Shown piece by piece: positions 1-64,000 of a DNA stretch of 64,000 nt. A program made the position numbers and the translations under genes. This DNA comes from Candidatus Babelota bacterium. Its GTDB lineage: Bacteria > Babelota > Babeliae > Babelales > CAIQNR01. Every line of letters starts with the position of its first letter. Within the stretch, counting starts at the first letter, position 1. The notes below the pieces were generated by a model. That model was not told the origin of the DNA, ran no database searches, and worked only from the letters and a program-made list of their open reading frames with translations. Location: positions 392,722-456,721 of the forward strand of contig CBFHTA010000001.1 of the NCBI GenBank assembly GCA_965658655.1, given 5' to 3'.

Positions 1-364
1 TAGGATCGCTAATAAACTGTGTTGCAGGGCAAACCACTACTTGTGCACCATAAGCTTTGAGTGTTTGATACTTTTCTCGGCTAATTTTTTCTGAGACAGT
101 AATGATCACTTTGTAGCCTTTAAGGACTCCAATCATTGCAAGAGCAATTCCTTGGTTTCCAGAAGATGCATCAATAATGGTTCCACCTGGAGCAAGTAGT
201 TTTGCTTGTTCTGCTTTTTCGATCATGTAAAGAGCAGATCTGTCTTTGACGCTACCTCCAGGATTAAGATATTCAAGCTTTGCTAAAATAGTAGCAGGAG
301 AATTTAGGGGAAGTTTTATTAATGGAGTATTACCGATTGATTCTAATATTGTATTGTAGCGCAT
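1..364 (-). CDS. PLP-dependent cysteine synthase / cystathionine beta-synthase family protein (5' part; runs off window start)
   Basis: Hand translation from ATG at 364: MRYNTILESIGNTPLIKL...AKLEYLNPGGSVKDRSA...IIDASSGNQGIALA; PLP-lysine motif NPGGSVKDR and SSGN loop. Not in ORF track. Confidence 0.9.
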   Translation of the reverse strand, partial: MRYNTILESIGNTPLIKLPLNSPATILAKLEYLNPGGSVKDRSALYMIEKAEQAKLLAPGGTIIDASSGNQGIALAMIGVLKGYKVIITVSEKISREKYQTLKAYGAQVVVCPATQFISDP

Positions 365-418
365 AACGATCTCTTTTTTATTCAAGTCTTAAAGATTATA
401 AAGAACTAGCATAAACGA

Positions 419-1537
419 TTAGAGTGATCGGTACAATGCTAGATGCTCTTCCACCATTGCGCTTGTTGTAAACTCAGAAAGATCTTCTTTGTGCGAACTT
501 AATTTTTCGTATAAATGTTTATCATTAGCGAGTGAAAGCATACCCTTTCCTAAAGATCCTTTATCTTTAGGTTTGTATAGTAAGCCATTTTCTCCATGAT
601 TGATCACATCGCTAATACCGCCTACATTATAGGCAATAACGGGCAACTTTAGAAAGCGTGCTTCTACAATGGCACAAGGGAGCCCCTCCCATAAAGATGA
701 CAATAGAAATGCATGCCATGAACGCATAAAAGAATCTACGTCCTTTTGCCATCCATGTAGCGTAATAACATGTTCTAATTTATGCTGTTTTATCCATTGT
801 TCTATTTGTGGTCTTAGGAATCCATCACCAATAATTTCGAGCCTTGTGCGTGGATTATGTATATGTGTATAAGAAAAAGCATGCAAAAGATCAAAAAGAT
901 TTTTCTGTTTTTTAAAACAAGAAACGGTTCCAAAAACAAAGGATCGAGTTTCTGGAGGTGTCTTTATTGCCGGTACAAATTGAATATTATTAATTGCTGC
1001 TCGAATAATAGAATGTTTATAGATAAAGTTAGGTATCGACATAATGCCTGTTTCAACATCTTTAGTAGAAACGCAAACATAATGTGTAGTGATAAAACTT
1101 GTTAGTACTTCAAGAAGATAACTGATGAAATAAGCCGGCAATGATTGATGTTCATGAAAACCAAACCCATGAACAGTGTGAATACGGTACCTTGCTCCGG
1201 CAAACCACGCTGCCCATCGCCCCAAATAGCCTGCTTTGGTGCTATGAGTATGGACAATTAAATCTTTATTTTCTGCTTTCTGTTTTTTGATGTTGCGAAC
1301 TAAATCTATAAATGCTTTTAATTCATAAAACCCAATTTCTCTTTTAAGAGAGTCTAATAGAATAACATTTGATTTTGATTTGGTTTCGGAGACTAATTGT
1401 CCTTCTGATCCAGATATAAGCCAAGATTGATGTTGTTTTTGTAGTGCATTAAAAAGGGCAAGGCAAACTTTTTGAGCACCTCCTAATTCTAATTTAGTAA
1501 CAATATAAATAACATGGATCCCCTTTTTTTTTCCCAT
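419..1537 (-). CDS. Glycosyltransferase family 4 (GT-B)
   Basis: GGAQK, HTHSTKAG, HTVHGFGF, SSLWEGLPCAIVEA (EX7E) motifs. Confidence 0.9.
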   Translation of the reverse strand: MGKKKGIHVIYIVTKLELGGAQKVCLALFNALQKQHQSWLISGSEGQLVSETKSKSNVILLDSLKREIGFYELKAFIDLVRNIKKQKAENKDLIVHTHSTKAGYLGRWAAWFAGARYRIHTVHGFGFHEHQSLPAYFISYLLEVLTSFITTHYVCVSTKDVETGIMSIPNFIYKHSIIRAAINNIQFVPAIKTPPETRSFVFGTVSCFKKQKNLFDLLHAFSYTHIHNPRTRLEIIGDGFLRPQIEQWIKQHKLEHVITLHGWQKDVDSFMRSWHAFLLSSLWEGLPCAIVEARFLKLPVIAYNVGGISDVINHGENGLLYKPKDKGSLGKGMLSLANDKHLYEKLSSHKEDLSEFTTSAMVEEHLALYRSL

Positions 1538-1548
1538 TACTATCCTTT

Positions 1549-2508
1549 TTATTGAAGAAGGAGTACAAACAAAGCGATTAAGAAAGCATAAATTGAACAG
1601 GTTTCAATTAATACTTGCGCAGTAAGACTGGTACGAGAGAGTTGAGAATAATTTTCGGGATGAAGAGCAAGATACTGACAAGCTTTTGTTGCTGTGTTCC
1701 CAGAACCAATACCAACACCTAAAGTTCCAAGGCCCATTACAATCGCTGCTGCAACATAGGGTAGACCACCTGTTGCAAGAGACATCGCAGATGATTTTGT
1801 TCCTAGTAGAGCAAAAGCCATGACCAGAGAAAAAATAATTGGAGATTCAATGAGTGCTTCACTAATAAGTGTGAAAGAAAGTATTTCTGTGTAAGCAGCA
1901 CGATTAACACCTAAACTTTCACATGCTTGGCGTGCAAAGCGAGCTAGCCCCATAGTTGGGCCTATGCTCCCTAGGCCAATACATAGTCCGGCGCTGATTA
2001 ATCGTACACTTTCGGCTAAAGAAGTAATATTGGGAATCTGTTCTTTAATAAAGAAAGAAATAACAAAAGCAAAAAGAAGCGGTGTTTGCATTAATGATTG
2101 TGTAAGTAACATAATCATTTGAATTTTTTGGGTAAAAAATGGTTGTCGAGCTACAGCTAAGCATGCAGACTGCGCTGGAAGCGATGCCGCAACACCAAGA
2201 ACAGCTCCTGTTATACAAATAGCTAGACCAATGCCTGTAACACCATAATGCATTAATGGTGCATGAGGAGACGTAAGAATAGGTTTAAGTAACATAAAGG
2301 CTATAGTAAGCCCGATGATAGCTGAAGTTTCTATGAGTGCCATGCTAAGCATGAGAGTTCGTGTAATTTCTGCGCGTGCACTTGGCTGAATAGTAAGGGC
2401 TTTCATAGCTGCTAAACTCGCTAAACCTTCTCCAATTCCCACAGCTACGGAATTACATCCAACAGCAAGACCTACAGTAAGATAATGAAATAAAGTGGTA
2501 TCAAACAT
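1549..2508 (-). CDS. atpE: F0 ATP synthase subunit c, four fused hairpin units
   Basis: Four ~80-aa repeats, each with a Gly-rich helix, a loop (IQP/RQP/VNR/LHP) and an ion-site residue at E60, Q141, E221, E302; directly downstream of atpB. Confidence 0.9.
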   Translation of the reverse strand: MFDTTLFHYLTVGLAVGCNSVAVGIGEGLASLAAMKALTIQPSARAEITRTLMLSMALIETSAIIGLTIAFMLLKPILTSPHAPLMHYGVTGIGLAICITGAVLGVAASLPAQSACLAVARQPFFTQKIQMIMLLTQSLMQTPLLFAFVISFFIKEQIPNITSLAESVRLISAGLCIGLGSIGPTMGLARFARQACESLGVNRAAYTEILSFTLISEALIESPIIFSLVMAFALLGTKSSAMSLATGGLPYVAAAIVMGLGTLGVGIGSGNTATKACQYLALHPENYSQLSRTSLTAQVLIETCSIYAFLIALFVLLLQ

Positions 2509-2510
2509 AA

Positions 2511-3251
2511 TTAAGGGCCTTCTTGATGCTCACCCTGAATGCCAAGTGAGAGATAGGTTAACGAAAGCATAGCAAAAACAAACGCTTGTATACTTCCCCC
2601 GAAAAGGGTGAAGAAAAATGCTATCAATATATTAAATCCAAAAAAGTTTATAACGGTGGCAATCCAATGAGAACCAATACTGCTCATATAAATATTATTA
2701 ATAACAGAACCACCAAGTAGGTTTCCAAATAAACGGAATGAGATAGAAATAATAGAAGCAAGTTTACCAACAACGTTTAATGGGAACATAACAAAAAATG
2801 GTTGAAAGAATTCTTTGCTATATTCTCTAAAGCCTTGGGCTTTAATTGCATAGTAATTGGCATAGAGAAACGACAATGTTCCTAGAGCCAAGGTAGTGCT
2901 TAAGTCTGCAGTTGGTTCTTCTAACTCAGGAATGAGACTTATCACATTGCAGATTAGAATGAAAATAAAGAGGGCAAACATAAAGCTGAAGTGGTGAAAG
3001 TTAAAAGATCCGAGTGTTTGCGTGCATAAATCCATAAAACCTTCGGTAGCCGTTATAAGAACATAGCGGGTTCGAGATTGTTTATCTTTAAAAAAGAATC
3101 GCCCTAAGACGATCAATAAAACAATAACAAATAAAACAGCCCATGTGGCTATTATTGTTGACAAGGTAAAGTTGAAAAAAGAGTGTTTGTAACCATAATG
3201 TTTGAATGGATTCCAGAACTCTTTTGGACTTAAGAGATTAAAATCACTCAT
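2511..3251 (-). CDS. atpB: F0 ATP synthase subunit a
   Basis: PTADLSTTLAL, SISFRLFGNL (stator Arg), IQAFVFAMLSLTY. Confidence 0.95.
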   Translation of the reverse strand: MSDFNLLSPKEFWNPFKHYGYKHSFFNFTLSTIIATWAVLFVIVLLIVLGRFFFKDKQSRTRYVLITATEGFMDLCTQTLGSFNFHHFSFMFALFIFILICNVISLIPELEEPTADLSTTLALGTLSFLYANYYAIKAQGFREYSKEFFQPFFVMFPLNVVGKLASIISISFRLFGNLLGGSVINNIYMSSIGSHWIATVINFFGFNILIAFFFTLFGGSIQAFVFAMLSLTYLSLGIQGEHQEGP

Positions 3252-3507
3252 GTTGCACCTTCTTTTTTATGACGGCGACCCAAAAACTCGCTAAAAAAGA
3301 TATCAATACCAGTATAATGTCGAGTGAAGTTCTACGCAATATATAGTTCCATAGAAGTGCTACAGAAACAATACGCAGAAGTGCTGTAAAAAAAGAAGAT
3401 ACAAAATTACCTTGAGAGAATGAAAATTTATTGGTGAACAAAAAACTATAAATAATACCTGTGATAGAACCTAATGCTAACGATCCTAAGATGTGGGTAA
3501 CAGTCAT
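3244..3507 (-). CDS. Small membrane protein, probable ATP synthase protein I
   Basis: 87-aa hydrophobic protein overlapping the atpB start, at the usual atpI position. Confidence 0.6.
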   Translation of the reverse strand: MTVTHILGSLALGSITGIIYSFLFTNKFSFSQGNFVSSFFTALLRIVSVALLWNYILRRTSLDIILVLISFLASFWVAVIKKKVQHE

Positions 3508-3509
3508 AA

Positions 3510-4931
3510 TTATAGTTTCTTAATGCCCTTATAGTTCCAATATTCAGCAAGGAAGTGTTCTGAACCAGCAATTGCAACCAAACCATGACGATCGTTAACG
3601 GTTTTCTTTGCAGCATCAAAAGCTTCTTTAAAGGTACGTACAGCGCGAGCTTTAATCTTAAGCGCTTTCATATCTTGAGTAACTTTTTCTGCGTCCCAAG
3701 ATGTGGTTTTTTGGTCGGCTCGTTCTGGTACACCACAAATAAAGATATTACCAGATGTTTTCTTAAAGAAGTAACGGATAGCACGTAAGAATTCTTGGTA
3801 ATCAAGTTTTTCTTGTGGGCACCCTACAATAAGAGTTAAACCCTTAAGAGAACGGTTATAATGTAACAATCTAATACCAAGTAAAAAGTTATTAAAGGCA
3901 TCAATGTTATTTGCATTATCAAGCAATACTGTTGGCTTTTCTTTATCTAAGATCTGGAAACGACCAGCAAGTGTGCTCGCTGTTTCTTTCCAAAAGTGTT
4001 CAATAGTTCTTTTTGGATTAATTTGTGATTGACGCTTTGCTTCTAGAGTTGGGCGACCTCGTTGTCCTTTAACACGCGCAAGCAAGCTATCTTTAGCCAA
4101 AGAAGGATGCTTTGATGCAAAAGAATTAACAAATACAGAGGCAATTCTTTCTGCCAATGCCGCACAACGCCCGTGTAGTTGTTCAAACGGATACGCAAGA
4201 GCAATAAGTTTTCTGATAGGCATTGCCCATTCAGCACCTACTTCTGCAGCATGCTGACTCATGCTTTTTAAGTTTGCTTTATTTTGATCAGCAGACAATA
4301 AATGAGTACCTTTGGTGACTGCGCCTAAATATTCTTTAATAACATCTTCAGAAGCTTGTCCTTCTGCATTAACATCGGTGCTTGTCAATCGTGTAATCGC
4401 TATAATTTTTGAATTACTAATAACGGTTGGGTGAGATGCCCCACCTTGTTCAGCTTCTAATAATGCTATATCAACCTTGTTTTGCTCAAAATAGTTGAAA
4501 GCAATCTGAGTAAGAAGCTCAGAAGTATTGGCTTTAAGACCGAGAGTTTCGGCAGTGTTAATAACATCGTTAGCCAATTCAGTAAAAATTTTGTTTGAGA
4601 CTGTTTCTTCATCAAGAGAGAAACGTTCGTTATAATTAAGGATGTGAGGCGCAACAAAACTACCAACAGTAAAACCTTCAGCGCGTAAGAGCTTAGTTGC
4701 AAAATGAGCAGTCAAACTTTTCCCGTTTGTTCCACCAATTAAAACAGTTTCCACTTTTTGTGAAGGAGAACCAAATGCTTTATCAAGCTGACGAGCTCTT
4801 TCTACATTTTTTCCGTCACAACCAATGGTCCAGTGTCTATTAAGGAAGTCTGTAACTTCTGCGTAACTACGTTGTTTTCCTAGGTTAACCGCACTTTTAG
4901 GTGAAGTTGATGTTTGTTTTACTGTGCTCAT
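3510..4931 (-). CDS. FolC/Mur-ligase-like protein (divergent folylpolyglutamate synthase homolog)
   Basis: GGTNGKS P-loop, APHILNYNERF, GRFQI..VLLDNANN; other FolC motifs degenerate. Confidence 0.75.
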   Translation of the reverse strand: MSTVKQTSTSPKSAVNLGKQRSYAEVTDFLNRHWTIGCDGKNVERARQLDKAFGSPSQKVETVLIGGTNGKSLTAHFATKLLRAEGFTVGSFVAPHILNYNERFSLDEETVSNKIFTELANDVINTAETLGLKANTSELLTQIAFNYFEQNKVDIALLEAEQGGASHPTVISNSKIIAITRLTSTDVNAEGQASEDVIKEYLGAVTKGTHLLSADQNKANLKSMSQHAAEVGAEWAMPIRKLIALAYPFEQLHGRCAALAERIASVFVNSFASKHPSLAKDSLLARVKGQRGRPTLEAKRQSQINPKRTIEHFWKETASTLAGRFQILDKEKPTVLLDNANNIDAFNNFLLGIRLLHYNRSLKGLTLIVGCPQEKLDYQEFLRAIRYFFKKTSGNIFICGVPERADQKTTSWDAEKVTQDMKALKIKARAVRTFKEAFDAAKKTVNDRHGLVAIAGSEHFLAEYWNYKGIKKL

Positions 4932-5119
4932 CGTATTTCCTCATTTTTAGTAACATCCATTTTTCTGTTTCACTACTATTCTAGCTTATAATCACCTTTT
5001 AAAGCTTTGATTTTAAGCTACAGATGACTGTTAAATAAGTTTACGTTATAATAAAGTAATGTCAATCTGGTAATATTTAGTAGGTAGAAAAATGATATTT
5101 ATTTACAAAAGTTCAAAAA

Positions 5120-5749
5120 ATGACAAGTAAAACTTTAAGTTGGGAAGATAATCTTTCTATACGAAAATTAATAAGCTTATTAAGGGATGGAAAAGTAATA
5201 GTTGGGCCCTCTGACACGGTTTTGGGATTTTATGCTTTGCCAACAAACGAAGGGTTTTTAAGCTTAAATAAAATCAAAAAAAGATCTAAAAAACCATATC
5301 TTTTGTTGATTTCTGGTTCATCTGAATTGTCTGAGTACGTTGAGCCGGACTCATTGTTACAATCTGAAAAGATTATGGCCAATTTTTGGCCCGGTCCGCT
5401 TACTATTATTTTTAAGGCTAAATCAGAGGTTCCAGCTTATATGACGTCTGATGAAGGAACAATTGCTGTTCGTGTACCTAATGATAAAAAGGTTTTAAGT
5501 TTATTGAGCCAAACAGGCCCTTTATTTTCAACTAGCGCCAATTTATCTGGTGAGCCTATTCCTGCAACTCTAGAAGATGTTGACCCGCGTATTGTAGAGC
5601 AGGTAGCAGCCTTATTGGAGGGAGAGACAAAGAAGGGGGCAGTTCCATCAACTATTTTAGATGTTACTGGCTCTACGCCTTTCATTATTCGTGAAGGTGC
5701 TTATTCAAAAGAAGATTTGCAAGATTATTTAGAAAATAAAGAATTATAA
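5120..5749 (+). CDS. tsaC: L-threonylcarbamoyladenylate synthase (YrdC/Sua5)
   Basis: PSDTVLG, KKRSKKP, FWPGPLTII, AVRVP, STSANLSG, PSTILD, IREGA. Confidence 0.93.
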   Translation: MTSKTLSWEDNLSIRKLISLLRDGKVIVGPSDTVLGFYALPTNEGFLSLNKIKKRSKKPYLLLISGSSELSEYVEPDSLLQSEKIMANFWPGPLTIIFKAKSEVPAYMTSDEGTIAVRVPNDKKVLSLLSQTGPLFSTSANLSGEPIPATLEDVDPRIVEQVAALLEGETKKGAVPSTILDVTGSTPFIIREGAYSKEDLQDYLENKEL

Positions 5750-5766
5750 ATTTAACTTATCAAGCT

Positions 5767-6417
5767 CTAGGAGATAAGGAGGAAGTTGTGAATATGCTGG
5801 GCGAAAATAACATAAATCATAGCACCGATAGCTAAGAAAGTACCGAGGGGAAGTTGTAGATATCTTAAGCCAGAAAAGCGATCTTTAATATTCCAGAGTA
5901 ATCCGAAGAGTGATCCTATAATAGAACCAATGAAAAGAGTAAACCAGCATCCTTGCCATCCGGTGAAGGCACCAATCATAGAAAGAAGGTCAATATCTCC
6001 TTGTCCGAGAGCTTCTTGCTGATAATATTTTTTAGCTAAGTGAGCGATTATCTTTAAAAGGGTGTAACCAAAAAAAGCTCCAAAAATACTGTCGTTTAAA
6101 GAAATTGGAAGTAACCGCATAATGCTTAAAGCAAAGGCTGCAGGGATAGCATAAAGCGTAACATTACGAGAAATAAGCATAACCCAAGCATCAGTAAAAA
6201 GTGTTACACCAAGAAAGAAAAAAAAGATTGTGTATCCAATAGGATACTGTGAAATAAGAGCTTGGCTCGTACTATACCCAAAAATACCTGCCAGAGTGCA
6301 ATCTAGAAGAAAATTTTTTGAAGTTCCAGAGAGATGCTCTTCTACTAATTTTTGAGCATATTCTCTGACTCCTACCAAAAAAATTGCGCAAGCTGGCCCA
6401 ATAAAAAAGGGGTTCAT
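5767..6417 (-). CDS. Prepilin peptidase (peptidase A24)
   Basis: Multi-TM; FTD and LGQGDIDL catalytic Asp motifs; LPLGTFLAIG; lacks the N-terminal Cys cluster. Confidence 0.85.
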   Translation of the reverse strand: MNPFFIGPACAIFLVGVREYAQKLVEEHLSGTSKNFLLDCTLAGIFGYSTSQALISQYPIGYTIFFFFLGVTLFTDAWVMLISRNVTLYAIPAAFALSIMRLLPISLNDSIFGAFFGYTLLKIIAHLAKKYYQQEALGQGDIDLLSMIGAFTGWQGCWFTLFIGSIIGSLFGLLWNIKDRFSGLRYLQLPLGTFLAIGAMIYVIFAQHIHNFLLIS

Positions 6418-6779
6418 AGCTCGCCTTTATCCTTGAGGTTACAGAGTAGCTGCTCTACGCGATTTGATTTGTCTTTAGTTCCGTCAAATTTAAAAACAAT
6501 GTCAGGAGTATAGCGGCTTGCAATTGATTTAGAAATTGCAGCCCTAAGTGAGGGTTTATAAAGTTTGAGAGTAGGAAAAAGCTCGTCGAATACTTCTTTG
6601 CCTTCTGGAGCATAAAAGTACACATTACATTTGCTTTTGTCGGGTGACAATCTAACTTGTGTAATGACAAGACGAGACAATTCTTTATTGTCTAATGTTG
6701 CTTCTAAGAACAAACTACAAATAGTTCTAAAAAGTAATTGAGCTTTTTGGGCTCGTTTAACATCAGATATTTTAGACAT
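6414..6779 (-). CDS. rbfA: Ribosome-binding factor A
   Basis: ITQVRLSPDKS..VY and RYTPDIVFKFD. Confidence 0.9.
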   Translation of the reverse strand: MSKISDVKRAQKAQLLFRTICSLFLEATLDNKELSRLVITQVRLSPDKSKCNVYFYAPEGKEVFDELFPTLKLYKPSLRAAISKSIASRYTPDIVFKFDGTKDKSNRVEQLLCNLKDKGEL

Positions 6780-6785
6780 AAACTC

Positions 6786-7001
6786 TTACTTAATTAAACG
6801 TTGAGAGATCATGCGCATAAAGTTTTGCTTAATAGCACGCATTAAACGCTTACGACGCTTTTGTGTAGGAGGTTCAAAATACACACCACGTTTCATGTCT
6901 CTTACCACACCTTCACGCTCAATTTTCTTTTTAAGCTGGCGCAGTGAACGTTCTACATTACTTGTGACTTGGATTTCGATATTAGATTTTTTCTTGGACA
7001 T
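6786..7001 (-). CDS. rpsU: 30S ribosomal protein S21
   Basis: VERSLRQLKKKIEREGVVRDMKR..YFEPPTQKRR. Confidence 0.92.
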   Translation of the reverse strand: MSKKKSNIEIQVTSNVERSLRQLKKKIEREGVVRDMKRGVYFEPPTQKRRKRLMRAIKQNFMRMISQRLIK

Positions 7002-7114
7002 TCGTTTCTCAACTTCCTTTCAGCTGAAGAATTGGGAATTTTTAAGAAATTAAACTTTCTCCAATCATAGCTGTTTTAAGCTGATGTGTCTAGTCAAAAG
7101 AACCTTCAGCTTAT

Positions 7115-8518
7115 TTAAAAGGTTAAAATGGCAGAAAGTGCAAGGGTTGTTGCCTTATAAGCACCGCGTTGAGCTATAGGGGCTTGCCAAAGGAACCCAA
7201 AGGTCATATTGGGTGAAAGGTCATAATTGAACCCGATTCGAGCATTCTGGATTTTTGACTTTGATATATCTTGGAGTTTTCTTGGAATAAACGAATTGGT
7301 TGGGCTTGGGGGAGTTGGTATGGTTACTGTGTCTTGCAGGTGTTGAACATATGAATAGAGTGCATATAGAGAAAGTTTATCTAAAAAGTGCCGTGCGTTC
7401 ATACCAATACTGATATGCCATGTTTTGCCAGGTTCTATCTTGATTGTTGTTTTATAAGGGAAGAGGACCGATTGGAATTCACTTGTAGGGACTCGATCGA
7501 TGTATGTTCGGTTTGTGAAATGTGTTCCGCCGGCCTCAAACGATACTTCTACACTTTCATAGAAGTCAACGTTAAATCCTGACGCAACGTGAATAGCATT
7601 ATGTTTATTATTTCCAAAGGGCAATGAGAATAAAGTATCGGGATCTTTGGCTTTTCCGGTTCCAAAGGTTCCGGCAACTATAAAGTGAGGAGTAAATATA
7701 AATCGTGCCCAGTCTTTGGGGTCTTCGTCTTTATTAATTCTAAAATTATGGCGCCATGCAAGAGAAAGAGAAAAATCTTCTGCGCTAGTATCTGACCAGT
7801 CTTCACCGTTAACGCCCATTTGGGTAAAGAGTTGTGTGCGTTGGTCCATTAATCGAGTTTCTACAGTTGATTTGTCTATTTCAAAGTTGGCTGCATTTGC
7901 TCCAATATTATTATGAAAAACATCTGCGTAATTTGCATTATTACTTTTGTCTATGTAGAGCGTAAGTGTTTGTTTCATGTCTGCAACACCTCCTTGTACG
8001 CTTACTACAAAGTCGTCTAAAATTCTTACCGAAGCTTTAAATCGCCCACCCATTTTTCGATATTTAACGGGTAAAGAAAAGAATCCAAAGTTTTGATTAA
8101 GATCAGAGAAAGCATCATTAGCCAGCTGAGCTCCTTCAAGACCTGTAAGTTGAACATTGTCTTCAATGATTTGAGCGAGCATATCTGGTCGGTTTGATCC
8201 TGTTGGAACATCTCCGTACAAGAGCGGTACCATGCCTAATCGACCTCGTACATCACCAGCAACTACAGAAGCTTTATCTAAATTACGAGCTCTTGTTGCT
8301 TTCTGTCCTACAAAGGATGAAGAGAGTTGGATGCGTTCAAAAATACTTTTGATATCATCATGACCTTTTAACACTTCTTTGCTCTCATCGTTCATGTAAT
8401 CAAATGGATATTTGGTTGAGAACGGTGGGAACATATCGTTATAGTTCAGTGTGGTAAACGTATGGATTGAGAATATGCATGTAAGACCGACAAGTGCTAT
8501 ACTGAGCTTCATTTTCAT
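7115..8518 (-). CDS. Secreted protein, probable outer-membrane beta-barrel
   Basis: Signal peptide, alternating-residue beta strands in the C-terminal half, terminal Phe (LALSAILTF). Confidence 0.6.
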   Translation of the reverse strand: MKMKLSIALVGLTCIFSIHTFTTLNYNDMFPPFSTKYPFDYMNDESKEVLKGHDDIKSIFERIQLSSSFVGQKATRARNLDKASVVAGDVRGRLGMVPLLYGDVPTGSNRPDMLAQIIEDNVQLTGLEGAQLANDAFSDLNQNFGFFSLPVKYRKMGGRFKASVRILDDFVVSVQGGVADMKQTLTLYIDKSNNANYADVFHNNIGANAANFEIDKSTVETRLMDQRTQLFTQMGVNGEDWSDTSAEDFSLSLAWRHNFRINKDEDPKDWARFIFTPHFIVAGTFGTGKAKDPDTLFSLPFGNNKHNAIHVASGFNVDFYESVEVSFEAGGTHFTNRTYIDRVPTSEFQSVLFPYKTTIKIEPGKTWHISIGMNARHFLDKLSLYALYSYVQHLQDTVTIPTPPSPTNSFIPRKLQDISKSKIQNARIGFNYDLSPNMTFGFLWQAPIAQRGAYKATTLALSAILTF

Positions 8519-8593
8519 GGTTACTACCTTTCCTAATTTTATAGGAATTAGTTATAGCATCTTGTCGTAAGTGTCGTCAAATAACTCGTTATC

Positions 8594-9808
8594 CTATCCA
8601 AACAAGCGGAGAAGGAACCCTGTATTGGTCATGTTAGTAATTGCAAAGTAACCAATAAGGCCAGCACAAGCAAATCCTGCAAGAGTGATATAGTTTTGCC
8701 CAGATTCCCATTCTTTCTTGAGTGTAAATAAAGTTCCCATAGAAAGGCAGTAAGCTGTTAACAAGAAAAGGGCGGTAAAGTTAAAGAACATATCATCTTT
8801 GAATGTTACAAAGCTTGCATAGATACCTAAGCCAATAAGAAGTACAGAAGTAGTTCCGTTTAAGATTCCGTGTGCAACTAATTTTTGAGTTGCTTCAACG
8901 CGTAGCTTTTTAATAAACGATAGTAACAATGCTCCAGAAGCCCAAATCATAGAATGTAGTGTGCCCAAGATTGCAGACAAACTAGAAATATGAATTGCGG
9001 TTAGCACCCATTTTTGATGTGGGAATACGTGGCTTAATGAATTGGTTACTGGTCCTGGGTATTCTGCAAACAAATGCAATGGTACTGCTAAAATAAGTGC
9101 AGCAACAAAGGCTAAGTATAAGCATGCAACGGCAAGCAATGAATAGGTTATTGCTCGAGGAAGATTTTTTTCAGGATCTTTAATGATCGAAAATAAAGAA
9201 GCAGACGCTTCGAAACCAAAGAAGCCAAATACTGCAAAACGAGTTGCATCGAGGACACTGAAAACACCTTTAGGTGCAAACGGTGTTAAATTTGTAACAT
9301 TTGCTTTGGTTAAGCACATAAGTGTTGTTCCAATTAAGGGAAACACCGTGCAGATAATTAAAACTTGTTGGCCGAGCGCAGATAAAGAAACACCCATCAT
9401 GTTCAAGGCGGTAAGTAAACCAAGTGTAATTAATCCCCATGCTTTTCCAGAGTATATAGGAAAACTATGTGCAAGGTGATCTCCTGCTGAATGAGCCAAA
9501 AGACCCATAGCAATCAAGAGCCCTGTGATATAAGCACCGCTTGCTACAATTCCTGCAGTGTGTCCTCCCCATTGACGAGCGTAGGTATAAAAAGAGCCTT
9601 CTTGTGGGTAAAGTTGGGCAACTCTAGCAAAAGATTGCGCCATAAACCAGACGGCTCCGGCAACAAAAGCGAGAGAGAGAATTCCAGCTGGACCAACATT
9701 CGTTGCCAACATAGTTGGCAATGCGAAGATTCCTGCACCAATCATTGCGTTCATTCCAACGATGGTTGCGGTTGATACCCCTATCTTATCAGAGGGACCT
9801 GTAGACAT
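8594..9808 (-). CDS. APC family amino-acid permease
   Basis: MIGAGIF, GSFYTY, FGFFGFE motifs; start moved to ATG 9808 behind AAGGAG (track start 9847). Confidence 0.9.
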   Translation of the reverse strand: MSTGPSDKIGVSTATIVGMNAMIGAGIFALPTMLATNVGPAGILSLAFVAGAVWFMAQSFARVAQLYPQEGSFYTYARQWGGHTAGIVASGAYITGLLIAMGLLAHSAGDHLAHSFPIYSGKAWGLITLGLLTALNMMGVSLSALGQQVLIICTVFPLIGTTLMCLTKANVTNLTPFAPKGVFSVLDATRFAVFGFFGFEASASLFSIIKDPEKNLPRAITYSLLAVACLYLAFVAALILAVPLHLFAEYPGPVTNSLSHVFPHQKWVLTAIHISSLSAILGTLHSMIWASGALLLSFIKKLRVEATQKLVAHGILNGTTSVLLIGLGIYASFVTFKDDMFFNFTALFLLTAYCLSMGTLFTLKKEWESGQNYITLAGFACAGLIGYFAITNMTNTGFLLRLFG

Positions 9809-9918
9809 GACTGCTCCTTGAGCAAAAAGGTTAAACAATTTCACCATAGTAACTAAAAAACAGCTATTTTAAAAGCCTTTGCTCTTGATTGTTCGATCTG
9901 ACCTGCTATCCTAAGCTT

Positions 9919-10173
9919 ATGAAGAATAACTACTGTGCCTATTATACGGGTCACGTCAAAAAAGAAACCGCTTGGCTTTTAACAGCCATTTTACGCGGAA
10001 CCGAGCATGTGGTGTTTGATCGCACCATAGACAAACAAAACAGCATCTTTGAGTTCTTTGTTCCTATTGACATGGAGTCAGTCTTCTTAGAAGTTGCTGA
10101 CTATCTTAAAAAAGAAGAGCTTCTTTTAAGTTTGGACAAAAAAAAGAATCGTCTTCTAGACAGTACTTTTTAG
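9919..10173 (+). CDS. Hypothetical small protein
   Basis: Non-overlapping ORF with ATG at 9919 (track start 9889); globular-looking. Confidence 0.6.
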   Translation: MKNNYCAYYTGHVKKETAWLLTAILRGTEHVVFDRTIDKQNSIFEFFVPIDMESVFLEVADYLKKEELLLSLDKKKNRLLDSTF

Positions 10174-10178
10174 TTTTC

Positions 10179-10601
10179 CTATTTTTCTTTAGAAGAGTTT
10201 TCTCTAGCAAATTTCCACCATGCGGCAATGCCTAAAGAGCTATAAGCGGAAATAAATACCATTGCTTTTGAAGATAAACCTGCACCTACTGCGCATCCAA
10301 ATAAGCATTCCGACGATGTATCAAGGCAAGGATGGCATTTTTCAGGAGTAAGTTCTTTGGTTTTATTTGCGGTTAATGCAGCGACTCCTGAAAGAACAGC
10401 AGTTGCGAATTCAGCGTTTCTGTCAGGCGCTAAGCATTTTGTTCCAGTACCTAATGTAAGTCCGCATAGAGTAGGTGCTGCGGGGTGAGAAATAACGTTT
10501 TTGCTTGTTTCTAAAATGCTTAAACAGTAACTTCTAGAATCTTCAGCAGCATTAATTAGTTGTGTTAATACCAGAAGTGTAATAAGTGATATTCGCTTCA
10601 T
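10179..10601 (-). CDS. Hypothetical secreted/membrane protein, Cys-rich
   Basis: MKRISLITLLVLTQLINA signal peptide; small-residue hydrophobic helices. Confidence 0.7.
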   Translation of the reverse strand: MKRISLITLLVLTQLINAAEDSRSYCLSILETSKNVISHPAAPTLCGLTLGTGTKCLAPDRNAEFATAVLSGVAALTANKTKELTPEKCHPCLDTSSECLFGCAVGAGLSSKAMVFISAYSSLGIAAWWKFARENSSKEK

Positions 10602-10619
10602 AATACGGATCCAAGATCT

Positions 10620-12053
10620 TTAAAATGTTAATAGTTTTTCAATGCGTTTTTTACTTTTATCATACCCCAATATTTCTATCAACTCTCCAACACCAGGACC
10701 TTTGGGCGATCCAGTCAAAGCATATCTTAGATAAGAAAAAGCTTCTTTTGGTGTGATATTAGCAGCTTTAATATATTCTTTAATTTTATTTAAAAAAGTT
10801 TCTGATGTTTTTTCTTCTAATGCTTCTTTTACCAGTGTTTTGTATACAACCAGTTTTGAAGGATCAATAAGAAGAGAGAGTGCTGTTTTTAAATAAGTAG
10901 GTTCTGAAAAATAAAATGCTAATAGTTGTACGCTGTCTGGTAGCGTTATTAATTCTTTTTGGATGTGTCCAACAATTTCTATTAATTTTTTTTCAGACAG
11001 GTCTTTTACTGCTGGGTAACTTTCTTCTAAGTAAGGGCGGCATAACGCTGTAATTTTTGGTATATCGCTTTTACAGATCCATTTGTGGTTAACCCAACGT
11101 AGTTTATCTACATCGTATTTAATTTGCCCAGTGGTTGGAGGGTGGTCAAAATTGATAGTTTCAGCCAACTCTTGCATAGACATGATCTCGTTTTTAAAAG
11201 ATCCACCAATAATAGCCAAGTAATTAACAATGGCTTCTGGTAAAAAACCGGCAGCTTTTAAGTCTCGTAGAGAAAAACCAAAGTCTCGTTTAGATAATTT
11301 TTTACCGTCGATGTTGCATAGAATAGGCATATGCCAAAACGTAGGCATTTCCTGACCAGATGCATCATACATTGCAGCTTGGCCGGCTGTATTACTTAAA
11401 TGATCTTCCCCGCGAATTGCGCAAGAAATGTTCATAAGTGAATCATCAACAAAATTGGCAAACATAAAAGTTACTGACCCGTTTTGACGAGTAATAGGAA
11501 AGTCAGAGAAGTTTTTTAAGTCGAACGTTACTTTTTCGTGAGATAGATCATTAATAGTTAATTTTTTGTTCGGATCAAGTTTCATTCTCCAGATAAAAGG
11601 AGTTGATGATGCTTTATTGTCTGACTCTTCTTGAGAAAGTTTTAAACAGGTTCTATCGTAGCGAGGAGGTTTTTTGAGTGCTATTTGACGTGCACGTTTT
11701 TTATCAAGTTCTTCTGAGGTACAAAAACAACGATACACTAAATCTTTATCAATAAATTCTTGTAATTTTTTTTTATATAAATCGGTTCGCTCTGATTGAA
11801 AGTACGGACCAAAATCACCATCTTTACCAGGGCCTTCTTGGAAATCTATTCCCAGCCATGTAAGATCTTCCATAATTTTTACAGCACCGGGATCAAAATT
11901 GCGTTCAGGGTCGGTGTCTTCTACGCGGATGATAAAGGTTCCATCTTTTTGTTTTGCAATTAGGTAATTCATTAAGGCGGTTCGAATGTTACCCAGGTGC
12001 ATCATACCAGTTGGTGCAGGAGCAAATCTGACACGGGGATTTTTTAGTTTCAT
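10620..12053 (-). CDS. gltX: Glutamate--tRNA ligase
   Basis: RFAPAPTG.MHLGN, RVEDTD, RGEDH, KLSKR; start set at MKLKNPRVRF (ATG 12053). Confidence 0.96.
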   Translation of the reverse strand: MKLKNPRVRFAPAPTGMMHLGNIRTALMNYLIAKQKDGTFIIRVEDTDPERNFDPGAVKIMEDLTWLGIDFQEGPGKDGDFGPYFQSERTDLYKKKLQEFIDKDLVYRCFCTSEELDKKRARQIALKKPPRYDRTCLKLSQEESDNKASSTPFIWRMKLDPNKKLTINDLSHEKVTFDLKNFSDFPITRQNGSVTFMFANFVDDSLMNISCAIRGEDHLSNTAGQAAMYDASGQEMPTFWHMPILCNIDGKKLSKRDFGFSLRDLKAAGFLPEAIVNYLAIIGGSFKNEIMSMQELAETINFDHPPTTGQIKYDVDKLRWVNHKWICKSDIPKITALCRPYLEESYPAVKDLSEKKLIEIVGHIQKELITLPDSVQLLAFYFSEPTYLKTALSLLIDPSKLVVYKTLVKEALEEKTSETFLNKIKEYIKAANITPKEAFSYLRYALTGSPKGPGVGELIEILGYDKSKKRIEKLLTF

Positions 12054-12109
12054 AAGAGCTTTCCTTAAGGTTATCAGTTTATTATAGAATGTTTTTGAGA
12101 GAACGTCAC

Positions 12110-12490
12110 GTGTTGCACTCCGCGTGCAGTGCCAAAGGGGATGCTTTCCCACCCCCTTTGGAATCCAGGAGACAAGCCTTAGGCGGTTTGATCGCCTTGA
12201 CGGGTCAATGGTCTGACTTCGCCTTCGCTTTGCTTACGGCTCATGTCGCCCGGTGCCCCTGATAAAGACTTTTATCTTTTATTATTAATTTAGGTAAAAA
12301 TTCTTCGTTGCAAAGCGCAGGTGATCTGAACAGCGTTAAGCCCGTTAGGGTAGCTGTGTGTTCACCGTCGTTTTTGCGAAAGCGATTAAACTGCAAGTTT
12401 ATGTCCTGGGTTCTTAGGGGGGGGTAGACAAGTACCCCCTTGAGCGCTGCACGCGTAGTGCAAGCCCTTTGGCCCCCTGGGGGAGCAGAT
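12110..12490. repeat. Inverted pair of degenerate GC-rich palindromic repeats (REPIN/MITE-like or structured ncRNA)
   Basis: 12113-12132 TTGCACTCCGCGTGCAGTGC matches the reverse complement of 12444-12463 at 18/20; similarity continues for ~130 nt; AT-rich spacer at ~12262-12300. Confidence 0.75.
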
Positions 12491-12728
12491 AGGAACTGTT
12501 TATGCAAAACATTAAAAAAACAAAGTAAGAAAAGGGTTTCTCATTGTCGCTTCTACCGTTATAAGTGTATGGGAATAGCACTTTGTATTTTTCTAAACTG
12601 TTCCCATTTGTATTTCAGGATTGAGAGGTGCATTTTCTGATTTAAATCTTTTTGACAAGCTGCCGATCTCTTTGCTAATGTTGGACCCTAAATGTGCAGT
12701 TTTTTACCTTAAAAAAGGGGAGTTTCGC

Positions 12729-13010
12729 ATGAACCAATGCTTACGCATTACGTTCGAGGTTCCGAGTAACAGAAGACAAACGATTCGCTCGTTGATCCAA
12801 AAGGAAGCTAAAAAGCTTTTCTTGGAGGGAACAGTTCGGGTAATGCCTGATTCTAATCTTAAAGTTATTGCATGTGGTAATAAAAATAAGATGGATATGT
12901 TTCTTGACGTTGTCCTCAAAGAGATTGCTAGCTTGCGTTGTGATGGCCTTGAAATTGAACCTTTCTTAAAAGACCGCGACTACCGGGGGGTATTCAGAGT
13001 TATTGAATAG
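12729..13010 (+). CDS. Acylphosphatase-like protein
   Basis: EAKKLFLEGTVRVMPDSNLKVIACG...YRGVFRVIE fits the acylphosphatase fold; ATG 12729 follows GGGGAG; canonical GxVQGVGFR loop absent. Confidence 0.65.
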   Translation: MNQCLRITFEVPSNRRQTIRSLIQKEAKKLFLEGTVRVMPDSNLKVIACGNKNKMDMFLDVVLKEIASLRCDGLEIEPFLKDRDYRGVFRVIE

Positions 13011-13097
13011 GGCAAAGATTTTAAAGAACTAATTGTGTTTTGAGAGAAAAGTCTGTAAAATTTTTTATTAAAGCTACTTTTTTTGAAAGGACCAAAA

Positions 13098-13160
13098 ATG
13101 ATAATTACCGTAAATGTCAAAGTGACTCTATGGGCAGTGCACCAGAAAGTTCATTGTTGA
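13098..13160 (+). CDS. Putative 20-aa leader ORF (MIITVNVKVTLWAVHQKVHC)
   Basis: AAGGA Shine-Dalgarno 7 nt before ATG, in the leader of the ABC exporter operon. Confidence 0.35.
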   Translation: MIITVNVKVTLWAVHQKVHC

Positions 13161-13352
13161 GCTAATTCAGGATTCTATCATTATTCTTTTCCATTTTTTA
13201 TTCATTCCTGATTTTTCTCGATCAATTCTAGGGACTTTCAATTGCCGGGTCTGTTTGGCTCAAACTCACAAAATTTCCGATTTTTTAAAAAATTGTTACT
13301 ACGCAGCAGTGCGTTTTTGCGCGCTTATGCGTTTTTATAGGGAGGCTTATTT

Positions 13353-14123
13353 ATGAGCAAAGTTTTATTAGATATCAAAGATGTTACAAAACGTTATCAA
13401 AGTAAGGGGCTGTGCGTTGATGCTTTAAAAGGCGTCAATCTTCAAATTATGGAAGGAGAAATATTTAGTTTATTGGGTATAAATGGTGCCGGCAAAACTA
13501 CACTTTCTGGCATTATTGCAACGTTGCATCCAGCAACTTCAGGTGATATTGTGCAGAATGGTAGATCAATTTATGATGATGTTGTTGAGTATAGGCGTAC
13601 TATTGGTCTTTGTCCTCAATCTCCTAATATTGATATGAGTTTAACGATTGAAGAGAATCTTCGTTATGCAGGTCGATATTACGGTATGGACAATGTAAAG
13701 ATAGAAGAGCGTATTGCCTATTTAATGAAACGTTTTGGTTTAGAAAAATACGCAAAGTCTTTGGGGTACGTATTGTCTGGTGGTTATAAACAACGATTCA
13801 TGATTGCTCGTTCGTTGATGCATGAGCCAAAGTTGGTAATTCTGGATGAGCCGACTGTTGGTTTAGATCCACATGTTCGTCGTGACATTTGGGAGGTTAT
13901 TAAAGACTTGAAGAAAGAGAACGTAACGGTTCTTCTTACAACTCATTATCTTGATGAAGCGGATAAACTTTCTGATAGAGTATGTTTGCTTGAAAAAGGG
14001 GTAATTCAATTGATTGATACACCGGATAATCTTAAATCTCTTCATGGTCAAGCAAACCTTGAAGATGTGTTTGTAAAGCTCATTAAAGAGGGTGAAAAAG
14101 CACAAGAAGAAGTAAATAACTAG
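13353..14123 (+). CDS. ABC-2 type exporter ATP-binding subunit (DrrA/NodI-like)
   Basis: GINGAGKT, LSGGYKQR, ILDEPTVGLDP, TTHYLDEA. Confidence 0.93.
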   Translation: MSKVLLDIKDVTKRYQSKGLCVDALKGVNLQIMEGEIFSLLGINGAGKTTLSGIIATLHPATSGDIVQNGRSIYDDVVEYRRTIGLCPQSPNIDMSLTIEENLRYAGRYYGMDNVKIEERIAYLMKRFGLEKYAKSLGYVLSGGYKQRFMIARSLMHEPKLVILDEPTVGLDPHVRRDIWEVIKDLKKENVTVLLTTHYLDEADKLSDRVCLLEKGVIQLIDTPDNLKSLHGQANLEDVFVKLIKEGEKAQEEVNN

Positions 14124-14141
14124 TATAAGAAAAGGATTATT

Positions 14142-14921
14142 ATGCTTTTAAGTATAAATACTTGTTTAAATTTGGTCAGGAGAGACATGCATGTTTTTTG
14201 GCCGACGTTTTTAGATCGATTTATTAACGGTACTATTTGGGTCGTTTTGACGGTTGTTATTTTTCAGTACGTTTTTCCACAAATGGGAATGTCTGAGGAT
14301 TATGCTGTTTTTATGGCTTGCGCTAATACTATGAGTTGGGGATTTTTTGAAGTAATGGGAAACGTTGCCACATTGGTGGGGGATTTGACTGGTCCTAAAT
14401 CAATTGAGTACGATTTGACTCTTCCATTGCCTCAATGGATGGTTTTTGTACGTATGGCAATTTCCAATGCACTTCAGGCAATGGTTATAGCGTTATTTAT
14501 TTTACCTATTTCAAAGATTGTACTGTGGAAGCAGTTTAGCCTTGCTCATTTTTCTTTTATGAAATTTACAGGTATTTTTATAGTAGGAAATTTGTTTTAT
14601 GGTTTCTTTTCATTGTGGCTTGCGAGTATGACAAAGAATTTGGAGCATATTAATAATGTTTGGATGCGGGTGGTTTTTCCGTTATGGTGGATCGGTGGTT
14701 ATCAATTCAGCTGGGGAACCATGTATAAAATGTCACCAGTAATGGCAAAGGTAACTCTTTTAAATCCACTAGTGTATGCTTTTGAAGGGGTTCGAGGATC
14801 TGTTTTAGGGCAATCTGATTATATTAGTTTTGGGTATTGTGTAGCAGCCTTAATTTTTGGATCTATTATTACAGGCTATATTGGAACCAAAAAAATGATG
14901 CAACGTTTAGATTGTTTATAG
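14142..14921 (+). CDS. ABC-2 type exporter permease
   Basis: Six-TM pattern; LLNPLVYAFEGVR. Confidence 0.88.
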   Translation: MLLSINTCLNLVRRDMHVFWPTFLDRFINGTIWVVLTVVIFQYVFPQMGMSEDYAVFMACANTMSWGFFEVMGNVATLVGDLTGPKSIEYDLTLPLPQWMVFVRMAISNALQAMVIALFILPISKIVLWKQFSLAHFSFMKFTGIFIVGNLFYGFFSLWLASMTKNLEHINNVWMRVVFPLWWIGGYQFSWGTMYKMSPVMAKVTLLNPLVYAFEGVRGSVLGQSDYISFGYCVAALIFGSIITGYIGTKKMMQRLDCL

Positions 14922-14933
14922 GGTGATTTAGAG

Positions 14934-15719
14934 ATGAATGTAAAAAAGGTATTGATAACGTTTTTTTACTTGATGGCAAGGGATCTGCGAGTTTATTTAC
15001 CAGATCTTAAAAGAGACGTTATCAATGCTTCCATATTTATTTTTTTAACAAGTTTTACCTATCAATATATAATGCCTTTGGAAGGGATAGACGGACAGTA
15101 CGGTCTTATTACAGCATGCGGTGGAATTGTTGCGTGGGGAATGTTTGCGGCTCGAAACAAAGTTAGTTTCTTGGTAAGAGACATAACAGGATTTGGAACG
15201 TTAGATTTTTTTCTTACGTTGCCTTTACCACAATGGGCTGTTTTTGTTGCTCTTGCTTTAGCTACTGCAGTAAGGCCAATGCTCATTATAGCTTGTGTTT
15301 TTCCTGTTATTAAAGTGCTCTTTTGGAATACACTCATTCTTTCTCAGATCGCATGGGGTAAATTTTTAACCATTTTTATATTAATAAATATATTTTATGG
15401 TTTTGCCACTCTTTGGCTGACTGCGTCTTCTGACAAAGTAAGTTCCATTCAGAATATTTGGATGCGCATTATATTTCCACTCTGGTGGGTTGGTGGTTAC
15501 GGTTTTATTTGGAGAACATTTTATAAAGTTTCTCCAAATGGTGCTTATCTTTCACTCGTTAATCCCCTTGTTTATGGATACGAAGGCGTTCGAGGTGCCG
15601 TTTTGGGACAAGCTGGTTATATTAATTTTTGGTATTGTGCAGGTGCATTAATTTTTACTTGTATTATTACTGGTTATATAGGGGTCAAAAAAATGATGGC
15701 TCGCTTGGATTGTTTTTAA
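14934..15719 (+). CDS. ABC-2 type exporter permease (tandem paralog)
   Basis: Shares LTLPLPQW, WMR..FPLWW.GGY, NPLVY..EGVRG.VLGQ, KKMM.RLDC with the preceding gene. Confidence 0.88.
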   Translation: MNVKKVLITFFYLMARDLRVYLPDLKRDVINASIFIFLTSFTYQYIMPLEGIDGQYGLITACGGIVAWGMFAARNKVSFLVRDITGFGTLDFFLTLPLPQWAVFVALALATAVRPMLIIACVFPVIKVLFWNTLILSQIAWGKFLTIFILINIFYGFATLWLTASSDKVSSIQNIWMRIIFPLWWVGGYGFIWRTFYKVSPNGAYLSLVNPLVYGYEGVRGAVLGQAGYINFWYCAGALIFTCIITGYIGVKKMMARLDCF

Positions 15720-15745
15720 TATTTTATTTAATAAAGGGTATATGT

Positions 15746-16399
15746 ATGAAAAAAACTATGATTCTCATAGCAGCTATCTGTTTAGGAATTGCATGGTTTT
15801 GTTATAGACCTGTGATAAAGGCAGGGACTGTGATAATTTTAAATGGTCCTTCTGCTTCTGGTAAAAGTTCTATTCAAGCAAAATTTCAAGATAGTATGAT
15901 GCCAAAACTTTGGATTAAAGTTGGTATTGATAATCTTTTTGATAAGCCAATGCCCGATATTACACAAGAAAATATGGCATTTTGGCAAAAGGAAAATGCT
16001 ATTCGATGGGTAGAGGCGAGTACCAATGAGGGAAACCCAGTTATTACTTTATTTACCGGTAGTCAAGGAGAACAAGTTGCTTATGGCATGAACAGTGCCA
16101 TCGCTGCCTATGCTCTAGCAGGAAATAATGTGATTGTTGATTACATTGCTTATAAAAAAGAATGGGTTGATGATTTAAGAAATAAACTTTCATCAATACA
16201 TACCTATTGGATTAAGGTAAATATTCCATTATCAACCATAGAAGAAAGAGAAGTTGCTCGAAATACTTCTCCTAAGGGGCATGCTCGTAGCCATTACGGT
16301 TCTGTTCATTGGGATATACAGTATGATTTTGAAGTTGATTCATCTCAAGATTCTGCTGAAGAAATAGCACATAAAATTAAAACATTTATTTCAAAATAA
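15746..16399 (+). CDS. Chloramphenicol phosphotransferase-like P-loop kinase with N-terminal signal/anchor
   Basis: IIILNGPSASGKSS-type P-loop, GNNVIVDY, EEREVAR, YDFEVDSS; ATG 15746 starts MKKTMILIAAICLGIAW. Confidence 0.8.
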   Translation: MKKTMILIAAICLGIAWFCYRPVIKAGTVIILNGPSASGKSSIQAKFQDSMMPKLWIKVGIDNLFDKPMPDITQENMAFWQKENAIRWVEASTNEGNPVITLFTGSQGEQVAYGMNSAIAAYALAGNNVIVDYIAYKKEWVDDLRNKLSSIHTYWIKVNIPLSTIEEREVARNTSPKGHARSHYGSVHWDIQYDFEVDSSQDSAEEIAHKIKTFISK

Positions 16400-16407
16400 T
16401 TTTAAGC

Positions 16408-16444
16408 AAAAAAAGAGCCCCGAGAATTCGGGGCTTAATTTTTA
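16408..16444. terminator. Bidirectional intrinsic terminator
   Basis: A-run, GAGCCCCGA-GAAT-TCGGGGCTT, T-rich tail; lies between convergent genes. Confidence 0.75.
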
Positions 16445-16834
16445 TAAAACTTCTTGGGCTTTTTTGTGTTTTTTCTTTTGATTTCTATTGTGAATGATCT
16501 TGCCGATAGATGAGATTACTAGTGCCGGAAAGATATTGTAAGCAAATGAGTTTGCCAGCTCGATAGGCGCATTAGTTACACGACGAGATAATGTTCTAGG
16601 AATAGCCTCTATTTTTTGACCTATCATATTAAGAGGTCCTATCTTGCCTCTATAAAATATAATCATCTTAGGGTTTAACGGCCACAAAAAATTATCTGTG
16701 ATTGATATGACTGCCATAGTAGCGTAAGTTTTTTTAAAACTTGCATACCATGGAGTTTCTTCTTTTTTTGCTTTTTCACAGCTTATATTTGCAATAGATA
16801 GGCTCAATAGAACTACTATCATTATTTTTTTCAT
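16442..16834 (-). CDS. Secreted/lipoprotein-like hypothetical protein, tandem copy 1
   Basis: MKKIMIVVLLSLSIANISC leader shared with the neighbouring gene. Confidence 0.8.
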   Translation of the reverse strand: MKKIMIVVLLSLSIANISCEKAKKEETPWYASFKKTYATMAVISITDNFLWPLNPKMIIFYRGKIGPLNMIGQKIEAIPRTLSRRVTNAPIELANSFAYNIFPALVISSIGKIIHNRNQKKKHKKAQEVL

Positions 16835-17367
16835 AAAATTCCTGATAATGGAAGTGATCGTAAATGTTTATCTATAGAGGGTATCAAAGCATAAGGGGCA
16901 AGTCAAAAGCCTTTGGAAGCTTAAAGTGTTTTTTCTTTTGATTTCTATTGTGGATTTCTTTAAAAATACTTACAAAGAAAACAGTTTGTACTAAATTAAA
17001 AAATAGAGTTTGTACTAGATAGTCAGCATCTATGTATTTAAAATAGTCAGGGAAACGTTGCATGAATTCCTTAGAGAAAGAATCAGTAGAATACATTACT
17101 GCATCTTTTGAAGCAGATATCGTTGTACTACTTCCTATATGTATAAGGTCTTTTACGCATAAGGCTAAAAAGAATTTTTTATGGCTTGTATACCACTGAG
17201 TTTCTTCTTTTTTTGCTTTTTCACAGCTTATATTTGCAATAGATAGGCTCAATAGAGCTACTATCATTATTTTTTTCATAAAATTCCTGATATTGGAAGT
17301 GATCGTAAATGTTTATCTATAAAGGATATCAAGGCAGTAGGGGAAGTCAAAAAACTTTAGAAGCTTA
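16466..17367. repeat. Tandem duplication (~445-460 bp unit) with conserved flanks
   Basis: 16746-16923 is similar to 17191-17367; 16466-16492 is identical to 16926-16952. Confidence 0.9.
16884..17279 (-). CDS. Secreted/lipoprotein-like hypothetical protein, tandem copy 2
   Basis: Same leader and IHNRNQKKKH tail as 16442-16834. Confidence 0.8.
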   Translation of the reverse strand: MKKIMIVALLSLSIANISCEKAKKEETQWYTSHKKFFLALCVKDLIHIGSSTTISASKDAVMYSTDSFSKEFMQRFPDYFKYIDADYLVQTLFFNLVQTVFFVSIFKEIHNRNQKKKHFKLPKAFDLPLML

Positions 17368-17488
17368 TGAAGTCTTAATTGATTTATGCCATTATTTTAG
17401 TATTGAGGCTTTAAAGTGTACATAGTGGTTAGATACGCACTTTCATGTTACACTCGTCCAACAAATCAAGTTTGTAATAGGTAATGTT

Positions 17489-20077
17489 GTGAAGTATAAA
17501 ATCCAAATAATTTTTGTTCTGGGTATCATTCTGCCAATGAGTGTAATGGCTTCTTTGCAAAATAATGAATGGACGTTGCGTGCTTTGCGCATTCAGGGTA
17601 TTTCTTTTGAAAAACAGAAATATTATCCTTTGTATGAGATTTCTCATGGCGATACTTTTTCTTTTGATCATCATCAGGAGTCTCTTGCTTCTATTAAACG
17701 TGCGGTAAAAACAGAAGGGTACCTTGCGGCAAAAGTGTATGATTACTTTAAGTATTACCCTGATGGTAAAGCGCTTGATGTAATTGTTACTATTGATAGA
17801 GGTTCTCTTTTTAAAATATCCCAGGCTTCAGTTATAATAGATCCCTCTCCTCTTTTAACTCAGTTGCAAACAGAACAGCTGGTTTCTTTTCTAGAGGATG
17901 ATTTTATGCAAAAGCTAGTGGGCAAGAATTATACCAATGAGCGTGTTACTCAAACAATGAAAGGTATTCAACTTTGTTTAGAACAACGAGGGCTTACATC
18001 TTCTCATGTTGCTTTAACGGAGTCTTGTGCGGAAAAAGATGCACGGGTTGCACTTACGTTTGTTATCAATTTAGAAAAAAGTAGATCATTCGAATTTTTT
18101 GGAAACCATTACTTCTCTTCTAATGATCTTATGCGTGTGGTAACGCATTTTGGTAAAGATGCTGGAATGTTACCGGCAGAGATTTTAGCACAAGAAGTTC
18201 TAGCGGAGTATCATAAAAAAGGTTTTTGGAATGCCGATATAGGTACAAGTAATGAGGGGCAAAAAGATTATTTTGTTATTCAAGAGGGTCCACGAGTAAA
18301 AATTAAAGAAGTGGTGCTGAAGGGTGTAGAGGTATTTAAAAAAGAATGGTTAGAAAAGCATTTTTTAAATACCTTAAAATCGAAATGGTACGATGCAGAT
18401 AAAGAAAAACAAGCATTTAAGCGTTTAATTGATTGGTATCATGATCAGGGGTTTTGGAATATTTCTATTTTACAGCGTAAGCATATTCCGATTAATAATG
18501 ATTGGTATACTTTGACGGTAGTAGTTGATGAAGGAAAGCAACGTTTTATAAAGCGAGCAGAAGTTGTGGGGTATCCTCATCTCATGAAGCACTCTTGTTT
18601 TGCAAAAATTAATTATGAAAATCGTAAAAAACTTCCATTTTCGCCGTCTTTATTAGCAGAACAAAAAGCTTTTTTAATCAAAGCAATTCGTTCTGAGGGA
18701 TATCTCTATGCACGAATCGAATACACCTTGCACGAAGAGCAAGAGGGTTATAGGGTAAGTTGGAATATAGTGCCTGGACAGCAAATAAAATTTGGTGACA
18801 CAACTATTAAGGGATACACCAAGGTTTCGAAAAATATACTTTTAAAACAGTTAGCGTATAACCAGGCAGATATTTGGAGCAAAGAGAAACTTCAAAATAC
18901 GTTAGTTCGGTTTCGATCATTAGATTTGTTTGAAAGAGTTCATCTACAAACGGTTGATGCTAAAAATAAGAATGAAATGCGCGATGTTGTTATAACATTA
19001 CAAGAGGATGATCCCTTTGAGGTTAAATTTCGTTTAGGGTATCAACAGGTGAGTAAAAGTTTTGCTTTTAAAAGAGTGTCATCATATCGAGTGGGTGCTA
19101 CTGGTTTATGGAGAAATCCTCTTAATAGGGCAGATGCTTTATTTCTTGATTGTGCTTTTACTCGTTTTGATCGTTTAGTTTCTGGAATATATAAAATTCC
19201 TTTTTCTCTCTTTGCTCCTTGTATGGGTACTGTAAAAGGATATACAAAAAAGTATACACAGCCGGTTTCTGTTGGTTCTAAAAAAACATTATATCAGACA
19301 GATCAAGATGGATTTTCTCTGGGGGTAAGTTCTCATAGCAAACATTTTGATATGGGTTGTACCGCTGGTTTCGAGTGGGCAAAAACAAAAAATATTTCTA
19401 CTGAGCTTGCAGCAGCTATGCGCTTTGAGGCCGATTTAATAGACAAGAGAATTCCTTACTTTGTTGTTCAACCAACGATTTCTTTTGATTTTCTTAATGA
19501 CAAGTTTAATCCAACTAAAGGAATGTTTGCATCAGTTGCACTCAAAGGTATGATGCCATTTGAAAAAAGCTCTTATTCGGTCAAATTCTTGGCAGAAGAA
19601 GGGATCTTTATTCCTATGGGTCTAGCAACGTTTGCAGCACGTGCTCGTTTTGGACATATTTTTAGAAAAAAATTTACAGCGATTATGCCTCCTGAGCGTT
19701 TTTATTTAGGTGGAGCTAATTCCTTGAGGGGCTACCAAACAGACAAATGCCCCCCGCTGGGTAGTTTTGTAGATGAAAAGGGCGTAACACAATGGGTAGC
19801 TCAAGGTGGAAAATCTATGTTTAATATTAATCTTGAGCTCAGAGTTCCTGTTCATAAAAAACTTATGCATGTGGTGATATTTCAAGATTTTGGAGCATTG
19901 GAAGAAGACGCTCATGCTTTAGTAGAGCCCAAAAAGCCGCTTTCAGCTACTGGATTAGGCTTAAGGTATACTACTCCTGTTGGTTCCTTGCGATTTGATA
20001 TTGGCTGGAAATGGCATAAGCAATTTCCTGAAGAAACTTCTTATGCGTGGTTTTTAACCTTTGGACAGGCTTTTTAG
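17489..20077 (+). CDS. Omp85 family (BamA/TamA-like) outer membrane protein with POTRA domains
   Basis: ERFYLGGANSLRGY, GLGLRYTTPVGSLRFDIG, terminal FGQAF. Confidence 0.9.
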   Translation: MKYKIQIIFVLGIILPMSVMASLQNNEWTLRALRIQGISFEKQKYYPLYEISHGDTFSFDHHQESLASIKRAVKTEGYLAAKVYDYFKYYPDGKALDVIVTIDRGSLFKISQASVIIDPSPLLTQLQTEQLVSFLEDDFMQKLVGKNYTNERVTQTMKGIQLCLEQRGLTSSHVALTESCAEKDARVALTFVINLEKSRSFEFFGNHYFSSNDLMRVVTHFGKDAGMLPAEILAQEVLAEYHKKGFWNADIGTSNEGQKDYFVIQEGPRVKIKEVVLKGVEVFKKEWLEKHFLNTLKSKWYDADKEKQAFKRLIDWYHDQGFWNISILQRKHIPINNDWYTLTVVVDEGKQRFIKRAEVVGYPHLMKHSCFAKINYENRKKLPFSPSLLAEQKAFLIKAIRSEGYLYARIEYTLHEEQEGYRVSWNIVPGQQIKFGDTTIKGYTKVSKNILLKQLAYNQADIWSKEKLQNTLVRFRSLDLFERVHLQTVDAKNKNEMRDVVITLQEDDPFEVKFRLGYQQVSKSFAFKRVSSYRVGATGLWRNPLNRADALFLDCAFTRFDRLVSGIYKIPFSLFAPCMGTVKGYTKKYTQPVSVGSKKTLYQTDQDGFSLGVSSHSKHFDMGCTAGFEWAKTKNISTELAAAMRFEADLIDKRIPYFVVQPTISFDFLNDKFNPTKGMFASVALKGMMPFEKSSYSVKFLAEEGIFIPMGLATFAARARFGHIFRKKFTAIMPPERFYLGGANSLRGYQTDKCPPLGSFVDEKGVTQWVAQGGKSMFNINLELRVPVHKKLMHVVIFQDFGALEEDAHALVEPKKPLSATGLGLRYTTPVGSLRFDIGWKWHKQFPEETSYAWFLTFGQAF

Positions 20078-20159
20078 CTATACAAAATTTTTGCGTTCAG
20101 AGGCAAAAGGGGCTATATTCAATTTATAGATAAGGAAAACCTTTAACTAGAGGGGCTTT

Positions 20160-20828
20160 ATGAAGGTAAAAAGTAATGCTACTTTCTTTTCGCTCGTAGA
20201 ACACGAAATGGTATGTCATTTTCCGTATGCTGTTTTATCAGTAGCACTGAGTATGATTGCGGCTGGAATTTTGGGATATTTTTCATTTGGAGCAACACCG
20301 TCTACGGTTGAGCATGGGTCTATGGTACTTTTTCATAGTTGCCACTTTTTACACATTGTTTTTGCAGCTACTGGTGCTGTGCTCACATTTTTTAGATATT
20401 CTAAAGATGTGTTGAAGGGTCTTATTGTTGGAGCTCTCTCGGCTATTGTTTTTTGTATGTTGTCAGATGTTCTATTGCCATATGTGGTAGGTGAACTGAT
20501 GGGAATAAATATGCAACTCCATATTTGCTTCTTCTCTGAGTTTAGCAATGTTGCGCCATTCTTGGTGGTAGGGGTATTTAACGGTTGGTTGTTGAGTAAA
20601 CATCATGGTGGACAACAAAGTTTCTTCTCTATTTGGTCTCACTTTGCACATATCTTTGTAAGTTCGTTAGCTTCTATGTTATATACTATTTCTCATGGCA
20701 TGCATGATTGGTATCAATATATGGGAGTATTATTTATGCTATTAATTATTGCGGTGGTTATACCATGTACGTTGTCTGATGTAGTTGTTCCGGCTTACTT
20801 TGCAGGTATGGGTAAAAAACAAAAATGA
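20160..20828 (+). CDS. His-rich polytopic membrane protein of unknown function
   Basis: About 6-7 TM helices; HSCHFLH, SHFAH, and duplicated CMLSD/CTLSD motifs. Confidence 0.75.
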   Translation: MKVKSNATFFSLVEHEMVCHFPYAVLSVALSMIAAGILGYFSFGATPSTVEHGSMVLFHSCHFLHIVFAATGAVLTFFRYSKDVLKGLIVGALSAIVFCMLSDVLLPYVVGELMGINMQLHICFFSEFSNVAPFLVVGVFNGWLLSKHHGGQQSFFSIWSHFAHIFVSSLASMLYTISHGMHDWYQYMGVLFMLLIIAVVIPCTLSDVVVPAYFAGMGKKQK

Positions 20829-21916
20829 ATGATATTCGTCTTAAAAAGGTTAATAAATCTTTTGAAGGGGAACCAATTCTTGAGAACATTAATCTTACGG
20901 TTCCCGAAGGTAAATTTTTTGCTTTACTAGGACCGAGTGGTTGTGGAAAAACAACCATTCTTAGAATGATTGCAGGATTCGATCAACCGGATTCTGGGAC
21001 CATTAGTTTAGGTGATACTAATATTACTGATATTCCTAGTAATAAACGTAAAATTAATACAGTTTTTCAGAATTATGCATTGTTCCCTCACATGAACGTT
21101 TTTGAAAATGTTGCTTACAGCTTAAGACTTAAGAACCTTGATAAAGAAATTATCAAGTTTCGAGTTCAAAAAATTCTAAAAACTGTTCGCCTTGAACATC
21201 AAATGTATAAGCCAATTCAGCAGCTTTCTGGTGGGCAACAACAACGTGTAGCTCTTGCACGCGCAATTATTAATGAACCAGAAGTGTTATTGTTGGATGA
21301 ACCGTTGGCAGCACTCGATGTTAAATTGCGTGAACATATGCTTATTGAACTTATCGATCTTCAAGAAACGATAAAGACAACCTTTGTGTATATTACACAT
21401 GATCAAACCGAAGCACTTACAGTAGCAGATAAAATGGCCATCATGAATTATGATGGAGAGATTGAGCAGGTAGGAACACCGCGAGAAATTTATGAATTTC
21501 CTGTTTCTTCTTTTGTAGCTCAGTTTGTAGGTAAAACAAACTTGTTTAGAGGAACGCTTCAAGTGTATGGGGATGTACCCACTGTTGATGTTGCTGGTCT
21601 TGGGAAATTTAGTGTCTATTTTTCGGCAAAATGCGAGTGGATGGTAGAGGGAAGACCGGTGCTCTTGGGTGTTCGTCCAGAAAAAATATGGATTAGTAAG
21701 ACGCCTGAAAAAGGTTTTGCTAACCATGTAATGGGTGAAGTTGAGTCAATTGTGTATCATGGTCAAGCAACACAGTACAATGTTCGTCTGCAGAATGGTC
21801 AAAAGGTCCAAGTTTTTGAGCAAAATGAAGAGCATTTCCCTAAAGAAAAAATAGATTATGACGATAAAGTGCATTTGTATTGGCAGAAAGAAAACGCGAT
21901 GGTGTTGGAAAAATGA
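20825..21916 (+). CDS. potA: Spermidine/putrescine ABC transporter ATPase
   Basis: GPSGCGKT, TVFQNYALFPHM, LSGGQQQR, C-terminal TOBE-like region; potABCD order. Confidence 0.92.
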   Translation: MNDIRLKKVNKSFEGEPILENINLTVPEGKFFALLGPSGCGKTTILRMIAGFDQPDSGTISLGDTNITDIPSNKRKINTVFQNYALFPHMNVFENVAYSLRLKNLDKEIIKFRVQKILKTVRLEHQMYKPIQQLSGGQQQRVALARAIINEPEVLLLDEPLAALDVKLREHMLIELIDLQETIKTTFVYITHDQTEALTVADKMAIMNYDGEIEQVGTPREIYEFPVSSFVAQFVGKTNLFRGTLQVYGDVPTVDVAGLGKFSVYFSAKCEWMVEGRPVLLGVRPEKIWISKTPEKGFANHVMGEVESIVYHGQATQYNVRLQNGQKVQVFEQNEEHFPKEKIDYDDKVHLYWQKENAMVLEK

Positions 21917-22782
21917 AAAAAAGCTTCTTTTCTCCCAATGTTTCCTTCTTCTGGGGAGTTATAGCCCTTGTATGGCAAGCAATCTTTTTTTATATTCCAC
22001 TTTCTTTTCTTGTTGGCTCTAGTTTTATTACTTTTTCTTCCGTTTTAAAATCAACACGTTTTACAATGTTGCACTATGCGGAGTTATGTAAACCTATCTA
22101 TGCGATGATTTTCTTTAGATCACTCGCCCTTGCTCTTTCTACGGTTATTATCACCTTGCTTATAGCCTATCCGGTAGCATATTATGTTGCTATTAAAGTA
22201 ACGCGTTGGAAAGAAGCATTTTTTGCACTTTTAATATTACCCTTCTGGACTAATTTTTTATTACTTGTTTATGCATGGTACTTTTTGCTTGAGAACGACG
22301 GACTTATTAATTCTTTACTTCTTCAGTTAGGCATTATTAGGCAGCCTATTTATTTAATGAATACTACATTTGCTGTGTATGTTGGTATGGTTTATTGTTA
22401 TCTTCCATTTATGCTTTTGCCCTTATATTCAACGCTTGAAAAATTTAATGTAAAGCTCCTTGAGGCTTCTACTGATTTAGGTGCAACGTATTTCCAAACA
22501 TTTAAAAGAGTAGTATTGCCACTTACTTGGCCCGGTATTAAGACTGGCGCAATCTTAGTTTTTGTTCCTGCATTTGGAGAGTTTGTGGTTCCTGCGCTTT
22601 TAGGTGGTGACAAAGATATGTATGTTGGAACAGTCATTACACACTATTTTTTAACAATTAGAAACGCATCTTTGGGTTCTGCGTTTACCTGCTTCAGTGT
22701 GACCATTCTATTCTTTTTATTATCTTTATTCTTTGGTTTAGGAAACTTAATTACAGAAAGAAGAAGGGCAAGCAATGGTTAA
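21913..22782 (+). CDS. potB: Spermidine/putrescine ABC permease
   Basis: LPFWTN, YLPFM.LPLY, EASTDLGA; ATGA overlap with the potA stop. Confidence 0.9.
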   Translation: MKKSFFSPNVSFFWGVIALVWQAIFFYIPLSFLVGSSFITFSSVLKSTRFTMLHYAELCKPIYAMIFFRSLALALSTVIITLLIAYPVAYYVAIKVTRWKEAFFALLILPFWTNFLLLVYAWYFLLENDGLINSLLLQLGIIRQPIYLMNTTFAVYVGMVYCYLPFMLLPLYSTLEKFNVKLLEASTDLGATYFQTFKRVVLPLTWPGIKTGAILVFVPAFGEFVVPALLGGDKDMYVGTVITHYFLTIRNASLGSAFTCFSVTILFFLLSLFFGLGNLITERRRASNG

Positions 22783-23554
22783 GAATCCACTGGTTAGGAT
22801 TGCTCTTCCGCTTTGGGTGAGTGCAACGTATCTCTTCTTGTATATTCCTATTATTGTTTTGATTGTGTTTTCTTTTAATTCAATCGCTTTTCCGTATCAA
22901 TGGGAAAGTTTTTCTTTAAAGTGGTATCATGAGCTTTTTTATGCAGCAGACCTGTGGAAAGCTGCTCGTAATTCGGTAATTGTTGGGTTTTCTACCGTGG
23001 CCTTAAGTCTTTTTATTGGGCTTTTTTTTGTAATGTGGAATGCGAGCAGGAAGAATGATTATTTACTCTCTTTCTTTTATCCAAATCTTATTATTCCAGA
23101 GATTATCCTTGCTGTTGGTTTATTAAGTTTTTTCATTTTCTTTAATGTACCGTTGAGCTTAGGAACCTTAATTGTAGGACATACACTTTTGGGTCTTGGA
23201 TATGCTATTCCTATTATTCACGAAAGTTTTACAAGTATTGATACTCGTTTAGTAGAAGCTTCTACAGATTTAGGAGCAACGCCAACTCAAACATTTGTTA
23301 AAGTGGTTTTGCCTATTTTAAAGCCATCATTAATAGCAGCAGGGTTACTTGTTTTTATTCTTTCTCTCGATGATTTTTTAATTGCATTCTTTTGTGCAGG
23401 CTCAGATTCTCAAACGTTATCTCTCTATATTTTTGCCATGATTAGAACTGGGGTTTCTCCTGAAGTGAATGCATTAGCAACGTTAATGATTGCTGTCAGT
23501 AGTTTCTTGGTCTTCTTATTCTGTTCTCTTAGGGTAGAGGAGCAGGTATGGTAA
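22775..23554 (+). CDS. potC: Spermidine/putrescine ABC permease
   Basis: FLYIPI...FSFN, EASTDLGA, SLDDF, GVSPEVNA. Confidence 0.9.
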   Translation: MVKNPLVRIALPLWVSATYLFLYIPIIVLIVFSFNSIAFPYQWESFSLKWYHELFYAADLWKAARNSVIVGFSTVALSLFIGLFFVMWNASRKNDYLLSFFYPNLIIPEIILAVGLLSFFIFFNVPLSLGTLIVGHTLLGLGYAIPIIHESFTSIDTRLVEASTDLGATPTQTFVKVVLPILKPSLIAAGLLVFILSLDDFLIAFFCAGSDSQTLSLYIFAMIRTGVSPEVNALATLMIAVSSFLVFLFCSLRVEEQVW

Positions 23555-24630
23555 CTTTTCGCAAAGGTCTTATTCGTTCGTTGGTGGTTGTTTTCTGGAT
23601 AGGCTTTATCTTTGCGTATTTGTATACAGGCAAAGTTTTAAAATATTTTCGTTCACCCAAGTCTATTAATGTGTTTATGTGGTCCGGAGTGGTTGACCCT
23701 CGACTGTTTCATAAGTTCGAGAACGAGACAGGGATTCATGTAAATGTAAGTTATTATGAAGGGAATGAGGAACTTTTGGTGAAGTTGCTTGCAACAAAAG
23801 CCAAAGGGTATGACATGATTGTACCTTCTGATTATGTTGTTAAGTTTTTAATAAAACATAATCTATTGAAAAAAATAGACAGATCAAAATTAGACTTTTT
23901 AGATAATCTTAATCCAAAATTTTTGGGGCATTATTTTGACCCTTATAATGACTATTCTATTCCTGCGGAATGGTATGTAGAAGGGCTTGCTATTAATACT
24001 GATTATTTTGAAAAAGGTAAGATTCCAGAAGCAAGTTGGGCTTCTATTTTTCATCCAGAAAAAACACCTGATCATATTGGATTATTTAACGACAGTCGTG
24101 AAGTTTGTGGGCTGGCTATAAAGTATTTATATGGAAAAAATCGTTCAATTAACGCACAAGAAGTACAAGAAGTTAAGCAGCTTTTACAAGAACAAAAAAA
24201 GAAGGTAGAAGCGTATACAGATTTTAGAGGTGATTTTTTATTAGAATCGGGTAATTGTTCGCTGGTAACGTTACCTAATACATTTATTTGGAAAACGATT
24301 CAAGATAATCCAAATGTTATCTTTCTGATACCTAAAGAAGGAACGTTTCTTAATCTTGAAAACTATGTGATTCCTGCTCCATCTAAAAAAGCAGACTTAG
24401 TCTATAAGTTCTGGAATTTTTTGTTTAGATTAGAGCATCAGAAACACAACTTCCATTACGGTGCTTTCTTATCTACTCGTAAAGATGCAGACTTTATGTT
24501 TGCAGTTGATACCTTAAAAGAATCAACTCAGCTTGTGCATCCAGATACAACACATCAAGCTGAGCTGTTTGAAAACAAATTAACAGATGAGCAAATTAAT
24601 GAAATTTGGCTCGGCGTAAAAGGTTCTTAG
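23548..24630 (+). CDS. potD: Spermidine/putrescine ABC substrate-binding protein
   Basis: FENETGIHV, NEELLVKL, YDMIVPSDY, PKEG. Confidence 0.9.
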   Translation: MVTFRKGLIRSLVVVFWIGFIFAYLYTGKVLKYFRSPKSINVFMWSGVVDPRLFHKFENETGIHVNVSYYEGNEELLVKLLATKAKGYDMIVPSDYVVKFLIKHNLLKKIDRSKLDFLDNLNPKFLGHYFDPYNDYSIPAEWYVEGLAINTDYFEKGKIPEASWASIFHPEKTPDHIGLFNDSREVCGLAIKYLYGKNRSINAQEVQEVKQLLQEQKKKVEAYTDFRGDFLLESGNCSLVTLPNTFIWKTIQDNPNVIFLIPKEGTFLNLENYVIPAPSKKADLVYKFWNFLFRLEHQKHNFHYGAFLSTRKDADFMFAVDTLKESTQLVHPDTTHQAELFENKLTDEQINEIWLGVKGS

Positions 24631-24704
24631 CCGAGGTCGTTTTTTATGCCCATGGTATCTCTTTATCCTTCATGCAGTGATACGCCGCCCTTGGTGCTGT
24701 GTGC

Positions 24705-25175
24705 TTAGCTAGAAGCTCTTTTTTTATTTTTTAATGTTCTTATTGTTTTTTGTGCTGTTTCTGTAGCTTTCTTAATTATGTTGTTAACAATAGAATGTGC
24801 CTTTTGAGGTTTATATCCGTTTCTAATTAATAATTTTTTGTAAGACTGAGGCGTATTTGAAAGAGACCAAATAGCAATTATTTTGTTGGTGTCTGCGTTA
24901 TTTAATCCTTCTTTTTGAAGTTTTTCAATCATGCTTGCTTCATAAGAAGCTAAATAGGCAGGGCTGCTGAGAATACTATTAATTTGTTTGTCTGTATGTC
25001 CTGAGGCCTTAAGTCCTGTTCTTACTCCAATAGTATATCCAATAGTGTGACGGGATAAAGCTAAAGCTGTATGGCTAATGTTGAGTGTCCGGTGAGGCGC
25101 AGATGGGTTAGTGAACTTTATCGCTTGTGCGTTGAAACTAGCTGCCAATAATCCTAAAATTAAAAATTTCTTCAT
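24705..25175 (-). CDS. Hypothetical secreted basic protein
   Basis: MKKFLILGLLAASFNAQA signal peptide; GGAG SD. Confidence 0.75.
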   Translation of the reverse strand: MKKFLILGLLAASFNAQAIKFTNPSAPHRTLNISHTALALSRHTIGYTIGVRTGLKASGHTDKQINSILSSPAYLASYEASMIEKLQKEGLNNADTNKIIAIWSLSNTPQSYKKLLIRNGYKPQKAHSIVNNIIKKATETAQKTIRTLKNKKRASS

Positions 25176-25370
25176 TTGATCTCCATTTTTTAAACCTTTG
25201 TTAATATTCTCTTTAGCGTATCAAATTGGATTTGTTGCAAGCAATAGAAAGATGGCCCTGAGCATATATGGATGCAATTTAAGCTTAAGAGTTTAGTCTC
25301 CTTTGAGGATTTTCTGGTTTTCGGGTATTATAAGCTCCAGATATCGTTTTTAAGCTTGAGAGGCTCACTT

Positions 25371-27290
25371 GTGAATAAATTTTACGTTACGACTCCTATA
25401 TACTATGCAACCGCAACTCCCCATTTGGGAACATTATATTCAACCGTTCTTGCAGACATTGCAGCTCGTTGGAATAAAATTCAGGGAAAAGAGGTATTTT
25501 TTCTAACCGGAACAGATGAATACGGAAAGAAGATTGCGCAAGCCGCAGAGAAAGTGAATAAAGATCCTAAAGGATTTGTAGATCAGTTTATTCCAGCTTA
25601 TAAAGATTTGTGGAAGAAGTATGAAATTGATTATTCACATTTTATTAGAACCACTGATGAGTATCATGTTAAAGCGGTTCAAAAATGGCTTGGTGATTTA
25701 GAAGCAAAAGGCGATATTTATAAAGGTGCGTACGAAGGTTGGTATTGTACACCGTGTGAAACTTATTTGACCGCAAAAGACGATTCTTTGGATCCTCAAT
25801 ATTATTCAGAAGGTGGAAAAAAGCCTGAATGTGATTCGTGTCAAAGAGAAACACAGTGGATGTCTGAACCTTGTTATATGTTTAAGTTGTCTGCGTATCA
25901 AGACAGACTTTTAAAATTTTATGAAGATAACCCAAACTTTATTACCCCTAAACAACGATTTGCTGAAGTTATTTCATTTGTAAAAGGTGGTCTTGAAGAT
26001 TTAAGTATTTCTCGAACAACGCTTTCTTGGGGTGTTCCATTCCCCAATGATAAAGATCATGTCACGTATGTGTGGGCCGATGCGCTTAATAATTATTTGA
26101 CTGGTATTGGGTACAATCAAGATGGCAAAGAAGAAGCATTTAAAAAGTGGTGGCCTGCCGATATGCAGGTACTAGGTAAAGATATTGTGCGCTTTCATGC
26201 AGTATTTTGGCCAGCATTCTTAATGGCATCTGATCTGCCACTACCAAAACAGTTGTTGGTACACGGTTGGATTAAGATGGGTGAGCATAAGATGTCAAAG
26301 TCTCGCGGTAATAGTGTTGACCCTCAAGATTTATATAAAGTCTATGGTCCTGATTCTGTGCGTTATTACTTGGCTCGTCAGCTTTCTATTGCACAAGATG
26401 GCCAATTTACCGTTGATGATCTTGAACAAAAAATTACTTCTGATTTATCAAACGATTTGGGTAATCTATTACAACGGATGGTTTCTTTAGCAAACAAAAA
26501 TAAAGTGACAGAAGTTACACCAGGTTCATGGGGAGATGAAGAGCAGGGGCTCCAAGAACATGCTCAAGATATGATTAATTCATTCAAGCGAGAAATGGAA
26601 CGTGGTTATTATCACATGGCATTGTCTCATCTTTGGAAGTTTGTAAATGCAGCCAATGCGTACTTCCATGCACAAGAGCCTTGGAAACTTGCAAAAACTG
26701 ATCAAGAAAAATTTATGGCAGTGTTGAGTGCAACGTGCCATAGCTTGAAAATAATAGCAGTTATGTTGTGGCCAGTAATGCCAGAAAAGATGGAAGAATT
26801 ATTGAAACGTTTGGGGTGTACGTTTAATGTAAATGGTGATAAAGTTGCAGAATTAGCAAGCGCTTGGGGCAATACATTTGTCTTATTAATGGGAGATCCA
26901 TTATTTGCAAAGCCAGAGCCTCGTAAAGAAGATGAACCAGAAGAACAAGCGAAGGAGTCGTATATTAACATCGAAGATTTCATCAAAGTAGATTTGCGTG
27001 TAGGAACCATTAAAGAATGTGAAGTGGTAGAAAAGTCTGACAGGCTTTTAAAATCACAAGTTGATATGGGTCCTGAGCTTGGTGTTCGCCAAATTTTTTC
27101 TGGTATTAAAAAATGGTATACTCCAGAAGAACTTATTGGCAGACAGGTTATTGTGGTCGCTAATTTAAAGCCTCGTAAAATGATGGGTGAAGAATCACAA
27201 GGGATGATTACGCTTGCTGATGGTGAAGATGGAAAACCAACGTTAATTAGTCCAGTTGTTCCATTACCCAATGGGGCAAAATTGAAATAG
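25371..27290 (+). CDS. metG: Methionine--tRNA ligase with C-terminal tRNA-binding (Trbp) domain
   Basis: FYVTTPIYY, FLTGTDEYG, YVWADAL, GKDIVRFH, KMSKS, C-terminal DLRVG..VANLKPRK; GTG start at 25371 after GAGG. Confidence 0.96.
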   Translation: MNKFYVTTPIYYATATPHLGTLYSTVLADIAARWNKIQGKEVFFLTGTDEYGKKIAQAAEKVNKDPKGFVDQFIPAYKDLWKKYEIDYSHFIRTTDEYHVKAVQKWLGDLEAKGDIYKGAYEGWYCTPCETYLTAKDDSLDPQYYSEGGKKPECDSCQRETQWMSEPCYMFKLSAYQDRLLKFYEDNPNFITPKQRFAEVISFVKGGLEDLSISRTTLSWGVPFPNDKDHVTYVWADALNNYLTGIGYNQDGKEEAFKKWWPADMQVLGKDIVRFHAVFWPAFLMASDLPLPKQLLVHGWIKMGEHKMSKSRGNSVDPQDLYKVYGPDSVRYYLARQLSIAQDGQFTVDDLEQKITSDLSNDLGNLLQRMVSLANKNKVTEVTPGSWGDEEQGLQEHAQDMINSFKREMERGYYHMALSHLWKFVNAANAYFHAQEPWKLAKTDQEKFMAVLSATCHSLKIIAVMLWPVMPEKMEELLKRLGCTFNVNGDKVAELASAWGNTFVLLMGDPLFAKPEPRKEDEPEEQAKESYINIEDFIKVDLRVGTIKECEVVEKSDRLLKSQVDMGPELGVRQIFSGIKKWYTPEELIGRQVIVVANLKPRKMMGEESQGMITLADGEDGKPTLISPVVPLPNGAKLK

Positions 27291-27315
27291 AGACGTTATT
27301 TAAAAAGAGAGTATC

Positions 27316-29187
27316 ATGAAGATTTCAAAGCTTCCGCATTACATGAGACGGTTAAAAGAACTTGGCCCTGTAAAAGCTGCGGAGGTTATTTCTAACCGAA
27401 TGCATACTTCTTTCTTTGAGCAGTATGCACGGTATCAAGCTGATCATAAACGTTCTTCTATAGCCTGGCCACTGCTTGCTCAAAAATATAAGCAGGCAGA
27501 TTTCCCTACGTTTTTTGAACAACTAAAAAAACGTTCATTCATTTCTGGTAGAGACTTATATGCTTCAGAGTTGAAAGATGGTAAAAAATTGATGCAAGAG
27601 GCAAGTGCCTTTGCTCATAATTGTTTTGATATTTTGGGGTCTCGTGAGCAGTGTTTGATTACGCTTCCATGGCATAGTGACTTTAGATTGCAATATCAGC
27701 ATCCTGATGCTGATTATTTGTTCGATAAAAATAAGTTTTATAAAGATATAACCATTCAATCTGGTCTTACCGATCGTTTAGCAAAAGATATAAAAGTGCC
27801 CTGGGAACTTTCTCGTTTTCAACATTTGTTTGTAATGGGAGCAGCATTTGAACGTGGTAAAGAACCAATGTATGCGCGCGCTTTTGAGCAACATGTTACA
27901 GACTTTTTAGATGAGAATCCATTCTTACTTGGTCCTAATTGGGTGTGTCCTATGGATGTTGGTATTCGTGCGGCAAACTGGGTATGGGCTTTTCATTTCT
28001 TTAAAGATTCAGAAGATATAGATGATATCTTTTGGCAACGTTTTATATGTTCTTTGTATGATCATATGCACTATCTTGAAAATAATTGGGAAAAATATTC
28101 AGTAACTTCAAATCACTATCTCTCAGACCTTATTGGGTATTTTTATGTAACGTGGTTGTTTCATGATATGCCTGGTGTGGCAAAGAAACATAAATGGTGT
28201 TACAGCGAAATCTTAAAAGAATTTGAGAAACAAGTATTCGAAGAGGGAACCGATTATGAGGGTTCAACCAACTATCATAAACTTGTTACTGAAATTTTTT
28301 ATAACTTCTATTTGATATGCCAAGAGTCTAACTTTCCTGTGCCCAAAAGGTTTCTCAAAAAACTTAAAAAGATGTTTTCTTTCATTGATTGGTGCGCGAT
28401 TAACGATACCGACTTAGTTAAAATTGGTGACGATGATTCAGGCAAAATCTTACACTATGGCATTCCGCGATCGCTTGTTGATGAAATGCAAGAAGAATGT
28501 GCATTGACCGAAAAGTATTATAAAGAGTTTGGTTTAGCAATTCGTAAAACAAAAGAATGGCATATTACGTTGCGGCACCATGCTTACAAAGCTGTACAAC
28601 CATCTGGGCATTTTCATAATGATATTGGCAGTGTAACAATTGCTGTTGATGGGATTGCTGTTGTGGTTGATCCAGGCTCATATGTGTATACACCGTCTGC
28701 TGTGTGGCGTAATGCTTTTAGATCTGCTTCTGCACACAATACTTTTTTTATAGAAGATATTGAGCCGGTACTTTTTGATGATCAATCTTTGTTTACGTTG
28801 GCGTTGCCAGAAGAAAAAGCTAGTGAGCGTCCATGGGAAGTATTTCATAATTTATACAGTGTACAAGCGCGTAGAAAACTTGATTTAGATTTAAATAAAA
28901 ATCACGTCCTCTTGACCGATTTTTGGGAAGAGCTACCGGTACAAACGTTTACAAGTGTTTGGAACTTTACGCTTGCTCCTGGTATTGAAGCAACACAGAT
29001 GGGTAATGATTGGTCTTTAAGTAAGGATGGTAAAGCATTGCTTGTGCTTCATTCAGAAGATTTAGACTTTACTGTTCAAGAGAGTTGGTATGCACCAAAT
29101 TATGGTACCAAGATTGCTTGCAAAAAGTTGGTGGCTAAATCTCCGTTAAGTACTCAGCCTGTAAGAATTTTCTTTAAAAAAGTATGA
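27316..29187 (+). CDS. Heparinase II/III / alginate-lyase family protein
   Basis: DIKVPWELSRFQ, NHYLSDL, EGSTNYH, IGDDDSG, GHFHND, VDPGSYVYT, RSASAHNT. Confidence 0.88.
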   Translation: MKISKLPHYMRRLKELGPVKAAEVISNRMHTSFFEQYARYQADHKRSSIAWPLLAQKYKQADFPTFFEQLKKRSFISGRDLYASELKDGKKLMQEASAFAHNCFDILGSREQCLITLPWHSDFRLQYQHPDADYLFDKNKFYKDITIQSGLTDRLAKDIKVPWELSRFQHLFVMGAAFERGKEPMYARAFEQHVTDFLDENPFLLGPNWVCPMDVGIRAANWVWAFHFFKDSEDIDDIFWQRFICSLYDHMHYLENNWEKYSVTSNHYLSDLIGYFYVTWLFHDMPGVAKKHKWCYSEILKEFEKQVFEEGTDYEGSTNYHKLVTEIFYNFYLICQESNFPVPKRFLKKLKKMFSFIDWCAINDTDLVKIGDDDSGKILHYGIPRSLVDEMQEECALTEKYYKEFGLAIRKTKEWHITLRHHAYKAVQPSGHFHNDIGSVTIAVDGIAVVVDPGSYVYTPSAVWRNAFRSASAHNTFFIEDIEPVLFDDQSLFTLALPEEKASERPWEVFHNLYSVQARRKLDLDLNKNHVLLTDFWEELPVQTFTSVWNFTLAPGIEATQMGNDWSLSKDGKALLVLHSEDLDFTVQESWYAPNYGTKIACKKLVAKSPLSTQPVRIFFKKV

Positions 29188-29660
29188 AGATAATTGGTCA
29201 AAATATATTTTTAAAAGAGCTGTCTCAAGAACACGTTCCAGACTATTTAGATATGTTTTCTCCTCGAGTACAGGAACTTTTAGGCGTTTCTTCGCCGTTT
29301 GCAGAATTGGCTTATGTACAGACTCAGGCCCAAAAACAACACACCGGAGAAACGTTCTTCTTTTGTATTTATGAGCAAAAAACCGGTACCTTGGTTGGTT
29401 CTATAGAGATTCGTTCTAAAGCCCACCGTGGGCAATTATGTACGTGGCTACACGAAGATTATTGGGGAACCGGTTACTTTAAAGAAGCATTTATCTTAGT
29501 ATCAAAAATTTATTTTAAAAAATATCCATGTGAAGATCATTTTACTGCTCGTGTGGATATATCTAATAAACGAAGTTACAACGCGTTACTCAAGTTAGGT
29601 TGTAAAGAGATAAGAGTTTCTTCTGGTCCTCGAGAACAACAATACGAGTTAAAGTGTTAG
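29184..29660 (+). CDS. GNAT N-acetyltransferase (RimJ/RimL-like)
   Basis: LVGSIEI, WLHEDYWGTGY, NKRSYNALLKLG. Confidence 0.85.
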   Translation: MKIIGQNIFLKELSQEHVPDYLDMFSPRVQELLGVSSPFAELAYVQTQAQKQHTGETFFFCIYEQKTGTLVGSIEIRSKAHRGQLCTWLHEDYWGTGYFKEAFILVSKIYFKKYPCEDHFTARVDISNKRSYNALLKLGCKEIRVSSGPREQQYELKC

Positions 29661-30217
29661 GGGCGAGCAGAAAGTGCCATAGTAAGATTGTCTCGTTGTT
29701 GGCTGGTAAGATTGGTTGTGTCATAATTTTTTAAAATCCTGATTATGTCTTTTCTATCAAGATAATGTGCGTAAGCAAGGGGAGTCAGTGTATGTCCTTT
29801 TACTTCAATACTACCGCATTGAGGATCGGCACCAATTTTTAATAGTGTTTCGATAAGATCACAATCTCCAGTCTTTATAGCTTGAATCAATGGTGTTCTT
29901 CCAAAGCTATTGAGCATATTAATATTAACTTTATGATTATACAGAGACTGAATGAGTTCTGTTTTTGTTTCTATGTTCATTGTAACACTTGCACAAATTG
30001 CTCCTAAGGGAGTGTTTTGTGTAACTGGATCAATAAAATTAGGGTCAACACCTTTTTTTAAAAATAATCTAATTTTTGCTACTTTCTGTGTTAAGATCGC
30101 GGCCATTAATTCTTTTTGTTCTTGAGAAGGGCCAAAAATCCTAAAGGTAAAAAAATTTGAATAGAGTGCTGATGGTGTACTTATTAATAAAAGTGTAATC
30201 AATATGTATTGTTTCAT
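29657..30217 (-). CDS. Secreted ankyrin-repeat protein
   Basis: GVDPNF..NTPL, GRTPLIQA..LLKIGADP, TPLAYA; signal peptide. Confidence 0.88.
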   Translation of the reverse strand: MKQYILITLLLISTPSALYSNFFTFRIFGPSQEQKELMAAILTQKVAKIRLFLKKGVDPNFIDPVTQNTPLGAICASVTMNIETKTELIQSLYNHKVNINMLNSFGRTPLIQAIKTGDCDLIETLLKIGADPQCGSIEVKGHTLTPLAYAHYLDRKDIIRILKNYDTTNLTSQQRDNLTMALSARP

Positions 30218-30630
30218 AACGTTTGGTAGGGTGCAAAGTTAGGGTCCACAGTAAACAAATCAGGATAAAATTTTTCCCATACTTGGCATTGTTTTTGTTC
30301 TTCTTGGAATAAGCGCGCTCCGTATCTATGTACTAACTCGATTAAGTCTTGGTTTTGTGTTGAAATTGCGGTGTACGCGAGAGAATGTCCATCGAACTCT
30401 GTATATAAAAAAGAATGGTTTTGCTCTAGAAGTCTTTTTGCCACCTCAACTTCTTGATTTTTAATGGCTTTTAAAAACTGTTGTAGTCGTGCTTTTGAAA
30501 CGTGACTATAGTGGCGGAGTACAATCCTTGCTCCATGTGTAACACTGCCTAAGACTTGCTTGGCATTGGTTGCATACATTGATGCATTAGAAAGTAAGAG
30601 TGTGATTTTTAGAAGAACTTTTTTATACAT
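30214..30630 (-). CDS. Secreted ankyrin-like protein
   Basis: AIKNQEVEVAKRLL, GHSLAYTAI..DLIELVHRYGA; signal peptide. Confidence 0.65.
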   Translation of the reverse strand: MYKKVLLKITLLLSNASMYATNAKQVLGSVTHGARIVLRHYSHVSKARLQQFLKAIKNQEVEVAKRLLEQNHSFLYTEFDGHSLAYTAISTQNQDLIELVHRYGARLFQEEQKQCQVWEKFYPDLFTVDPNFAPYQTL

Positions 30631-30704
30631 ACAATCCCCTTTGTATCAATTCTGTTTTTCTCTACCAGGGGATTATAAGTATAAAATTTTAATTAGCAAG
30701 CATT

Positions 30705-30827
30705 TTAATGGTGTGTACAGCCTGAACTACAGCTATGATGTGTATGAGCGTTATTCTTTAAGTTATAACGAGAGTAGGCTAGCAGTGCTCCAAGAAGTGC
30801 AAATAAAATTAACCATTCTTTTTTCAT
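30705..30827 (-). CDS. 40-aa membrane peptide with His/Cys tail (not in ORF track)
   Basis: Hand translation MKKEWLILFALLGALLAYSRYNLKNNAHTHHSCSSGCTHH*; SD AAGGTG; fills a gap between same-strand genes. Confidence 0.7.
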   Translation of the reverse strand: MKKEWLILFALLGALLAYSRYNLKNNAHTHHSCSSGCTHH

Positions 30828-30851
30828 AGTTATCACCTTTCCTTAATCAAT

Positions 30852-31340
30852 TTAGATCTCTAGGACTCCAGTTATACTAACAGCAGGAACTTTTCTATCT
30901 TGTTTGTCAGATGTTTTTTCTTTAAAATATTCTTTTACCAATATGTTGATATCGTTTTGTTCTGGTGCTGCTTTGCGATCATATTCCTTTTGTTCTAATT
31001 TTTTTGAAAGGTAATCAATAAGTAGATGTGAATCTTCTTCATTTGGAGTTTTTGCTCGTGTGATTTCTTCAGTTGCTTTTAGAATTTCATTCACACATGC
31101 TTTTGAAGCAAGAGTACTTCTTGCTTTCTTTTTTTCAGAAGTAGGAATATGTTCTATCCATTCAGTTGGATTTTTTTCTGGTAGAGTAGGTTTTTTGCCT
31201 ATCAGCTCCATAAAAGCAGACTTGTTTTCTTCTTTAAACTCTGTAACAACCTGAACTTTACAAGGGAAAGGAAAGGCAGTGAATAGATTAAAAGATACTA
31301 AAAAGGGACAAAGTAATGATATATGTAAAAAATGCTTCAT
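30852..31340 (-). CDS. Hypothetical secreted protein
   Basis: N-terminal hydrophobic leader; charged body. Confidence 0.7.
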   Translation of the reverse strand: MKHFLHISLLCPFLVSFNLFTAFPFPCKVQVVTEFKEENKSAFMELIGKKPTLPEKNPTEWIEHIPTSEKKKARSTLASKACVNEILKATEEITRAKTPNEEDSHLLIDYLSKKLEQKEYDRKAAPEQNDINILVKEYFKEKTSDKQDRKVPAVSITGVLEI

Positions 31341-31392
31341 AGTTATGCTTTCAAATGTATAAAATTAAAGATGAGAGGTAGTATAAAGAAAA

Positions 31393-33627
31393 TTACTTAG
31401 TGTATCCACATTTTTTATCACCACAGAGAAGGGTAACTGTGCCTGCTTTTGAAACTTTTTTAATAACTGCAGGAGCTTTGCACTTAGGACAGGGTGTTTC
31501 TTCGATGTCGCCAAACAAAGCATATCTACATTTAGGATAGTTTTTACAACCCCAAAAGCTTCCACCACGCCATTTACGTTCAGCAACTTCACCTTCGTCT
31601 TTAGGGCATTTAAACCCAGCAACATTTTGATGAATGTGTTTACATTCTGGGTAACCAGAACAGGCAATAAATGGTCCAAATCGACCGACCATTTCTCTCA
31701 TGTTCTTGCCGCACTTTGGACAATCCATATCCACTTTTTTAGGTTCAGCTTTTGCAACAAGTTTAATTTCGTTGGTGTCGGGATTTCGTTCAAAGTTCGA
31801 AGTAAACTTACACTCTGGGTAACCAGAGCAACCCACAAATTCACCCGCTTTACCAAAACGAATAAGTAATTTTTTCTCTTTACATTCAGGGCAATCTACC
31901 TCGGTCATTTGCGCTTCTTTTGTAGAGTCTTTTCCTTTGAATGCTTTCAGTGCAGGTTCAAAGTTCTTCCAAAAACCGGTTAAAAGCGAGTCTCTATCTA
32001 GGTCCCCTTCACCAATTTTATCAAGATCACCTTCCATGTTTGCGGTGAACTGTGTGTCCATAATATGAGCGAAATTACCTTTTAAAACTGTTACTACTGT
32101 CATACCAAGTTCAGTTGGCACAAAGCGCTTTTTTTCCAGTGTGGTATAATCTCGTGCACGAATGGTATTCATAACAGCACTGTATGTAGATGGTCTGCCA
32201 ATTCCTTCTTTTTCCATTTCCTTAACTAAGGTTGCTTCAGAATAACGAGGAGGTGGCTGAGTGAAATGTTGCTTGGGATCGATTTTTTTAATATTTACAG
32301 GATCGTCTTTCTGAATACCTTCAGGAATCTTTATAGTTTTTTCGTCATCTTCTTCAACATTGTAGACTTTTAAAAATCCATCAAAAATTAATGTTGAACC
32401 AGTAACTTTAAATGTGTACTTGCCACCTTTTAAGACAACCTGTCTTTGTGCATATTCAGCAGAATTCATTTGAGATGCGAGTGTTCGCTGCCAGATTAAT
32501 TCATATAAACGAGCTTGATCCTTAGTTGCATGTTTATGCACATGCGCTGGAGATACTACCATATCAACTGGGCGAATAGCTTCGTGAGCATCTTGCGCAG
32601 CTGTTTTAGATTTTTTCCCATAAACAATTGCTTTTTTAGGGAGATACTTTTCACCAAAATTTTTTGAAATAAATCCACGCGCACTTTTAATAGCAGTGTC
32701 AGACAATCGTAATGAGTCAGTACGCATATAGGTAATTAATGCAACGGGTGAGCCATCACCGCCAAGTGCAATACCTTCGTATAAATTTTGTGCAATTTGC
32801 ATTGTCTTTTTAACCGAGAAGCCAAGTCTATTATATGCTGCTTGCTGTATGGTACTGGTCATAAATGGAGGCAACGGATTTTTAGAACGCTTTTTATCGT
32901 TGATCTCAGTTATTTTAAAATCAGCTTTCTTTACTTCTGTCGTAATTTTATCAGCTGTTTTTTTATCTTTGATCTCTGCTTTTTTTGTGCCAATATGTGT
33001 CATTGGTGCCACCATTTGGCCTTTAGGGTGCTTAAACGTTCCTGTAATAGACCAATATTCTTCTGGCTTAAAATTACGAATTGCTTCTTCTCGTTCGCAA
33101 ATGAATTTAAGGGCTACCGATTGTACTCGGCCAGCAGATAAACCTTTTTTAATCTTTTTCCAGAGTAGAGGAGAGACTTCATATCCCACCCAGCGGTCTA
33201 AAACTCGACGAGCTTGCTGCGCAGCTACTTTTTCCATGTCTATAGAGTGTTGGTTCTCAATGCCGGCAAGTACGGCCTGTTTTGTAATTTCGTTAAAAGT
33301 GATTCGATGAATCGCGTCTGGATTCTTCATGACCTTCTTCATTTCTTCGGCCACGTGCCAGGCGATAATTTCTCCTTCACGGTCGGGATCGGGAGCCAGA
33401 TAAACTTCTTCAGCACTTTGTGCAGCTTTGCAAAGTTCAGCTATTACTTTAGTTTTATCCTTAATTGCAACATACGAAATAGTTATTGGATCGCGTGAAA
33501 CACCCATCTCACTAACGGGAAGATCTTTAACGTGACCCATAGTAGACATAATCTTAAATTCGGGCCCCAAGAACTTTTTGATAGTCTTGATTTTTGAAGG
33601 TGACTCAACAACTAATAACTTTTTCAT
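31393..33627 (-). CDS. topA: DNA topoisomerase I with C-terminal zinc ribbons
   Basis: VVESPSK, DPDREGE, SAGRVQS, ITYMRTDS, GIGRPSTY, repeated CPxC..CSGYPEC. Confidence 0.97.
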   Translation of the reverse strand: MKKLLVVESPSKIKTIKKFLGPEFKIMSTMGHVKDLPVSEMGVSRDPITISYVAIKDKTKVIAELCKAAQSAEEVYLAPDPDREGEIIAWHVAEEMKKVMKNPDAIHRITFNEITKQAVLAGIENQHSIDMEKVAAQQARRVLDRWVGYEVSPLLWKKIKKGLSAGRVQSVALKFICEREEAIRNFKPEEYWSITGTFKHPKGQMVAPMTHIGTKKAEIKDKKTADKITTEVKKADFKITEINDKKRSKNPLPPFMTSTIQQAAYNRLGFSVKKTMQIAQNLYEGIALGGDGSPVALITYMRTDSLRLSDTAIKSARGFISKNFGEKYLPKKAIVYGKKSKTAAQDAHEAIRPVDMVVSPAHVHKHATKDQARLYELIWQRTLASQMNSAEYAQRQVVLKGGKYTFKVTGSTLIFDGFLKVYNVEEDDEKTIKIPEGIQKDDPVNIKKIDPKQHFTQPPPRYSEATLVKEMEKEGIGRPSTYSAVMNTIRARDYTTLEKKRFVPTELGMTVVTVLKGNFAHIMDTQFTANMEGDLDKIGEGDLDRDSLLTGFWKNFEPALKAFKGKDSTKEAQMTEVDCPECKEKKLLIRFGKAGEFVGCSGYPECKFTSNFERNPDTNEIKLVAKAEPKKVDMDCPKCGKNMREMVGRFGPFIACSGYPECKHIHQNVAGFKCPKDEGEVAERKWRGGSFWGCKNYPKCRYALFGDIEETPCPKCKAPAVIKKVSKAGTVTLLCGDKKCGYTK

Positions 33628-33821
33628 AATCCTCAATCTCGCTTGTTTATCGGTTTAAGATGCTACTTTACCTGATAAAATCGCATTTTTCAAACAAGGT
33701 CCTTTAATAGTAAGCTTTTTTGATCTTGTTTATTAAAGTATTATAGTTACTAGAATATAGAAAAAAATTACAAAGAGTCAAATTTGCTATGTGTTTTATT
33801 TAAAAAGGTTGGCGGAGAAGA

Positions 33822-33870
33822 GTTTTAATAAATATGGGGAGACAGAGGCCTCCCTCATATTTATTAAAAC
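33822..33870. terminator. Long hairpin / probable terminator downstream of the secreted-gene cluster
   Basis: GTTTTAATAAATATG ... CATATTTATTAAAAC, 15-bp perfect arms. Confidence 0.65.
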
Positions 33871-33915
33871 AATAAGCTTTCTTAGTAATTTAGCCTTTGT
33901 GCTATTATACATTAA

Positions 33916-34521
33916 TTATTTTACCTCATCTGCAAGTATCTTTGGTCCACCATAGTAGGTTGCCTTTTGATTTGATTTTTCAGCTACTGGTTTTTTGGCA
34001 GGGGCTGCTTTTGATGGTTTTTGTTGTGTCTTAGAAGATGATTGATCAGAATTAATTGATGGAGTTGTAGCGGTTTGATCAATGGTTGCTCCTTGATGAT
34101 AGAGTGAACTGTAGTGCTCAACTTTATGTAATATCTCTGTTAATAAACTGCCAATAATAAATAACGACTCTTCAGACTCTACTCTGCTAATCAATTGTGT
34201 TAGTTCACTTGTGATGTTTGGTGCTAAAATTCCACTAGAGCTTTGTACGGCATTCAAGGTCGTTGTTTTTAACTTCTCTGCTCGTGATACATTATCTGAG
34301 TTTTTTGGATCTATATTTTTAATAAGATTTTTTAAACCTGTAGATATTAAAGATTCGTGATGAGTTCCTTGATTAGTATTTGTTCCGAGACCGTTTGGGG
34401 CTTCTATTCCTTGGCCAGGTGGATTCCATCCTTCAGGATTGTTAAAATTATTATTTCTTTGAGATGTACTTTGTATATTTGCTGCGCCTAATAATGTTAG
34501 TGCTAAGAATATTCTCTTCAT
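33916..34521 (-). CDS. Hypothetical secreted protein with low-complexity termini
   Basis: MKRIFLALTLLGAANIQS signal peptide; GGAG SD. Confidence 0.75.
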   Translation of the reverse strand: MKRIFLALTLLGAANIQSTSQRNNNFNNPEGWNPPGQGIEAPNGLGTNTNQGTHHESLISTGLKNLIKNIDPKNSDNVSRAEKLKTTTLNAVQSSSGILAPNITSELTQLISRVESEESLFIIGSLLTEILHKVEHYSSLYHQGATIDQTATTPSINSDQSSSKTQQKPSKAAPAKKPVAEKSNQKATYYGGPKILADEVK

Positions 34522-34595
34522 TTTTAGTTCTCCATTTTAGATATAATGAGAAGACCGAGGCCTCCGTTAATTTAACTGTTTTCTGTACTAGTCTT

Positions 34596-34838
34596 TTACT
34601 TTAATGCTTCTTTTCTTTTTGTTGCTGCTCTTTCTGCTCTTCTTGCTGCTCTTTTTGCTGCTGCTGCTGCTGCTCTTTCTGCTGCTGCTCTTTCGGCTGC
34701 TGCTCTTTCGGCTGCTCTTTTTATCTTGAGTCCTAATTCTACTCTTAATCCTGCTTTTGGTGCCTTTGCTACTCTTCCTGCTGCTTGTACAGGGGCAATG
34801 GTTAAGAGAGTGAGTGAAAGTGCTAATAATTTTTTCAT
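34596..34838 (-). CDS. Small secreted Ala/Arg-rich helical protein with (RAAAE)n repeats
   Basis: MKKLLALSLTLLTIAPVQA leader; 15-nt tandem repeat around 34668-34719. Confidence 0.7.
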   Translation of the reverse strand: MKKLLALSLTLLTIAPVQAAGRVAKAPKAGLRVELGLKIKRAAERAAAERAAAERAAAAAAKRAARRAERAATKRKEALK

Positions 34839-34967
34839 TTTACATTCCTTTTTTTGTTTTTGCTCAAACCTCTATAGTAAGCATTTGTTAAAAAATCTAC
34901 TTGATAAAGAGTGCTAATAGCAGGGTCTTTTCATAAGTAATTTAGCCTTTGCGCTATTATACATTAA

Positions 34968-35405
34968 TTATTTGCTTAACTCTCTACTACCCATCATTGC
35001 ATCAGAATGCTTTGACTTTTGATTTAAATGTAAACCTACTGGTCTTCTGGCACCTGGAACTTGTGCAGTAGTCTTTTGCTTTCCTTTTGTTGCTTCTTGT
35101 AGGTTTATTGCTTTTTTTAGTAATGCTTCTGCTGCTCGTATTGCTTTTGATGTGTTTGCTGCTGTTGCTGCTATTATGTTTCCTGCTGTTTCCCCTTTTG
35201 TTTTTGCTTTATCGACTGCTGCTTTTGCTGCTCGTATTGCTTTTCCTGCTCCTTTTGTGTTTGCTTTATCGACTGCTATTTTTGCTTTTGTTTTTGCTTT
35301 ATCGACTGCTGCTTCTGCTGCTCGTATTGCTTTTCCTGCTGATTTTGTTGCTTGTGCGTCGGCAAAGGCTAAGAGAGTTAATGAAAGTGTTAATAATTTT
35401 TTCAT
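34968..35405 (-). CDS. Secreted Ala/Lys-rich repeat protein
   Basis: MKKLLTLSLTLLAFADAQA leader; KAIRAA x3 and AVDKA(K/N)TK x3. Confidence 0.7.
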   Translation of the reverse strand: MKKLLTLSLTLLAFADAQATKSAGKAIRAAEAAVDKAKTKAKIAVDKANTKGAGKAIRAAKAAVDKAKTKGETAGNIIAATAANTSKAIRAAEALLKKAINLQEATKGKQKTTAQVPGARRPVGLHLNQKSKHSDAMMGSRELSK

Positions 35406-35732
35406 TTTACATTCCTTTTTTGTTTTTGCTTAAACCTCCATGGTAAGCAGTTATTAAAAAGTTTACTTGATGGATAGCGCTAATAGCAAGGGTTTTACAG
35501 ATTTTTTTGCGCTGTGAGCTTATATTTTTAAAAAAAGACATCAAAGAGGATTGAAATAGCTTGTTTAAGCTTACAGCCTCATAAGTTTTAGATAGAGGCT
35601 CTCTTTTATGGTTGATAGAATTAATAGAATGAAATTAGATTGTTTTAAGAGTGGTTTTCAATTCTTTAGTCTTAAATTCTCTTTTTTTTTTGAGTATAGT
35701 GATGAAAATCATACTAACGCAGGAATATAAAT

Positions 35733-36725
35733 ATGTTTGGTTATTCAATTCGTTTTGCCTATTTGCCTGTTTTATACGGTGCTCTTCCGCTATTAGCTTT
35801 TGCTGCATGGTATCGCTGGCGGTACTATAAAAATCCTGTTTACAAATATTCTTTAACTTCCTTTTTAATAAGTCGGAATGTGCAGGTTAAAGTTCCTCAT
35901 AAAATGATTTTAGCTGCTATGCGTTTTATTACACTTGTGGGTTTAGCATTTTTGATTGCTCGCCCACAGTTGGTTGACGAACAATCAAAAGTGATGATTG
36001 AGGGAATAGACATTATGATGGTCCTTGATGTTTCGGGTAGTATGCAGCTTTTTGATGACTTAAAGGACCAACGGTCTCGTATTGATGTTGCCAAGACCGA
36101 AGCGGTTAAATTTATAGAAAAACGAGAGAATGATCCTGTTGGCTTAGTGTTATTTGCAAATGAGTCTGTTTCTCGTTGCCCTTTAACGCTTGATAAGAAA
36201 ATGTTACACAGTATTGTAGATGACACTGAATTGGGGGTGATTAATCCAGAAGGGACTATGATAGCAAAAGCGCTTATTATGGCACTCAATCGATTAAAGC
36301 ACTCTAAAGCAAAAAGTAAGATTATTATTTTAATTACAGATGGTGAGCCAACACCAGGAGATCTTAATCCTCGCGCTGCCATTGAACTGGCAAAAAAATT
36401 TGGTATAAAAATTTATACAATTGGTATTGGTGGCGATGGTGGCTTTTTTAAACATCCTATGTTTGGTATACAGCGCTACGGAGTAGGTCTTAATACTGAC
36501 CTTTTAAGTACTCTAGCAGAACAAACTGGAGGGAAGTTCTTTGAAGCTAGACGTTCGCAAGAAATGGGGAAAATTTACGATGAGATCGATAAGCTCGAAA
36601 AAACAGAATACGAAACTGATGTGTATCACAAATACTACGACGTTTTTATGCCGTTTCTTTGGGCACTCATTTGCTTGTTTTGTTTAGAGTTATTTCTTGC
36701 GCGCTTCCTTTGGTTTGGTGTTTGA
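35733..36725 (+). CDS. batA: vWA domain protein, BatA-like
   Basis: LARPQ-like IARPQ, DVSGSM MIDAS, CPLTLD, ITDGE, IYTIGIG. Confidence 0.85.
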   Translation: MFGYSIRFAYLPVLYGALPLLAFAAWYRWRYYKNPVYKYSLTSFLISRNVQVKVPHKMILAAMRFITLVGLAFLIARPQLVDEQSKVMIEGIDIMMVLDVSGSMQLFDDLKDQRSRIDVAKTEAVKFIEKRENDPVGLVLFANESVSRCPLTLDKKMLHSIVDDTELGVINPEGTMIAKALIMALNRLKHSKAKSKIIILITDGEPTPGDLNPRAAIELAKKFGIKIYTIGIGGDGGFFKHPMFGIQRYGVGLNTDLLSTLAEQTGGKFFEARRSQEMGKIYDEIDKLEKTEYETDVYHKYYDVFMPFLWALICLFCLELFLARFLWFGV

Positions 36726-36865
36726 AGGTTTTATGACTTGTGGAGAGAAAATCTCTTTATGTTTTAATTTTATTGCATCTTAAGTTCTAAGAATTTTTTG
36801 GGTATAGTAAATAACTATAACTTAACTATGAGTATTAGTACGGTGAACATAAGTTGGTGTGACGT

Positions 36866-37873
36866 ATGAAAAAAGTATTGTTTGGTATTACTTGGGCAGC
36901 AGCTCAAAATTCTTGGTGGCTTTTTGCGGCAGGAGCGTTGCTTGTACTTCTTGCTTGGTCAACACATGCCTATATTCAAAATCTTGCAAGGCTTGTGGCT
37001 TCTCAATGGCAAAAGCGTCTGCTTTTATACTTCTCAAAAACTAAAACATTCATTAAATCGTTTTTATTAGCCGCTGGTTTGGTTGCATTGTTTATAGCAT
37101 TGTTACAGCCACAGTGGGGGAAAAAAGAACAGCATGTAGAACAAGAAGGGCGTGAATTGTTTATTGCGCTTGATATCTCTCGAAGCATGTTGGCATCTGA
37201 TGTAAAGCCTCACAGACTTGCATTTGCCAAATCAAAAATAAAGAAATTAGTAAAATCATTACATGCAGAACGTGTTGGGCTCTTAGTTTTTTCAGGTGAT
37301 GCACTTATTCAGTGTCCATTGACACGAGATACTGCTGCTTTTAATTTGTTCTTAGATAATGTTGACGCAGAAACTATTTCTTCTGGTACAACTGCAATTG
37401 CACAAGCGTTAAACACCATTTTAAAGATGTTTAAAGGTATGCCTGCTCGAAGTAATAAAATTGTAGTACTGTTTACTGATGGTGAAGATTTTTCAAGCAA
37501 TTTGAGCGCTGTAAAAGCACAAGCTCAAAAAGAAAATGTACATATTTTTACGTATGGTATTGGAACTAAAGATGGTGCGCCAGTTCCAGTGCTTGATGAA
37601 GATGGTCGGCCTGTTGGGCATCAAAAGGATGCATCGGGAAAAGTGGTATTTTCTCGGTTGAATGAACCAATGTTACGTGCATTATCTCGAGAAAGTGGTG
37701 GGAAGTATATTGGTCCTACACAAAAAGACGACGACTTACATGAACTGGTTGCGCATGTTCAAAATTATGAAAAAGAAAAACTGGAAAATAAAGACTTTGA
37801 AGTAGAAGAGGATCGGTATCCTTATTTCTTAGCAATCAGCTTTGTGGCCTTTTTACTTGAGTGGCTTCTATGA
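36866..37873 (+). CDS. batB: vWA domain protein, BatB-like
   Basis: PQWG, DISRSMLASDVKPHRL, FTDGED, GIGTKDGAPVP. Confidence 0.85.
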   Translation: MKKVLFGITWAAAQNSWWLFAAGALLVLLAWSTHAYIQNLARLVASQWQKRLLLYFSKTKTFIKSFLLAAGLVALFIALLQPQWGKKEQHVEQEGRELFIALDISRSMLASDVKPHRLAFAKSKIKKLVKSLHAERVGLLVFSGDALIQCPLTRDTAAFNLFLDNVDAETISSGTTAIAQALNTILKMFKGMPARSNKIVVLFTDGEDFSSNLSAVKAQAQKENVHIFTYGIGTKDGAPVPVLDEDGRPVGHQKDASGKVVFSRLNEPMLRALSRESGGKYIGPTQKDDDLHELVAHVQNYEKEKLENKDFEVEEDRYPYFLAISFVAFLLEWLL

Positions 37874-39051
37874 AGAAATGTTTCATTCTTACTCTTTTTT
37901 TTGTTTCTACCGTACATCCATGGTTTGATGAATGGCGTGGTATAGATGCTTATAAAAAAGGTAATTTTGAAAAAGCGAAAAAACTGTTAGTACAGCAGCT
38001 CGCTGATGATCCTTTTAATGGGCAGCTTTTGTTTAATCTGGGCGATGCCTCATTTAAAGAAAGACAGTTTGGTAAAGCAGAGGCGTATTATAAAGATGCT
38101 CTTAAAAATCTTAAAGAGAACGATAGTTTAAAATCAAAAAGTTATTTTAATTTAGGTAATACGTATTTTGAAAAAAAGCAGCTAGAAGAATCGATTGAAG
38201 CATATAAAAATTGCTTAACGCTTGATCCTGGTAATAAACGAGCGGAACACAATAAAGCGATTGTTGAGAAAATACTAGAGGAACAGAAACAAAAAAATCA
38301 GCAAGAGAAACAAGATCAGCAAGAGAAAAGTAAGAATCAGGATAAGAAAGATCAGAAACAAGATAAAAATAAATCAGATCAAAAAGATAAAGCTCAGGAT
38401 ACATCCCAAAAATCCGATAAAGATCAAAAGCGGGATCAAGATAGTAAGGCAGAGAATCAGAGTGACCAACAGGGGCAACAAAACCAGCAACAAAATCAAG
38501 GACAACAAAGTCAAGATCAAACTAATCAACAACAAAAATCTCCTGAGCAAAAATCATCAAAAAAATCCCAGGATTCGAAAACTCCAGATGCATCCGGCCA
38601 GGAGAATGAAAAACCAGAGGATCTTGATCAAAAAGAACGCGAGCAAGATAGGAAAGAGGGCGGGGACAGTAACAAAGACCAATCCCAAGATCAACAGTCT
38701 TCCGGGCAAGGAGAACAAGAATCCCAAGGAAAACCTGACGACAGAAGCGGCAATGATGCAACTGAACAACAAGGGAACAAACAAGAAGATCATACTACAA
38801 CTCCAGAAAAAGAAACTACTTCTGGTAAGAATAGAGAAAAAGAAGGACAAGGACAACAGCAAGGTAAAAAACAGGAAGCATTGCGTGCTGAGCATGTAGC
38901 AGAAGATCAAGCTACAGAAGAAGAAAAAGGAGAGCCTGAGTATGAACTTCTACAGTTTATTAAGAATCAAGATAAACAGTCGGGAAAAAAATTATTTAAA
39001 ACAATGGTAAAACGAAGGATGCCTCATAATGATGGCGCAAAGAATTGGTAA
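37870..39051 (+). CDS. batC: TPR protein with long Q/K/D/E-rich linker, BatC-like
   Basis: FNLGD and FNLGN TPRs, low-complexity linker, C-terminal KNW. Confidence 0.8.
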   Translation: MKKCFILTLFFVSTVHPWFDEWRGIDAYKKGNFEKAKKLLVQQLADDPFNGQLLFNLGDASFKERQFGKAEAYYKDALKNLKENDSLKSKSYFNLGNTYFEKKQLEESIEAYKNCLTLDPGNKRAEHNKAIVEKILEEQKQKNQQEKQDQQEKSKNQDKKDQKQDKNKSDQKDKAQDTSQKSDKDQKRDQDSKAENQSDQQGQQNQQQNQGQQSQDQTNQQQKSPEQKSSKKSQDSKTPDASGQENEKPEDLDQKEREQDRKEGGDSNKDQSQDQQSSGQGEQESQGKPDDRSGNDATEQQGNKQEDHTTTPEKETTSGKNREKEGQGQQQGKKQEALRAEHVAEDQATEEEKGEPEYELLQFIKNQDKQSGKKLFKTMVKRRMPHNDGAKNW

Positions 39052-40756
39052 ACTTTTTCTTTTATTGTGTGTAATAACGTCATTGCAAGCAGATCCACAA
39101 ATCGCAATTGAGGTAACCGATGCAAATGGATATGAAACGGAATCTGTTGGGGTAGGTGTTCCTTTTTTAATTACGGTTGAAGTATCTGGTGATACATCTG
39201 GAATTGACGCTCCGGAAGTTGAAGCTTATCCACCAATTCCTTTGCAACAGTCAGGGACCAGTAGTAGCATTCGTACTATTAATGGTAACACTACAGTAAA
39301 AAAACAGTATCGTTATAATTCGCGTATTGATACCGAAGGTACATATACCGTTGGTCCGGCTCGTATAGAAAAAGACGGCAAAGAATTTGTTTCTGAAAAA
39401 GTAGAACTAGAGGTAACTCATAAACAGGCGCTTCCTGAGTCTCGTCAAGCAGCATTCTTAAAAATAGAAACATCAAAAAAAGATATATTCATAGGTGAAA
39501 AAATTACATTTAATTTGCGATTTTATTATGCAAATAATGATGTGCGCATTGAAGGTATAGATTCTCCAACATTTGATAAATTTAAATCTACAACATTAAA
39601 AGGCCCACGGACAGGAAAAGAAACCATTGATGGTGTTTTGTATCGTTATCAAGAATGGTACTGTGTTCTTTATCCTAAAGATGTTGGGGAAACAATTATT
39701 CCTGCTGTAAATGCACAAGTGAGTGTTGCTACTTCTCAAGCACGGGGTGCAGGAGACCTTTTTAGTTTTATGGATCAAATGTTGGGTGGGCGTTCTCAAA
39801 GGCAGATGATGTACTCAAATGCATTGTCATTGCAAGTAAAGCCGCTTCCTCAAAATGAGTCTTCCACTAATGCAGTAGGTCATTTTACCGGATTAACAGC
39901 AAAAGTTAATTTAGATAAAGCTGCCGAAGGAGAAGGGATTGTGTATACGTTAGAACTGATTGGTGACGGCAACTTTGCAATGATTAGTCATCCACAGTTA
40001 CAGGTTCCTGAAGGATTGCGGTTTTATGAATCTAATACTCATTTTAAAACGCTTGCAGCTAACACACACAAAAAAGACTTTGAATATGTTATTCAAGGAG
40101 TGCAGCCGGGTACCTACACCATTGAGCAGCAATCGTTTAATTATTTTGATACGCGTCAAAAAGTGTATAAAACATTGCGTACCAAACCGGTTAAAATAAC
40201 GATAACTCCAGGTTCTTTGGTTGTTCAAGCACCCGAGGAAGAGAAAGGCAAGAGCGTTGAAGTAGTACCAGAGCATGAACTAGAAGATCCTTTGTATGTT
40301 ACTAAATGGCGTTTTAGAGTTCCTCGATCAATTGATTGGTTCTGGTTTTTTTTATTAGTATTACTCCCGCCAGCGTTTTTTATTGTGCTTTTTGGTAAAC
40401 GCAAATGGGACGAGCAGCAAGAAAAATATGCTCCACATTATGGTTATAAAAATGCTTTTAAAAATGCAAAACATAAAGTTGAAGAATGCAGAAAGAATGG
40501 CTCAATTAAACAGTTGTATGCAATATGTAGAGATCTTTTTGCGGCACGTTTAAAGTTGCCCGTAGGTGAAATTTCTGAAGCCCGTATTGAACGCGCTCTT
40601 GAGCAAGGTGGTATGACAAACGAACAGATTGCAACATGGCGTTCTTTCTATGCAGATATTGCCGCATCAAGTTTTGGTTCTGATTCTGCGACAGGTAAAG
40701 ATCATTTATGTGTGGTGTTACTTGAATGGATTAAAAAGTTTGAAAGGGTTCTTTAA
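39029..40756 (+). CDS. batD: BatD family protein
   Basis: SIRTINGN, GTYTVGPA, VKPLP...AVGHF, FNYFD; operon position. Confidence 0.85.
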   Translation: MMAQRIGKLFLLLCVITSLQADPQIAIEVTDANGYETESVGVGVPFLITVEVSGDTSGIDAPEVEAYPPIPLQQSGTSSSIRTINGNTTVKKQYRYNSRIDTEGTYTVGPARIEKDGKEFVSEKVELEVTHKQALPESRQAAFLKIETSKKDIFIGEKITFNLRFYYANNDVRIEGIDSPTFDKFKSTTLKGPRTGKETIDGVLYRYQEWYCVLYPKDVGETIIPAVNAQVSVATSQARGAGDLFSFMDQMLGGRSQRQMMYSNALSLQVKPLPQNESSTNAVGHFTGLTAKVNLDKAAEGEGIVYTLELIGDGNFAMISHPQLQVPEGLRFYESNTHFKTLAANTHKKDFEYVIQGVQPGTYTIEQQSFNYFDTRQKVYKTLRTKPVKITITPGSLVVQAPEEEKGKSVEVVPEHELEDPLYVTKWRFRVPRSIDWFWFFLLVLLPPAFFIVLFGKRKWDEQQEKYAPHYGYKNAFKNAKHKVEECRKNGSIKQLYAICRDLFAARLKLPVGEISEARIERALEQGGMTNEQIATWRSFYADIAASSFGSDSATGKDHLCVVLLEWIKKFERVL

Positions 40757-40770
40757 AATTAAAGAACCCT
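40745..40770. terminator. Hairpin at the batD 3' end, between convergent genes
   Basis: AGGGTTCTTT-AAAATT-AAAGAACCCT. Confidence 0.55.
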
Positions 40771-40781
40771 GATTTTTGTTG

Positions 40782-41027
40782 TTATTTCACTACTGTACCC
40801 TGAGGGAAATCAAACCTCTTTGTTCGCTTTGAGTTACTTCTCTTGTTTTTTCTGTTACTTCTCTTGCTTTGTTTTGTACGAACATTACGTGGGAGTTGTT
40901 CTCTTCTCTTTCCGTCTGCAAACACCGGATATTTGTCTCCTTTAAACATCTTACAAGAGATAACAGTCTGTGTTTGTGTATCTGTAATAAGAACGAAAAG
41001 CGAGAGTAAAAGTAGTTTTTTGTGCAT
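40782..41027 (-). CDS. Small secreted highly basic protein
   Basis: Signal peptide; K/R-rich C-terminal half (KRSN x2); AAGGA SD. Confidence 0.6.
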   Translation of the reverse strand: MHKKLLLLSLFVLITDTQTQTVISCKMFKGDKYPVFADGKRREQLPRNVRTKQSKRSNRKNKRSNSKRTKRFDFPQGTVVK

Positions 41028-41064
41028 TTCTGTTCCTTTTTTAGTTTTTCTTTTTTTTAGTTAT

Positions 41065-41340
41065 CTATCTTTTAATTTTAAGTTGCCCTTGATCATTAGT
41101 AATATCTTTATATTCTTCGGGAACCTTAACAGCTTTCTTTTCATAATAGTTACCCGAACTGTCCTTGCAATCGCAATTTAGGTACTTATTTTCTGGATCA
41201 AAACTACACTCTCCACATGAGCTTAGGTAAGATCCCTTAGGTACGTTATAATTAGAACCGCTATTTATTAAATCTGTATTGGTATAAGCGTTCACTCCTG
41301 TTAGACTCAACAATGCGAGTGAAAATAATAATTTTTTCAT
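41065..41340 (-). CDS. Secreted cyanovirin-N-like (CVNH) lectin repeat protein
   Basis: GSYLSSC.EC.....LNCDCKDSSG....ITNDQGQL matches the pattern of one CVNH repeat; signal peptide. Confidence 0.7.
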   Translation of the reverse strand: MKKLLFSLALLSLTGVNAYTNTDLINSGSNYNVPKGSYLSSCGECSFDPENKYLNCDCKDSSGNYYEKKAVKVPEEYKDITNDQGQLKIKR

Positions 41341-41548
41341 TTACTTTTCCTTTTTTACTTTATAGTTATTATTACAATAAGCTTGATAATAACTATAGCA
41401 ATCCAATAGGTCGATCTGCAAGAGTTTTCCGTCATTTTTAGTCTTTAAGCTTAAATTCTTATTGTTTTTTGATAAACTAAAACAGTAATGCTTTTAGGTG
41501 TAGATAATTAATCTTTGCATCATAAATTATACTATTTGATAGGTTGTT

Positions 41549-42259
41549 ATGACTCGAAGTGTGTTGGTTGTAAGTGCAGTATTGCTATTTTCTCTTCATG
41601 CAAATAAATATGATGAAGTCTATCACAAGGCTAATAAGGATCTTAAGGCAGGACAGTATCAAGATGCTCTTAAAGGATATGAGTCGTTAACGCCACAAGG
41701 TCCGGTTACGTATTACAACACAGGCATTGTGTTATATTATCTAAAACAATATGGTAAATCGATTGCAGCATGGAGTAAAGCAGAGCAACACGCTAGCCCG
41801 GGATTACTTAAAAAGATTCAATACAATAAGAGTAAAGTATATAAGGTGTTAAATAGTGAAGCTCCAGCATCGTGGAGGGTTACAGTCCTTATCGTGCAAT
41901 CGTACTTTTCTCTTTTTTTATTACAGGTATTTTTTTTAGCTGCATGGTTAGGATATTGTTTTGTTGGGTATATTCCCAATAAAATAATTCAAAAGTATCG
42001 TACCTTACTCTTATTAATGAGTGTAATATGTGGATGTTTACTTGGATGTAAATATTGGGTGCACGCTTGTAAACGTGCGGTAGTAATTACTCCTCAAGCT
42101 AAGATATTTACGGGACCCAACGTAGAATTTGACACTATCGCCGATGTAAAAGAAGGTGAGTTAGTGAGAGTGGTTCAAAAAGAAAATACATGGTATAAAA
42201 TTAACGATGGTAATGCCAATGGTTGGATCCAAAGTGTGAATATAGAAGAAATCAACTGA
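41549..42259 (+). CDS. batE: TPR + SH3b protein, BatE-like
   Basis: YYNTG TPR, two TM helices, C-terminal GPN..VKEGE..WYKI..GWI SH3b. Confidence 0.8.
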   Translation: MTRSVLVVSAVLLFSLHANKYDEVYHKANKDLKAGQYQDALKGYESLTPQGPVTYYNTGIVLYYLKQYGKSIAAWSKAEQHASPGLLKKIQYNKSKVYKVLNSEAPASWRVTVLIVQSYFSLFLLQVFFLAAWLGYCFVGYIPNKIIQKYRTLLLLMSVICGCLLGCKYWVHACKRAVVITPQAKIFTGPNVEFDTIADVKEGELVRVVQKENTWYKINDGNANGWIQSVNIEEIN

Positions 42260-42278
42260 AGCAAGGAGCAAGAGTAGT

Positions 42279-43205
42279 TTGAAAAAAGTAAAAAAAAATA
42301 CAAACATTGCCTTTTCCCATCCCTTGCTTATAGGTGCCTTTCTTTGTGTTCTTCTTCCTATTTGTTTATTAATTTTTGAATATAAGCAGATGAAGAAAGC
42401 AACTGATCGATTATTAGATCTTAAAGAAGATTATCGATCTTATTCTATGACGCTTAAGCGGCTTATCAGAGAACATTCTAGAGAATCACAAAGCATGTCT
42501 TTCGATGTAAAAAAAAAGTCCATAATCGGTGATGTTTTTTCGAGTGATAGAGTTAGAGAAGATTTTTCTGTGATTAATCGTGATCCTGATTATTTGCGTT
42601 CTTCTGCGCTTACCTTTGCAAAAGAACATCAACTGGATAAAATTCTTGCAAAAATGTTTGATACAGACGATTGGGATGATCTACCTCCTATAAAAACTTT
42701 TCCTGGTAAAAAGAAAAAGAAAAAGCGTGGGGCAACTGTTTCTGGTGTTCCTGCGTGGGCTCGTTTAAAAAGTGCACCACAGCGTCATCTTTATAAAGAT
42801 TTTTTATGTTCTTGGCCGCTTGATAAAGGAACGTTCTGGTTTAGTTCTCCTTTTGGTCCACGTAAGATAGGTAAAAATAAATGGAAATTTCATTATGGAG
42901 TTGATCTAGCGGCATCTCGAGGAACGCCTATTAAAGCGGTTGCTGCAGGTATTGTTATTCAGTCTGAGTTTCATAAAGGCTATGGTAATTGCATAACTAT
43001 TGTGCATAATCGTAAGTATAAAACCAGGTATGCTCATTTGCATACGCGTAAGGCAGTAGTTGGACAAAAAATAAAACGTGGAGGAGTCATTGGAACAGTA
43101 GGGGCAACCGGATTTGTTAAAAAAAGTGGAAAAGATGCTTCCCATCTCCATTTTGAAGTGTATGCTTTTGGGAGGCACATTAATCCAGTTTCTGTTCTTG
43201 TATAG
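42279..43205 (+). CDS. M23 family metallopeptidase, membrane anchored
   Basis: SSPFGPR, HYGVDLA, YAHL, HLHFEV. Confidence 0.93.
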   Translation: MKKVKKNTNIAFSHPLLIGAFLCVLLPICLLIFEYKQMKKATDRLLDLKEDYRSYSMTLKRLIREHSRESQSMSFDVKKKSIIGDVFSSDRVREDFSVINRDPDYLRSSALTFAKEHQLDKILAKMFDTDDWDDLPPIKTFPGKKKKKKRGATVSGVPAWARLKSAPQRHLYKDFLCSWPLDKGTFWFSSPFGPRKIGKNKWKFHYGVDLAASRGTPIKAVAAGIVIQSEFHKGYGNCITIVHNRKYKTRYAHLHTRKAVVGQKIKRGGVIGTVGATGFVKKSGKDASHLHFEVYAFGRHINPVSVLV

Positions 43206-43213
43206 GAGTTTTG

Positions 43214-44122
43214 ATGTTACAGAAAATTAGAAATTTTATTACATGGTGGAATCGACCAAATAAATCAACTATCGCTGATTGGATTCAATCTTTGATTGTC
43301 ATTTTACCGATTGTGTTTGTTATTAGAACTTGGGGGTACGGTTTGTATCAAGTGCCAAGCGGGTCTATGGAAACTAATATGCTCGTGGGAGAAAGTTATT
43401 TTGCAGATAAATTCTCTTTCTTGATCTGGAAACCTCAGCGTGGGGATATAATTTCATTTGATCAACCTGATTATCCTTATTCAAAGGATGCTTTAAGAAA
43501 CTGGTTCGAGCATTATGCTATGATTATTGGTGGACCACAAAACTGGACCAAACGTGTGATTGCTATTCCAGGGGATCATATACAAGGAAAAATAGAGGAT
43601 GGTAAAACGGCTGTTTATTTAAATGGTAAAAAACTTGATGAACCTTATCTTAATAAATATCCGTTAGTTCCTACAACCATGAAATTGAGTGCAAGTGGTT
43701 GGAAATCATATGATAAAAAGTATTCATATAGTGATCAGCCCTTTTATTATATGAATGGTATGATTGTAAAAGCAGCTCAAAGAATGTGGGAGTCACAGGG
43801 ATTTCCAAAAGAACAAGTACCAGGCACACCGCTTGATGGAATTTTAAAAGGTTCAGATGTATACGATGTCCACCTTAAGGACGATGAGTATTGGGTGATG
43901 GGTGATAATCGCCTTGGTAGCTATGATTGCCGTGGTTGGGGGCATCCTCTTAAAGCAAGTTTTATTCGAGGAAAGATTGTATTCAGGATCTTTTCTATCG
44001 ATGTGCAGGGAGATTCAATTATTTGGGATCTTCTCACTCACCCAATTAGTTTTTGGAGTCGAGTAAGATGGTCTCGTTTCTTTACCATTATGAAACAAGG
44101 AAAAGGTTGGCAGAAACAATGA
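43214..44122 (+). CDS. lepB: Signal peptidase I
   Basis: VPSGSME, KRVIAIPGD, MGDNR..SYDCR. Confidence 0.94.
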   Translation: MLQKIRNFITWWNRPNKSTIADWIQSLIVILPIVFVIRTWGYGLYQVPSGSMETNMLVGESYFADKFSFLIWKPQRGDIISFDQPDYPYSKDALRNWFEHYAMIIGGPQNWTKRVIAIPGDHIQGKIEDGKTAVYLNGKKLDEPYLNKYPLVPTTMKLSASGWKSYDKKYSYSDQPFYYMNGMIVKAAQRMWESQGFPKEQVPGTPLDGILKGSDVYDVHLKDDEYWVMGDNRLGSYDCRGWGHPLKASFIRGKIVFRIFSIDVQGDSIIWDLLTHPISFWSRVRWSRFFTIMKQGKGWQKQ

Positions 44123-44168
44123 TTTATGCTACATTTAAGCCCTGTGAAACTGTAATCCAAAAGAAAGG

Positions 44169-44648
44169 ATGACGATGCAAGCTAATGGGAAAACGTATAT
44201 AGCGAGTCTTTTGGCGGTTATTTTGTTGCTTCCAGGTTGTTTTGGTGGTTCTTCTAAAGAAGAAGTTGGTCCAAAAGTTATCAATGTATTGGATAAGCAG
44301 TTTTATGATGATGCGCATATTCCAGGTTCAATCAATATCTCTATAATGGATGTTGAAAAACGTGCAGAAAAGTGGCCAAAAGACACAGAAATTGTAGTCT
44401 ATTGTTCTAACTATAAGTGTACAGCCAGTGGTATGATTGCAAAAAAATTGAAAAATATGGGCTTCGAGAAAGTTTATGCCTATGAAGCAGGTATGGCTGG
44501 ATGGAAGCAAGCTGGTCTTCCAGTTGATGGACCAGCAACGGAGAAATATCTTACACAGCCTAACGAAAGATTTTCTGATCGTAAGGATGCTGATATAGAA
44601 GATATTTCTACGGAGAAGCTAAAAACGTTGCTTGATAAAGACAAGTAA
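44169..44648 (+). CDS. Rhodanese-domain lipoprotein
   Basis: LLPGC lipobox, HIPGSINI, VVYCS, YEAGMAGW. Confidence 0.85.
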   Translation: MTMQANGKTYIASLLAVILLLPGCFGGSSKEEVGPKVINVLDKQFYDDAHIPGSINISIMDVEKRAEKWPKDTEIVVYCSNYKCTASGMIAKKLKNMGFEKVYAYEAGMAGWKQAGLPVDGPATEKYLTQPNERFSDRKDADIEDISTEKLKTLLDKDK

Positions 44649-44653
44649 CAAGC

Positions 44654-44727
44654 GGCGGCATAGCCAAGCGGTAAGGCAGGGGTCTGCAAAACCCTGATCC
44701 CCGGTTCGATTCCGGGTGCCGCCTCCA
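44654..44727 (+). tRNA. tRNA-Cys (GCA)
   Basis: GGCGGCA/TGCCGCC acceptor stem, CT-GCA-AA anticodon loop, GGTTCGATTCC, encoded CCA. Confidence 0.97.
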
Positions 44728-44742
44728 GATTGAAATTTTTGT

Positions 44743-44829
44743 GCCGAGGTGGCGGAATAGGTAGACGCAAAGGACTTAAAATCCTTCGGGCTTTAGCCTG
44801 TGCCGGTTCGAGTCCGGCCCTCGGTACCA
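44743..44829 (+). tRNA. tRNA-Leu (TAA)
   Basis: GCCGAGG/CCTCGGT acceptor, CT-TAA-AA loop, long variable arm, GGTTCGAGTCC, CCA. Confidence 0.97.
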
Positions 44830-45067
44830 GTCTTTAAAAAAATGAGTAGTAAAAAAAATAATTGTAACTTCATGTGTAACAGAAACGAATAATACTTATC
44901 CTAGGGGCATTTTTTATAATTAGACGGGACATAAAGTATAAAGATTTTATTTTCAAGCTTAATTTTAAGTTGACAAAAGTAAAAGAATGAATAGTTTACG
45001 ATCTTAGTACTAGTTAATGTTTGCCAAGGGAAAGGCATTTTTCATAAAGAACATTTAAGGAAATTCT

Positions 45068-45340
45068 ATGAACAAAGCAATGTTAGTAGAAAGCATGGCG
45101 AAAATCACCAAACTCCCAAAGGCAACTTGTAAAGAGTGTTTGGAGGCATTTGTAGACAGCGTTAGCGATGCGCTAAAAAAGAACAAAGCAGTTGTATTGA
45201 CAGGCTTTGGTACTTTCCAAGTCTTCAAACGCAAAAAAAGAATAGGTATTAACCCAGCTACTCATAAGAGAATGGAAATACCTAGCAAAAAAGTTCCTAA
45301 ATTCAGACCAGGTAAGGCTTTAAGAAACCTAGTTGGTTAA
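45068..45340 (+). CDS. hup: HU family DNA-binding protein
   Basis: MNKAMLV, LTGFGTF, GINPAT, VPKFRPGKALR. Confidence 0.93.
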   Translation: MNKAMLVESMAKITKLPKATCKECLEAFVDSVSDALKKNKAVVLTGFGTFQVFKRKKRIGINPATHKRMEIPSKKVPKFRPGKALRNLVG

Positions 45341-45358
45341 GAGTTTAGAGCTCAGATA

Positions 45359-45390
45359 AAAGGGAGAGGCCTCAAGGTCTCTCTTTTTTT
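45359..45390 (+). terminator. Intrinsic terminator after HU
   Basis: AGGGAGAGGCC-TCAA-GGTCTCTCT followed by a T-run. Confidence 0.8.
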
Positions 45391-45502
45391 TAGTCTATTT
45401 TCCTAACTGAGCAACTTTTTATTGCTATTACTTAAAGGAATTGATTAAGCTTAGACACAGTAAGATCGATTTAAAAAGATTAAGGGATAGGGAGAAAGAA
45501 AA

Positions 45503-45898
45503 ATGCTTACACAAGGATTAGAGCCTCAGCAACCTACGCTGATGGAAAATATAAAGAATTTAGATTTTCAGGGTGTTGTTGATAACTTTAAAGCAATGCA
45601 TATTAACTGGGTAGAAGTTGGTATGTTTGGTGCGATTGGGTTACTCAGTGGCTTTCTATTTAAAAAATACTTCCAATTATTTTTGGTATGCACCATTTTG
45701 GGTGTGGGTCTTATTGCAGGTCTTGACCATTTTGGCATGATCAATATCAACTGGCAGAATGTGCAAGGTGTGGTAGGGCATACTCCTGCGCAGAATGTTG
45801 ATACTATTTTTCATTCAATGCTTGCATGGGTAAAGATAAATGCAAGTTTAGTTGCGAGTTTTGGTGTTGGTTTCATAACTGGTTTTAAAGTAGGTTGA
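45503..45898 (+). CDS. FUN14-family-like membrane protein
   Basis: GAIGLLSGFLFKK..., GMININW, SFGVGFITGFKVG pattern. Confidence 0.65.
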   Translation: MLTQGLEPQQPTLMENIKNLDFQGVVDNFKAMHINWVEVGMFGAIGLLSGFLFKKYFQLFLVCTILGVGLIAGLDHFGMININWQNVQGVVGHTPAQNVDTIFHSMLAWVKINASLVASFGVGFITGFKVG

Positions 45899-45903
45899 TC
45901 ACC

Positions 45904-46437
45904 ATGTCACAGTCGTTTGAAGAAAAGCTCTGCGGTATTTTGGTTAAAAATGGACAGATTACTGCGCAAGAAGCTTTAGATTTACAAAAGGATTTTGTAG
46001 GCCGTTCTAAAGAAGCATTTGACGATTTTCTTCTTTCAGAAGAGATTATTCTTAAAGAAGATTTACTTCAAGCTCTTTCTGAATGTTACGAAGTTCCAGC
46101 TTTTAATACGGTAGGGCATTTTTTCAAGCGAGACTTGTTGGTGCAATTTCCCAAGGACTTTCTTCTGCGTCATGCCATTGTTCCTCTCGAGCGTGAGGGA
46201 AATGTCTTGGCAGTTATTGCAAGCGATCCAGATCATTCGGACTGTTTAGCTGAAATGGGCGAGTATGTTTCTGATGATATTCGTTTCTTTGTTGGTATTA
46301 AGCAGGACATTTTTGATGCGATCGAAGAATATTATGAAGAATCTCCTTTTAATTCAGAAGGCGAGATTGACCCTTACGAGGAAGAGCAAGAAGATATTGA
46401 TCTATTCGAGCAAGTTCTTGATGATGACGATAGATAG
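45904..46437 (+). CDS. Stand-alone T2SSE_N/MshEN-like domain protein
   Basis: KLCGILVKNGQIT, FLLSEEII..EDLLQALS, RHAIVPL, VIASDP; acidic tail; no ATPase domain. Confidence 0.75.
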   Translation: MSQSFEEKLCGILVKNGQITAQEALDLQKDFVGRSKEAFDDFLLSEEIILKEDLLQALSECYEVPAFNTVGHFFKRDLLVQFPKDFLLRHAIVPLEREGNVLAVIASDPDHSDCLAEMGEYVSDDIRFFVGIKQDIFDAIEEYYEESPFNSEGEIDPYEEEQEDIDLFEQVLDDDDR

Positions 46438-46516
46438 AATTTTTGAAGATTTTCTTTTTTTCTGATACTATCCTCATAGAGTTGTCTTTGATTGTAAAAT
46501 AAATGAGGGATATAGC

Positions 46517-46888
46517 ATGATTAATAAGCATATGTACTTGCTTCTGGCGTTGGTGGTTTCTTTTGGTTCTTTGCATTCGCAGGCTCCAAAGAGTAAGAAA
46601 AGTTCTTATGTAGTACGTAAATCACAGCAACTAAAAGATTTTTTATATGATCAAAGAGAAGAAATAGTAGCGGTAACCGTGGGAGCAATAGCTTTATATG
46701 CTTATACTTCTTATGTTTTTGGTTCTTCCAAAAGTTTTGTAGGTCTTGATTCTTATCATGGCTCTGAGAATGCCCATTCTCATGATCATTCAAATACTAA
46801 AGCTCATCACCATCATCATCATGGTCATGGTTGCTCCGCTGGTTGTAATGGTCACCATCACAACCAATCGTTTTCATTTCGCTTATAA
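46517..46888 (+). CDS. Secreted/membrane protein with His-rich, CSAGC C-terminal tail
   Basis: Signal peptide, one TM, AHSHDH..HHHHHHGHGCSAGCNGHHH. Confidence 0.75.
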   Translation: MINKHMYLLLALVVSFGSLHSQAPKSKKSSYVVRKSQQLKDFLYDQREEIVAVTVGAIALYAYTSYVFGSSKSFVGLDSYHGSENAHSHDHSNTKAHHHHHHGHGCSAGCNGHHHNQSFSFRL

Positions 46889-46999
46889 TAATCATTAAGG
46901 TCTAGATCGCACCATTTACACAATAGTAAAATTCTTTTTTTCTGATACAATTCCCTCTGTATTTAAGCTTATTAACACCAAATGTTCATGAGGAGAATT

Positions 47000-47632
47000 A
47001 TGAATAAAAGAAGTTTCTTAGTTGTTGGTTTATTATTTTCGATGAATGGAGTTTATGCGGGACAAGTTGGTACTGCAGCAGATCTTGAATCTATGAAATC
47101 TATAGTAAATGATATTGCAGACGAAGCTGCTCGTAAATATGCAGAAAATATTGTGAATGAAATTCTATCTGGTAATGAATCAGCGATTGATTCTTCCTTT
47201 AGTTCTATTCCCAAACAGTTTCAAGGCGATAAAGAAAAGATCTTTAACTATGTTCTAGAAACTCTTGATGAAAGATCTAGTAATGAGCAACGAGACGTAT
47301 TTGCTCCTGCTATTGCCAAAAAAGCGCTTGTTGAATCTCATAAAGAAGCTATTCTCACTCCAAACCCGCTATTAACTAGATGGGAATGTGCCAAATCATG
47401 GGCATGGGATAATCGAGAGACCTTACAAGCTGTAGGTGTTTTAGCCTTAGTATTCATAGCAGGAAGAGTAACTGCTCCCGATAACAAATTTCCAACTGCA
47501 GCACAGAATGCAGCAGAAACGCGAACAACGCTTACTACTGGCGATAATTGTTTAAAAATAGATATTATCACAGCTATTAATGAGGTAAAAGAAGCTATTA
47601 TTGCTGCTCAGGATCCAGGAGGCAGTGTCTAA
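47000..47632 (+). CDS. Hypothetical secreted protein with one TM
   Basis: AGGAG SD; MNKRSFLVVGLLFSMNGVYA signal peptide. Confidence 0.75.
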   Translation: MNKRSFLVVGLLFSMNGVYAGQVGTAADLESMKSIVNDIADEAARKYAENIVNEILSGNESAIDSSFSSIPKQFQGDKEKIFNYVLETLDERSSNEQRDVFAPAIAKKALVESHKEAILTPNPLLTRWECAKSWAWDNRETLQAVGVLALVFIAGRVTAPDNKFPTAAQNAAETRTTLTTGDNCLKIDIITAINEVKEAIIAAQDPGGSV

Positions 47633-47658
47633 TTCGTATTCTATAGATAATATATTTT

Positions 47659-47688
47659 AAAAAGGCTGTCTTTGTGGCAGCTTTTTTT
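47659..47688 (+). terminator. Intrinsic terminator
   Basis: AAAGGCTGTC-TTTGT-GGCAGCTTTTTTT. Confidence 0.7.
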
Positions 47689-47718
47689 ATATTTTAATTT
47701 TTAAAATTGGGAGCTATC

Positions 47719-48012
47719 ATGAAAAAATCTTTGTTATTGTTTAGTCTTGTGTGGGGTGGTGGAGTAATGACAAAGCAAACTCAAAAGGACGACACAACGT
47801 TTTTAGAACAGGTAGACCATATTACAGATACTCGTAAGGTACAAAAAGAGGGAAGAGCTAACGTTTCCGATGTACGAGTTGCGGTAGATATTGCGAGTGG
47901 TCGGTATGAAGAAGAGGCTGATAAACAGTGGTGGGATAAATATCCTCTTTCTTTTGGGACTCTTTGTTTTGTAGGTGGGCTGATTACTACACGTATTTTG
48001 AACTCTTTGTAA
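47719..48012 (+). CDS. Hypothetical protein (signal peptide and C-terminal TM)
   Basis: GGAG SD; MKKSLLLFSLVW leader. Confidence 0.7.
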   Translation: MKKSLLLFSLVWGGGVMTKQTQKDDTTFLEQVDHITDTRKVQKEGRANVSDVRVAVDIASGRYEEEADKQWWDKYPLSFGTLCFVGGLITTRILNSL

Positions 48013-48056
48013 TCCCTGGTATACTCTTTTAATATAACTTCTAGAAGGGTGTATTC

Positions 48057-48782
48057 GTGTTGAAAATAAATAATCTCTCTGTTTCGATTGGCAACAAGAA
48101 GCTTATCAATAATGTTTCTCTGAGGCTCGATCCGGGAACAGTTCATGCTTGCATGGGTCCTAACGGTTCAGGTAAAAGTTCTCTAGCCTCTACCTTGATG
48201 GGTCATCCAAACTACACAGTTACTCAAGGATCGATCTATTTAAATGAAACAGATCTTACTAGTCTCTCAGTAGATAAACGAGCAAAAGCAGGCTTGTTTT
48301 TGAGTTTGCAGCAGCCTTACGAAATTCCTGGGGTTATTCTTAGCACATTTTTACGCGAATCTTTTTGTGCAATGTATCCCGATGCATCTTTAGACTTGTA
48401 TCTTGATCGTTTGGCAAATGCTTGCAATGTGCTGAAGTTCGAACGTTCTTTTCTTGATCGAGCGGTACACGAAGGCTTTTCTGGTGGAGAAAAAAAACGG
48501 TGCGAAATGTTACAGCTTTTGCTTCTTCAGCCAAAAGTGGTATTGCTAGATGAAATCGATTCTGGTCTTGATGTAGACGCGCTCAAGTTGGTAGCTGCAG
48601 GATTGCATGAATTCAAAAGGCAAAGCCCTAATTCTATTATATTTTTGATCACGCATTATCAACGTATTCTCGATTACATTACTCCCGATGTGGTGCACAT
48701 TTTGCAAGATGGTATTCTTAAGCAATCAGGTGATGCATCGTTGGTTAAACGAGTGGAGCGGTATGGCTACAAAGAACTTTGA
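48057..48782 (+). CDS. sufC: Fe-S cluster assembly ATPase
   Basis: [38 protein letters not shown]. Confidence 0.96.
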
Positions 48783-50100
48783 GGGTTTGAGCAAAGACGT
48801 TGTCGCTCGTATTTCAAAAGAAAAAAATGAACCACAATGGATGACAGACTTTCGTTTGCGATCACTCGAAATTTTTGAAAAAAAATCAATGCCACAATGG
48901 GGAGCAGATTTAAGTGAACTTAATCACGAGACAATTTGTTACTATTTAAACCCGGTAAAAAAACAATCAGATTCATGGGACACAGTTCCAGATTCTATTA
49001 AAAAAACATTCGAAGCTTTAGGAGTACCTCAAGCAGAGCGTTCTTTTTTGGCGGGGGTAGGAGCGCAATTTGAATCAGAAATTGTGTATCAAAATTTACA
49101 AAAAAAGTGGAAAGATCTTGGGGTTATTTTTTGTGACATAGAAACAGCTGTGCAAAAACATCCTGAGTTAGTACAAAAATACTTTGCCACCGTTATTCCT
49201 GCGCATGACAATAAATTTGCAGCTCTTAATTCTGCCGTCTGGAGCGGGGGAAGTTTTGTTTATGTTCCTGCAGGTGTGCGTATTGATATGCCCTTACAAG
49301 CATATTTTAGAATTGACGAAGAGCGTATGGGGCAATTTGAGCGAACACTTATTATTGCGGAACCAGGTAGTTATGTTCATTATGTGGAAGGGTGCAGTGC
49401 GCCGGTCTATCGATCAAGCTCTTTGCATAGTGCGGTAGTAGAGGTAGTTGCGTTAGAAGACGCACATGTACGGTATACTACCATTCAGAATTGGTCACAG
49501 AATGTGTATAACTTGGTGACAAAACGTTCTATTGCACATAAAAATGCAACGGTTGAGTGGGTTGATGGCAACTTTGGAAGCAAAGTAACCATGAAGTACC
49601 CGTGTATTGTATTAAAAGGTGAAGGAGCAAAAGGACAAATTATTTCTATTGCGGTTGCAGGAGAAGCGCAGCAACAAGATACTGGTGCAAAGATTATTCA
49701 TTTAGCATCTAATACAACTTCTAATGTTATTTCTAAGTCGATTAGCAAAAAGGGTGGCAGAACAAGTTATAGAGGATTGCTTAAAGTTGTTAAAGGCGCT
49801 AAAAACGTAAAAGCGCGGGTCCAGTGTGATGCTTTATTGCTTGATGACCAATCTCAAACAGATACGTATCCAACCGTTCAGGTACATGAGGAACGGACCG
49901 ACGTGGGGCATGAGGCATCGGTAAGTAAAATTAATGAAGAACAGTTATTCTATGCAATGAGCCGTGGATTATCTGAGCAACAAGCAAGAACCATGATTGT
50001 GAATGGTTTTATTGATGTGTTTGTGAAGGAGCTTCCTATGGAATATGCGGTTGAAATTAATCGTTTAATTGCACACGAAATGGAAGGTTCCATTGGATAA
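48763..50100 (+). CDS. sufB: Fe-S cluster assembly protein
   Basis: [45 protein letters not shown] 48763. Confidence 0.96.
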
Positions 50101-50752
50101 ACAGTATTTGCCGAAATCTGGTTTTATAACTATTACTGTGCCTGCAAACAGAATGCTTGAATTACATGAGCCTAAAGATGGGGATGAACTTTCGGTAAAA
50201 ATTATCTTAAAACCTAATGCGCAGGTAGTGTATGTAACCGGTTCGTTAAAAAAGGTACAGTTAGAAGTAGTCCTGGCAGAGCGTGCACGGTTTGAACAAA
50301 CCTTTTCTGCTACGCAACAAGAGCAACGTAAACAAAGTTTTATTCTAGAGGGTAAGCAATCGTCTGTTCAGATGTTAGGCTCTTATCTATTACAGAAAGA
50401 AATGAGTACTTTTGATGTGCTACAACTGCATAAAGCACCACAAACTACCAGTTCTGTAGAAGTAAAAACAGTGCTCGATGGTACTGCACAGTTTGAATAT
50501 AAAGGTATGATTAAGATTGACCAATCAGCGCCTGGTTCAACCGCTCATCAAGAAAATAAAAACTTAATTATTAGTGATCAAGCAAAAGCTCTTTCTGTTC
50601 CAAGCTTAGAAGCTCTTAATAATGATGTGCAGTGTGGCCATGGAAGTGCTATTTCTTATATAGATCAAGATCATCTTTTTTATTTAGCTTCACGTGGTAT
50701 TGCACATGCTGCAGCAAAAAAGATGATCGTTAAAGGTTTTATTTATTTTTAA
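50093..50752 (+). CDS. sufD: Short SufD-family protein
   Basis: [28 protein letters not shown]; likely TTG start after GGAAGG. Confidence 0.85.
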
Positions 50753-51078
50753 AGACCAGCGATCTCATTTTCTGTATGGCTTTATTCAGAAGCTTATTAG
50801 CTTTAATTGTTTCTAGAACCCATTTCCTCTCTTTTCTTTTTGTTAACGGTTTTGTGCTTCGTGCAAGTAGATTACCGTAGATTTTTCATGAATGTATAAC
50901 ACGACATAAAGGTATTTATAAGATCGTTAGTCTATTTTGAGCATAAATGAGTGTTAAGCTTAATCAGAACATAAGAGGCAATTGACAAATAAGCTGTAAG
51001 GATTATCATTAATAGTATGAATAGGAAGTAAAAATGAGCGTTTATTAAAAGAGGCGTTATCTTACCCTGGAGGCTTGA

Positions 51079-52284
51079 GTGATACATTTGAGAAAATTCT
51101 TTCCCATTTTTGCTCAGAAGCGTGAGCAGCCATTGATTTATTTCGATAATGCTGCAACTTCGCAAAAACCTCAGTCTGTTATAGATGCTGTTTCTCGTTT
51201 CTATACTTTTTCTAATGCAAATATGAATCGTGGTCTTTATGCTTTAGGCGAAAAAGCTACAGAGTCTTATGAATTTGTTCGTTTTAAAACTGCTCGTTTT
51301 CTAAATGCAGTTTCTTCTTCAGAAATTATTTTTACTCGTGGTACCACTGAGGGTATTAACACCGTAGTATATAGTTGGGGTGAACATGCTATTAAAGAGG
51401 GTGATGAGATTGTTATTTCACAACTTGAGCATCATTCTAATTTTGTGCCATGGCAACAACTTGCAAAACGTAAAAATGCGATCTTAAAAATTATTCCTGT
51501 TGATCGTGAAGGGGTGCTTGATCTGTCATCTTTGAATGATCTTATAACTGAAAAAACAAAGCTTGTTGCTATTACTCACGCTTCAAATGCGTTGGGTATG
51601 TATACAGATGTAAAAACTATTATTGCAGCTGCTAAAGAAGTAGGTGCGCGCGTTTGCATCGATGGCGCACAGGTTGCACCTTTTGAAGCACTTGATGTAC
51701 AAGATTTAGGGTGCGATTTTTATGCATTCTCTGGACACAAAATGTTAGCGCCAACCGGTGTGGGAGTTTTATACATTGCACGTTCTGCACAAAAAGAATG
51801 TATTCCTCATGTAACTGGTGGTGGTATGGTTTTTGATGTACATGAACAAGATAGTACTTTCTTAGCTGCTCCTACTTGTTTTGAGGCCGGTACTCCTCCT
51901 ATTGCGCAAGTAATTGGCTTTGGTGCTGCGCTTGATTTTCTTGCGCGTAATGATTTGTATGAAATCAAAAAACATTGTATTGGTTTAACTAAAAGAACCA
52001 TAACTGGTTTACAAAAACTTAAAAAAATTAAAATACTTGGTCCTGTTGAGCAACTTAAAGAATCTGCCCATTTGGTAAGTTTTATGGTTGATGGCATGCA
52101 TGCACACGATGTGGCCACCTACTTAGACCGTTATGGTATTTGTGTACGAGCTGGGCACCATTGTGCTCAACCGCTTGCTCGTCGTCTTGGATACGAATCT
52201 TCTGTTCGTATTTCTTTTTATCTCTATAATACTCAAGAAGAAGTTGATTACTTTTTAAAGGTTTTGAAACAACTTGTTGGTTAA
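51079..52284 (+). CDS. sufS: Cysteine desulfurase
   Basis: YFDNAATSQKP, EHHSN, FSGHKM, FEAGTP, RAGHHCAQP. Confidence 0.96.
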   Translation: MIHLRKFFPIFAQKREQPLIYFDNAATSQKPQSVIDAVSRFYTFSNANMNRGLYALGEKATESYEFVRFKTARFLNAVSSSEIIFTRGTTEGINTVVYSWGEHAIKEGDEIVISQLEHHSNFVPWQQLAKRKNAILKIIPVDREGVLDLSSLNDLITEKTKLVAITHASNALGMYTDVKTIIAAAKEVGARVCIDGAQVAPFEALDVQDLGCDFYAFSGHKMLAPTGVGVLYIARSAQKECIPHVTGGGMVFDVHEQDSTFLAAPTCFEAGTPPIAQVIGFGAALDFLARNDLYEIKKHCIGLTKRTITGLQKLKKIKILGPVEQLKESAHLVSFMVDGMHAHDVATYLDRYGICVRAGHHCAQPLARRLGYESSVRISFYLYNTQEEVDYFLKVLKQLVG

Positions 52285-52331
52285 TCTTTTCTTGTGTTAC
52301 ACTCCTGCTTTGTTTAATACAGAGGTTTGGT

Positions 52332-53270
52332 ATGTTACAACGTGGTACTTTACTCTCTTTTCTTTTGCTTCTTGTGGTTCATGCTCAAATAGTTCCACGA
52401 ACATGGACTGAGTTTTTTGTGCAAGATGCTAAAGATACCCTTTCTACTGGAATGCCCATTGCAATGAGTGCAGCAGTTTTATGGTATTGGGCTAATATGG
52501 TTCCTAATGATTGGTATACCGTAGAAGGTCCAGCATCAGATTTTATTTATGATACATGGAATCAGCAAGGATTTACAAAAAGTAAATCGATTATTTTAAA
52601 CCGTATTCCTCCCAATTCTGTATTCGGGAAAATGGTGGTGTATACACAGGAGCTTCCACGTTCTGTTGCGGTTGGAGAACCTTTTATTAAGCGCATTGAA
52701 AAACTCTTAAAGCAAAAACAAAATCTTTTAACTCAACTCAATACGCCGGAACGTACACGCAAACTACAAGAAGTAGAAGATGAACTTGATGAGTGCCGAT
52801 TTGTTTGTGGGCATGAGCGAGTACATAAAGAGCGAAATCATACATATAAATTTTTGGTATTACAGTTTATGGCTCCTTTTTTTATTTATAGCGGGCTTAA
52901 GCATGCACGTGCAGTTATGGTACACAACAATTGGAAAACTCCTTTTGAATGGTCTTTCTCTCGAGGAATTACTCGTTCCTCTGTTGAAATTTTAGTAGGG
53001 CTTATTTTTGCACGCTATGTGGAATGTAAGGCAGATATGTATGCCTCGAATGACATTAAAGTATTGCGAGCAGGTTTGCGTTTATTTGAAAAAGCTCAGA
53101 AGTATAAAGAAGAGAATCCTGCAAAGAAGCCAAGTCAGTATGTTGAGAAAATTTTAAAATGGATTTTTCAGTATGCGCATCCAACACTTATTGAGCGCAT
53201 TGTATATATGAAAAAACGTATTGAGTATTTAGAAAGAAGAGAGAGCAGAGAAAAAATTTCCGCTCTCTGA
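52332..53270 (+). CDS. M48-like zinc metalloprotease
   Basis: GHERVH (HExxH), ECKADMYA, HPTLIERI. Confidence 0.75.
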   Translation: MLQRGTLLSFLLLLVVHAQIVPRTWTEFFVQDAKDTLSTGMPIAMSAAVLWYWANMVPNDWYTVEGPASDFIYDTWNQQGFTKSKSIILNRIPPNSVFGKMVVYTQELPRSVAVGEPFIKRIEKLLKQKQNLLTQLNTPERTRKLQEVEDELDECRFVCGHERVHKERNHTYKFLVLQFMAPFFIYSGLKHARAVMVHNNWKTPFEWSFSRGITRSSVEILVGLIFARYVECKADMYASNDIKVLRAGLRLFEKAQKYKEENPAKKPSQYVEKILKWIFQYAHPTLIERIVYMKKRIEYLERRESREKISAL

Positions 53271-53288
53271 AAGAATAGGTGTTTTTTA

Positions 53289-53825
53289 TTAGAGTGCGCC
53301 GTGCAATTCCAATTGCTGTCTCACTGATCCAAAATTGAAATCAGAACACAGAATACCTTTGGTAATCCCTGCGTATTCCGCGGCTTTTAGATTAATTTTT
53401 TGGTCGTCTATAAATACTGTGTTGCGAGCATCAAGGCGATGCTTGGTTAAAAGATAATTGAAGATACGAGGGTCTGGTTTACTGATGCCAATTTTACTAC
53501 TTAAAATAATATCTTCAAAATAATTAAAGAGACGCGCAGATTGCGGATCTGCAGAAAGAAAATCGAAACTTTCTTCACTTAAATTAGAAATAATAAAAAG
53601 TCTGTGTCCGTTTTTAATGCAGTCGAATAATAAACGTGTGCTTACGGTAGGATTAATTGGTTTCAATGCGCAGGCAAATCTATTTTGTACAGAGCAGGGC
53701 TTACTGGTATGCGTTTCAAAAAGAACACCACTTAAATCAAAAATTATATTCATAGGTTTGGCGTTATTTTGACTGACAAATGGAATAAGACCGGCGGCTA
53801 AATTACTTTGCGATTGAACTTGCAT
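53289..53825 (-). CDS. HAD family phosphatase
   Basis: IIFDLSGVL, IISN, SKPDPRIF, VFIDD. Confidence 0.88.
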   Translation of the reverse strand: MQVQSQSNLAAGLIPFVSQNNAKPMNIIFDLSGVLFETHTSKPCSVQNRFACALKPINPTVSTRLLFDCIKNGHRLFIISNLSEESFDFLSADPQSARLFNYFEDIILSSKIGISKPDPRIFNYLLTKHRLDARNTVFIDDQKINLKAAEYAGITKGILCSDFNFGSVRQQLELHGAL

Positions 53826-54003
53826 TATAAGAGACTCCCCTAAATTTTTTAAACATTACTATATTACGAACATAGCTAACATTCAAACTATTGCAATACG
53901 TTTGAGCAATTTTCTTATAGCCATTTTTGGCTATTGTTCTTGCGTAAGCTTGGCAGGTTAATTATTAAAATATTTTTTTCTATTTGAATGCATCGTTGAG
54001 CTG

Positions 54004-54819
54004 CTAAAATTTTAACCATCTTTTCTTTTTTTCTTTTTTAGTATTGTTGACAGGCACTTTTTGAAATCTATTTGAAGCAGCCTCAAGTTCATCAGCCATT
54101 CGTGTGAGTTCATTTACTGGGGGTGCAGTCTCTATTTTACTTTTAATATGTGCAAGAGCCGTTTCGTTTGTCAGTGCTGTGGTATCGCCCAACTCTTTAC
54201 GTGTTTTCATAAGAGTTGCTTGTATTGATTCAATCTGATCTTTAAGCACGGTAATTTGACTGAGAGGTGTTGTGTCGTCTCCCATGTCCTCTACAATAGT
54301 TGTTACTGCAGCTTCAACACTAGAAATTGCTTTTCGTGCATGTACTGAATTGTCCAGCGCCGCTGCAATTTTTGGTCCCCATGTATCCATCTTACTTTCT
54401 AGTTCTGTTTGGTGTTCTTGCACTTCTTTTATTACTGGAAGTAATTCTTTAAGTACTTTTGAAGATTGTAACATGTCTTCAGTTGCCTTTTCACGAAGGC
54501 TCCATTCTTCAAGCTTATCTCTTAATACCCAGATTCCGCCTGATCCAGCAATAATTCCAATTGTTCCTAGTATTACATATGAAGTTCCGTCACGGTGAAA
54601 AAGCTGGGGGAACATTTCTTGAAAGATACCAGTTCTAGAAAATCCATAAGCTCCGGCAGTAATTATTCCTGTAGTTCCTGCTTTTTTTAATTGTTGTCTG
54701 CCTCTGTGAACTGAGTGTTTATTGAGTGTTTCTTCGAGCGTGAGGCCTTGGGGTTTCTCAAGTGGTTTTGCGCCGTAAAGTGGACTGAAAAAAGTGAAGA
54801 GTAAAAAGTATTTTTTCAT
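54004..54819 (-). CDS. Secreted/membrane coiled-coil protein
   Basis: Signal peptide, two Gly-rich hydrophobic segments, heptad-rich C-terminal half, basic tail. Confidence 0.75.
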   Translation of the reverse strand: MKKYFLLFTFFSPLYGAKPLEKPQGLTLEETLNKHSVHRGRQQLKKAGTTGIITAGAYGFSRTGIFQEMFPQLFHRDGTSYVILGTIGIIAGSGGIWVLRDKLEEWSLREKATEDMLQSSKVLKELLPVIKEVQEHQTELESKMDTWGPKIAAALDNSVHARKAISSVEAAVTTIVEDMGDDTTPLSQITVLKDQIESIQATLMKTRKELGDTTALTNETALAHIKSKIETAPPVNELTRMADELEAASNRFQKVPVNNTKKEKKKRWLKF

Positions 54820-54885
54820 AGAATCCCCGTTGATTTGGTTATTTTTAAGAAACTCGATTATACTTCTTACCAGAGGTACAAAACA

Positions 54886-55269
54886 ATGGACTATAAAAAA
54901 TTATATAATGAGCACCTTCTGGAGCATTATAATCATCCAAAAAATAAAGGTGTTCTCAAAAATGCTAACGCTAAATCGGGGGTGTATAATCCTTCGTGCG
55001 GTGATTCAATTGCTATGCAAGGTCTAATCAAAGAAACTGTCCTTGTTGAGTGCAAGTTTGAGGCGAGTGGTTGTGTGATCAGTTGTGCTGCGGCGTCTAT
55101 GATTGTAGATGCAAGTATTGGTAAAACTATGGATCAGATTATGGCGTTCGATAAACAAATAGTGCTAGATTTGTTACAACTTGACCTTGGCCCAACTCGA
55201 CTCCGTTGTGGCCTCTTGGCGCTCGAAGCCCTTCACAATGCAATCAAGGAGTATCAAAAAGGAGAGTAA
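54886..55269 (+). CDS. Fe-S scaffold, SufU/IscU family
   Basis: LEHYNHPKN, NPSCGD, GCVISCAAAS, RLRC. Confidence 0.92.
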   Translation: MDYKKLYNEHLLEHYNHPKNKGVLKNANAKSGVYNPSCGDSIAMQGLIKETVLVECKFEASGCVISCAAASMIVDASIGKTMDQIMAFDKQIVLDLLQLDLGPTRLRCGLLALEALHNAIKEYQKGE

Positions 55270-56394
55270 ATGCTCAATCGGACAAAAGTATTGCAAGAGC
55301 TGCAAGCAGTGTCTGACAAGTTATTTCTCGATCTTTCTAAACAACAAGAAATTGCCCGTAAAGCATGGCATCAACTTTCTGAAGATGTTCTCTTTCAGCA
55401 AAAGTGCAAGGCTGCATCATTACCATGGCCCACTCCAACCTGGCAGGGTAAACCAAACGTTTCTTATCCTGTTTCTTCTATCAATCAAGACTACCAGGTT
55501 GTTTCGGTTGATGGCTCTCAAATTTATCCAGATAAACACCAAGGCATTAGTTGTTTCTTGCTCAATATTGGTACTGTTGTTTTACGGTATGGAGCTACAG
55601 TTGGTAAAGCAACGTTTTCTTCTGAACCATCGCTTTTTGTAGAGCAAGATTTTGAGACAGAAATGAGTGGTGCTGTAGATATCGTTAATTGCAAACGCGA
55701 GGAGTTTGAGTTTCAAAAGGGGCTTGAGCAATGTGTGCAGCTTAAGCAAACATTTCCTAATCTTCCGTTACTCTTTTTATTTGATGGTTCGTTAATCTTT
55801 TGGCATTTAGAAAGCAAAGACCCTGTTGTGAAAAATTATTTTCTTAAACGTTATGCTGAATTATTACAGCAATTCTATGAGCACGACATTGCTATTGCGG
55901 GGTATATTAGTTTGCCTAAAAGCAAAGAGTTGGTTGGGTTAGTACGTGCTCAGGTAAGTAATTTTTCTGCTTCTGCTATGCAAAAACTTGAAGCGGTAAA
56001 GCATATTTCAGATGGATCTGTAGCTCGTTTTTTTCTAGAACCAGATACGTACTCAACTACATTTGAGAATCATGCATCGGTTTCAGAAACGTATGCTCCG
56101 CATTTAAAACCACATTTTCTTTATTATCACACAGGTTCAGAGATTGCGCGTATAGAACTTCCTGGGTATATGGTGCATCAGGAACGTGTAGCCCAGGTAA
56201 TGAGTTTAATAGCTAATCAAGTACGTAAAGGTAATGGGTATCCAGTGGCCATTGCAGAAGCACATGAGCAAGCGGTGGTTAAAGGACCAGATAGAGAGTT
56301 TTTTTATGCTGCGATAGAAAAGGTGGGGATTGAACATAAAAAGCGTGTTATTCCCTCACAAAAAAGTACAAAAAAAAGAAGGATGACAATATGA
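55270..56394 (+). CDS. nurA: NurA family nuclease
   Basis: VSVDGSQ, LFDGSL, ARIELP, GYPVAIAEAHEQAVV. Confidence 0.85.
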   Translation: MLNRTKVLQELQAVSDKLFLDLSKQQEIARKAWHQLSEDVLFQQKCKAASLPWPTPTWQGKPNVSYPVSSINQDYQVVSVDGSQIYPDKHQGISCFLLNIGTVVLRYGATVGKATFSSEPSLFVEQDFETEMSGAVDIVNCKREEFEFQKGLEQCVQLKQTFPNLPLLFLFDGSLIFWHLESKDPVVKNYFLKRYAELLQQFYEHDIAIAGYISLPKSKELVGLVRAQVSNFSASAMQKLEAVKHISDGSVARFFLEPDTYSTTFENHASVSETYAPHLKPHFLYYHTGSEIARIELPGYMVHQERVAQVMSLIANQVRKGNGYPVAIAEAHEQAVVKGPDREFFYAAIEKVGIEHKKRVIPSQKSTKKRRMTI

Positions 56395-56705
56395 AGAAAA
56401 GAGTTATAGTAGGTTTACTCGCATTTTTATTAACTTTTGGAACTCACATAAAAGCAATTGGCCTGCTTGATTTGTGTGCAACGTGTGTGGTGGCAAGCTA
56501 TGGATACCATGGATGGTGTTATTGGGCTAACGCACAACATGGCAAACCTTCCTCAGAAATAATAAAAGAGCTTCGAGCTTGCTTATCTGCTTTAAAAGAA
56601 AAAGTAAGTAAAGAGCAGCAAGATATAGAAGAGTGCCGAAAAACACTGTCGCATTTGCAAAAGGAATTAGAGTATTATAAAACTATGCTGGGTTTGAGAA
56701 AATAG
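56391..56705 (+). CDS. Hypothetical secreted coiled-coil protein
   Basis: Signal peptide; C-terminal heptads; ATGA overlap with nurA. Confidence 0.7.
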   Translation: MKKRVIVGLLAFLLTFGTHIKAIGLLDLCATCVVASYGYHGWCYWANAQHGKPSSEIIKELRACLSALKEKVSKEQQDIEECRKTLSHLQKELEYYKTMLGLRK

Positions 56706-56733
56706 AAATTCATAGGGTAATAAAGGGGAAAGA

Positions 56734-57192
56734 ATGAAAGGTTGTCTAGGGATAGTTTTATTATTACAAGTGTATTCATTACAGGGCGTAAATCTCTTTG
56801 ACAAAGAAGCTAAGCCTTTATTATCAAAACAAAAATATACTCAGTTAGTACCAATTCCTGTTTCTGATGGATGTTATTATGTGCCTAAAAATCAAGCAAG
56901 AAAGGGTCTTCTTTGGACACGGAAAAAAGAGTTTCAAGCAACAGAAGATTTAAGTAGCGGACAGTCGGTATTGCATAAACTTGCGAGCCTAGTTGGGGGC
57001 GTTAACAAAAATATGAGAAAAATAGATGCCTTCGAGAACACGGTAACTCAACTTCGAGGCGAAAATGAGCAGCTTTCAAAAAGAGTAATAGAGCTTGAAA
57101 AAAAAGTAGTTACTATAAAGTCAGAACAAGATTTAGAAACCATTCAATTGGCATTTTTATTTCCTGAGTACGGCAAAGAACAATCCACTTGA
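56734..57192 (+). CDS. Hypothetical secreted coiled-coil protein
   Basis: Signal peptide; VTQLRGENEQLSKRVIELEKKV. Confidence 0.7.
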   Translation: MKGCLGIVLLLQVYSLQGVNLFDKEAKPLLSKQKYTQLVPIPVSDGCYYVPKNQARKGLLWTRKKEFQATEDLSSGQSVLHKLASLVGGVNKNMRKIDAFENTVTQLRGENEQLSKRVIELEKKVVTIKSEQDLETIQLAFLFPEYGKEQST

Positions 57193-57328
57193 CCTACTGG
57201 CCTTTCTTATTATAAGATCCTATGCATTCTTAACTTATTAAAAAATGTAATAACGGAAGGACCAAAGGCACGGAATTCTGGGTGGGGTGGGGTAAAGTAC
57301 TGATATTTTTTATAACAAAAGGAACGCA

Positions 57329-58066
57329 ATGAAAATAAAAATATTCTTATCTTTGTCTCTTCTCTGTTTTTCTCTTCAAGCAGCTGATGATGCAAAGGAA
57401 CTCTCTCTTGAAAGTGTTAGCGGTCGTATAGATATACTAGCGGGGGAATTGGGTGGCTTTAACGAAAGATTCGATAGAATAGAAAAGACTTTAAACGGTT
57501 TAAATGATCGTTTTGCTCCAAAAGGTGACTATCTTGCTCCCGATGCACTTGATGCGTATGTAACAACTCAGGTTTTTAATGCACAGTGCACTCAGAAAAC
57601 ACAAAGCGTTGATGATATACAACAACTATTAGATAAAAAAATTGAAGAAGTAAAAGAAAGCACAAAGCTTACAGGGGCAGAGATTCTTGCGTTGCTTGTA
57701 GGCAAAGAAAGCGAAGAGGGTTCTTTTATGGGTCAACTTGCTGCTGAATTGGTACCATCACTTACTGTTCCTGGAAGTAGCGTACGAAACAGTCTAACAA
57801 CAGCTGCGGCAGAAGATAAAGATGCGTGGAATAAAAAACATCCAAAAACTGGTGTACTTGGCATGGGTTCACGTAGACCATCTTTACATGCTGATTCGAC
57901 TGATACAGCTGTTGGAGGTAAAAGGAAGCAATCATTGAGCCAAAGAATAGGAAGCTTCAGAAGAAAAAGCAAAGCTTCTGTAGATAAAACCGTTCCTACA
58001 GAATCAAATGAAGATGGAGCTAGTTTCATTGCCCCTTCTGACCATAAAGATGACGAAACTGTGTAA
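57329..58066 (+). CDS. Hypothetical secreted protein (coiled coil plus disordered Ser/basic tail)
   Basis: MKIKIFLSLSLLCFSLQA signal peptide; AAGGA SD. Confidence 0.75.
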   Translation: MKIKIFLSLSLLCFSLQAADDAKELSLESVSGRIDILAGELGGFNERFDRIEKTLNGLNDRFAPKGDYLAPDALDAYVTTQVFNAQCTQKTQSVDDIQQLLDKKIEEVKESTKLTGAEILALLVGKESEEGSFMGQLAAELVPSLTVPGSSVRNSLTTAAAEDKDAWNKKHPKTGVLGMGSRRPSLHADSTDTAVGGKRKQSLSQRIGSFRRKSKASVDKTVPTESNEDGASFIAPSDHKDDETV

Positions 58067-58089
58067 TTAATATTTTATTTTTGTTATCT

Positions 58090-58121
58090 AAAAAGGCTCT
58101 CAATTGTGAGGGCCTTTTTTT
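58090..58121. terminator. Bidirectional intrinsic terminator
   Basis: AAAAAGGCTCTCA-ATTG-TGAGGGCCTTTTTTT. Confidence 0.8.
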
Positions 58122-58237
58122 AGTTTATCTTTGTCTGTTTAATTGGGATAGGGATTATGAAGACAATTCAGCTGCACAAATATTGAGATTTGTTTCTAGT
58201 GTAAGTGAATTTAGAGCAGCTGAATTATAATCTGGTT

Positions 58238-59392
58238 TTATCCAAGAAACTTTTTAAAGAATCCTAAAATACTGTTGCCACCATCGGCTACATCGGTTCC
58301 AATTTCTTCAAAGTAATCGCCCAAAGCTTTTTTAGCAGCGGGTGATATTTTTTTAGGAATATGGCATTTAGTTATAACAACTAAGTTGCCGCGTACTTTG
58401 TTTCTTAAGTTTACAAAACCTTTTCCAGGAACCGTAACTTTTTCTCCAACAGGGCAACCCTTGGGAATCTTAATGGTATGTTTTGTGCCATCAATACTTT
58501 CTATCTCTACTTGAGATCCAAGTACAAGCTGTGGGTAAGTGACCATTACAGAGCATACAAGATCGTTGTCTATACGCTTGAATTTTTTATCTGGCATTAT
58601 ACGGATTTTTAAAAAAAGATCGCCAGATGGACCGCCATACACACCAGCATCACCTTTACCAGAAATGCGTAGCTCTGCGTCGTTGTATACACCTGCAGGA
58701 ATGTTTACAGAGAATTTATCGTATTTTTGTACGCGTGATTGTCCCTTACAATTTCTGCATGGTGAAGGAATTTTAAATCCTTGTCCACCACAGGGAGAAC
58801 AAGGTTGAGAGAATGCAAAAAATCCTTGGCGTGTTTGTGTTTGGCCAGCACCACCACAACTTGAACAAGTTGCAACTTTAGTGCCTGGTTCCATACCTTT
58901 ACTCTTACATATGTCGCAATTTTCAAAATGATAAAAATTGATTTCTTCTTTTTTACCAAGATAGGCATCTTTTAAAGTGATAGAAACTTCTTTAGAAAGA
59001 TCGTGACCACGTTTTGGCTCTGGTCCTGCAGCTCCTGAACGTTTGCGACGACCGCCGCCAAACATGTCTCCCATTCCGCCCATGCCACCAAAAATGTCAC
59101 CGAACTGTTCAAAGATGTCGTCCATATTCATGTGAGGACCACCAGCTCCGCCACCGCCCATGCCTTGGAATCCTGCATGACCAAATTGATCATATTGTTG
59201 ACGCTTACTGTCGTCAGACAAAATTTCATAGGCTTCTGCAGCTTCTTTAAATTTATCTTCTGCAGCTTTATTATCTGGATTTCTATCGGGATGATACTTT
59301 AAAGCGAGTTTTCGATAGGCTGCTTTAATGTCAGCTTTAGTTGCAGAACGGTCAACACCAAGAATGTCGTAAAAATCTTTTTTATTACTCAT
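58238..59392 (-). CDS. dnaJ: Chaperone DnaJ
   Basis: HPD J-domain, G/F-rich region, CxxCxGxG zinc-finger repeats. Confidence 0.97.
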
Positions 59393-59491
59393 ACGTCTCT
59401 ATAAACCTTTTAGCATGGGATAAACTATCACCTTAGTATAGCATAAAAGCATAGAGAGCGAAATTGGGAATTTAAGTTAAAATTATAGTGA

Positions 59492-60259
59492 TTAAATCTG
59501 TGTATCATCTAGGGCCATAGTTTTTTTCTTAAGTGCAAGCAGATTAGGTAAAACATCACCATCGCTTCCTGCCGCGTGCTTGAGTGCTTCTTCTGTCTGA
59601 CTTAAAAGATCTTTGAGTCTGCCTTGGTCTCCTCCAATTAAGTGTATGGTTTCTTGTGTTTCATAGTTTTTGTGGACGTCAAGAATTTCTCCTACTCTCT
59701 TAGTAGTAGATTCGTCTGCGGGATCTTCTATCATAGCACCCCATGCTTGTGCGTATGTACAGATAGTTGTAATGGTTGTCCAAGTTGCTTTTCTTTTTTC
59801 AATTTCTGTAATTCCATTTTCTAAATATGTTATTGCTTTGTTATTAGATATTGTTTTGCGTTCTCTTTTATACCGCTTAAGCGACGACTGCATTGTTTCA
59901 ATGCTTTTTGTAGCTGGCTCAATGCGTTCTTTTATTATTCTGGCTTTAAAGTCTTCTGGCTTACTATTTTTACAAAAAATTGTATCTTCAATTTTTGTTT
60001 TAAAAGGTTTATCACAAGAAGCGCATTGGCCCCTTGTTAAGAGTTTGGGCGTACAGGTTTTGCAGCAGAGGGAATGGTCTAGAGCCTGTGAACAAAGATT
60101 GGTAAGAGTTGTTTCATTGCTTCTTTTTTCTCCACAAATAATACAGCAATTAAGAAGATTTTCGTCATTATAATTATCAATAAATTGGGCATCGGCAGTT
60201 ATGGTAAGTGTGGTTATGGTTCCACTATAAAGTAGAAGGAGAAGGAATGATTGTTTCAT
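59492..60259 (-). CDS. Secreted protein with RING-like zinc finger and coiled coil
   Basis: C39-x2-C42-x13-C56-x5-H62-x3-C66-x2-C69-x9-C79-x2-C82 after a signal peptide. Confidence 0.7.
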   Translation of the reverse strand: MKQSFLLLLLYSGTITTLTITADAQFIDNYNDENLLNCCIICGEKRSNETTLTNLCSQALDHSLCCKTCTPKLLTRGQCASCDKPFKTKIEDTIFCKNSKPEDFKARIIKERIEPATKSIETMQSSLKRYKRERKTISNNKAITYLENGITEIEKRKATWTTITTICTYAQAWGAMIEDPADESTTKRVGEILDVHKNYETQETIHLIGGDQGRLKDLLSQTEEALKHAAGSDGDVLPNLLALKKKTMALDDTQI

Positions 60260-60428
60260 ACAAGTCCCAAAAAGAGTTTTTAAAAAAGGGTACGGAGAGA
60301 TTGTTTTAAAGTAAATGTTTTTGAGTATTACAATTGTTTTAAAACTTTTGTTTGTAGTAAACCTATATTCTTTAGGGTTGTGATTTGCTCATATTAGAGG
60401 GTCTTGTTTATAGAAAGAACAATTCTGA

Positions 60429-61331
60429 TTAAAGTGTTATTCGATCGCTATCTATAAATTTAGAAAGTACGCGGCGTTTAAATAAACGTTTGCTGTCAAC
60501 GTGTAAAACATTATGAAGAAGATAATTTATATTGTCTCCATAGTACACGTACAAAGACTTGTGCGGGAAATCTATTTGGTGTTTGGCCATCTGTTTAAAT
60601 ACATGCTTTTTTGCATGGTAAAAGAAACCTATTTCTGTGTTATTGAGTGCCCCAAATTCTTTATTGAGTGCACTCAATATTTTAAAGTCGTGCGATGCCA
60701 AAAAGTGGTAGCGGCCTGAGGCACAGAGTTTACGTGCGTTTTGTAAATAATTTTCAGAAACGAGCGACCAATGTTTTATGTCACCAGAATAAAAACCTTT
60801 AACTAAACGAACGTGTCCATCCATGGCAAGTACGCGGTCTATTTTTTGATGACAGCTTTTGTTGTAGGTGCAAATAGTTAATCCAACATTGTTAAAGCCA
60901 TTTACACGTGCTTTTTTGTACATATCAAATTCGTAGTCTAAGTCGCGTGGCTTTACTGCGCTAATCCACACAAAGACGTTATTTTTTTGTGCGCGTTGCA
61001 ATAGAGACATAAAGTTTTGTTCTTGCTCGCGATCGCTATTGCCTATTTGGCGCAGTTTAACGGATATTTTGCTGCGTTTAAACATATCTGGTTCATTTTT
61101 ATCTTGTAGGGCAATGCGGTCAACTAACTTGTAAAAATCTTTAATATATTCGTGCTTGCTATAAAATACCGGCTTTAAGCTCAGAGAGACTTTAAAGTTA
61201 TGGTTGTACGCGGTTTCGACTTTTTTGTCTATGGTGCTGATGTCTTCTCTCAGGTCAAGGTCGAGATGTTTAAAGAAGTAAAGAGAGCTGGTTAGGCACA
61301 GAAGGGTGAGTGTAACCTTTTTTATCTTAAT
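60429..61331 (-). CDS. Proline-dehydrogenase-like flavoprotein fold, probable ATT start and signal peptide
   Basis: ISVKL, RLVKGFY, ASHD, LYVYYG; frame stays open 82 codons upstream of the track start (61085), up to ATT at 61331 located 7 nt after AAGGAG. Confidence 0.7.
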   Translation of the reverse strand: MKIKKVTLTLLCLTSSLYFFKHLDLDLREDISTIDKKVETAYNHNFKVSLSLKPVFYSKHEYIKDFYKLVDRIALQDKNEPDMFKRSKISVKLRQIGNSDREQEQNFMSLLQRAQKNNVFVWISAVKPRDLDYEFDMYKKARVNGFNNVGLTICTYNKSCHQKIDRVLAMDGHVRLVKGFYSGDIKHWSLVSENYLQNARKLCASGRYHFLASHDFKILSALNKEFGALNNTEIGFFYHAKKHVFKQMAKHQIDFPHKSLYVYYGDNINYLLHNVLHVDSKRLFKRRVLSKFIDSDRITL

Positions 61332-61362
61332 GATTCATCTCCTTAGATAAGAATTAGTAAGA

Positions 61363-62262
61363 TTATAACGTCTTTCTGAGTCTCTCATATAATGCTATGT
61401 CGGCACAAGAGTAATAGATATCTCCTTTATAAGCCGGCACAAAACAGGGAGCGTCTTCTTTATAATTAAATTTGAGCTTTAATTCATTATAAATGTCTAA
61501 GACAGTGGTTGTTTTTCCGGTCCCAATGTTTATAGGTTGTCCGTTACATTTATCTTTAGGTAACAGAGCAAGATGCATATTTGCTTTTACTACTTGTGTT
61601 ACTGGAATAAAGTCTCTACTTTGGTTGCCATCTCCAAAAATAGTAACGAGTTTATTTTCTGCCATAAGTTGAGAAAATTTTGCAAATACACCTGCGTAGG
61701 GTCCAGATGCACTTTGGCGTTCTCCAATTACATTAAAATAACGTAAACAAACAGAAGGGACACCATCGATTAAACCCGCGTATTGTTGGCAGAGAAGTTC
61801 TCCTATCCATTTAGAAGATGCGTAGGGTGATGCTGGATTACAAGGTGTAGTTTCTGCACAGGGAGTTGTTTGTTGTCCATATACAGCACAAGAAGAAGAT
61901 AATACAAAACGTTGTATTTTGTTTTTTCTCGCTGCATTTAAAAGATTAAAGGTTCCCGTAACATTCACCTCGTGGCAAAATTCTGGTTCGTGCATAGAGA
62001 GTGCAACAGATACACATGCGGCTAGATGAAAAATATAGTCTGATTCTTTGCTTGCGTTTAAACAAGTTTCTGAATCTCGAATGTCCCCTTCAATAAATGT
62101 GATAGATTTAATTGATTGTGCAAGGTTTTCTTTGTTACCCGTAGAAAGGTTATCAAGAACCGTAACTTTTGCTTCTGCCTTTACCAATGCATCAACTAGA
62201 TGTGATCCTATGAACCCTGCTCCCCCGGTTACTAACACTTTCTTGTTCTTGTATTGCTTCAT
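61363..62262 (-). CDS. NAD-dependent sugar epimerase/dehydratase (extended SDR)
   Basis: VTGGAGFIGSH, FHLAA, SPYASSK (YxxxK), LRYFNV, GNQSRDF. Confidence 0.93.
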   Translation of the reverse strand: MKQYKNKKVLVTGGAGFIGSHLVDALVKAEAKVTVLDNLSTGNKENLAQSIKSITFIEGDIRDSETCLNASKESDYIFHLAACVSVALSMHEPEFCHEVNVTGTFNLLNAARKNKIQRFVLSSSCAVYGQQTTPCAETTPCNPASPYASSKWIGELLCQQYAGLIDGVPSVCLRYFNVIGERQSASGPYAGVFAKFSQLMAENKLVTIFGDGNQSRDFIPVTQVVKANMHLALLPKDKCNGQPINIGTGKTTTVLDIYNELKLKFNYKEDAPCFVPAYKGDIYYSCADIALYERLRKTL

Positions 62263-63565
62263 TATCTTTTCCTGCTAATTGTTCTGCCATTGTTTTGCCA
62301 TCGAGTACCGCTTCTTGCATGCTTGAATATTTCCATGCACCATAACGCCCAATAGAATAAATTTTTTCTGTTTCGAGTGTGTTCAAAAGTAATGGTAAAT
62401 TTTTCTCTCTCCAGAAATCAAATACTACATACGCATGAGAGATAAACATAGTTCTTTGTGTAATAACTTGAGCATCAGAAACTTGTAGCAATTCTCTTGT
62501 GGCTTTTTTCCCATCTTCAACAATAGTTTTAATTTGCTCTGGTTTTTTATGTAAGTATGCATACTCTCCATAAACAGAGCTACAACCGTTTGGCACCATG
62601 CTGTTTGAAAAGTTGTGGTAAAATCCCATGCGATAATGGGGGAATTTGCTTTCTGGTAAGTATACCCAGTGTTTATCTGAAACGTTATCTGACTGTATTC
62701 CCAAATTAAAGTTAGCAACTGAGTTGCATAAAAGTTTTGGTGCTGCTTTTTTTAATGAGCTACTTGAAGCTTCTTTTGTCATGTTAAGTAAAGTGTCGAG
62801 CGGTATGGTGTTTACTAATGTTTCGTACTTTTCGAAATCGCCATTGGTAAAGGTTATTACTTTGTTTTTAGTATCAATAGATTCTACACAGTATTTTGTG
62901 TGTATTTCTGTTTTAACCTGTTCTGCAAATTTTTTAATCCAATAATTTATACCCCCTGTTTTAGGGTATAAAAATTGCCCGTTGTATCCAGTGCTACTAT
63001 TGGTTGTTGGTGCGGCAATACCCGCGATAATATCTTCTAAAGAAGTATCAGGGACAAATCGGCTGGTCCACGACGCTGCAATTTTTTTGCTGTCGTAGGC
63101 AAAGATTTTTTGTTGGTAGGGTGCAAAGAAATGCTTTACAATGCCGGCGCCAAATTTTCTTACTGCCCAATCATAAAACGTTTCATTGGTTTGTTCTTCT
63201 TTTGGTCGGAGGACGAATCCTTCTATACATTCGGCTATTACATCGATCGGTAAACCATGCAAATTAGATTGGAATGGATAATGTGTATAGGTGTTGTGTG
63301 AATATACATAAGAACGTCTTTTAATAGTGTTAAAAGATTCAAGGCCTACGATTTCTTTTAATAGTGTACTAAAGTAGGGATCGCTGCTGTGCAAAAGATG
63401 CCCTGTGTAATCAAAGGTAAAACCGTCTTGCTCAACAGAACGACAGAGCCCTCCAATGGTGCGCTCTTTTTCGTAAATTTTAAAATCGGTGAATCCAAGT
63501 TTTTCTAAATGATAAGCGGTCGAAAGCCCTGTAAGACCTGCCCCAATAATAACAACGCGCGCCAT
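62192..63565 (-). CDS. FAD-dependent oxidoreductase (protoporphyrinogen oxidase / UDP-galactopyranose mutase-like)
   Basis: IIGAGLTGL, GGLCRS..DGFTFDYTGH, FLYPKTGG, IGRYGAWKY. Confidence 0.85.
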   Translation of the reverse strand: MARVVIIGAGLTGLSTAYHLEKLGFTDFKIYEKERTIGGLCRSVEQDGFTFDYTGHLLHSSDPYFSTLLKEIVGLESFNTIKRRSYVYSHNTYTHYPFQSNLHGLPIDVIAECIEGFVLRPKEEQTNETFYDWAVRKFGAGIVKHFFAPYQQKIFAYDSKKIAASWTSRFVPDTSLEDIIAGIAAPTTNSSTGYNGQFLYPKTGGINYWIKKFAEQVKTEIHTKYCVESIDTKNKVITFTNGDFEKYETLVNTIPLDTLLNMTKEASSSSLKKAAPKLLCNSVANFNLGIQSDNVSDKHWVYLPESKFPHYRMGFYHNFSNSMVPNGCSSVYGEYAYLHKKPEQIKTIVEDGKKATRELLQVSDAQVITQRTMFISHAYVVFDFWREKNLPLLLNTLETEKIYSIGRYGAWKYSSMQEAVLDGKTMAEQLAGKDNEAIQEQESVSNRGSRVHRITSS

Positions 63566-63674
63566 ACGTCTCCTTTTTATGTTGCGAAGTGTGTGTTGCC
63601 TAGTTATAGAATGAAAGTTTTGGTGTGTCTAGTTTTGTATGTGTACCATAATTGCAATTAACTGAACGAGCCTT

Positions 63675-63977
63675 ATGATTATAAAAAAATTATATATTTC
63701 ATCATTGCTTATAGCACAAGTTTGTTACGGAGCAGATGAGAATCTTTTTGTTAAAATATGTAAAGGTATGGAAGTGCAACAAGGTGATAGATAGATTTGT
63801 TGCGATGCTTTTGCAGTAGGTACCTATGCAGTATTAACGGTAAGTTATTTGTATTTTGGTTATTCTTTTGGGAGAGAACGACGATTATATTTAGCTAAAG
63901 ACCCATATCAGTGTGATGTATATACATTACAAAATGGTTGGAGGAATCATAGAAAAATACAATTCTTTAGCCAATGA
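63675..63977 (+). pseudogene. Secreted/membrane protein gene interrupted by an in-frame TAG
   Basis: MIIKKLYISSLLIAQVCYGA leader; TAG at 63792-63794; frame stays open with a TM segment to TGA at 63975-63977. Confidence 0.55.
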
Positions 63978-64000
63978 AATTATTAACTAAGATGCCGTGT

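Follow-up and report, generated by a model that had tools for sequence, protein, structure and literature searches.

The gene at 1549..2508 (- strand) of the window, the 64,000-nucleotide stretch of DNA analysed here, encodes an F-type c subunit of four fused hairpins (atpE-c4, hereafter c4; 319 aa, eight helices). This four-hairpin fusion is genuine and a hallmark of the phylum Dependentiae (TM6). The same genome also carries a conventional single-hairpin c gene (c1), so that the rotor is probably a mixed ring. The preferred reading, given a probability of about 0.55, is an ion pump that hydrolyses ATP and has a hybrid rotor like that of Acetobacterium woodii, in which one or a few copies of c4 are set between single-hairpin c chains. 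The numbers of hairpins and ion sites in a c-ring set the number of ions moved per ATP, and to our knowledge the F-type exceptions to one hairpin with one site are essentially the c1 subunits of A. woodii and Clostridium aceticum alone. A literature search found no characterised four-hairpin F-type c, as the initial annotation had supposed, in a literature whose hybrid-rotor survey may list further cases.

The c4 ORF starts with ATG and ends with a stop codon at 1549-1551. The initial annotation had read it as a 319-aa atpE of four c-units and had named stop codons between the units as grounds for rejection; the ORF is intact, no stop codon lies in the c4 frame, and Pfam family PF00137 (ATP-synt_C) matches it in four stretches (E 2e-34, 118.1 bits, cut-off 24). 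A six-frame search of the genome returned four separate PF00137 matches of 33-46 bits each, all above the cut-off, in one open frame of 326 aa with zero stops. The AlphaFold2 model, computed from a 148-row alignment, has eight long helices forming four hairpins (mean pLDDT 97.0, pTM 0.93). At 319 aa and four hairpins the chain departs from the usual one-hairpin c of about 70-90 aa. Its assignment as F-type, also made in the initial annotation, is borne out by the adjoining gene for a PF00119 a subunit and a full F1 set in the genome. The N-ATPase c model TIGR03322 scored 90.4 bits against a cut-off of 130.85, and the corresponding model TIGR03306 scored 101.8 against 302.1 on the a subunit; the V-type K models of NCBIfam likewise stayed below their cut-offs on c4 (47.3 against 211, 46.1 against 188, 37.6 against 101 and 32.3 against 127). 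Among the NCBIfam models listed, 15 of 17 fell below their own cut-offs (e.g. NF009999, 118.4 against 124), and only NF005363 (75.8 against 71) and TIGR01260 (47.1 against 43.95) passed. A search of NCBIfam found no model dedicated to a four-hairpin c, and annotation pipelines name c4 proteins plain 'subunit C' or 'hypothetical'. With c4 as query, a genome-contig collection returned nothing relevant, only two weak, irrelevant loci.

It is exceedingly improbable that the ORF is an artefact, either four separate atpE genes misassembled in tandem or a pseudogene in decay. Run X1, which is probably the source sample, yielded a 15,216-nt contig that runs across 526-5000 and shows 0 differences. In a second sample of the same study (X2), contigs over 1491-1816 and 1858-2483 show 0 differences and no indels; they cross all three unit junctions (about nt 2268, 2028 and 1785), where the sequence is identical. 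Colinear intact c4 frames were found in 201/201 sampled Dependentiae genomes from 20 families, with whole-length frames of about 311-353 aa; the exceptions among the matches listed are a frame with a single TGA (genome G155), one cut by a contig end (G063) and one shortened to 249 aa (G131). In a tree of individual hairpins, units 1, 2 and 3 form branches of their own (SH-aLRT 100, 95 and 97) and unit 4 groups in 11 of 12 cases. The confidently predicted fold also stands against an artefact. As far as sequence data allow, an artefactual origin of the c4 ORF is refuted.

The four units differ in their ion sites and loops, which were compared across 59 genomes. Unit 1 (aa 1-80; 2269..2508, - strand) has E27 in GIGEG in helix 1, the carboxylate E60 in IETSAI and an xQPxA loop. 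Its site is acidic in all 59 genomes (E in 57, D in 2), its helix-1 position is Q in 26 and E in 23, and its loop keeps Q41 in 58 and P42 in 51. Unit 2 (aa 81-160; 2029..2268, - strand) has a silenced site, Q141 in MQTPLLF (codon at nt 2086-2088), and the loop A-R121-Q122-P123-F-F, which is the best-conserved polar loop of c4 (R 56/59, Q 59/59, P 58/59); P123 is the sole invariant column of the 148-sequence alignment. Unit 3 (aa 161-241; 1786..2028, - strand) has the carboxylate E221 in IESPIIF, with Pro at +2 and Phe at +5; the site is E in 57 genomes and Q and G in one each, Pro is kept in 55/59 and Phe in 58/59. Unit 4 (aa 242-319; 1552..1785, - strand) has E302 in IETCSIY with Tyr at +5; the site is acidic in 58/59 genomes (D 32, E 26, Q 1), and Tyr is present in 59/59. 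The ion-site carboxylate is therefore present in units 1, 3 and 4 (E60, E221, E302) and lacking in unit 2 (Q141), and the residues, their spacing of 81/80/81, E27 in GIGEG and the Tyr of ETCSIY are all as the initial annotation gave them. Pro at +2 and Phe at +5 recur in units 2 and 3, and units 1-3 lack the Tyr.

The initial annotation had pointed out the Gln in place of the unit 2 carboxylate. In the ortholog alignment this position is Q in 44 genomes, E in 12, M in 2 and G in 1; the E forms come from 6 families, and a single deep split parts E from Q forms. On the evidence of this alignment, the Glu-to-Gln change is clade-specific and no fixed property of c4. Where sites have been lost across the 59 genomes, the replacing residue is Q, M or G in unit 2, Q or G in unit 3 and Q in unit 4. 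Degeneration of unit 2 was considered and rejected, because its conservation equals that of unit 3 and the sole invariant residue lies in it, within an RQP loop that is conserved better than any other element of c4; the mean top-residue frequencies of units 1, 2, 3 and 4 are 0.53, 0.61, 0.61 and 0.57. Duplication in the order c to c2 to c4 was also considered. It predicts that units 1 and 3 resemble each other, as do units 2 and 4, and the hhalign scores lack that pattern (U1-U3 65, U2-U4 61, U1-U4 78, U2-U3 75, U3-U4 107).

The c4 gene directly follows atpB (2511..3251, - strand), which encodes an F-type a subunit of 246 aa (PF00119, 124.7 bits); from its stop codon to the start of c4 there are 2 nt. 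The RLFGN arginine of this protein aligns with subunit a of Bacillus PS3. PF00119 has one match in the genome, and the a subunit is thus single. In 58/59 genomes an atpB gene immediately precedes c4 in the same orientation; in the 59th, c4 is at the contig start. The gap between atpB stop and c4 start has a median of 1.5 nt, is at most 30 nt in 57/58 genomes and is a 4-nt overlap in 18/58. Such spacing agrees with a coupled synthesis of a and c4 in roughly equal amounts. Upstream, a hydrophobic ORF of 87 aa (3244..3507, - strand) overlaps the atpB start by 8 nt and is AtpI/AtpZ-like by position only; it matched no Pfam or NCBIfam family at E <= 0.01 and gave just noise at E <= 1. A counterpart detectable by BLAST lies between folC and atpB in 32/59 genomes. 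The flanking genes are context outside the ATPase: upstream a FolC/Mur-ligase-like gene (3510..4931, - strand; Mur_ligase_C 28.1 bits, just below the cut-off of 28.4), a same-strand neighbour in 42/59 genomes with a promoter-like site at 5065-5038 (-) on its 5' side, and downstream a GT4 glycosyltransferase gene (419..1537, - strand; Glycos_transf_1 104.6 bits), which starts 11 nt after c4 and is a same-strand neighbour in 41/59.

The initial annotation had made its ring model depend on c4 being the only c gene and had itself named a conventional single-hairpin atpE elsewhere as contrary evidence. Such a gene exists: c1, of 82 aa, lies at G000:C1:44811-45056 in the same genome. The earlier deduction of a ring that has 6 or 9 sites on its 8 or 12 hairpins and moves 2-3 ions per ATP consequently does not follow. 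The c1 gene heads a c-b'-b-delta-alpha cluster 350 kb from c4 and has its own upstream region with an SD-like site. Inspection of promoters, terminators and ribosome-binding sites revealed no feature that tells the expression levels of c4 and c1 apart. Strong c1 matches were obtained in 198/201 sampled genomes, and the other three are explained by gaps in the assemblies: G182 and G186 (86% complete) likewise yielded no alpha subunit, and in G198 alpha begins 915 nt from the contig start, so that an upstream c1 would fall off the contig. The remaining subunits are single-copy in this genome, with one a, one gamma, one epsilon and one alpha/beta pair; b', b and delta are also encoded. Two conserved c genes with one set of other subunits indicate that both serve one enzyme.

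The initial annotation had seen echoes of the Na+-type signature split across the c4 units. Pieces of it are present on c4 units, unit 1 having E27 and ETS without the Tyr and unit 4 having ETCSIY with a Ser in helix 1; the full signature (Q...ETSxxY) is found on c1 instead, as GQG...ETSAIY. Section 2.3 of a preprint gives the motif as Q/E in helix 1 and E-[ST]-[ST]-x-x-Y in helix 2 (10.64898/2026.10.01.756066). Among 39-40 genomes, Q31 and E64 of c1 are invariant and Y69 is kept in at least 90%. The c1 loop is G-K-Y-P-E, with KYP where c4 unit 2 has RQP. Of all pairs compared by hhalign, unit 4 and c1 gave the top score (127, 43% identity).

A rotor made of c4 alone, the model of the initial annotation, is unlikely. 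It would be either a (c4)2 ring of 8 hairpins carrying 6 sites or a (c4)3 ring of 12 carrying 9, at 2-3 ions per ATP, and c1 would form a separate alternative ring, for example in another life stage, or have another role. Known c-rings have 8 to 17 hairpins, and since 8 and 12 lie within this range such a ring is physically possible. It would also agree with the position of c4 beside the sole a subunit gene in 58/59 genomes, with the very high-confidence prediction of c4 by itself as a multiple-of-four arc, and with a low ion/ATP ratio, which suits an ATP-driven pump. Against it, no sampled genome with an assembled c1 locus lacks c1, which also surpasses every c4 unit in conservation (top-residue frequency 0.74, the c4 units having 0.53-0.61) and heads the b', b, delta and alpha cluster, and a single a, gamma, epsilon and alpha/beta pair would have to supply two enzyme forms. 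In addition, A. woodii c1, the one relative that has been characterised, is part of a mixed ring (10.64898/2026.10.01.756066; PMC7911925).

The initial annotation had described the organism as an energy parasite, and the gene content supports this. Four tandem TLC-type nucleotide transporter genes are present, and searches of the genome, which is 95% complete, turned up neither COX1 nor cytochrome bd. The epsilon subunit, found in 60/61 genomes, has just its N-terminal domain, and its open frames are 79-123 aa long. According to two reports, the ATP synthases of TM6 bacteria probably work in the reverse direction (PMC4776705, PMC6561590). The enzyme would then be an ATP-hydrolysing ion pump driven by imported ATP, and its coupling ion may be Na+ or H+.

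In the preferred reading of a hybrid rotor, c4 would be part of the organism's single F1Fo ATPase. Its gene would share a transcription unit with that of the sole a subunit, probably with translational coupling, to judge by the spacing, and c4 would most likely enter the ring at low copy, as one or a few chains beside many copies of c1. The resulting heteromeric ring would be of the A. woodii kind, its fused member having four hairpins instead of two. In the clade of this genome a ring with k copies of c4 would have k silent positions, owing to Q141 in unit 2. Because unit 2 keeps the RQP loop that is lost in c1 (KYP), the sequences suggest that c4 may also serve as a docking patch for the gamma/epsilon foot of F1. 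For a predicted complex of one c4 and four c1 chains, run without controls, the median score was 0.30 where the mark is 0.32, and the result weighs neither way. Two observations speak against a hybrid ring. The c4 and c1 genes lie in different loci, unlike the adjacent c1, c2 and c3 genes of A. woodii; and a ring combining Na+-type sites between c1 chains with the internal sites of c4 would be chemically heterogeneous, which is unusual.

A separate, uncharacterised family annotated as 'ATP synthase F0 subunit C' occurs in Desulfobacterales (Thermodesulfobacteriota), with 4, 5 or 6 hairpins. Only one carboxylate is present in 117/120 of these proteins, and in 113/120 it is in the first hairpin alone (EQQQ, EQQQQ or EQQQQQ); c4, in contrast, keeps three or four sites. 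In 21/21 long loci the fused c directly follows an F-type a subunit, and b, b', delta, alpha, beta, gamma and epsilon, searched for with the proteins of this genome as queries, were undetected within 7 kb. The internal hairpins have xTPxxF and RQP loops and the last hairpin a Tyr and an HPE-like loop, resembling c4. On a common origin of the Dependentiae and Desulfobacterales fusions the data are divided. The position-wise profile scores speak for it, unit 1 scoring best with Desulfobacterales first hairpins, units 2 and 3 with middle ones and unit 4 with last ones. The hairpin tree gives it no support: Dependentiae units are not joined with their positional counterparts, and the Desulfobacterales first and middle hairpins group together (SH-aLRT 87).

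The Desulfobacterales proteins also bear on the idea that the chief role of c4 lies in assembly or stoichiometry, as a covalent arc that nucleates the ring, fixes its size and is made together with a and an AtpI-like protein. Its ion sites would then be secondary and so free to go in some lineages. The loss of sites at units 2, 3 and 4 in different lineages and the single carboxylate retained by the 117 Desulfobacterales proteins would agree with this, as would the tight a-c4 spacing and the AtpI-like small ORF upstream. The idea is nevertheless distinctly improbable as the main role of c4, since the carboxylate is kept in 59/59 genomes in unit 1 and 57/59 in unit 3, and unit 4 is acidic in 58/59; this retention indicates that most sites are under selection. 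It is, moreover, a refinement of the hybrid-ring model and not an exclusive alternative to it.

A broader proposal is put forward only tentatively, and the odds are against it. The A. woodii c1, the Dependentiae c4 and the Desulfobacterales c4, c5 and c6 may be members, A. woodii c1 being the smallest, of an unrecognised, widespread class of F-type hybrid rotors. In Dependentiae, c4 would be present once per ring, with its RQP loop as the gamma/epsilon dock and its 1:1 synthesis with a making it the assembly nucleus, and the c1 subunits (KYP) would be the main ion carriers. Such a rotor would have a built-in structural asymmetry, and the class would range from two hairpins and one site in A. 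woodii c1, through four hairpins and three or four sites in Dependentiae c4, to four to six hairpins and one site in Desulfobacterales.

Throughout a bacterial phylum of ATP-importing intracellular parasites, a normal c is thus accompanied by a four-hairpin F-type c. Clades with zero, one or two of the four c4 sites silenced provide a natural test series for how fused arcs are built into rings, for the effect of silent positions on torque and gearing, and for the question whether F1 docks at one particular place of the rotor. Cultures of some Dependentiae exist in amoebae or protists, so that ring stoichiometry and coupling ion are directly measurable.

Among known systems, the V/A-type proteolipids (Enterococcus hirae NtpK, PDB 2BL2; c, c' and c'' of the eukaryotic V-ATPase) share duplicated hairpins and a lost carboxylate with c4 and rank second as its fold matches (target-normalised TM 0.78 for 2BL2_A). 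They have two hairpins whereas c4 has four, and the partners of c4 in this genome are an F-type a subunit (PF00119) and F1 genes for alpha, beta, gamma, delta and epsilon. The multi-hairpin A-type c subunits of archaea are, like c4, natural covalent fusions of more than two hairpins. The A-type c of Methanocaldococcus is a triple hairpin, and the multi-hairpin c of these archaea is not known to share its operon with another c gene, whereas the c4 enzyme is a bacterial F-type with a separate single-hairpin c. For Methanopyrus kandleri, a preprint gives an A-type c of 13 hairpins (10.64898/2026.10.01.756066).

The closest counterpart is the A. woodii/C. aceticum c1, the double-hairpin member of an F/V-hybrid Na+ rotor ring. 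Chain J of PDB 4BEM (A. woodii c1) is the closest solved chain to both Dependentiae c4 and Dependentiae c1 (phmmer E 1.4e-11 and 5.9e-22), and it ranks first for c4 in Foldseek (target-normalised TM 0.74, rmsd 2.0, 158 columns). Both fusions are F-type proteins encoded straight after atpB, and in both organisms the fused c coexists with a separately encoded single-hairpin c that carries a Q...ET(S/T)xxY motif. The alignments give ETSGIF for hairpin 1 and QTTGIY for hairpin 2 of A. woodii c1, which thus shows the same Glu-to-Gln silencing as c4 and, in its Phe-then-Tyr order, the pattern of c4 units 3 and 4, with Phe at +5 in internal hairpins and Tyr in the last. According to two sources, A. 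woodii c1 shares its ring with nine single hairpins (10.64898/2026.10.01.756066; PMC7911925). A. woodii-type c1 has exactly two hairpins and one site, the second hairpin (Q...QT) being without a carboxylate; c4 has four hairpins and three active sites, the silenced hairpin is the second of four, and 12 of the 59 Dependentiae genomes have no silenced c4 site at all. Finally, A. woodii-type c1 occurs in a few acetogens, whereas an entire phylum of parasites that import ATP has c4 as a fixed trait.

The fused c gene is an ATG-started open reading frame on the minus strand (1549-2508) that encodes a protein of 319 aa. A Pfam profile search found ATP-synt_C in four stretches of the product (E 2e-34, 118.1 bits; cut-off 24 bits), and when the whole assembly was searched in six frames, four separate ATP-synt_C matches fell in one stop-free open frame of 326 aa. 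The fold predicted by AlphaFold2 from a 148-sequence alignment consists of eight long helices forming four hairpins (mean pLDDT 97.0, pTM 0.93). Positions 526-5000 are spanned with 0 differences by one contig from the probable source sample, and contigs of a second sample, which belongs to the same study, run across all three unit junctions without differences or indels. The initial annotation had described a four-hairpin c subunit and was right: the four hairpins are confirmed by the four profile stretches, the uninterrupted frame and the eight-helix model, and the residues it had named, E27 in GIGEG, E60, Q141, E221, E302 and ETCSIY (302-307), are all present.

The gene is one of five tightly packed genes on the minus strand (419-4931). 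Upstream lie a FolC/Mur-ligase-like gene (3510-4931), an ORF for 87 hydrophobic aa without a family match (3244-3507), which overlaps the next gene by 8 nt, and the gene for F-type subunit a (2511-3251), whose stop is 2 nt from the start of the fused c gene. Downstream of the fused gene, after 11 nt, begins a gene for a GT4 glycosyltransferase (419-1537). This order is widely kept in the phylum (folC in 42 and the glycosyltransferase in 41 of 59 genomes), and the folC-like and GT4 neighbours have no obvious functional tie to the ATPase. Subunit a retains the arginine of RLFGN and is the sole PF00119 match of the assembly (929 kb, 95%-complete). The genes for F1Fo do not form one operon but lie at four separate loci. 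Besides the 87-aa ORF (AtpI-like by position), a and the fused c in the window (1549-3507), these are c-b'-b-delta-alpha at about 41-45 kb of contig C1, beta and an epsilon of 80 aa at about 217 kb of C1, and gamma at about 103 kb of contig 3 (C3).

The fused c was found as a full-length colinear match in all 201 genomes of a sample covering 20 families and 120 genera of the phylum. Open frames were roughly 311-353 aa long, except that one is interrupted by a single TGA and two are shortened, one because its contig ends. In 58 of 59 genomes the gene directly upstream is that for subunit a, and in the 59th the fused gene stands at a contig start; the gap from the stop of a to the start of the fused c has a median of 1.5 nt, with a 4-nt overlap in 18/58 and a gap of at most 30 nt in 57/58. 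Among 1.84 billion cluster representatives, 151, mostly 305-335 aa long, matched at E <= 1e-30; the close homologues carry the source names 'Candidatus Dependentiae bacterium' and 'Candidatus Babeliales bacterium'.

The premise of the initial annotation that this might be the only c gene is false, since the c at about 41-45 kb of C1 is a conventional single-hairpin protein of 82 aa. A second c gene of this kind was among the findings that the annotation itself had listed as speaking against its interpretation. A strong match to it was present in 198 of the 201 genomes, and in the remaining three the fused gene is the only PF00137 match. Two of these three are 86% complete and yielded no alpha gene either, and in the third alpha starts 915 nt from the contig start, so that a c gene upstream of it would fall off the contig. 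With both c genes conserved for one enzyme, a homomeric ring is considered unlikely. Translation of the fused c is probably coupled to that of subunit a, which has a single gene, and the single-hairpin c stands at the head of its own cluster. The simplest reading would be a heteromeric ring with one or a few fused subunits and many single-hairpin ones.

The ion-site residues of units 1 to 4 were surveyed in 59 genomes from all 20 families. The pattern EQED was found in 27 genomes, EQEE in 14, EEEE in 10, DQED and EMED in two each, and EGQE, EEED, EEEQ and EQGE in one each. The site is thus acidic in unit 1 in 59/59 genomes, Glu in unit 3 in 57/59 and Asp or Glu in unit 4 in 58/59; in unit 2 it is Q in 44, E in 12, M in 2 and G in 1. 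The 242 near-full-length database proteins gave Q 211, E 23, M 3, L 3, V 1 and S 1 for unit 2. On an unrooted, quick maximum-likelihood tree of subunit a plus the fused c, with the four site columns masked, a split with an SH-aLRT of 100 separates 13 rows (E 12, G 1) from 46 (Q 44, M 2), and the acid or non-acid state of unit 2 requires two changes. The window's genome falls on the silenced side. Because all other c hairpins carry a carboxylate, that of unit 2 was probably lost once, anciently. The silenced site proposed for unit 2 stands as far as Q141 is concerned; its conservation is clade-specific only, with Glu in 12/59 genomes. Silencing is thus real and old, but it is confined to one clade and is no property of the architecture itself. 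In a mixed ring, Q141 would remove one site per copy of the fused subunit, a modest change in gearing. The gearing of 2-3 ions per ATP proposed earlier depended on the fused gene being the only c gene and falls with the second one. In units 2 and 3, Pro at +2 and Phe at +5 are conserved as well, unit 4 has an invariant Tyr at +5 (59/59 genomes), and the helix-1 position of unit 1 holds Q or E.

In a hairpin tree for which 12 Dependentiae genomes were taken from the two major sides, units 1, 2 and 3 each formed one branch (SH-aLRT 100, 95 and 97) and the unit 4 branch gathered 11 of 12; therefore the four units were distinct before the sampled phylum diversified. By profile comparison, unit 4 is the most similar to the single-hairpin c (score 127, 43% identity) and unit 2 is the most divergent in sequence. 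Despite this divergence, conservation of unit 2 across the phylum is not low, with a top-residue frequency of 0.61 (units 1, 3 and 4: 0.53, 0.61 and 0.57). Its loop reads A-R-Q-P-F-F, with R in 56/59, Q in 59/59 and P in 58/59 genomes, and holds the single invariant column of the 148-sequence alignment. The RQP loop of well-studied F-type c subunits contacts gamma and epsilon (R41-Q42-P43 in Escherichia coli), and for this reason it is proposed that the fused subunit may serve as an F1 docking patch. The polar loop of the single-hairpin c reads KYPE (G-K-Y-P-E) instead of the usual RQPE.

The single-hairpin c of the window's genome (C1:44811-45056; locus L094/L001) reads GQG...ETSAIY; across 39-40 genomes Q31 and E64 are invariant and Y69 is present in at least 90%. 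Judged by the Na+-motif rule in section 2.3 of preprint 10.64898/2026.10.01.756066, with which this reading agrees, the single-hairpin c carries a complete Na+-type motif.

The heteromeric ring would work in an ATPase pumping ions, driven by imported ATP. Four tandem frames for TLC-type nucleotide transporters of 466, 477, 444 and 472 aa lie at C1:489882-495556. Epsilon (C1:216746-216973; open frame 82 aa) comprises the N-terminal beta-sandwich domain only. All 60 phylum genomes with a match, out of 61 searched, have such an epsilon (frames of 79-123 aa), which lacks the helical C-terminal domain usual in bacteria. From what is known of that C-terminal domain, such an epsilon would fit an enzyme unrestrained in hydrolysis. 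Reverse operation has been proposed for the TM6 ATP synthase (PMC4776705, PMC6561590). COX1 and cytochrome bd were not detectable in the 95%-complete assembly. A membrane-bound pyrophosphatase (C1:318570-320480; H_PPase, 819 bits) is a second possible ion pump.

The search of database representatives with the fused c also returned five-hairpin proteins of 406-434 aa. With one of these as query, 2405 proteins were found at E <= 1e-20, named, where a source was given, from Desulfobacterales, Desulfobacteraceae, Thermodesulfobacteriota and Deltaproteobacteria. They include a large family annotated 'ATP synthase F0 subunit C' (P0230, P0286-P0404; L124-L203) with 4, 5 or 6 hairpins in about 324, 405 or 485 aa. 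Among 120 retrieved, 4 hairpins occur in 21 to 22, 5 in 69 and 6 in 29 to 30, length-based and domain-based counts differing by one protein. Site patterns were EQQQQ (66), EQQQQQ (26), EQQQ (21) and seven others, with the carboxylate in the first hairpin only in 113/120. In 21/21 metagenome loci that are 12 kb or longer, the gene stands immediately after that for an F-type a subunit, and tblastn with b, b', delta, alpha, beta, gamma and epsilon of the window's genome gave no match within 7 kb of it in any of these loci. Position-wise profile scores of this family resemble the Dependentiae layout, but its hairpins were not united with the Dependentiae units in the hairpin tree. Three further multi-hairpin c proteins were read by eye: the sites are E,E,E,Q in the four hairpins of P0249 (328 aa), Glu in all five of P0268 (434 aa) and E,Q,Q,Q,Q in the five of P0218 (411 aa). 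Longer proteins returned by the search with the fused c are P0260 (524 aa, named from Gracilibacteria; 7 ATP-synt_C stretches), P0205 (1139 aa, named from Promethearchaeota/Hodarchaeota; 15) and P0195 (968 aa; 13). The last is unusually rich in Trp at positions that are Gly in c subunits, a sign that TGA may have been translated as Trp though the source organism reads it otherwise.

The freely accessible full-text literature that was searched yielded no description of a four-hairpin F-type c or of any c-subunit peculiarity in Dependentiae; the accessible text of two TM6 genomics papers (PMC4776705, PMC6561590) mentions only 'ATP synthase'. The fused c is a real, ancient and phylum-wide variant of the hybrid-rotor idea, undescribed in that literature. 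The best solved relative by sequence of both the fused c (E 1.4e-11) and the single-hairpin c (E 5.9e-22) is the double-hairpin c1 of Acetobacterium woodii (PDB 4BEM chain J). A. woodii c1 also ranks first by fold for the fused c model, with NtpK of Enterococcus hirae and V-ATPase proteolipids next, at most about half of the model being covered by any solved chain (query-normalised TM <= 0.44). In alignments, hairpin 1 of A. woodii c1 reads ETSGIF and hairpin 2 QTTGIY, so that it resembles units 3-4 of the fused c in its Glu-to-Gln silencing and Phe-then-Tyr order. It is described as a duplicated c whose hairpin 2 lacks the carboxylate, in a ring of nine single hairpins and one four-helix subunit (PMC7911925; preprint 10.64898/2026.10.01.756066).
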